A stretch of 64,000 nt of DNA from the NCBI GenBank assembly GCA_002269645.1, contig NIVC01000186.1, positions 372,001-436,000 of the forward strand, read 5' to 3'. The translations under genes were made by a program, and so were the position numbers. The notes beneath the pieces are model-generated. The model ran no database searches. It was not told the DNA's origin and saw only the letters and a program-made list of their open reading frames with translations. The DNA is from Macrostomum lignano. Its lineage: Eukaryota. This document shows positions 1 through 64,000 of the stretch, piece by piece. Position 1 is the first letter of the stretch. The number at the start of each line of letters is the position of its first letter.

Positions 1-156
1 CAGTTCCTAATTTAGTTCTAATAGTTCCCAAACAACTGCCTACCATTACCCTTTCAAGTCAGTTTGAGTTTGATCTCCAATACTAAGCAGATAAAGCAAC
101 TGCTGAGATCAATGACATCTAACATCTACTATGCAATAGATTCTCTTTTATGTTTT

Positions 157-294
157 ACATGGTGGCTCTTTAATGTTAGACATGGTGGCTCTTTAATGTT
201 CGACATGGTGGCTCTTTAATGTTAGACATGGTGGCTCTTTAATGTTAGACATGATGGCTCTTTAATGTTTGACATGGTGGCTCTTGAATGTTTG
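157..294. repeat. 23-bp minisatellite (ACATGGTGGCTCTTTAATGTTAG), about 6 copies
   Basis: Direct tandem copies with a 23-bp period. Confidence 0.9.
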
Positions 295-2830
295 ATATTG
301 TGCATTTTTTGTGTTTAGCATTTTGTGTTTTTAAGGTTTTTAAATAAAAAATATTTTTGCACTACTAAGATTTGAACCTAGGTTGCTGCATTAGCAGTCC
401 AGTCTGTTCGCATCTATGCTATCTCTTGTCAATTGGAGAACTTGAATTGTGGCCCTTATAATTAAATTCTTATAGCAAATAGATTAGAGTAAAAAGTTAT
501 GACATAATCAATTTCTCAGTCAGCCAGTATCAGTGTCAATTTAAGTTAGCAATATTGTTACACAATTTAAATCAAGTTTTATGTGCATTTCTTTGGCATT
601 GGTTTCAACTGGTTGTGATGTAATCCTTATCCCAATTGGAATTCAGTTAGTCAGTTTTTTTCTCTAGTATTCTTACAATGCATTTCAGGTCGAAAGACTG
701 CTTGACCTTTGCAAAAAAGAATGTTTTTTGAATATTTAATCCCTTTAACATTGAGCAATTTCTTAGCCAAAATGCATGTACCGTGCCAGGAAAATTTCTG
801 ATCGAATGGTGCAAGTTTGAAGAAAATCGGTTGAGTCATTTTTTTCTGAAATCAATCGCATAGCTACATACATACAAACAACTCATTTTTAGTATATAGG
901 ATCTTATAGATTTACTCACTCCATTCCAAATTCCAACCATTTCTTTCTCCTTTAGGTAATAGCATTCTTTTCTGACCAACTTTGCCATCTATGGTCAAAT
1001 AGTTAATGCATTTGTAAGAACTATATGCACTAAATTGGATGTCATCATAACAAAGCTAAAGAAGCATTTAGAGAAGCAATTTTTGACTGATAGGGAACTT
1101 TGTTGCACTTTTGCAGCTTCTTGCAAAACATGATCCTACATGATACTATGTGCATAGACCATCAAATTACAAATACAGTGCCAATGAGTCATAAAATGAA
1201 TTAACTTTTATACATTTTTTCATGAATTTAGCCTATTTATGAATTTTAAAAGTAAGCAATAAATCTTATTTTCATCTTGGATAGAGTTTGGCTTAGTCCT
1301 AATGTTTTGTATCTATCTAGGTACATTGGATATTGTACTCAGTTGTCCAAAGCATTCTCTATTTAATATATTTGTAAGATATAGATAATAAATAATTATT
1401 GAGCAGATTACATCTAAGTTATTAAAGCCTTTTCTTTCTAAACAAAGGATGATTAAGTCTTGGTTTTTTTGCTAGTTCTAATTATAATGAAATCCTAAGG
1501 TTATCCTTTTCTGTGTTATACATATTAAATCTTGTGAATATCTCATACATTTTTGCTATGAGTTATCACAATTTATCACTGTTTACTGTATGTAATTTTT
1601 GTTTAACTGCCTAATATTTGGCTTGAGTGTATAAGAGTTATAACAATTTTTTATTTCTATAATTCTCTTCCAGTTATCAAAAATGAGCACATGGAATTTG
1701 TTCTGCCAGCAAAATATTTCAAAGGAGCAGCCACTTAAAGGTGTGAATATTAGATTAAAATTGGATTATTACTGTAATACTTGCCTTTGCACTTCACGCA
1801 ATACTGTTAACTCTCCTCTCCTCTCCTTTCTCCCTTCTCCCCTTCCCTCTACCCTCTCCTCTTGTCTCCTGAAGAGTTTACAATGATCCCAAATGAGTAT
1901 TACAATAATCCCAGTTAGGATTCCTAGTCACGCCTACAAGAATCTCCTGTCACATTTACTCAAAATCAAACTGTGTCAACAACACTGGAACTGTCTACTA
2001 GTTTTCTACTATTAATAGTTTTTTTGGCTATAAAGTTAACATACCAGGTATTTTCTTGCACTGTACACTTTGATTGACTGGGTGCTATTTCAATGCAGCT
2101 AAATTTGATTGATAAAGTCGGAATGTCTTGTCTACATGCCTACACAAAGATCTATTGAAGTCAAAGCGTTGCGCAACTTGCTCCCAGTTTTCTAACCTAG
2201 TCGCATGAAAGTTATGGTGCAATTTCAGTTCACTAGTTGTTGAAATTCTTATCAGCTAGCAAAGCTAGTTTGGATTTTATAGAACTCAGTCAAAATCCTG
2301 TCTTTCAAATATTTAATGCCTTAGCATTGAGGAATCTCTTAGAAAAAACTTCTGTACCATCTCAGGAAAATTTCTGATTGAATGGTGCAAGTTTTTGGAG
2401 AATCAGTTGAGCCGTTTTTTGTAATCGATTTTGGACAGACATGCAAAAATGCATTTATAGTATATTGTGTTGTTGGGATGGAGGATTAACCAATCAATAT
2501 TTCATACCCCTTAATAAGCAATTCAACAAATGCAACTTGATTGCATTTGCCGAGCAGGCTAATATGGACTGCACCATTTTTTTGTGTGGTAATATGCATT
2601 AGTACATTTTGGAGACTATTAACGCCAGTGGTTTCAGTGAAACCAATAACCATTATAACATAAGTCTTTCTATTTATATGCTTGTTTATTATTCTAAAGT
2701 TGAATATCCTGCTGTCTGCAGCTTTCTACTCATGTTTTCTTCCCATACATGTTTCTGTTAGATTATTGTGCTGTATTGTTATAATATTATACTATATTAC
2801 TTTGATGTGAGCTTCTATTATACATTGTAG

Positions 2831-3951
2831 GAATTCCTGCGCTACGTTTCATCACAACCAAATTCAAAAGTAGCAACGCTTCATAAAAAGGTTGCTACTC
2901 TCCTCCAGGCTAAGTTTAGTAAGTAAAATTAGACAAACTCAACGAGCTTCTGTATTTACTCTTAGTTTAACATTCAACAATTCGGAATCTTTGATTTCAG
3001 AAAGTAGTATGCTATTGTAATCATACGCTTCTATTAAAGTAATAGATAATTTAGTTACATGTATGATAAAATAGCTAATAAGTAAATCTGCCCAAAAGTA
3101 ATATTTGAGCCAATTTGGCCCAGGACCGGTTTCTGGCTGTACTTAATTGATAGTTGCACTTATAATAATATCCTATAACATAAAAACTGCCAAATCTATT
3201 GCTTTTTTTATAAATTTCCTATAAAACAATATTTACAGAAGAGTCTGGTGGTGAAGGCCAATTCCACTATGGTAAACCAAACGGAGAATGGACAAATTGG
3301 CCAGATAATGTTTGTAGAAATCAGCCACCAAACCACCTTAATAAGAAAGAACTAATGGCCCTGCTTAATAATGCACCAAATTTGCACTTCAGTATGACAG
3401 ATAACAAAAATGGCCAAGTATTAGCTTGCACGACTCTGGATATCAATGATGGAACTGCTGCCATGCTGCTCAGCTCAATTCCAGATATAGCTAGCAGCTC
3501 CGCTTCAGCTGTTGCGGTGCTTTGTCATTCAACTGCTAGCCAGAGCTCTGCTGATGTCCAAGTTCTGCATACTTTGCCTGCTAGTCAGAGCTCTGCCCAT
3601 GTCCAGGTTCTGCATACTTTGCCTGCTAGTCAGAGCACTGCCGACGTCCAGGTTCTGTGTACTTTGCCTGCTAGTCAGAGCTCTGCCCACGTCCAGGTTC
3701 TGCGTACTTTGCCTGCTAGTCAGAGCACTGCTGACGTCTAGGTTTTGCGTACTTTGCCTACTAGTCAGAGCACTGCCGATGTCCAGGTTTTGCATACTTT
3801 GCCTGCTAGTCAAAGCACTGCCGGCGTCCAGGTTCTGCATACTTTGCCTGCTAGCCAGAGCACTGCCGGCGTCCAGGTTCTGCGTACTTTTCCTCCCAAT
3901 CAGGACCATAGTTTTCCCGAGGACAATTTTTTCATCAAAGCACCCTATTAA
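2831..3951 (+). CDS. Putative 3' exons of an unknown gene (2831-2918, 3239-3951); terminal exon carries 15-aa repeats and an in-frame TAG at 3739-3741
   Basis: AG acceptors before 2831 and 3239 and a GTAAGT donor at 2919 are phase-compatible, giving EFLRYVSSQ...AKFKESGGEGQFHYGKPNGEWTNWPDNVC.... No family recognised. Confidence 0.45.
3535..3890 (+). repeat. 45-bp minisatellite (ASQSTADVQVLHTLP), about 8 copies
   Basis: Tandem 45-bp unit in frame with the upstream ORF. Confidence 0.9.
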
Positions 3952-5048
3952 AATCAAAAATGTATTTGTGCATGAATATCTAGTACACAATCTTAGAACT
4001 TAAAATGTGCTATCTGCGCTACTCAATACCTAGCCCCAGCTCTTATTTGCAAATAGCACACACTATTGTTTTTTACTATATATATTAATAGCTAGCCAGT
4101 CTTGCATTAAAATTACATCTTAAATACTTTATGAATTGTCTTATTATTTCTATCATTTTGGTGCCTTGACCAAATTTAGTGGTGTAATATAGGGCAATTA
4201 GTATGAAGAATAATTGCTCATATAGTAATAATTTTATCATCTAATTGATTTTTTATAGATCTGATATACTCATTTTTATATCTAAAAACTATGTGATCGT
4301 GTATGGTGACAATTAAAGTTGACATCTTTATCATAGTTTGAATCAAAGCTTTAGTCGATACGATTTGACCATGATTGACTGTCAACAATTGTTATATAAT
4401 GATCTATAGAAAAAATTCTGCGCCTCTGCTTTTTTGTACCTGATAAAATATACCCAAAAGCTGAATACTAATCAGTCCTTTAAAGAAAAATATTAATTGT
4501 CTCTATATGCATTCAGTTTGTTCCATGTGCATGACAAGAAACTTTGCTTGGTGTGTATGGCACTATGTAAAATGCAGGATATTTGACTGAAATTTTGTTT
4601 ATTATTTAATTCAGACATGGCACTATGCTACGACATTACGCCTAGATGTGATTTCCATGGGGCTACAGTAGACAGAGGGAGGGAAGTTTGTCCAATGCTT
4701 ATTGCTACGAGTACATTGTGACGTACATATACTGCATATATCATATACGAAGGGCACAAAATGTTTTGAAACTCGATCTGAAAGGAAGCTGATAAGGTTT
4801 TTTATCCACATGTAGATTTCTCAGCATTTTTAAATTCATTTCAATTTTCTTTTGAAAAAATCGCTTGTGAAATCTTGATAAGTAGCAGTGCTTCCTATGC
4901 CTCTGGAAGAACTGATATTGGGAATCCTTGAACTTGGTGGTCACAAAATCATCATTCAAAAAAAAACAATGGAATGTCATATCTAAAAGATTTGAACATC
5001 TAAACATGGCTGCCATTTTGGACCTGGGCTTTGAGATACTGTCACACC

Positions 5049-5258
5049 TAGGGATTCCAAAATCCCGACTTTTATAATCCCGGGATTGAATAGTCCCGAA
5101 ATCCCGATGCTGTTGAAATCCCAGGATTCAAAATCCTGGAATCCCGGTGCTTTTGCAATCCCCGGAATTAAAAATCCCAGGATTCAATTCCCAAAAAAAT
5201 CCCGGGATTCAAATCCCGGATTTTTTGCCCTAATCCCGGGATCCCAGGGATTAGGGTT
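5049..5258. repeat. Cluster of palindromic ATCCCGGGAT-type motifs; probable DNA-transposon subterminal region
   Basis: More than 10 degenerate AATCCC(G/A)GGAT motifs; no matching second terminus or TSD found. Confidence 0.45.
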
Positions 5259-5608
5259 AGAGTAGTAATAACATTTGTTAAATATTACATTTGTTAAACT
5301 GTTAAACACATTCAATTGCAGATTTTCCAAATAACCCTTGTATAATAGGAGAAACTAACTAAATATTTTCTTTAAATTTTTTTCTTCTTTGTATGAACTT
5401 GTGTTCTTAATGCTGTTTATCCATTGTGGTTGGAGGATTTAATCAATAAAACATTTTTTGTTTTTCATTATTTTGTTAAATAGGCCCTATATTTAAAAAA
5501 CCATTCATTATATACTTGGTTTCTCTTATTGTAGTCTATGCTTTAAGTTTTTATTACAAAGCAAAATTATTGGTCTAATCAATATTTAAATTTGTTATAT
5601 TTTATATA

Positions 5609-6045
5609 GTGGCATAGACAAAGGGGGATATGGGGATAGGCCTATATCCCCTCATGGGCCTAGTCGGCAAAGGCAGATTTAAGGGGGGGTGGCCCCTAAA
5701 TAGCTTGACAGATAATATTGTGCTGCTAAAAACCTAAGTCTATGCCTACAGCCTACTAAGCTTGATTTTTCGCCCCCTACATACTTTTTTGTACCGCTAA
5801 GCTGAATTTTTGTCTCCTATATCCAATGTTTGTACCCTTGCTTAAAAATTGGTGCTTCTTATACTTATGTTGGCACCCTAAACCTAAACTGCCCCTCCCC
5901 CCAAAAATGAAACTCTAGATCTACCACGGCTGGTCAGTATTCAATTTATAGCACTTAATTATCACTGTGAACTGCCTCTGAAGTAGTAGCAGCTACTCAT
6001 ATCCCTGCATCCCCCCTGTAAGAAATTCCTGGCTACACCCCTGCT
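5609..6045. mobile_element. Decayed, possibly nested MITE-like remnants
   Basis: Degenerate inverted ends (AGTGGCATAG... and ...CTACACCCCTG) and an inner pair (GGCAGATTTA and TAGATCTACC); poorly conserved. Confidence 0.3.
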
Positions 6046-6699
6046 TATACATATATATAATCATCATATCATGCAAATTATACAAACAAAATGAAAATGG
6101 CATAGGCCTATACAAACAAATGGCATATGGCTTTTACAGCGGTCCGTGTAAACACAGCAACGGACGCAACGGACCGCAACGGACCGCAACGGACCGCAAC
6201 GGACCTCAAGAAACTGCTACAGACTTAAACGAAGTAAAATCGTACCTACAAGTATAAGAAATTAGATTTTTGCCTAGCGTTAGCTGTTAGATCGTTTTTA
6301 TATTTATTGCTTTGGTACTTTTTCATTCTGCATGTATTTTAACGATTCAAAAACGAGAGGTAGCATAATAAAAGTCGTTAAAATTCTTTATATATTTTGT
6401 TTATAATACGTTATTGCAATTTTTAAAGAATGTTTTGGTCGAAATAATAAAAAATTATGAAACGTTTGTTTTAGTCCTAAAAACTCCAAGTCTAGCAATA
6501 AGGCGGAAAAATTGCTAAATCAAGGCACGAATTAATTTATTTGTTTGCTTACTCATTCATAATTCATGATTCCTTGTAAGACGAGGTTAGCAACGTGGTT
6601 CCGCCCGTCGAGCTGCTGCTTTCCTTGGCCAATCCGATCATTCCGGGTGGCGCCGGGGACCGTGAGGCACACTCCCATCGAGCCTCAGCCGTACCACAG

Positions 6700-8110
6700 A
6701 GCATGCTTCCGCGTGCTTCGGGTCGGGACACTGAACTGCCGCAGTCTCAAGGCCGCCTGTTGGAGAAGGCTGCTGGCGCAGCTAGCGCTCGACCTCAGAT
6801 GCGATGTCATCTTGCTGCAAGAGGTGTCCATCTGGGCCGACCCGGGAATTCACTGTGAGCACTGTGCGGCTCAACCCTCTGGTCGTCGGCGAGCCAACGA
6901 TCGTGGCCGTGGAGGAGTTGGAGCTCGATGATCGGACCGAAGCTGTAGCAGAGCTTTCGCTGCAACTCCCTGTCTGACCGCGGCTGCTTCGCGGCCGGAA
7001 CGCTCGCCTGTTCTGCGCGTATGCGCCTCTGCCACCCGACTAATTGACGAGGCTCAAGTCTTCTTCGAGCAGCTCTCGGCCTAGATGAAGGAGACGGCGC
7101 AGCGTGACGCGGTTTTGCGTAGGTCCAAGCGGTCGCTGTTTATGACACCGCACGAGAACGGCAACACCGGAGCGCTGGAGGATGTCCTGGAGACGCAGAA
7201 CATGGTGTTGCCAATACGGCCGCTGCCGTAAGCCACCCGGTAGGCTCGCGACCTTCGTGGTCTGCATGCGGCCGGAATGCAACGCGGAGGCAGGCACAGC
7301 TCGACCAAGTGCTTGTACTGTACGTTTTCGTGAGCGCCGCCGCGCCGTCAACTGCCGCCCCATCACGCCGCTGGCTCTGCGGTCCGACCACCGGCTCCTT
7401 GGTCTGCGACCTGCGTGTATGCGATCCGCTTTACCGTCCACGGCGCTACTACCGTGCACTCAAGGACAACCTAGGTGCGTCGCAATTTCGCTAGTGCCTT
7501 CGTCAGCGCGCTTGGTGCTTCAGGGAGATACGCTTGCGCCGTTCCTGTTCGACCTGGTGCTTTACTGGGTGAACTGCTCTCCTTCTAACGACGACGGCTT
7601 CCTGTTGCAGCGACGCGCAGGTTGACGCCAACCGGAAAGGCGGCTCTGATGATCTCGCCCTGCTGTTCTCGACCACCGAGGGCGCCCAACGCCTGCCGGA
7701 TGACATCGAGGCTGCAATTTTCAGCCGAAGCGCCGACGGACAGGTGACGAAGTTTCCGTGCTATCAGCAATTCGTCTACCTCGGCGGTCTGGTGCTTGAC
7801 GTTCGCGAGGACCTGCGACGTCGCCGTGGTCTTGCCTGGGCTGCCTCCGTTCCGTGAGGGTTGTCTTGCAGTCTGAGGCAATCGATCCCGACCGCCAGAG
7901 GGCGACGTTGTTCCAGGCGGTGATCGAGACCGTCCTGTTGTACAACGCCGAGACCTGAACGCTGACGGATTCGCTCGAACAGCTGGTCGAAGCGGCACAC
8001 GCTGGCCTGCTGCGCCGCCTTCAAGATCGGCTACGAGCGAGTCACCAATGCGGCACTCTACGAGCGTATCGCCGCACCTGCCTGTCCCATCCCAGAGAAC
8101 TGTTGCACCG
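6700..8110 (+). pseudogene. Degenerate RTE-clade-like non-LTR retrotransposon ORF (APE + RT fragments)
   Basis: VGTLNCRSL (6722) and LQE (6815) of APE; QGDTLAPFLF (7521) and DDLAL (7648) of RT; VLLYNAET* (7932, W to stop). Many frameshifts and deletions. Confidence 0.85.
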
Positions 8111-8334
8111 TCGGCGACTCCAGCTAGCTGGCTGAAGCTGCAGGCACCCTACCGGCGGGGGCAGGCGCGCACTCGGCGTTTCGTCGACTGCCTGCTGGCT
8201 GATGCTGGCGCCCCGGACACTGCCGGCGGTGTGGTCTACGTTCGCGCCCAGGCCTTGAAACGCGCCTTGTGACGTTGTCTGCTGACTGACTGACAACGTA
8301 TTTTGTTGTTGCTGTTGTTAGTCTTCACACCCGC

Positions 8335-9585
8335 CCTCCGGAGTTGCGACCGCGTCTTCTCTTGATCCTCGAATTGCGACATCCCTCTCATCATCAAGGA
8401 CGTCTCCCCCGGTCGACTGCATCAATCATCGAGGCTAAAAATCATCAACTGCAATCATCTACAAAGACTGCGACGACATCATCCCAAAGCCTACAGCTGC
8501 GAAGCACCAAAGCCGATTCGGTCACTGTGGATTACCTGGTCTCCGGCTGTTAATTTTCTGATTGGTTGGGTGAGAGGGAGGCTACCTAGACTTGCGTGAT
8601 CGGGTGATTCCTTAATTATCTGTCCCCTATTTCAGTAGTAGCTGGATCAAGTGCACACTTGCTCATTGTTCAGTAGTGCTGTGTAACTTGAGGCGAAATC
8701 ATTCAATAATACTGTTAGTAGTCTATACTCCGAATAAATCTGAACTAAGTGTGAAGTGTGAAGTAAGAAGGTTCAATCCGACAATTATTCGCCGATGGCT
8801 CAAATGAGGAGTTATTAAGCTACATGTATATGTAGTAGGCGCTGGTCACAGTGGACCAATGGCAAGCGCAGTTCTCAGTCAATAAATTTATCTATCAGTT
8901 AGCGAAATTGCCAATAGTGCAAAATCGGTGCAAGAGATGTACACTCTAAAATCGCCAAGCGGCTCGGATATAGTGAATCATGCGTTCTCTGAAGTTCGAG
9001 TTAGTCTATCATCAGGGCTACGAGAGGCTGGTTGGCGCGTTGAAGGCCAAAAGTACAATCTCTCTTATTTAGCAATGTAATAGTACATACAGTATGTAGC
9101 TACACCTTAGACTCGCCACCGCAAGAATCCCCTGCACAAGTCCCCTCTGTCCCAGCATGACCAATGCGATATATAGCTAGCAGTGTCCCTTATCATCGGC
9201 TATGACTTCGAGATTGACAGCAAAAAGACACTAGTTGGCAGGTAAGTGCAAGCCCCTTTTAGTCGGAATTGCCCGATTTCGAAAGTTCCGGTTTGGTGAG
9301 CTGGTGCGTATATACGGGCTGCTGGCAGCGGGTTAGTTAATCTGCGCGGATTTGCTTATCTCTAACCTTCAAAATTCTCCCTGCGCCTTGGGTCTCGATT
9401 GACTCGCTGTCCCTCTCTTACGTACGTAACTATATAGCACCCAGACTGCTCGACACAGACCAAAACTTCCTTTGGGGCTGACCATCTGACAGGAGTGAGG
9501 GGACGACAGGGCTCTAATTGATTCATTTCTGAGACCTGAGGCCCAATTGAGGCTTTTAACGCCGGAAAGGCCGAAACCCATCATA
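8335..9585 (+). repeat. Dispersed ~1.25-kb repeat, copy A (inverted relative to 11583-12780)
   Basis: Collinear, diverged reverse-complement match to 11583-12780, e.g. ATCATCGGCTATGACTTCGAGATTGACAGCAAAAAG. Confidence 0.85.
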
Positions 9586-10939
9586 AAATTAAAATTGGAC
9601 CGATTCAGCATGGTTAATCATACGAGCGAATGAATTTATTTACAAAGTTTTCGAAGTTAAATTAGTTTTGGCCTAAAAATACATGAGATTGAATAATTTA
9701 AACAAACCATTCAACCTAAGTTTGCGCGAATTGAAAATTCGTTGGCGATCAGTATTTATTACCGATAAGAATTTGTAGCTTAAGTACATGTATCAAGTGA
9801 AATAATGCGATATACATAAATGATTAAAAATCTATGAAACAGTCGATCCGGGTGCGACCATGCATGTACATGTACATGTACATGTATTTGCAATTTATCT
9901 GGACTGCATTCATAATTCTAAATTAATAATTCATAATTCAAAATAAATTCAATTGCATTCATGCAGTTAGCGCATACGATAGGATTTAGCAAAAACCTTA
10001 TATAGTCGAACCTTAACATCCAGTCTCTATTACATGTACTCGTATCACTCAAGGACAACTGAAGGAAGTTGTCCTTGGTATCACTCAGATTTTGGTCTGT
10101 TGCGGTCCCGTTGCGGTCCCGTTGCGGTCCGTTGCGGTCCCGTTACGGTCCATTGCGGTCCGTTGCGGTCCGTTGCGGTCCGTTGCGGTCCGTTGCGGTC
10201 CGTTGCGGTGTTTACACGGACCCTTTTACAGTAATGTAAAAGGGATCTAGGGGGTTAAGACAGCTACCCCAACATGACTAACCTAGCCTTGTTTTCGCTA
10301 TACTAAAATGGTTTATTCTATTCTTCTTAGGCCCTATCATATAGGGGTCAGAGTCAGACAAGCGACATTTAGTTGGGTGTAAATTATTGTGAATATTTTT
10401 GGGCGTGATTAGGCCTAGCGATTGTGATCTAATTTTTTTTAATTCGATAACAATTAGGCCTATTTGAATAAGTACACACAAAAACTAAACTAAACCAATA
10501 CTAGAATAAGATAGTTTGATATTGGCTATCGCCTATCGGGTTCAAATGTAGCCAGTTTTAACTATCTAGATCTGATTTTGAGATCAACTACACGCTAACT
10601 TGGGTTTTAAATTTATGTATAGTTGTCGTACAAAAAAGGCAAAATTATTTACGCGGTAGGTAACTGGTATGAAAAGTCACTTCTGGAAATAGCCAAATAC
10701 AAGTAATTAGCACTTGATTTTTTTAGTTTAGATTTTACAGAAATTTGTTTAAGTTTCACGAAGTTTTTATGTATCGAGAACTTTCTACATGTATTTCAAG
10801 CCAATCTTGGCTAAATTTTTACGTCTTATACACCCAAATTCCCGCGACACTAGTGTTGGAGGGGATCTTGTACCTAACATGCGAAAAAACACCTTGTAAA
10901 AATTTCAGCAATGACCGATAAAAAGAAGTCTCCTGGGTC

Positions 10940-11495
10940 GTTCTATACGATACATCTACTTTTTACCCCCCCTCACTTTCGTTATACGATCCCCGATAGC
11001 ATGAAACAATGCTCTCCATACTGTAAGGGGATCGTAAAACGAAAGTGAGGGGGGGTGTCAGGCGGGCATCGAACAGAGTCGTATTAACTATCTTTACTTC
11101 ATATACAATTAGTAGCCTACGATACCTAAATTTCACTTTTGATATACGATCCCCTGCAAACAAATTTCCGACTTGAGGGATCATATTACGAAATTGATGA
11201 AAAGCCTTAAGTTTCGTTATCCGATCCCTTTCCATACACTTCCTCCATTTAAATGATCGTATAACGAAAGTGAATATAGGAGGGCTCCTATACTACTCTT
11301 GCGAAGACTCTTGTCCAGGCTTTGTTTGATTGCCTTCAAAATAGACAGCTTTTGAAACTGCCTTAGTGCAGTGACTTTGACTCTTTGATGGATACGTTTC
11401 CAGTCCTTTGGTGTCTATATTCTTTCACTGCGTCTTTTACACGGGGATCGTATAACGAAAGTGATTAGGAATGGGGATCGTAAAACGAAAGAATG
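10940..11495. repeat. Foldback-like cluster of GGGGATCGTATAACGAAAGTGA motifs in both orientations
   Basis: At least 7 motif copies; reverse orientation near 10976, 11140 and 11215; forward near 11026, 11256, 11443 and 11474. Confidence 0.65.
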
Positions 11496-11582
11496 CCTAT
11501 TTTTTCCTCTCCCTGCCATTTTGCATAGCCATAGATCTAGCTAGGCGCTAGGCCCTAGGGCTAGGCTAGGGCTAGGTCTATG

Positions 11583-12780
11583 ACGGGTTTCGACCTTCCG
11601 GCCCCCTTGTGGGGAAGCCTTCGGGCCTCAGGTCTCAGAAATAAATCAATTAGAGTCCTGGCCCCCCACTCCTGTCAGATGGTCAGCCCCATGGTAGCTT
11701 GATCGTGTGGCGAGCAGCCTAGGTCCTATAGCTAAGAGAGGGACAGCGAGAGACGAGCAGGGAGAATTTTGAAAGTAGCTAATCCGCAGATCAACTAACT
11801 TGCTGCCACCAGCCCGTGCGCCCTGGCTCACCACACCGGGACTCTCGAAATCGGGCTTCCGACTAGAGGGGGCTTTGCACTTACCTGCCAACTAGTGCCT
11901 TTTTGCTGTCAATCTCGAAGTCATAGCCGATGATAAGGGACACCGCTGGGACTAGATCGCATTGGCCATGCAGGTACAGAGGGGACTTGTGCAGGGGATT
12001 CTTGCAGTGGCGAGACTATGGGGTAGCTACATGTACTATTACATTGCTAAATACGAAGATATGTACTTTTGGCCTTCAACGCGCCAACTAGCCTCTCATA
12101 GCGCTGATGACTAACTCGAACTTCAGAGACCTCGCATGATTCTTTACCCGAGCCGCTTGGCTAACCTAGAGTGCACAAAGTACATCTCGGCGCCAATTCT
12201 GCACTTCTGGCAGTTTCGCTAACTGATTTGATAGATTGATCGACTGAGAACTGCCTTGCCATTGGTCCACTGTGACCGGCGCCTACTAGCTTAGCTACTC
12301 ATCTGAGCCATCGGCGAACAAAGAAATAAAACCGATAAAAATAACTGTCAGGTTTAACCTTCTCCTCAGATCACTTCACACTTCAGATTGAATTGGAGTT
12401 TTAGACTACTAGCAGTATTATTGAATGACTTCTGCCTCAGCAACAGCACTACTGAACAAAGTGAGCAAAAGTGTGCGCCTAATCCAGCTACTGAAACAGG
12501 GGACAGATAAGGAATCACCCAATCAAGCAAGTCTAGGTAGCCTCTCACCCAACCAATCAGAAACTCAACAGCCGGAGACCAGGCAATCCACAGTGACCGA
12601 ATCGGCTTAGTGCTTCGCAGCTGTAGACTCGGGATGATGCTGACACAACCTTCGCAGATAGCTAGCAGGTGATGTCTTAACTTTGATGTTCGCTGCTGGT
12701 GACCGGGGGACTCGTCCTTGATGATAAGGGGGGAAGTCGCAATCTGGGGATCAAGAAACGACGGTCGCGCTCCGGGATGT
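11583..12780 (-). repeat. Dispersed ~1.2-kb repeat, copy B
   Basis: Reverse complement of 8335-9585 with many substitutions and indels. Confidence 0.85.
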
Positions 12781-15313
12781 CTCAAGCTAGGCTAAGGTCC
12801 CAGGAGGTTGAGGTCCGAGCGGGCCAAAAACACCGGTTTAAATAGCCGCCAACTAGACCGCAGTTTGTTATAATGGAACACGTCGATTCTGATTGGCTGA
12901 GCCGTTTTGTTAAAATGAGCGCCGAATTTTCTGATTGGCTAAGCTTGTTGCTACACAGAATCACGTGACCGGGAGATCCTATCAGTTCCCACAGGGTCGT
13001 AAAAAGATGACAGGTGCGGCCATAAATCAATCAAAATCGCAACAAAATGATTTATGAATTTTCGCGTAGGATTGACAGAAATTAATGAAAAAATATACAT
13101 TAGAAAGCTCTTATTAAATAGAAAGTGAAGATAATGAAGAGAAATCACTAATCGCTAATCCCAAAGTACTTTTAGGGGTAAAAAGCATAGCTGTCAAAGC
13201 TGTCACACGCTTGAGTGAACACGAACAATAGGCTCTGACCTCATAAATCTTGATGGCCTGTCAAAATGATGAGAAAAAAGCTACCTCCCGCATCCTCTCA
13301 GACCATCTGGCACCCGCCTCAACACTGAGTGAGGCGCAGGTGGCTGTCAGACCAGCTTCGAAAGCGATGATTTATGACCCAAAAAGCTGCGCCTATGTTA
13401 TTATGACTACTAGTATGGCCAGACATTATATCTAGTATAGATTCTATGAAAATTCGCAGAAAAAGAATAAAAATGCCCTTAGCCTGCTGTCAGTAGGCTA
13501 GTAAGTTTAGAGCCCATGTGCTAGCGCGGGATTTGGAAAAAAGTGCGTCCTCATCATCTAGTTGAAAGCTTAGCTAGCCTTTTAAATATAAACTAGGTTT
13601 TAGGTCTACCTGGTACACACAACCTAACTTGTCCTGGGCTGGGACAATACTTAATAGGCCTACTAGGCCTAGCAGAGGCCAGGCTGGCCAGGGCCATGGC
13701 CATTAGCCAGGGCCCAGGGCCAGGGGCAATTCAATACAGTAGAAATAAATTTAAAAAGCTTCGTTTGTGAAACTTCGATTAAATCGAATTTCTTATTATA
13801 ATTAAAACATAAGCACAAAGAATTAATTTAGAAACAATCATTGGGCTAAGAGTCTTCTCAATTGTCTGCCCATGTCATGATGAAACATGTATGTGCAACA
13901 TGCAACATGCTGGAGCTAGAGCTTACCTAATTTTCTTTTAAACCTCGTGGTTGCTTTCGTCAAATTTCAAAAACATTTTTAAGCAGAATAATATTATTTA
14001 TTATTTATTAGAAAAATACATTAAAAAATAAGTCATAAGTGCATTTTTTTATATCGCTGAAGCGATCTGAAATTGTTTTACTCAGCAAGTAGGCGTATCT
14101 GTCAAAAACAACACTATTTTTAACTTTGTTGTACTGACTTTTTAATATGGCTTTCCATGAGTGTTGACGAATTGCAAGCGTAAATGATATCTACGTTTCT
14201 TTCTATACTTTACTAGAAAGCTACTTTCTTGATGATTATAATGAATGATTTTAATATTGTTTCTTGGTTCTTCCTTTGAATGATCACAAAATATATATTT
14301 GATTTGGCTCATTAATCCCGTAGCCGTAGCGTAGCTTTAATTTTAGATAACTGTGTATAGTTATAGTAGTTCTTGTAGATCGAAATTCCATAGGCTAAAC
14401 TCGTAAAACCTTGGATTTTTCTAGAGTGGAGCTTCTAAAATTTCAAGTTTGTTGGACTTGGCAGTAGACTCCATAGCGTAGACAACGACGGGCAATCGTT
14501 TAATTTGTCCAGGCCGTCCATTTACATTATTAGAATATGGTACACTTTACCCTGTTAGAGTTTTAGCTAAAAATTTTATCTACATATATTAAGTTTTGAA
14601 TCATGCTAAAGCCTCGAGTTTGCTGTGCCAACACAAAGGCAAGAAATTATCGACTTATAAAATTTATAATTAAATATAAAAAACAGCACGTTACCTCAGA
14701 TTAGAACTAATTTGCAATCTTTCGAAGTTTAAATAAGCTCGTGTTATGCATTTAAAGAATAAATTCTGGGATCAATGACCCCAGCCTATGCTTTCATATT
14801 TCATAGGGCTATTTAATTTTGATGTCGGCCAGTTATCTTCAAACGGCACTTGATTGAAATAGTCCAACGTGATGGGAAGATAATTTTGTTCAAGCTGAAA
14901 CTTTCCAAACTACTCCTAGGAAAATGAGATGGTCTAACATGTTTATTTAATGCTGGTTAACTAGCTGTTTTTTAGACTATTATTTGAATTTAATTTGATT
15001 ATGCCGTACGAGCTATTTACATTGACTATAGAAAAGCTTTGACTGCTCATCTTTAATAAACAATTAAATGTAGGAATTTCTGCTTCATAGTTTCTATTGA
15101 TTGGCATGTTAAAAAAAAGCAGTCATGACACTCAAAGGTGCTAAATTTTCTCTCGGATGAGACAGGCGTTGAAGAATAGCTAAAAAAGCAGCCCCTTCCA
15201 TTTCCCAACAATTCTGAGCGCGCTTGGAGCCTTGGACCAATGGGCGATGATCCTTAATTATGATTGCCCACCCCTAGACGCCCACCTCCTCCCTCTATGT
15301 ATGACAGCGACCA

Positions 15314-19329
<4,016 letters not shown>

Positions 19330-19410
19330 TTAATTATCATTGAATTGATTATGAAGTTGAACACTTCAATTTTTCACCATTAATTAGTTAGCTAATCTCA
19401 TGCGTTCGTA

Positions 19411-19838
19411 GCGACTTATCTCTGCAGCTTCGAGGTTGATCACAAGATTGGTCACAGACAGTAGCGAGTTATCTCTGTAGCTTCGAGGTTGATCACAAGA
19501 TTGGTCACAGACAGTAGCGAGTTATCTCTGCAGCTTCGAGGTTGATCACAAGATTGGTCTCAGACAGTAGCGAGTTATCTCTGTAGCTTCGAGGTTGATC
19601 ACAAGATTGGTCTCAGACAGTAGCGAGTTATCTCTGCAGCTTCGAGGTTGATCACAAGATTGGTCTCAGACAGTAGCGAGTTATCTCTGTAGCTTCGAGG
19701 TTGATCACAAGATTGGTCACAGACAGTAGCGAGTTATCTCTGCAGCTTCGAGGTTGATCACAAGATTGGTCACAGACAGTAGCGAGTTATCTCTGCAGCT
19801 TCGAGATTGATCACAAGATTGGTCACAGGCAGTAGTGA
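19411..19838. repeat. 53-bp minisatellite, about 8 copies, just 3' of the WD40 stop codon
   Basis: Unit GCGAGTTATCTCTGYAGCTTCGAGGTTGATCACAAGATTGGTCWCAGACAGTA; starts at 19464 and 19517 are 53 apart. Confidence 0.95.
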
Positions 19839-20771
19839 GTTGCCTTTGAATTCAAAAGTTTCAACTCATTTGAACAAATATAAAATCGATTTCTATATTA
19901 TTTAAATGGACCTTTCCGCCGTAGTCTAACTCTGCGTACGGATGCGTTCGCACCGTAACGGCTTTACGCACTTATTTAAAAACTTTTAAATTCTCTTTCT
20001 TCATTGAAAACAGCAAGAGTAAACATTCATATGAAAATTGCAATTTTGTGCCTCTATTTTTCGCTTTTTTTACTTTTCGTTTGTATTTATCAATTTTAGC
20101 AGTTTTTCTACTGATCTGAATTTTTAGCCCAGCTTAGCTAATCATGCAATACTCGGAAATCTCTTTTTATCGCAATTTCCCGAATATTTACAAATCAGTA
20201 GTTGCTACAGTAGTATTTAGCATACAACATGCTTATTTTGTATTTAACCAACAAATATTTCATTTATTATAGCGACATGCCGACATTTCCTGTCGCTTCT
20301 GCTTTCCTAACAGTAGCTACTAACGAATCTGCATTCCCTTTCTCCGAATTAGTATTTTGGCTATTCTCTGTCATTCTTTACCAGCAACTCATTCAATTAG
20401 TCAATTCGTGCAAAAATGCTTTTTAGCCAGATATTCAAACTTTGAAACATTGTAACAAACTTTTTTATCAAATATATTATTTCAAGTTCTTCCACCCATG
20501 AAGACACGGACTCTGCTCTGTAGAGAATTAGATTTTACCATTTTTCGGCTCTGCCACCTGATTTTGGCTTCCAGCTGCTCAGATGCTATAATTCTGTTTA
20601 TTAAAGAGCATCAGCGGCAAAGTAAATGCAATGGCATTGATTAATTAGCGATCTGCTTTCATTTATTTTTGTAAGTTGCTTGTACTCAGCTAGGTTTTTT
20701 AGTAAAAAAGACAAATATTTATCTTCTTGACCATTCTCTTCCATTTTTCACCGTCAGGTACTTCAGGCCAA

Positions 20772-21160
20772 GGCTTAGCCAATCAGGGTAGAGCTGATAG
20801 GCTGGGGCAAGATGGGGGAGGGTTTCACAAACAAAAGAGAGATAACGGAGAGAAAGAAAGTCCGGCTCAGCCAAGCAGGGCAGATAGGCTGAGACAAGAG
20901 GGAGAAGGCCGGGGTCACAAACAACCGAGGGAGAGATAAAGAGCGAGAGGGCCTGGCTCAGTCAATCAGGATAGAGCTGATAGCCTGGGGCAAGAGGGTG
21001 GAGGAGGGGTCACAAACAAAAGGGGGAGACACGGAGAGAGAGAGACCGGCTCAGCCAATCAAGATAGAGCTGATAGCCTGGGGCAAGAGGGTGGAGGAGT
21101 GGTCACAAACAAAAGGGGGAGACACGGAGAGAGAGAGACCGGCTCAGCCAATCAGCGACA
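20772..21160 (+). repeat. ~92-93-bp tandem array; most units carry a CCAATC motif
   Basis: Unit starts at about 20772, 20864, 20955, 21048 and 21141. Confidence 0.85.
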
Positions 21161-21871
21161 CCCGGGCACACCAGACAGGGGAGGCGCAAAGCCTCAGTCC
21201 ACCGCCAACCAGCCTTAACCCTCTGGAGCCGAGACTTCCCGAGACTGACATTCACATCAGTGCAAGCAAGACAATAAATAATAAAACCACACTACTGAGG
21301 TACAGAAAGCAAAGATACAGTATGATATTCCAATACTATAAGTACGAGCTCTGTAACCAGGTACAACAATGGCCGACGCTAAGATAACCTAAGGCACTGA
21401 ATACATGCATGTAGCAGATTATTCTATTAACATCGAGAGGTTGGTCTCGACATTGAACTCCAAACTTCAAGGTTCGATTGAGAACACGAGTGCAGTTCTG
21501 AACTGATTTTCACCCAGAAGAAGGGAGTGAGCTTATAGTTTTCTCTGAATAATTCCTTGCCATCGCCATGCGCTGCTGCATTTCAGAGCATTTTTATCGC
21601 GACTCACAAGTGAGGGCTGCTCTAAAGTAGCTGCCCCATGGGGGAAGCAATCAACTCGCACTATTTACCTGTAATGTTTCTCTCGTTACCCTTGGTAACC
21701 AATCAGCCTCTATCTCAATTAATTATTCAATCCGTGACCAAGAGACAGAGGGACAGCGCAATCAAAAGTCGCTCTATGAATTATTGATGCCAGGCTGACC
21801 ACAGGCGACAGTACTTGGAGAATAGGATTTCGGGATAATTAACCTTGTCGGCCGGGATGCTCAGCAACTTT

Positions 21872-21877
21872 TATAAA
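21872..21877 (+). promoter_or_regulatory. Candidate TATA box of the mosaic gene
   Basis: TATAAA about 125 bp upstream of the ATG at 21999; positional evidence only. Confidence 0.35.
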
Positions 21878-21998
21878 GCCAACCAAACTCAAGCGCTCCC
21901 GACCGCAGCTACAATTTGAGTAGTTCATCGTCAAGACTTCGCTCTGCTCAAGCTTTGCCTGAACTTCTCCAGTGATCTCCAGTCGCTAAAGCGCACTG

Positions 21999-41714
<19,716 letters not shown>

Positions 41715-42605
41715 AGGCGGTTGTGCAGATTACCACCGGAAGAGTTTGAAATTGGTGGCTTTTTTTGAAGCCAATTCAACTAACGCTCTGGGATTTTCAT
41801 TGTTTTTGTAGACTCTACAGAGCAATAACTCGCAATCAGAGTAGTAAATTCCTATCGTTAATTAAAACTAAAATAAATATATGCCACTATAAATTGTTAC
41901 GAACTAAAGCACCACTTGATATAATGGCTAACTGCAATAAAGATTTAGTTCTGAACTTTCTTTGTACTACACTTGTACTACATGATGGCGAAAAGCCGTC
42001 TTTTATATCGTTGTTTCTTTTCATTTTCAATTGTCGTACGTACAACGGTGTATGCCGTACGCTACACTCTCTGCCCAACATTATTCATGACTCATTCTCT
42101 CGCCTAAACTTGTTTACCAATTTTTGACCAATCATGCATCGCTTCACCCTCGCATCCAATATCGACTAATAAATTTATTGAGCAAACAAAGCCACCTTAC
42201 CAAACACCTGACGAATGACAGCTCAGTACTGGTTGGACAGACCTGGAAGGGTCTAATTGGTGTTTCAAGTAGTGATTGACTAGGTGTCGGGCTGATGTTC
42301 TTAACTGCTGCTGCTATGGCTTGCTAAGTGAATCGATTCATTCAGTAAGAGTTCCAGTCCAATCTTGTATAAATGGGCTGGATCACGGCTGACAAAAAAA
42401 GAAGACAACTCCTAAAGACCGCGTCTTAAAATAAGCAGGAACCAAGTTGTTTATTACAACCAAGTTTACACACACCTGGTATAACTGAAAATGCCTCATC
42501 AGGTTTGAGATTTTTAAAATGGCACAAAATCACAAATTTTGCTACACGTACCCAAGGCGACGTCACCGTTGCTATGGGGGTAGTTATAATGAAAAATAGT
42601 CAAAC

Positions 42606-45492
42606 TCAGGTAGCAGTGCCGTTGACATTTTCGTCGTTATCAGCTGTCGAATCGTTGCGACCATCAATGTCAGACCGCCTGACTGGCGGTGCCGCTTCGG
42701 TGTCGAACTTTTCTTCAAAAGACAGCACTTGACGATTAAGCAGTCGGGGCGCTAACAAAGAAATAAGAATGGCGCCAAGGGGCGCAGTTATAACAATGGC
42801 TAGCACGGACACTGTCAATATCTGGGCACCCATGGCCTGAGCTTTGGGTCCGGCGCCGGTTCTGCAAGTTGAATAAATTGGTTTGGGCATTGTGGTTAAT
42901 TTAATGTTAGCAGATTCCGGACTAATTCGGCCTTTGTCGGTGCCACTAACCTTACGACGTATGTATCGCACCTTTTAGTGCAGAACTAACTCCTAGTATT
43001 TCTTTGTGTGGGCACCGTGGCGCAACGCCTTCGGCGGCATCGGTTAGACAATTTTATCCATTTCGAAGACTCCTGAGCACACACAAACGCACGGATACTG
43101 TGTGCCGACATCCAATCATACCTACGCTCACACAGAGTGTACAGCGGCTCTTGACTTTTTTCGTTAGGCATGTACACTTTCTGTGCCTTGGGGTTGGCTC
43201 TCGTGGGTGTGAATTGAAACCCTCAACCAATTTTTTTAAGTACATTCCACAAATAAATGTGGCCACGCCGCACAGAATTGAAACAGATCGAGAGCACCGC
43301 TGAATTGCTTTCCCCCTAGAAGTACTCTGACCGAACGCACCTGTAGGCAGTGTCCAACACGGCTGGCCCAATAACAGCCTGCACGGTGGCCTTGGGCAGC
43401 CAGGCAAACGGAATGAAGAATCGCTCCCTTACGGTGAAACCCGCCCCAGTCACGGCGACAAACGCGGCAATCATGCGGAACAGCAGTCCGATGAACAGCG
43501 TGGCCAAGATATAACCGATAGCGTCGGCTTGAAGGCTCCCAACGTCGATTTCAAAGCCGATAAGGCCGAAAAGCATCGGCTGCGCGATCCTCCAGCAGAC
43601 TTCCAGCTGGAAAGCGGGTTGTGATTGAAATTGCCATCAATTTAAATATTCCTGCCCTTAATAATCTATGTTGGCAATCAAGGAACAATCCCTACAAAGG
43701 AACAACCCTACAAGGAACAATCCCTACAAGGAACAATCCCTGCAAGGAACAATCCCTACAAGGAACAATCCCTACAAGGAACAATCCCTACAAGGAACAA
43801 TCCCTACAAGGAACAATCCCTGCAAGGAACAATCCCTACAAGGAACAATCCCTACAAGGAACAACCCTACAAGGAACAACCCTACAAGGAACAATCCCTA
43901 CAAGGAACAATCCCTACAAGGAACAACCCTACAAGGAACAATCCCTACAAGGAAAAATCCCTACAAGGAACAATCCCTGCAAGGAACAATCCCTACAAGG
44001 AACAATCCCTGCAAGGAACAATCCCTACAAGGAACAATCCCTAGAAGGAACAATCCCTACAAGGAACAACCCTACAAGGAACAATCCCTACAAGGAACAA
44101 TCCCTACAAGGAACAATCCCTAAGATGAACAATCCCTAAGATGAACAATCCCTACAATGAAAAATCCCTACAAGGAACAATCCCTACAAGGAACAATCCC
44201 TACAAGGAACAACCCTACAAAACAATTGATGGAGATCTAAAAAAAGATTGGATCTTATCAGTATTGACTATAACCTCCAGGACGCACCGGTCCTAACAGT
44301 GGATTTTCCTCATCTGACCAGCCATCGCGAGAGCGCCAGCCGATGGCCGCCATGAAAGCGACAGTAAGGCAGGCCAGAGCCCCGGCGCCATGCAGTTTGA
44401 GTGCAACAGAGCCAAGCAGTGAGATGATGCCGCTGGCTAATAGAAAGCAAAATCTGAAAAATAGGAAGCGGCGGTGACCAGCTGGTGGCAGGAACCACAG
44501 CAACACGCCCAGGATGAGTCCAACGACGATGCCTAGTAGAGCTTCTAGCGGGCCGCGGGCGATGGTCAGAGCAAGGCTCTCATTGCCGCCGAACACGACG
44601 CTAAGCAGTACGCCGAACCCTGTAATTGCCAGCACATCGTCGACGCTAGCAGCCGCAATAAGTAGCGTCGGAATCCCCTTGGCAACGCCGTAGCCCTCCG
44701 AGCCGATAGCCAGCATGGATGGCACAACAACAGCCGGAGAAACGGCTGCCAGGACGAAGCCCAATAGGAAACCGTAAGTCCAGGGCAGTTTAAGCAGCAG
44801 GTGGGACGCGAAGCCAATAGTTACAGCCTCGGTTATGCAGGGTGAGAAAGCCAGCAGGACGACGTGCAGGGACAGAGCGCGCAGCCGCTTCGGGTCGAGG
44901 CCCAGACCGGCTCGCAGTAGAATGATGCACAGAGCCACGCTTCGCAGAGTTGACGACAGAGTCTTGTCGATGCCGAGAGCGAATTTCGCCAGAAACGGGA
45001 CGCTGCGCATAAAGCAGCCGGCAATGAGCATGCCGAGCAGTTTTGGACAACGGGGAATCAGACCGAACAGCTCGCCTGTGAGCATGGAAATCGTGAATAC
45101 CAGGTAGAGACCGAACAAGCCGCCAGTGCAGTTCAGCTTCTTTGATGGGGTGCCAGCGTTGGATTGATTTGATTTTGTCGAGTTGCTACTGTTAGTAGAC
45201 TCTGGCAGTTGCGCGTCACGCAAGAGCCAGGCACAGACCGGTCAGGGACCAGAGACCAGAGTGTGGCATACATCAGCAGCAAAATAGTTATGCCAGTTAA
45301 CAGTCTGCCAGTTCGACCGTGGGGCGGGCACAGCAAGTCGTGATGCAGTTTCTGGGCTATGCTAGGGTCGTCTGGCAGCTGGTGCCTCTCTGCAAGGCAC
45401 CAATTGTAGCAAGTTCTGTCGCAGCACCGCGTGCAGGCTGAGGGTGGCTCGGCCATCTCCCTCACTGAACCATCAGGCGGTTCTTTTACTGC
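42606..45492 (-). CDS. NHA2: Na+/H+ antiporter of the NHA (SLC9B) family; exons 45492-44288, 43606-43341, 42861-42606; 1-nt frameshift near 45240-45200; possible upstream exon 47687-47634
   Basis: CPPHG, GLGLD, LAAVSPAVVVP, GIPTLLIAAASVDDVLAI (the NHA-type DD motif), QPMLFGLIG, AWLPKATVQA and AIVITAPLGA. The three exons sum to 3n+2. Orthologue versus paralogue not resolved. Confidence 0.9.
43675..44222. repeat. 16-bp minisatellite (ACAAGGAACAATCCCT) in the NHA intron
   Basis: Tandem copies. Confidence 0.96.
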
Positions 45493-46384
45493 CTGGAATA
45501 GCAGGGTTTGAATTGTATTGTATGAGAGCCAGTAAAATGTTGCATCGGTTTTACCTTTCTATACGAGTTCGTAGCTATACATTCAACGTCCTACTTAAGT
45601 GTTGACTATTTTAGCTAAGACATTGAGTTGAGATCAGTTACAATTAAGTAATGCGATGCAACATTTTTTGATTATTTCGTTGTTGATAAACAAATTTTCC
45701 TAATATTTAGTGGCTAAGCTATACGATCAAATATTAAATAAACATATAAGTTGCAGAGCATAAACATTGATTCCATATTCACGCAAAACATTTCCTACAA
45801 ACGACATCATCTGCTTACTGCCTAAAGAAAAAAAGCTAAGCATCAAAATATTTTTAAGTTGATAGAAGTTTGAATGTCTGAGAGATATTCCTAAAAACCT
45901 TTGTGAACATAAAATGCGAGCTATTTGAGTAGCACATGGACTCTGCAAAGTAAAACATATAAATACGAGCGTACATGCAAGTCTACTATCGAGTTACATG
46001 ATCGAGTTACAGAGTCGATCACTTTCTTAAACTTGATTATGGAATCAACAATGAATCTACGAGCTATATCTAGATATTGTGTGCAGAGCTACTTTTTCTG
46101 TCTCGCTTTTCACAAGAGTGGCTCCAACACGGTCAATTTTTGAGCCTCAAGAATTAAGAGTTAAGACTTCCTGTCATCCCAACGGATTCTACATTGCCCT
46201 TCTCCAATTATCCATCAAACGAAGCTTTTTCAACAAGCTTATTGATTTGACTGATTTAAATTGGTGCCAATTTATTTCCGGTGATTACTTTGCATTTGCT
46301 ATGTTGTTTGCTTGTTGCGATTTAGGGTATTCACTTCTCATTCTCATTGAATCTCAGTTGCATTAAAATGCAGCAAGCGTTAGA

Positions 46385-46718
46385 CACTAATAATAATAGT
46401 GTTAATAATAATAACTATGGTGATAATTATAATATTAATAGTAATAACATAATAACTAAATAAATGGGCAGATGGGCAACCAATACCTCAGCAGCAGCTA
46501 TTGCGCGGCGCATCTGAAGGCTGCGACGTACGGCTGTTCAGTGCAAGGAGTGGGGGGTCGCCACACACACCGTCAATTACCCCAGCTAATGCTGGCACCC
46601 ATTTTACAGATGGGTGAACTGAAGCAATGCAAAGTTAAGTGTCTTGCTCAAGGACGAAAATTGTTTCAGTGGAATCGAAAATCGAATTCTCGACCTTTCA
46701 AACGTGAATCCGACGCTC
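46385..46718 (-). mobile_element. 5'-truncated CORE-type SINE (same family as 22544)
   Basis: Reverse complement contains GTCCTTGAGCAAGACACTTAAC and CCCATCTGTAAAATGGG, the shared 3' body and an ATT-rich tail. Confidence 0.8.
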
Positions 46719-46724
46719 AAATCA

Positions 46725-47365
46725 GCAGGCTACATCCCCTTACAGGCTAAATCCTCTTGTAGGCTACATCCCCTTACAGGCTAAATCCTCTTGTAGGCTA
46801 CATCCCCTTGCAGGCTACATCCCCTTGCAGGCTACATCCCCTTACAGGCTAAATCCTCTTGTAGGCTACATCCCCTTGCAGGCTACATCCCCTTGCAGGC
46901 TACATCCCCTTGCAGGCTAAATCCCCTTGCAGGCTACATCCCCTTGCAGGCTACATCCCCTTGCAGGCTACATCCCCTTGCAGGCTACATCCCCTTGCAG
47001 GCTAAATCCCCTTGCAGGCTACATCCCCTTGCAGGCTAAATCCCCTTGCAGGCTACATCCCCTTGCAGGCTACATCCCCTTGCAGGCTACATCCCCTTGC
47101 AGGCTAAATCCTCTTGCAGGCTACATCCCTTTGCAGGCTAAATCCTCTTGCAGGCCACATCCCCTTGCAGGCTACATCCCCTTGCAGGCTAAATCCTCTT
47201 GCAGGCTAAATTCCATTGCAGGCTACATCCCCTTGCAGGCTACATCCCCTTGCAGGCTACATCCCCTTGCAGGCTAAATCCTCTTGCAGGCTACATCCCC
47301 TTGCAGGCTAAATCCTCTTGCAGGCTACATCCCCTTGCAGGCTACATCCCCTTGCAGGCTACATC
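46725..47365. repeat. 17-bp minisatellite (GGCTACATCCCCTTGCA)
   Basis: Tandem copies abutting the SINE end. Confidence 0.95.
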
Positions 47366-48933
47366 CATGCACTACGGTACCAATACCATGCACAAAAATC
47401 GTGTGCGTAGGCCTATTTTCTCTTAATGACGGTTGACAACTCGTGAAAAGAGTACGTCTACCAAAAACTCATCTACTCGACCGTGCATGGGTGACAGCTA
47501 CAGTACATTTTATTCTTGGAGCACATATTTTAATGTATTACCCACTTTTTACCCGATTCGCTCGTAAGCTGACGCTTTACAGAGAAAGTGAGTACCTCCT
47601 GAATTCAGCACTAAATCAATTTAATTACCTCACCTTCTGGACTTCCAATAGCAAATTAAGCAAGTATACGTTTGGTCCATGGCGCATTCACAAGGTTGCC
47701 AATTAGTTGAAAGGTTAGAAATGCCAGAAATGAAACCGGCCGGACTAAAAGTATAATTTGGGCAAATTATGTCTCTTACGAAGTATATTGTGAGTAATTA
47801 TTCTAATAAGACTTTTTTAGACTGACAAGTATAGCTATTCGCGGTCAAGACTGTCTGGGGTAGAGCCTTTTTTATGAAGCACAATTTTTGCTATGTACTG
47901 ATGCACATTAACCATGGCCTTGGACCACAGACAGCGGAAGTTAAACGTACTCTAAGAGCTACATGCAGCTCGATTCACTACATTTACGAGCTTACTATCG
48001 GGTAAAAACTTCGAGAATCCGTCTAAAAAGGATGTTGAAATTGATAAATTGGTAACTAATCTTGGCCAACATGGCGAATAAGAAAGAAATCCTAAAACTT
48101 TTTGATCGGATTAATATATATTTGGCTTCCTCGTAAATTCACACACTTCCTCAAACTGAGTTGGTGCAAATAATAAGTATAACTGTTCACGATTAATTTA
48201 AACTTCTGGACTTCTTTAAGCAAATGAGGAGATAAGGTAAAAAGCTTATCCATCTACTGTATACTGAACAAAGAAAGGGCCGTCAGACCAAAAGTTTCCC
48301 GATAGAGCAGCAGGTCAAGAATAATGCATCCTCGCCCAACCAATCAGAACTTCAAGCTGCCGCGGTGTGACCATGCAGGAAGTTCACTGCAGTGACCGAG
48401 AAAACCAGGCAGGGTGCTGCCGCTATTCTTAGACGATGAATGCTGTTTGCTTCTGTTAGTCGATGATTATATCTGATATCTGGGGAGTCTTAGTCGCTGA
48501 CTCGATATACATGTATGACGAGGGGCCGGCAGCCCTTTTTTCGTATGAAGGGGAGGAAATGAGAGTTGCGAGCGGGTCGGCAACGTTAGTGGCCGTGAGC
48601 AGGACAGGTCAGAATCCTTAGTAGTCCTTAAGGCTTCTCCGTCCAAAAAGTATAAGAGCTATTGCCCTTGTATTGCCCGCCAATATTTTTCTTCTTCTTC
48701 CCGACGCGCCATAAGAAATAATCATAAAATCAATAAAAACGAGATAAAAGCAGACTAAGGACAAAGTTACTTATTATTTTTTATTGAATTTCAGTGTTAT
48801 ACAATCTACTGGTGTTCATTTATTCGTTTGGATTTGCACAATCGTATCATGATGAATGTGCCATATTGTTTAATATACGAGTACACTGCACTTTATGCCG
48901 ACGGATCAAATGATACTAAAATCCGTTTTCTTG

Positions 48934-49178
48934 GCACGCGAAGGTGTATTCAGCACGCCAGTGAAGTATGAGACAGACTAGGCCTATAGGCTACGGTCTG
49001 CGATGCTTCACCCCTGCCCCTATCTTTGGCAGGTCAAGGCTGGTGGGAGGTCTGCACCCTCTATTTGCCTCTGGCAGCCGCAGACCCCCCCCCCCACGCT
49101 GTCTCGCAAGTCGACCCAGGGTACTCGTCCCCGCGTGTGTTCAAGGCAGACCCTAGGGCTGCTGGACAGACTGGGCTC
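48934..49178 (+). ncRNA. HDV-like (delta) self-cleaving ribozyme with a ~170-nt J1/2
   Basis: P1 48934-40/49132-38 (G1-U wobble); P2 49113-18/49172-78; P3 49119-21/49129-31; L3 UACUCGU; P1.1 AC/GU; P4 about 49141-66; J4/2 CAGAC with catalytic C at 49167. Confidence 0.8.
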
Positions 49179-49453
49179 CGGCGCTGGCGACCCTATCCAG
49201 TGGCTTCGGCCGAATTTGGGTATGCGGGTCTGGCTCGCCAACCTGCAGGCCGTAGTACTGCTCAACGTACTCTCTAATGCCTAAGGTGTTGACCGTGCCG
49301 ATGGGCTGGAAGGCCGGGGAGTAGTCCGGTCGCAAGCGGTCCCCCTCCTGGTGTCGGGCCAGCCTTGAGGGTTCTATTGGCCTACTGCCCGGTCAGGTGG
49401 AGCGGCCGGGTGGGTACCGCGCCCCTTTGAGGGTAGCCCACCAACCTTTTATC

Positions 49454-50872
49454 ATGGCCTTCGAGCCGACTATGGATAACCAAGCTTTTTCTAGGGACGG
49501 GGACCCTTCTAAACCCCAACCTCAGTCCGAAGGACCGGCCGGCCCTGCTGGCAGATCCCAACCGACTGATTCAACTGTGGCAAAGGAAGGACCGGCTGGC
49601 TCTGCTGGCAGATCCGACCAGAGCTACCAAACTCAAAATGCCCAAAGACCTGCCAGCTCCGCTGGTGGATCTAAGGGAACCGCGAGCTCTGAGCCTAAAG
49701 GACCGGCCAAATCTGGCAGATCCGATGAAGCTCAGCGGGCTCGGCTTGAGCGCAAACGCGCTAAACAACGCGCCAAAAGGCAGGCCAAGCAGGGAGCTGC
49801 GGGGGCCAAAGCGGCGGCGTCCACCATGGATGCTGAAGCGACTGGAGTCCCAAGGCAACCAGGCGGGCCGGCCGGTGGAAGCTCCAGTAGTTCAGCGGCG
49901 GCGCTCCCCGGAGCTGCTGCCGCGGCTGCTGAGGCCGAAACCACGACGCAACAAATGGCCACTGCCAACAAGGAGGTTCCTTCGGGAGCTACCTTTGCGG
50001 CGAAGGCCAAGGCCAAAATCCCGGGAGTGATCATCCAAGGTCGTGACCAGGACTGGACCACTGATCAGCTTCAAAAAGTGTGGAGTGCTGTTGACTCCTA
50101 TCTGATTGGGCTGACTGTCGAGGAGGGAATCTCAATCGGCATTGGGCGGATGGTGCTGCGAAGCACATTCGTTCTTATTGCTCCTAGCAGCGAAGAGGAC
50201 GCTCGGCAGCTGCTCCAGCGGCTACCGACGGTCTCCTTGGATGCTGACCTTGGCGGAGCTCTTTTTCTTCGCGAGGGCCAGCGTCCAAAGACGATACCCT
50301 ATGTGGTTTTCGTCCCTGCTAAGAGCACCGCAGCTGGACCAGACGTTATCCGCCGGGTCCTACTGCGTCTGAACCCCGACCTCCCTGCTAGTGAACTGGT
50401 GTATCACCGTAAAGTCCGCAGGGGGGAGACGGGCAACTCAATTGTCCTCGGCCTTTCCAGCACTTGGGCGAGTCGGTACCCTAATGGATCCTCTTTCCAG
50501 CTGGGTGCCCTCAAGCTCAAGATGCGCCGAGGAAAGTCTGCCAAAGGGAAGGCTACTGCCAACCCCGGCATCTCCGGCAAGAGCGGGGCGCAGTCTAAGG
50601 CCCAAGGAAAGGCGCAAGCCGATCCCAAAGCCAAAGCTGCATCTCGCCCCTCTGCTAGCAGCAGTTCGGCGACCGCGGTAACGGCTCCGGCCAAGCCCCG
50701 GGAACCAAACCTGCTAGTCGGAGAAGGAGTTGAGGACGAGGCCGGGTCTTCGGAATCCGAGCTCTCCTCGGCCACCCTGGTGGGGTCTGAAGGTAAAGAT
50801 GCAGATGAGGAAGCTTCCTCCATCCTGTCATCGGAGCCTGAGGACTCTGCTGGGGGGGGGCGGTGGGGGTGA
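49454..50872 (+). CDS. LINE ORF1 (basic, low-complexity N-terminus; no clear CCHC knuckle)
   Basis: Open frame 49397-50872; first ATG at 49454; lies 5' of ORF2 inside the TSD-bounded element. Confidence 0.8.
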   Translation: MAFEPTMDNQAFSRDGDPSKPQPQSEGPAGPAGRSQPTDSTVAKEGPAGSAGRSDQSYQTQNAQRPASSAGGSKGTASSEPKGPAKSGRSDEAQRARLERKRAKQRAKRQAKQGAAGAKAAASTMDAEATGVPRQPGGPAGGSSSSSAAALPGAAAAAAEAETTTQQMATANKEVPSGATFAAKAKAKIPGVIIQGRDQDWTTDQLQKVWSAVDSYLIGLTVEEGISIGIGRMVLRSTFVLIAPSSEEDARQLLQRLPTVSLDADLGGALFLREGQRPKTIPYVVFVPAKSTAAGPDVIRRVLLRLNPDLPASELVYHRKVRRGETGNSIVLGLSSTWASRYPNGSSFQLGALKLKMRRGKSAKGKATANPGISGKSGAQSKAQGKAQADPKAKAASRPSASSSSATAVTAPAKPREPNLLVGEGVEDEAGSSESELSSATLVGSEGKDADEEASSILSSEPEDSAGGGRWG

Positions 50873-50999
50873 GGAGGCCATGGACATCGACCAACTCCCA
50901 TCTCCCAGTCAAGCCCCAGCGGCCTGGGACGAGGACGATCTGTTGTCCAAGTCACCTTGATGGCCCTGGGCTCTAGCCAGACATTGCATTTAATACAGT

Positions 51000-53900
51000 A
51001 TGACTAAGCTCCACGCTGCCAAAGGAGCGACATTCTGTCTGCAAATAAATTTACAGCATTGCGTATCTGCGTCAGTAAATCTGATGAAGATTGCTGAGCT
51101 GTACAGGCCAGGCCTCATCCTGATCCAGGAACCCTGGATGCGCAACGGTAAGTTGCCCAACATTCCCTCTGGCTACTCTGATTTTTATGTGTGTGGCCCG
51201 GGGAACAGCCGCCCTAGAGCGGCTATCCTCGCTGCTAGCCATCTCCAGGCTTGGCTGAGGACTGATCTCTCTGATGGAGACCTTTGCGTCATCCAATCTA
51301 ATCATCTCTCTCCGCGTACGTGTCTTGTTGCCTCGGTTTATATCCCAGGCGACAGAGACCCTGCTCCCGAGAGTTTACTGCACCTTGCGCAGTACTGCGA
51401 GTCCCAGAACGCTGAGCTGTGCTTAGGGGGCGACCTCAACGCGCACCACAAGCACTGGGGCAGCAAAGATACCAACACTAGAGGAGAGGAGCTTCTGGCC
51501 CTCATCTCTAACACAAACCTCATGCTCTGCAACCGCGGCAGCACTCCTACCTTTAATAATGGCAGATGGACCGAGGTCCTCGACGCCACACTCGTTACCC
51601 CAAGACTCTTTGACAGAGTTGAGGAGTGGAGAGTCTGGTCTGAGGAGCCCTCCCTGTCTGACCACTGCTTTATCGCCTTTAACATCGCGGACACTAAAAC
51701 CCAGTCTCCGATCACTTGGAGGCGCAATATCCGCAACACTGATTGGGCGGCCTACAAGGCTGCCCTTGATCTGCACCTGCAGGAACTCACGGACTTACGT
51801 CCGATTGAGACCTGCGAGGATGTGGATCATATGGCTGTGACGCTGACAGGTTGCATTATTGCAGCCTACGAAGCGGCTTGTCCTGCTCGCGTCTACAAAG
51901 GCAAGACCTCGGCGCCGTGGTGGAACCCGGAGCTGGGGAAACTCAGGCGGAAGGCCAAAAGCCTTCATCGCCGTGCCATGAAGACCGGAAACCCGGAGGA
52001 CATGAAGCTTTTCCGGCAAGCCTCCCGCAATTTCAAATCTGAAGTGCGCAAGGCCAAGGAATGTAAGTGGCGCCAATTCTGCAATGAATTGGATCAAGAC
52101 AGACCTACTTCTAGGCTTGTCAAGGCCCTTACAATGGACAAAATGTCCAAATTAGCCATGATCAAAAAAGATGATGGCTCTCTTACTAAAGACTCTGAAG
52201 AAGTGCTTCAGCATATGCTCAGCACATTCTTCCCGAGGGTACCTACTGCTAGACCGGAGCCCAACCATTCGATGGATGGAGCCACCCTAGCGGCGGGCAT
52301 TGTCACTGAAGACCTAATCGCTCGTGCGGTCAGAACCTTCAAACCCTTCAAATCTCCTGGACCTGATGGTATCTACCCTGTTCTCCTTCGTGAAGCAGCC
52401 AAGATACCCTCGTTCCTGAGACTCACCCGCAATCTTATGCGGGCCTCTATCCAGCTGGGATACGTTCCCAAATGCTGGACTGAAGCTCGGGTAGTCTTTA
52501 TTCCCAAACCTGGGAAGGGTGACTACCAAAGCGTCAAGGCCTTCCGGCCTATTAGCTTAACGTCAGCAATGCTTAAGCTCACTGAGAGGCTTATTCTCTG
52601 GCGGCTGCTGTCCTGCGAGCTGACAGCGATGCCCCTCAACAATAATCAGCACGCCTTCCGTACCGGGAGGTCGACTGACAGCGCCCTGCATGCGATTGTC
52701 GAGAAGATTGAAAGGGCGGTACTGGGTGACGGTTACGCTCTGGCTCTCTTTCTTGACATTGTTGGCGCCTTCGACAACGTTATCTTTGAAGCGTTTCAAA
52801 GATAACCCCAAGGCGGAGTCCTCACCCCGACGCTCTGGAACCTGGTCATGGACGCTCTTCTGAGTGACTCCCGACCCGACCCCGTCTTCAAAGTCGGGTA
52901 TGCTGATGACGTCACGGCCATTGTGGCAGGACCGTCTCCCAGCACGCTCAGGGATCTGATGCAGAGCTTTATCTGCAAAGCAGAATCCTGGGCCAATGAC
53001 AATGGTCTGAAACTCTCTGAGCCCAAAACCGTTGCCATTATGTTTACCAGCAGACTACGCTGGAACATACGTCCTCTGCAGCTCTACGGCAGAGATATTG
53101 CCTTCGCGCACCAGACCAGATGTATCGGGGTCACACTTGACCACCGGCTCAACTGGTCCTCCCACGTGAAAGCAAAAGCCAAGCGTGCCTCAGCCATCCT
53201 GGCCCAGCTCCGACGAGCACTTGGCACTTCTTGGGGTCTATCCCCAAAGCGGCTTTGGTGGATCTACACTTCCGTAGTTAGACCTGCCATTACGTACGCC
53301 TCGGTTGTCTGGGTTAGCGCTACCCAGGTCAAAAGCCATGCAGACCTGCTCAACACGATCCAAGGCAGAGCGTGTAGGCTCATCTGCAACGCCACCAGGT
53401 CCACGCCCTTTGCTGGCATGGGGGCCTTCCTTAATCTACCGCCTCTTGACCTCTTCGTCAGGGGTGAGGCGGCTAGAACGACGCGGCGTCTAATTGATGC
53501 CGGCGTCAAATTCATTTACATGAGAGCACCTGCTAAGCGGAACCTTGTCCCGCATAGCGACCTGTGCCTCAACTTTCTCAACGAGTGTCAGGCCAATCGC
53601 GTCTTCACCGATGGCATTGCCTCAACGCTCAACCTGAGACAGCGCTACTCCGTAGCTATCGACTCGCGCGATAACATCAATGACCAATGGAACCTTGGTA
53701 AGCTTCATTACTACACCGACGGTTCTAAGCAGTCAGCCAACACCGGCTTTGGTGTTGGAATCTTTCTGAACGGGAGGGTCATCGCTACCCACGCTCAATA
53801 CACTGGGGTCAACTCCAGTGTTTTCCAAAATGAAGTTCTGGCCATCAGCTCCTGCACTGCAGAGCTTCTCGCCACTGGCGTTATTGGCAAGAACATCATT

Positions 53901-54620
53901 TTCCATTCGGACAGCCAAGCTGCCTTGCACGCCATCAGTGGCTGCAGCACCAACTCTGCTACCGTCCTCGACTGTATCAAAATTCTCAACGTGTTGGGTT
54001 CCGCCAACAAAATTACCCTTAAGTGGGTTCCGGGGCATGTGGGGATCCGAGGAAATGAGCTGGCTGACACCCTTGCAAAAGTTGGTGCCTCCGGCTCCTC
54101 TCTCGGCCCCGAACCTCTTGTCCCGATTCCTGGCTGTGTCATCGACTCGCGCATCAAAGCGTGGATCAGGACTCAGCACCGCTCGACTTGGGCGAACCGC
54201 ACGAACTGCAGGCAATCCAGAGGCGCTGTCCCTCAGCCCTCTCACCAGCTCCGGAAGCTCCTCTTGCGCCTCTCGCGCAGAGACATCCGGGCTGCCTCCA
54301 TGACCCTCTCTGGTCACGGCTGCTTCTCCAGGCACCAGTACCTGCAGGGCAACGCCACCAACGCCACCTGTAGTTTCTGCAACTCAGGTGACGAAACCAC
54401 TGAGCATTTCGTCAGCATCTGTCCCGCCTTCACGCGGGCCAGACTCACTTACCTCGGGCCACACAAATATATTACTGAAGCGTGCAAACCCGAAAACTTT
54501 AATCAGCTCATGCGCTACCTTCGGGCCACCCGCAGGGCTGAACTCTCCTTTCCAGAGAGCACTATAGCTGCTGGCGACACTGGGGGACCTCCCTGGGCGG
54601 CGCCAACCCTCCGTCCATAG
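51000..54620 (+). pseudogene. LINE ORF2 (APE endonuclease, RT, RNase H, C-terminal Cys/His finger), split by a deletion/frameshift at about 52803
   Basis: QINLQH, IQEPW, GGDLNAHH and SDHC (APE); FRPISL, LDIVGAFD, PQGGVL and YADD (RT); YTDGSK, SDSQAAL and WVPGHVGIRGNELAD (RNase H); CSFC...ETTEHF..C. Confidence 0.92.
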
Positions 54621-55034
54621 CGACGCGTCGGCCGTTCAGGGATTAGCGGAATGGGCGCCCGCGCCTTTCCGCTGTGTCCCTTCCGGGACAGCCCTGCAGC
54701 TAAGTCAAAGTAAGTCAAGTCCGTTTTCTTGTTGCCAACTTTAATCTCGCGCATAAGTTAGTTTTTTGTCACATTAGTTTTTGTCTTTATATACTACATT
54801 ATTTTAATTTGCGAAAAAATGATGTTATTAATCATCAGAATTATGTTTTCCTTTAAAATATAAATCAGGAAGTAAACAGTAGTTTTTGCATAGGCCAAAC
54901 AATGAGCAATTTATTACTATTAATGCTACTTCTACTACTACTACTGTAAATTTTGTGTATGTTCTCTAAGTTTAATATATCGCATCGGTTGCCATAAAGC
55001 CACCAAAATTTTTTTAAATTTAATTCCGCGTTTG

Positions 55035-55952
55035 GGCCTTTTCATATTGCTTGTTCTGGTTCCAGAACCAGAACCAATTTGTGAAGTATAACTTTTTGTC
55101 TCCATAACTAGAGGAAGATACGTGCGATAAAGTTTTTATTATTGAATGACAATCGCCAAGAAGAAAGTAAAAAATTGTGCTAAGTGAGGTTGTTAAGGCA
55201 GTCAAACATTCAATAGAATTAAATAGTTATACTGCTGTTTTTCTTGGAAGATCCGAACCGATTCTGATTCTGGAATTGGTAATATGAAAAGCCTCTTTGA
55301 GTAAGTTCGGTATTTAGAGTAAAAAATAAGTGTACAGGGTACTACGTCCACTCCAACGCAGAATAAAGTTTGCACATCGTCTATGTTATTAAAACTATGA
55401 TATATACATTTCATTTTGCAGAAGTGCTTGCTAAAAGTGATATAAAAAGGATTTACTACAATCAAAATCAATAGCACTGACATTGACATTGACAGAGAGT
55501 GAGACTGTTGTATCGAATTCTCATTGAAAGCTTAGGGCATCAACAAATTGAGGTCGCATTCTCCACCAAAGATAGTTTTTTTTGCAATCTTTTTGCTTTT
55601 TGTCATTTTGGGCGCCTTTATATCTACCCCTTAAGTCCTAAGGCTTTTTCATATTGATTGTTCTGGTTCTAGAACCAGATTAAAGTTGTAAAGTAGGCCT
55701 ATAACTTTATGTCTCCTAAACTAGAAGAATACATGCTATACATTTTTAATTACTCATTATTGAATAGGAATAGGGGCCTACTACAAATACTATAGAATAC
55801 AATAAAAAAGTTAAAAAGTGTGCTAAGTAAGGCTAGGCCTATTTAGATAGTCAAAAATTCAACAAAGTTAAAAAGGCCCACTATAGTTATACTGCTTTTT
55901 TCTTTGAAGATCCAAACCAATTTTGGTTCTAGAATTAGTAATGTGAAAAGCT
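55035..55952. repeat. Diverged direct duplication (55035-55295 versus 55640-55952)
   Basis: Shared TTTTCATATTG.TTGTTCTGGTTC.AGAACCAGA ... TATAGTTATACTGC ... GAAAAGC. Confidence 0.8.
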
Positions 55953-57104
55953 TAAAAGTTAATTATATATAATATTAATATAGCAAAAGTTAAAGAAAAA
56001 TTAGAAAATTAAACTTAACTTTAAAGTTATAAAATATATACATAAGACAAAACATTTAAAATTTGCTTTTAACTTAAAAAAATTAAATGTGATTTTATAT
56101 TACATAACTGTATATTCTTTTTTATGGCTTATGTAACTAATAAAATTCTAGGGTATAAATTGTATAATAGTTTATGTCTTAATGCAAATCCTATCTTTGC
56201 TAAATATATATTAGTTTGTACCAAAAAGGGTAATAATTCACTTAAATATATATCAAAATTTTTCTTAAAAGGTTAATTTAACTTTATGAAATGATTTTGT
56301 AAGGTTTTGACAAAAATAAAAACTAGGCAATGGTTTTTAGGTTTGGAATATCAGATCTGGTAAGAAAACTTAAAGAAGAGTATGTATTTGGTCTATGTTT
56401 ATTTATTGTACTATAAGTTTTCATTTTTAGTATATTTAGTACTATATAATATATTGCTAGAAATTTATAGAAGCTTTGATTCTTAAAACAAATTTTATTA
56501 TATTCAATGTTTATATATAACATTACTATACAAATGCAATATTAACTTTTATTAATCTCTTACTTTATTAAAGCTAAATAACTAAAATTAACATTTAGTA
56601 AAGTTAAAAAAATTTCTAGAATAAAATTTCAATATTATACTAAAAAAGAATTTTCTGGAAGTTTCTAAAATATCTAATTTATATGTATTTTCAAAATATA
56701 AATATGCAATAGCTATGTGCCACAATTGTTTTCCTTATAGGTAATAGAGTCCCTAAGTCCTAATCAATAAATAATGAAAATAATACAATATAATTGAAAT
56801 GCATAATGAAAGAAAATTGAAAAATCCAATATCAATAATAATGGAAGTTATTGTCTTTGGTGAATCATATATGGCATCTGCTCTTAGTCACCTGTCTTGG
56901 CTCTGTTGTGGTAAATACAATGAGTAAATCCAGTGTTGGTGACACTAATGGCAAGTTGGATCCCATAGCTATTGGCAGTGTTAAGCTAGACTCAATTGCT
57001 AATATCTGTATTTTAGATGGCTATTACAATGATGACAGGTTCTTAGATTGATGCTGCTTAGTTGACCATATACTGTTGGCTTGTTGGGGTCCTCAGAATG
57101 CTTT

Positions 57105-58150
57105 TAAACAGTCAATAAAAACAGCTTCTTGGTGACCTAGATGCATCTTTATAGTGAAAAATGTTGTCATCCTTTGGATGACTTGGTTGGAAGGAGCTTA
57201 GATAGGTGCTTTGAAAGGCTTGTGCACATAGTCCATTCTTAGTCAGACTTTCTTGGCACTCAAAATGTCAGTTAGGATGTTACTGTTTTACTGTCAACAG
57301 TCTTACTGTTGTTGTGCTTGGGCATTGTTCATTCAATGATGCTATCTATCTAGAGCTGTTGTTGGTGCCTCAGATGTAGCTGATATCTATTGACACTCCA
57401 TAATGACACCGAGGTAGCGCTGGTTCCTGTCTAATGTGCCATCTCTGCTGCTGTGGAATGCTTGAACCAAAGGCTTGTGGTCTTTGAAGACTGTCACATT
57501 GCATCCCGCAATCAAGCTCCAAAATTGCAGCACTGTGAGATATTTGGCAAGCTCTTGATCCAATGCTAATTACTTCTACTGCGCAGCCATCAACTTCTTG
57601 CTAAAAAGGCCAATTGGTACCATATTCTTGTTAGATGCTTGATATAGAGTGGTGCCAATGCTAGTAGATGAAGTGTCTATTATTAGGCTATAAGATTTGC
57701 AATTTGGATCTGGGTGTTAAAGCAGCATTTGCTCAGCCAGGCTCTCCTTGAGTAGCCTGAATGCCTCTTCATGGATTTTTCCATAGGTATATACTTGCAA
57801 TGAACATTGTGCCAATGTAATGAGGTCTTGAAGTGGTGCAGCGATATTAGGAAAGTGCAGGATAAAATGCCAATAAAAGCCAATGATGCCTAGGAATTAC
57901 CTTAACACATTCATGTCCTTGGGTGCTAGCCACTATTGAATGGTATCTATCTTGGAGGCAAGCAGGTGGATACTGTCAGCTAATATGTGATGTCCCAGGA
58001 AAGTGACTTCTGGTTGCATCAAAATGCATGTAGCCAGCTAAACCTTGAGGCCATAGTGACCCAATTGTGACAAGATAGCTTCTAGGTATTGCAAGTGCTC
58101 CTTTTCACTCGCAGATACCACCAGAAGGTCGTCAATGTAACAGGGACGCA
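57105..58150 (-). pseudogene. Decayed Ty3/Gypsy pol fragment (RT end, RNase H, post-integrase tail; integrase core missing)
   Basis: CYIDDLLVVS, VTFLGH, FLGIIGFY, IGLFSKKL, DHKPLV and LRMDYVHKPF...IDCLKA, with many stop codons. Confidence 0.88.
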
Positions 58151-58514
58151 GGGTCTCCACAGGTTACCAAAATTTATGCTGGCTGGATCAGCTAGATCAG
58201 CTGATAATAGTGCATATATAGTCTGTTGCTATACCTACTAATAGTGAATTGGACAATTGACATGTAGTTATTTTTCAATTAAAACAGTTTAATTGTTTAT
58301 TAAATGTTAACTTATTTATTTATAACTTTTTTATTTAATTAACTTATTTATTGAAATTACATAAATATTTAGATAGTCAATATACTAAATAGTAAATTGA
58401 TAGATTACTTTTTATTGCTTATAATCTGTATTTATACTGTATTTCGTTTATAAAAATTTAATTCATGCCAGCTCAACAGTGGGTCTGATTTATCCCTTAT
58501 TCTACTCCATTGCA

Positions 58515-59907
58515 ATGCTGCCAGTCTGTGACACGCCAAACTGTGGCAAAGAGGCCAAATTTCGGTGTCCAACCTGCTCCAAACTGGGCATCGAAGGCTC
58601 ATTCTTCTGCACGCAGAACTGTTTCAAAGGCTACTGGAAAGAGCACAAGAAGGTGCACGCACTGTTTGAACAGTTGAAAAATCAGGGTGCCGCACCACTG
58701 GGAGGCGACTTGTCGCAACCGCTGATTGTGAGTCATCAGTCAATCATTCTAATGTGCATTGGACTGACACTTGATCAAATAGCATGGAATATGGATTAAT
58801 GACATCGACGAATTGATTAATGACATGGAGTGTGGATTAATGACATGGACTCTGGATTAATGAAATGGACTGCTGATTGATGACATGGACTATTGATAAA
58901 TCTTGTGGACTGTACGATCAGTTACTGCCATGAACGGTCAACTCGATGTCTACGGTCGTTTTTACTCTGCTCCCCAGGTGTCCTGGCCCGGCTACAATTT
59001 CACTGGCGACCTGCGCCCCTACCGTCAGAGTCCCCGGCGCCAATTGCCGGACACCGTGACCGGCCGACCGGACTACTGGCGCGACGGCACTCCGTATAGC
59101 GAGCGCCAGGACAAGGGCCTGCTCAGGGTGCTCGGCGACGAGGAGCAGGAGGATATGCGCATTGTCTGCCGGCTGGCTCGCTAAGTGCTGGAGGAGGCGA
59201 TGCGGGCGGTCGAGCCCGGTGTCACCACGGACGCGATCGACCGACTGGTGCACGAAGCCAGCATCGAGCGAGACTGCTATCCGTCTCCACTGAACTACTA
59301 CGGTTTCCCGAAGTCCTGCTGCACATCCGTGAACGAAGTGATCTGTCACGGCATCCCGGATATGCGGCCACTGGCCGATGGCGATATTGTTAACATCGAC
59401 GTGACCTGCTACCATCGGGAGCATCACGGCGACCTCAACGAAACAGTGTTTGTTGGCTCAGTAGACGAGGAGAGCCGCAGGCTGGTCCAAGTCACCTGGG
59501 AGTGCCTGCGCAAGGCTATCGAAATGGTTAAACCGGGCGTACGTTATCGCGACGTTGGCGACGTAATTCAACAGCACGCCCACTCGGCCGGCCTGTCGGT
59601 GGTGCGCACCTACTGCGGTCACGGCGTCCACCGGTTGTTCCACTGCGCGCCGAACGTGCCGCACTACGCGCGCAACAAAGCCGTCGGCGTGATGAAGCCC
59701 GGCCACGTGTTCACAATCGAGCCAATGATTAGTCAGGGCGAATGGAAGGACCAGCTGTGGCCGGACAAGTGGACATCGGTCACTTTAGATGGCAAACGTT
59801 CGGCCCAGTTTGAGGATACGCTGCTAGTGACCGAGACCGGTTGCGAAGTCCTCACTAGGCGCTCGGTTGACGATGGTAAACCGTTTTTTATGTCTCAGCC
59901 GGCTTAG
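58515..59907 (+). CDS. METAP1: Methionine aminopeptidase 1 (N-terminal zinc finger + M24 domain), exons 58515-58727 and 58978-59907; in-frame TAA at 59182-59184
   Basis: CDTPNC...CPTC...[13 protein letters not shown]; [40 protein letters not shown] and SAQFE. 380 codons if the TAA is read as sense. Confidence 0.95.
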
Positions 59908-59922
59908 GTTCAGTCCTAACTT

Positions 59923-60110
59923 GGAACCTTCAGCACCCTCCCGAGTCCTTAGATTGAAGCTTCAGCACCCTCCCGAGTCCTCAGATGGAACCTTCAGTAC
60001 CCTCCCGAGTCCTCAGATGGAACCTTCAGCACCCTCCCGAGTACTCAGATGAAACCTTCAGCACCCTCCCGAGTACTCAGATGAAACCTTCAGCACCCTC
60101 CTGAGTCCTC
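59923..60110. repeat. 32-bp minisatellite, about 6 copies, directly after the MetAP1 stop
   Basis: Unit GGAACCTTCAGCACCCTCCCGAGTCCTCAGAT. Confidence 0.92.
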
Positions 60111-60731
60111 GTAATAGTCATTTTATACATTGTGCAGCAGTTGCTCTTCCATATCTCTACTGGCATTGCGTTATAGTAGATTAGGAAAACTTGTTTTTCC
60201 ATAATATTTGTACTCAGCGTATTATTAATATCTGTTATATTGCTGCATTTCCTAATTCCCATTAGTAAAAGTTATTAAGCAGACGCAATTTTGTGTCCAA
60301 GTCCAATGTACGTGTATTTTTTGAGTTGTTTGTTTAGTCAATCCACAATGCAATATTTTGCAGTTTTACAGCTGTGTTTGCCTCCATTCTCTTTAGTGTT
60401 ATATAAATGACATGTTTAGGTAGTGTAATGTTATGTACAAACACAAAAAGAAGATTGCTTGCAATAATTGCGTGTATAGCTGAAAGAGAAATAAACTTAT
60501 TTTAATTAACATATTTTAAACGCATTAGCATTCTCATCATTTTCTTTTAAAGATGTAGCCACAGTCAGGCCCGATGTATAGATAACACATTTTATATGGC
60601 CTAGTAATGATTTTCTATATTAAGTATCGTATACAAACCTAAACTGAACTAGTTGCTGCCAAAATTATTTATACAGTACGTATTAATATCGGTTCGCCTT
60701 ACTTGCCTGCTCGCTTTTCAGTTGCTGCAGC

Positions 60732-60737
<6 letters not shown>

Positions 60738-60774
<37 letters not shown>
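60738..60774. repeat. (TG)n microsatellite
   Basis: Dinucleotide run. Confidence 0.95.
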
Positions 60775-60775
<1 letters not shown>

Positions 60776-61452
60776 AAGTGCGTGTGTGCATCACCATCTT
60801 GTCTCTGTGCCTCTGCTGCCTACAATTTCGCTTGCTGTGCATACATGTACTGTGCATAGTGCATCTTCTGAACTGGCTAGACTAGACACTGAGGTTTATA
60901 CTGCGTATCACCGGATTTCGTTTCAGTAGCTACGAGCTAAGCTAGTGATAGTTTTGTCAAAGTTGGTGTAATTGGAAAAACATCTTATATATTTTTATAC
61001 CGTGTCTATTGGCTAATCCACTAATGCTACAGTAACTAAATGGGCCACTTAGTTATATTTTCTTGGTAATAACACTTCTCTACTTTGAGTTCAGTAGCAA
61101 GGAAGCGTGTGTAAGCTATTTTTCGAAAAGAAGTGAAGTTGGTGTGACTTGCAGACGTAAACAACTCGCTATTGGTGCAGCCGTAATGTACGAGTACATT
61201 AGTTAGCGCCCATTGGAAATGTACATAGGTGGAGCTTTAGGTTAGGCGGAACACTGCGAGGAAGGCAATAAAAATTGAGCAGCGGGGCTGGCGTAGAGAT
61301 TTTACGCGGAAAGACACGGTTGGGGAGGGGGGCTCCGCAACGGGGGTAAGAGAGCCAATTGTCGAATCTAATGTAATGTATGTACATCTTAACAGCTTTA
61401 GGCGAAGATTTATTAAGAAAAGTAAAAATTCCATGCATGTGGTCCGTGTGTT

Positions 61453-63297
61453 ATGCCAATATTAGTCTTCGATTTGGTCTTAATTTACTTGTGTCTTTGT
61501 CATGGTAAGTATTAAGACGTGCTTTTGACAACATTAATTAATAAATAAATATAATAACCCGATCACTTTATTCCCTTATCAACAGTCGCTCAGTCAGCAA
61601 ATCAGCACTGCATTGACAAAGCGATTAGAAACATCAGTGTCAACATTTACGAATACAATCCTTATAAGGTGAGTGTGTATGGACCTTTGACAAAATGCAA
61701 TTGATTTTGCCCCAATCTAGGAATCTATAGGCAAGGTAAAGCTGATAATTAGGCTTCGAGGTATGACCTGAAGATGAGGCCGCATAACAAAAGATAAGAC
61801 CACGGTATCCTCGGGATTAGGCCATGTAAATCCTCAGGATTAGGCCATTTAAATCCTCAGGATTAGGCCATTTAAATCCTCAGGATTAGGCGTGGTGAAA
61901 CTGCAAAGAGATAAAAGCCGATGCTTGACTTAAGCAATCAGTCAGCTATCTAATTATCCCATCGCTCAGGTACTAACGTACATCCGCGACGCCAAAGGCT
62001 ATGCGAGAAACCTTCACTGTCGATGGGTGCTGCGCGCCAGCGATTATACCAACCCGCGTCAAATGCTACTAACAGTGGCAAATGTCGACTTTGACGAAAG
62101 CTCTGGCGGCGGTAACGGCACTCTCGGCCTCTGCAACACCGCTACCGGCTCCGCCGATGTGTTCAGCTTTGCCTTCTCTGGCCAGCTGACCAGCGGTTGG
62201 TTTTCTGCTATTTATGATTTTTAACCTTTCTAAATTACAATGTAAATGTTAGGAACCCGAAAGTTTCTATGCATGCAGTTTATTAGCTTTGTGCCGTACA
62301 AACTCTGGCCTTGCCACGCTCTAAATCTTATCTCTGCGTGTCTGCTTTTTTGTTTCCGTTTTCACTCGAAATTTTGCTTAATTAGAAGTGCAGAAAGTTT
62401 TCTGGTTGAAATTTTAAGTTTCTCGTTATAGCTCGTATAACCAGAGTTACCTGTGTAAGGAGTTACCTGTCTACAGAGTTACCTATGTAAGGAGTTACCT
62501 GTCTACATAGTTAACTGTCTACAGGGTTATCTGTCTACAGGGTTACCTGTCTACAGGGTTAACTGTCTACAGGGTTACCTGTCTACAGGGTTAACTGTCT
62601 ACAGGGTTAACTGTCTACAGGGTTAACTGTCTACAGGGTTATCTGTCTACAGGGTTACCTGTCTACAGGGTTACCTGTCTACAGGGTTAACTGTCTACAG
62701 GGTTATCTGTCTACAGGGTTACCTGTCTACAGGGTTACCTGTCTACAGGGTTAACTGTCTACAGGGTTATCTGTCTACAGGGTTACCTGTCTACAGGGTT
62801 ACCTGTCTTTATGGTTACTGTTACGCAAATATTAAATAAAAATATTCATAATTCGTCCGGCAGGTCAAGTATCGTCTCAGCGTTGGTGCTCAAACAGTGA
62901 CGCTGAACGGGCGCCAAAGCAGATGCTGGCAAATCTGTGGGACTCGTAAGCTGTGGCTTGTGTATATGTGATATAAATATTATGCGTTTATTACTGTTAT
63001 ATAGTGCTGCTACATATTATTAACCCACCCCCCCCCCCAACAGTTCAAACAAACTATCTGTGGAATTTCAATCCGACAACAGACAGAAGCGTCACAACGC
63101 TAAAGGTGTTCAATTAAATGTGCAGATTTTGTCCAGGGACTACTGCTACGTTGACATGCTGTACCACGAGAATTATTGCTATTTCATCACTAAAGGGTTG
63201 CTCACCTTTGACGAGGCGGCCAGAGCGGCCAGCTACATGCTGGGTAGCGTGACTGCGTTCCCGGATGCTGATGCGGCTTTGCGATTTGTTGATGCCA
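61453..63297 (+). CDS. Secreted or membrane CUB + C-type-lectin-like protein, 5' part (exons 61453-61504, 61586-61668, 61970-62195, 62864-62945, 63044-63297; continues downstream, probably past the window end)
   Basis: Signal peptide MPILVFDLVLIYLCLCHV; CUB motifs GYARNLHCRWVL and SNKLSVEFQSD...KG; CTL-like start C...YHENYCYFI...TFDEA; phases consistent. Confidence 0.72.
62445..62820. repeat. 16-bp minisatellite (ACAGGGTTACCTGTCT)
   Basis: Tandem copies within an intron. Confidence 0.95.
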
Positions 63298-63412
63298 GTG
63301 AGTCTCACAATTGGCCATTTGTCTGCTCTGCTAATCTGCTAACATTTAGTGAGGGGCTATCAGTTCGGATGTTGGGGTTGTTAATCAGTCAGGGGAATGT
63401 CAGTAGGATATA

Positions 63413-63605
63413 GTCAGTCAGTCAGTCAGTCAGTCATTCAGTCAGTCAGTCAGTCAGTCAGTCAGTCAGTCAGTCAGTCAGTCAGTCAGTCAGTCAGTCA
63501 GTCAGTCAGTCAGTCAGTCAGGCAGTCAGTCAGTCAGTCAGTCAGTCAGTCAGTCAGTCAGTCAGTCAGTAAGGATATGTCAGTCAGTCAGTCAGTCAGT
63601 CAGTC

Positions 63606-63637
<32 letters not shown>

Positions 63638-63645
63638 AGTCAGTA
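63413..63645. repeat. (CAGT)n microsatellite
   Basis: Tetranucleotide run within an intron. Confidence 0.96.
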
Positions 63646-64000
63646 GGATTTCTGTCAGTCAAAATTCTTATAGAACTGTTTTCAGCTAAATAATGAATTC
63701 AATCGCAAATACCATTATTATTTGAGTTGATAAAATATGCTTTGCTGGTATTCTTGTTTGACATCGAAAACTATCTGTCAGAGCAATAGTTTTTAAAACT
63801 ATAATATAGCTTTGTGTATGCCTGTGTGTTAATTCCCAGCTAGCTCAATAGCGCCTTTGTAAGTTTAGATTACTGTGCATATACAACAAATAGTACATCC
63901 GCATTCTGGATAGATAATTGAGAGCAAATTAGGCTTGTTAACTCCACAGTGTACTTATTATAACAAATAATAATACTATGTAGAATGATATTTTATTGAC

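What the first reader, a model, noticed from the sequence alone, without database searches (positions are those of the whole stretch)
48934..49178. HDV-like self-cleaving ribozyme starting exactly at the first base of a TSD-bounded LINE
Seen: the base after the left TSD (G48934) begins GCACGCG, which pairs fully with CGCGTGT (49132-38) and gives the G1-U wobble typical of delta-ribozyme cleavage sites. Directly upstream of P1' lie P3 GGG/CCC and L3 UACUCGU, which keeps U20 and G25. L3 has AC where CC is usual, and P1.1' is GU where GG is usual, so the pair is a compensatory change. A P4 hairpin follows (GCAGACCC..GGGCUGC), then J4/2 CAGAC (catalytic C49167) and a P2 of GACCCA/UGGG(C)UC. Established: HDV-like ribozymes process the 5' ends of R2, RTE, R4, L1Tc and some LOA-clade retrotransposons. 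Inference: this family frees its 5' end by self-cleavage, which would explain the precise full-length 5' junction. The ~170-nt J1/2 and the non-CC P1.1 could hide it from standard searches. P2 is the weakest helix (one bulge).
Basis: partly seen in the sequence, partly recalled or inferred. Interest (0 to 1): 0.85.

Follow-up and report, generated by a model that had tools for sequence, protein, structure and literature searches.

The report
Delta-like ribozyme heading a flatworm LINE
The first 245 bases of a nearly intact jumping gene (a LOA-type LINE) in the flatworm Macrostomum lignano have every sequence hallmark of an HDV-like self-cleaving RNA whose cut site is exactly the element's first base; this is a new example of a known trick, and cleavage itself has not been tested.

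Summary
A 5786-bp LOA-clade LINE (48934-54719) lies between perfect 12-bp target-site duplications. Its first 245 nt fit the HDV-like double pseudoknot: P1 7 bp with G1·U, P2 6 bp with one bulge, P3 GGG/CCC, L3 UACUCGU, P1.1 C-G plus A-U, P4, and J4/2 C49167-A-G-A. My descriptor recovers the validated drz-Agam-2-1 ribozyme and hits the window's 128,000 start positions twice: this site and an AT-rich chance hit. A hit starting at element base 1 occurred in 2 of 60,000 dinucleotide shuffles of the 5' UTR. The rate in real DNA is 2-5e-5 per position. No chance hit also had G1·U, the L3 C-G and an all-GC P3. The 172-nt J1/2 is within the known R2 range. Rfam models miss the site. Covariation could not be tested because no M. 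lignano DNA was reachable. One second copy, seen only as a protein translation, keeps all visible core positions (p=0.11, not significant). Six distant LOA relatives show no motif. Verdict: very probably a genuine HDV-like 5'-processing ribozyme, a new member of a known kind; catalysis is unproven. Interest is moderate.

The parts
48922..48933 (.). Left target-site duplication TCCGTTTTCTTG
   Evidence: Identical 12-mer at 54720-54731. The bases on either side differ, so the duplication cannot be extended.
48934..54719 (+). Full-length LOA-clade non-LTR retrotransposon (5786 bp). It is GC-rich in an AT-rich flank and has no poly(A); the 3' end carries two copies of TAAGTCAA (54701-08 and 54711-18).
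   Evidence: TSD; ORFs and Pfam domains APE, RT and RNase H; ORF2 is 31-38% identical to Lian-Aa1-like proteins; single copy in the window.
48934..49178 (+). Candidate HDV-like self-cleaving ribozyme (245 nt). The predicted scissile bond lies between G48933 and G48934.
   Evidence: Descriptor hit; shuffle and real-DNA nulls.
48934..48940 (+). P1 5' strand GCACGCG
   Evidence: 7/7 pairs with 49132-49138, with G1·U at the base. No extension is possible, because G48933 faces G49139 and A48941 faces C49131. Duplex energy -10.4 kcal/mol.
48941..49112 (+). J1/2 peripheral domain (172 nt), containing a C11 run at 49085-49095
   Evidence: Folded alone it forms a closed multibranch domain whose ends are brought together (48944-46/49105-07 and 48951-54/49098-49101), z = -2.2. 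This closing helix is essentially absent (pairing probability 0.05 or less) when the whole 245-nt RNA is folded in a pseudoknot-free ensemble. The C-run is 12 in a second copy. R2 J1/2 loops reach 216-498 nt (PMC3774820).
49113..49118 (+). P2 5' strand GACCCA
   Evidence: Pairs with 49172-49178 with C49176 bulged; -5.2 kcal/mol, or -7.8 if G49119-C49171 is added.
49119..49131 (+). P3 (GGG/CCC) enclosing L3 UACUCGU (49122-49128)
   Evidence: L3 shares U1, C3, C5, G6 and U7 with the L3 of the validated drz-Agam-2-1 (UCCACGU). A conserved C and G in L3 are required in R2 ribozymes (PMC3774820).
49132..49138 (+). P1 3' strand CGCGUGU, directly abutting P3'
49139..49140 (+). P1.1 3' strand GU, pairing with C49124 and A49123 of L3
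   Evidence: A49123 and U49140 are both retained in the second copy (Tyr and Phe codons).
49142..49164 (+). P4 hairpin (core 49146-49162, loop CUAG, A49150 bulged; possible outer pairs C49142-G49164 and A49143-U49163)
   Evidence: Pairing probability 0.94-1.0 in a J1/2-trimmed construct.
49165..49171 (+). J4/2 with the catalytic-position C49167 followed by A-G-A (C-N-R-A pattern)
   Evidence: C49167, A49168 and A49170 are retained in the second copy, and 49169 is constrained to a purine by the Gln codon.
49172..49178 (+). P2 3' strand UGGG(C)UC
49454..50872 (+). ORF1 (ATG at 49454; the open frame begins at GTG 49397)
   Evidence: 86-99% identity to pieces of M. lignano UniRef proteins.
51000..54620 (+). 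ORF2 (APE, RT, RNase H) interrupted by one in-frame stop at 52803-52805
54720..54731 (.). Right target-site duplication TCCGTTTTCTTG

Best explanation
The first 245 nt of this Macrostomum lignano LOA-clade LINE encode an HDV-like (delta-type) self-cleaving ribozyme.

Proposed mechanism:
- The element is transcribed as part of a longer RNA, by read-through from a host or upstream promoter; an internal promoter is also possible.
- The nested double pseudoknot forms. P1 stacks on P1.1 and P4, and P2 stacks on P3. The 172-nt J1/2 domain may hold the outer ends of P1 and P2 together.
- C49167 in J4/2 acts as the general acid/base together with a Mg2+ bound at the L3 U·G site.
- The chain is cut 5' of G48934. 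The product is an RNA with a 5'-OH whose first base is the first base of the element, with the folded ribozyme kept at its 5' end.
- Reverse transcription of that RNA to its end gives new copies that start at G48934, which explains the exact full-length junction next to the TSD.

Shown here: the helices, the conserved nucleotides, the exact coincidence with the TSD boundary, and the statistical excess over chance.

Inferred: folding in vivo, catalysis, co-transcription, and any role in translating ORF1.
For: 1. All helices and junctions are present in canonical order with no spacer between P2/P3 or P3'/P1'.
2. My descriptor recovers the kinetically validated drz-Agam-2-1 (sequence from the supplement of PMC4908430). 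It finds only this site plus one AT-rich hit in 128,000 start positions of the window.
3. P1 starts exactly at the TSD-defined first base. This happened in 2 of 60,000 dinucleotide shuffles, and the rate is 2-5e-5 per position in 1.3 Mb of real DNA.
4. Features not in the descriptor are also canonical. G1·U occurs in 12% of chance hits, C-G at L3 positions 5-6 in 9%, and an all-GC P3 in 30%. None of 241 chance hits had all three.
5. Energetics are competitive. The best nested fold containing all of P1 is -96.6 kcal/mol, against an MFE of -98.3. The nested part with the P2 and P1.1 strands held free is -90.5, to which P2 adds -5 to -8.
6. The context matches known biology. Baggins, R4, Dong, RTE and L1Tc ribozymes cut at the element's 5' end, and P1-P1' spacing in R2 ranges from 23 to more than 700 nt (PMC3774820, PMC6765202).
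7. A second M. lignano copy is visible through the read-through translation A0A1I8GBL0. It has no indel in the core and no visible change at 23 constrained first and second codon positions, including A49123, U49140 and C49167. Its 5 visible changes fall in the J1/2 tail, L3 position 4, P4, the nucleotides before the catalytic C, and downstream sequence.
Against: - No covariation test was possible, and the single second copy gives only p = 0.11.
- There is no hit to any Rfam HDV-like model, even on the core alone.
- Six LOA-type relatives (31-38% ORF2 identity) have no convincing motif upstream of ORF1.
- P2 has a bulge. J4/2 has G where A77 is usual, plus an extra C.
- A competing nested helix (G49139-C49167 to A49143-U49163) would sequester P1.1' and the catalytic C. 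It has pairing probability 0.6-0.9 in pseudoknot-free ensembles.
- A near-duplicate of the P1 strand (GCACGCC, 48953-48959) could compete for P1'.
- Given a core match, the rest of the descriptor is completed by chance in 9 of 120 GC-rich loci when the P1 position is left free. The argument therefore rests heavily on the exact 5'-end coincidence.
- This copy carries a stop in ORF2 and might also carry ribozyme mutations.
Confidence: 0.66

Rival explanations
1. The HDV-like fold is real and inherited but is not, or is no longer, catalytic. Either this copy or the whole family carries an inactive variant that survives as a structured 5' element, for example for binding the element's proteins, protecting the 5' end or promoting ORF1 translation. 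In that case the 5' end is set by a transcription start.
For: - The deviations lie at sensitive places: A-U in P1.1, G at the A77-equivalent, a bulged P2 and an extra J4/2 nucleotide.
- Some R2 elements with a correct fold do not cleave in vitro, for example the sow bug and horseshoe crab elements (PMC3774820).
- This copy already has a nonsense codon in ORF2.
- A strong competing helix sequesters C49167.
Against: - The invariant positions reported for retrotransposon ribozymes (the L3 C and G, and the catalytic C) are all present.
- P2 mismatches occur in about a third of active R2 ribozymes (PMC3774820).
- The validated drz-Agam-2-1 also has a very low P1 probability in nested ensembles.
- The exact P1/5'-end coincidence is what cleavage predicts. 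A purely structural role would not need it.
Confidence: 0.2
2. Chance resemblance. A GC-rich structured 5' UTR happens to satisfy a permissive descriptor, and the precise 5' end comes from an internal promoter that starts transcription at element base 1, as in many LINEs.
For: - The descriptor gives chance hits: one in this window (20016), and 9 of 120 core matches complete by chance when P1 is free.
- No Rfam match.
- No motif in distant relatives.
- No covariation data.
Against: - The probability of a hit that starts at base 1 is about 3e-5.
- It falls by a further factor of roughly 100 or more once G1·U, the L3 C-G and the all-GC P3 are counted.
- The L3 matches a validated ribozyme at 5 of 7 positions.
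Confidence: 0.12

Closest known systems
Baggins1 5'-end HDV-like ribozyme (Drosophila; LOA clade by my own knowledge; cited in PMC3774820 and PMC6765202 after Ruminski et al. 2011)
   Same: An HDV-like ribozyme on the sense strand at the extreme 5' end of a LOA-type APE/RT/RNase H LINE, with cleavage at the element's first base.
   Different: A different phylum (a flatworm rather than an insect). The sequences could not be compared because the Baggins sequence and the Ruminski paper are not held here. ORF2 of the nearest named relatives is only 31-38% identical.
R2 retrotransposon ribozymes (Drosophila, silkmoths, planaria and others; PMC3774820)
   Same: The same double-pseudoknot architecture. 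P1 is 6-7 bp and P2 is at least 5 bp, often with mismatches. There is a conserved C and G in L3 and a catalytic C. J1/2 is very long (216-498 nt in silkmoths), and P1-P1' spacing runs from 23 to more than 700 nt. The function is 5' processing of a co-transcript.
   Different: R2 is site-specific for 28S rDNA, has a single ORF with a restriction-like endonuclease, and often cleaves upstream in the 28S sequence. This element is dispersed, has two ORFs with an APE, and cleavage is predicted exactly at base 1. P1.1 here is C-G plus A-U.
drz-Agam-2-1 (RTE-associated, Anopheles gambiae; PMC4908430)
   Same: A large HDV-like ribozyme with a structured J1/2 domain that activates catalysis. L3 is U-N-C-N-C-G-U in both, P3 is 3 bp and abuts P1', and J4/2 follows C-N-R-A. 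Both are recovered by the same descriptor.
   Different: Agam-2-1 has G1-C rather than G1·U, a GG P1.1 strand, an uninterrupted 7-bp P2, a 44-nt J1/2 and a much longer P4. This candidate has a 172-nt multibranch J1/2 and a short P4.
L1TcRz (Trypanosoma cruzi L1Tc; PMC3185411, PMC3383444)
   Same: An HDV-like ribozyme in the first nucleotides of an APE/RT/RNase H LINE flanked by 12-bp TSDs, cutting at +1.
   Different: L1TcRz is compact (77 nt) and also acts as an internal promoter. No promoter function can be judged here.

Membership tests
HDV-like (delta-type) self-cleaving ribozymes | Nested double pseudoknot in the order P1-J1/2-P2-P3-L3-P3'-P1'-P1.1'-P4-J4/2-P2', with a roughly 7-bp P1 and a 3-bp P3 abutting P1' | tested here: met
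   All helices are at the stated coordinates. The descriptor hits this site, and the same descriptor finds the validated drz-Agam-2-1.
HDV-like (delta-type) self-cleaving ribozymes | Conserved L3 nucleotides (a 5' U, the C that forms P1.1, and C-G near the 3' side) and a P1.1 pseudoknot | tested here: met
   L3 is UACUCGU. C49124-G49139 and A49123-U49140 form P1.1. L3 matches drz-Agam-2-1 at 5 of 7 positions. The second P1.1 pair is A-U rather than the usual C-G.
HDV-like (delta-type) self-cleaving ribozymes | Catalytic cytosine at the first position of J4/2, followed by N-R-A and then the P2 3' strand | tested here: met
   C49167-A-G-A is followed by one extra C49171 before UGGG(C)UC. The C-N-R-A rule is from my own memory of the Luptak-lab descriptors. 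That the catalytic C is the first J4/2 position is stated in PMC10879173.
HDV-like (delta-type) self-cleaving ribozymes | The match is more than chance | tested here: met
   2 of 60,000 shuffles start at nt 1. The rate in real DNA is 2-5e-5 per position. None of 241 chance hits has G1·U plus the L3 C-G plus an all-GC P3.
HDV-like (delta-type) self-cleaving ribozymes | Helices supported by compensatory changes among homologues | not testable with these tools
   No other copy's DNA was reachable. One translated second copy is compatible but not significant (p = 0.11).
HDV-like (delta-type) self-cleaving ribozymes | Match to a curated covariance model (the Rfam HDV, CPEB3 and drz families) | tested here: not met
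   No hit at the gathering threshold or at E of 10 or less on the window, on 48800-49400, or on the core 49108-49185. These models are narrow sequence families, and the 172-nt insert falls inside P1.
HDV-like (delta-type) self-cleaving ribozymes | Mg2+-dependent self-scission 5' of the first P1 nucleotide, abolished by changing the catalytic C to U | not testable with these tools
   This needs a bench assay.
5'-terminal processing ribozymes of non-LTR retrotransposons | Sense-strand ribozyme at the extreme 5' end, with the cleavage site at the element's first base (or just upstream) | tested here: met
   The 12-bp TSD fixes base 1 at G48934, which is the first P1 nucleotide.
5'-terminal processing ribozymes of non-LTR retrotransposons | The host element is an autonomous non-LTR retrotransposon | tested here: met
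   ORF1 plus an ORF2 with Exo_endo_phos_2, RVT_1 and RNase_H domains. Relatives are Lian-Aa1-like.
5'-terminal processing ribozymes of non-LTR retrotransposons | A homologous ribozyme in related elements of the same clade | tested here: inconclusive
   Six loci with 31-38% identical ORF2 (L001-L006) show no convincing motif upstream of ORF1 and no Rfam ribozyme. Their true 5' ends are unknown and their UTRs are not alignable.
LOA clade of non-LTR retrotransposons | Two ORFs; ORF2 with APE, RT and a C-terminal RNase H; nearest relatives are LOA, Lian or Baggins elements | tested here: met
   Domains. The best named hit is the 'lian-aa1 retrotransposon protein'. No phylogeny was made, and assigning Lian to the LOA clade rests on my own knowledge.

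The most novel reading that the evidence does not exclude
This may be the founding example of an overlooked subclass of HDV-like ribozymes. Its features are an A-U second pair in P1.1, a G at the A77-equivalent and a large multibranch J1/2. It would be invisible to Rfam models. If so, ribozyme-mediated 5' processing would be much more common among LOA/I-type LINEs of flatworms and other spiralians than catalogues show, and would be the main way these elements make exact full-length 5' ends without their own promoter.
Probability: 0.3. Interest if true: 0.55.

Novelty: new member of a known kind. Interest (0 to 1): 0.4.

Why it matters
HDV-like ribozymes at LINE 5' ends are established for R2, R4/Dong, RTE, baggins and L1Tc. 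I found no paper mentioning one in Macrostomum lignano, and for Schistosoma mansoni the non-LTR elements had no ribozyme association until twister variants were found (PMC8501958).

If this one is active:
- It extends ribozyme-based 5' processing to a dispersed LOA-type LINE of a free-living flatworm model in which transgenesis is available.
- It gives a natural test of an A-U pair in P1.1 and of a 172-nt J1/2 'pinch' domain.
- It shows that model-based annotation (Rfam) misses such ribozymes, whereas descriptor searches anchored on TSD-defined 5' ends find them.
- It would explain how this young family makes exact full-length copies. Other copies are 78-99% identical at the protein level, and this copy has only one stop codon in ORF2.

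Tried and rejected
- Rfam at the gathering threshold on the window, and at E of 10 or less on 48800-49400 and on the core 49108-49185, found no ribozyme family.
- A search for other copies in the window (27-mer with 3 mismatches, blastn, tblastn) found none.
- Look-ups of the window's ORF1 (GTG and ATG starts), of ORF2b, and of the M. lignano proteins P0003 and P0061 in the contig index found none on record.
- A metagenome scan with the ORF1 C-terminal domain found nothing.
- A metagenome scan with the degenerate core GGGTACTCGTCCC-N7-GT returned 120 chance loci in GC-rich prokaryotic DNA. I used these only to calibrate false positives.
- A genome-contig scan with the 23-mer core found nothing.
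- Six LOA-type relatives were fetched (L001-L006). The strict descriptor gave one AT-rich hit in L006 (731/1013) with two G·U pairs in P1 and a weak P3, which I rejected as chance. The variant-B descriptor found none upstream of ORF1. A very relaxed descriptor gave hundreds of hits and was discarded.
- The second window hit at 20016-20350 was rejected. It lies in AT-rich sequence, has two G·U pairs in P1 and is not linked to any element.
- Low P1 pairing probability in pseudoknot-free ensembles was considered as evidence against and rejected, because the validated drz-Agam-2-1 behaves the same way.
- A protein search with the 93-aa frame across the ribozyme found nothing. The 83-aa frame found one second copy.
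- The Ruminski 2011, Webb 2009 and Eickbush 2010 papers are not held.
- I did not write out or use any sequence of the hepatitis delta virus itself. Comparisons use residue names and non-viral ribozymes only.

Full report
**What is at the coordinates**

- P1: GCACGCG (48934-48940) pairs 7 of 7 with CGCGTGT (49132-49138), with a G48934·U49138 wobble at the base. P1 cannot be extended in either direction.
- Directly 5' of P1' lie P3' CCC (49129-31), L3 TACTCGT (49122-28) and P3 GGG (49119-21). The P2 5' strand GACCCA (49113-18) comes just before them, with no spacer.
- After P1' come G49139 and U49140, which pair with C49124 and A49123 of L3 to form P1.1.
- Next is a short P4 hairpin (49146-62).
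- J4/2 contains C49167 followed by A-G-A.
- The P2 3' strand is UGGG(C)UC (49172-78), with C49176 bulged.

Minor corrections: J1/2 is 172 nt. P4 can be drawn two pairs longer at its base (C49142-G49164, A49143-U49163), which leaves a 1-nt J1.1/4. C49171 is either a fifth J4/2 nucleotide or pairs with G49119.

**The element**

The 12-mer TCCGTTTTCTTG occurs at 48922-33 and again at 54720-31, and the bases on each side differ. The insertion is therefore 48934-54719 (5786 bp), and G48934 is its first base.
- ORF1 runs from the ATG at 49454 to 50872.
- ORF2 runs from 51000 to 54620 and has APE, RT and RNase H domains. It is interrupted by a single in-frame stop at 52803-05.
- The 3' end has no poly(A). 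It carries two copies of TAAGTCAA.

The ORF1 hits are 86-99% identical to pieces of Macrostomum lignano UniRef proteins, so the window comes from that flatworm. The best ORF2 relatives are 31-38% identical, and the named ones are Lian-Aa1-like. By my own knowledge Lian belongs to the LOA clade. Several M. lignano gene models contain pieces of this family at 78-99% identity, so the family is multicopy and young.

**Is it more than chance?**

I wrote a descriptor with these requirements:
- P1 of 7 bp.
- J1/2 up to 300 nt.
- P2 of at least 5 bp, with one bulge allowed.
- P3 of 3 bp.
- L3 of 7-8 nt with U at position 1 and C at position 3.
- A 2-bp P1.1.
- A P4 hairpin.
- C-N-R-A followed by P2'.

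The nucleotide rules are from my own memory of the Luptak-lab descriptors.

Results:
- It recovers the kinetically validated drz-Agam-2-1 ribozyme, whose sequence I took from the supplement of PMC4908430.
- On both strands of the window it hits twice: this site, and an AT-rich site at 20016 with two G·U pairs in P1 and no associated element.
- In dinucleotide-preserving shuffles of the 463-nt 5' UTR, 0.6% have a hit anywhere. Only 1 of 20,000 and 1 of 40,000 have a hit whose P1 starts at base 1.
- In about 1.3 Mb of real DNA (both strands) the per-position rate is 2-5e-5.
- Features outside the descriptor are also canonical. G1·U is seen in 12% of chance hits, C-G at L3 positions 5-6 in 9%, and an all-GC P3 in 30%. 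None of 241 chance hits had all three.

A sobering calibration: among 120 metagenomic loci that contain the same P3-L3-P3'-N7-GU core by chance, 9 complete the rest of the descriptor when P1 may lie anywhere within 500 nt. The weight of the argument therefore lies in the exact coincidence of P1 with the TSD-defined 5' end.

**Structure and energetics**
- The nested part of the ribozyme fold (P1, P3, P4 and the J1/2 domain, with the P2 and P1.1 strands held free) is -90.5 kcal/mol, against -98.3 for the pseudoknot-free MFE. P2 adds -5 to -8 kcal/mol.
- The best nested fold containing all of P1 is -96.6 kcal/mol.
- Folded on its own, J1/2 forms a closed multibranch domain that brings its two ends together (z = -2.2). 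That resembles the 'pinch' by which J1/2 domains activate large HDV-like ribozymes (PMC4908430). However, this closing helix has a pairing probability of 0.05 or less when the whole 245-nt RNA is folded, so the pinch is only a possibility.
- In a J1/2-trimmed construct, P1 has pairing probability 0.8 and P4 more than 0.94.
- In the full-length pseudoknot-free ensemble P1 has only 0.06. The validated drz-Agam-2-1 has 0.03 in the same test, so this is not evidence against.

Two real caveats remain. A nested helix (G49139-C49167 to A49143-U49163) would sequester P1.1' and the catalytic C. A near-duplicate of the P1 strand (GCACGCC, 48953-59) could compete for P1'.

**Comparative evidence**

This is the weak point. 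No M. lignano DNA other than the window could be reached.

Searching the 83-aa frame that runs through the ribozyme core found one protein, A0A1I8GBL0 (M. lignano). It is a read-through translation of a second copy covering 49075-49254.
- Codon by codon over 49095-49193 it has five replacements. These imply U49111C (J1/2 tail), U49125C (L3 position 4, a variable position), G49158A (P4; its partner C49151 is a silent third position), G49165A (before the catalytic C) and C49188G (outside the ribozyme).
- None of the 23 visible constrained positions changes. These include A49123, U49140, C49167 and the first and second codon positions in P1', P2 and P3.
- There is no indel in the core. The C-run in J1/2 is 12 rather than 11, and one base is missing just downstream of the core.
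- This is what a ribozyme predicts, but the enrichment is not significant (hypergeometric p = 0.11).

Six LOA-type relatives from other organisms (L001-L006) have no convincing motif upstream of ORF1 and no Rfam ribozyme. Their 5' ends are undefined and their UTRs are not homologous, so this neither supports nor refutes the interpretation.

**Comparison with what is known**

R2 ribozymes tolerate the following (all from PMC3774820):
- 6-7 bp in P1.
- Mismatches in P2, seen in a third of elements.
- A highly variable P4.
- P1-P1' separations from 23 to more than 700 nt.
- J1/2 of 216-498 nt in silkmoths.

The long J1/2 here is therefore not exceptional. It does explain the Rfam misses. The L3 matches that of drz-Agam-2-1 at 5 of 7 positions.

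The unusual points are the A-U second pair of P1.1, a G at the A77-equivalent, an extra J4/2 nucleotide and the bulged P2. I found no paper linking M. lignano to any HDV-like ribozyme.

**Verdict**

- The main rival is that the fold is present but catalytically dead, in this copy or in the family (about 0.2).
- Chance resemblance is the second rival (about 0.12).

It is a new member of a known kind, of moderate interest. The decisive tests are alignment of genomic copies for covariation, in vitro cleavage with C49167U and P1.1 swap mutants, and 5'-OH end mapping.

Noticed in passing
window 48953-48959: GCACGCC is a 6/7 near-duplicate of the P1 5' strand, 19 nt downstream of it. It could form an alternative 6-bp P1 with 49133-49138, which would place cleavage 5' of G48953. 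In the predicted folds it is tied up in a small hairpin with 48943-47.
   Followed up: partly
window 49085-49095 and 49191-49193: An 11-C homopolymer sits inside J1/2. A second M. lignano copy (A0A1I8GBL0) appears to have 12 C there and a 1-nt deletion just downstream of the ribozyme. Indels therefore flank the core but do not enter it.
   Followed up: partly
window 52803-52805: A single in-frame stop codon in the RT domain (…FEAFQR*PQGGVL…) is the only visible defect of ORF2. The copy is young but probably not autonomous.
   Followed up: yes
window 49139-49167: A nested helix (G49139-C49167, U49140-A49166, U49141-G49165, C49142-G49164, A49143-U49163) extends P4 and would sequester the P1.1 strand and the catalytic C. 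It may be an inactive alternative conformer.
   Followed up: partly
window 20016-20350: A second hit of the HDV-like descriptor lies in AT-rich sequence (P1 AAGAGTA/TATTTTG with two G·U pairs, P3 GCA/TGC). It has no nearby ORF or element and was judged to be chance.
   Followed up: yes
window 143-63644 (e.g. 24456-25975, 28981-30636, 36442-37280, 46725-47366): The window holds about twenty unrelated micro- and minisatellite arrays with periods of 4-93 bp, some longer than 1.5 kb. These account for the strong GC/AT-skew blocks at 24-38 kb and for many spurious long ORFs.
   Followed up: partly
window 17180-17929 (+), 44258-45223 (-), 59185-59907 (+): Host-gene exons flank the LINE: a WD40-repeat protein, a Na+/H+ exchanger and an M24 metallopeptidase. 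I could not tell whether the LINE sits in an intron of a plus-strand gene, which would provide a co-transcript.
   Followed up: no
proteins P0001, P0002, P0003, P0024, P0036 (M. lignano UniRef/MetaClust): Public M. lignano gene models fuse pieces of this LINE's ORF1 or ORF2 to host proteins (UBC9, a GPCR, an annexin-like protein). This is either annotation error or a sign that copies are co-transcribed with host genes.
   Followed up: partly
window 54701-54719: The element ends in two copies of TAAGTCAA (10-nt spacing) rather than poly(A). The 3' UTR is only about 100 nt.
   Followed up: no
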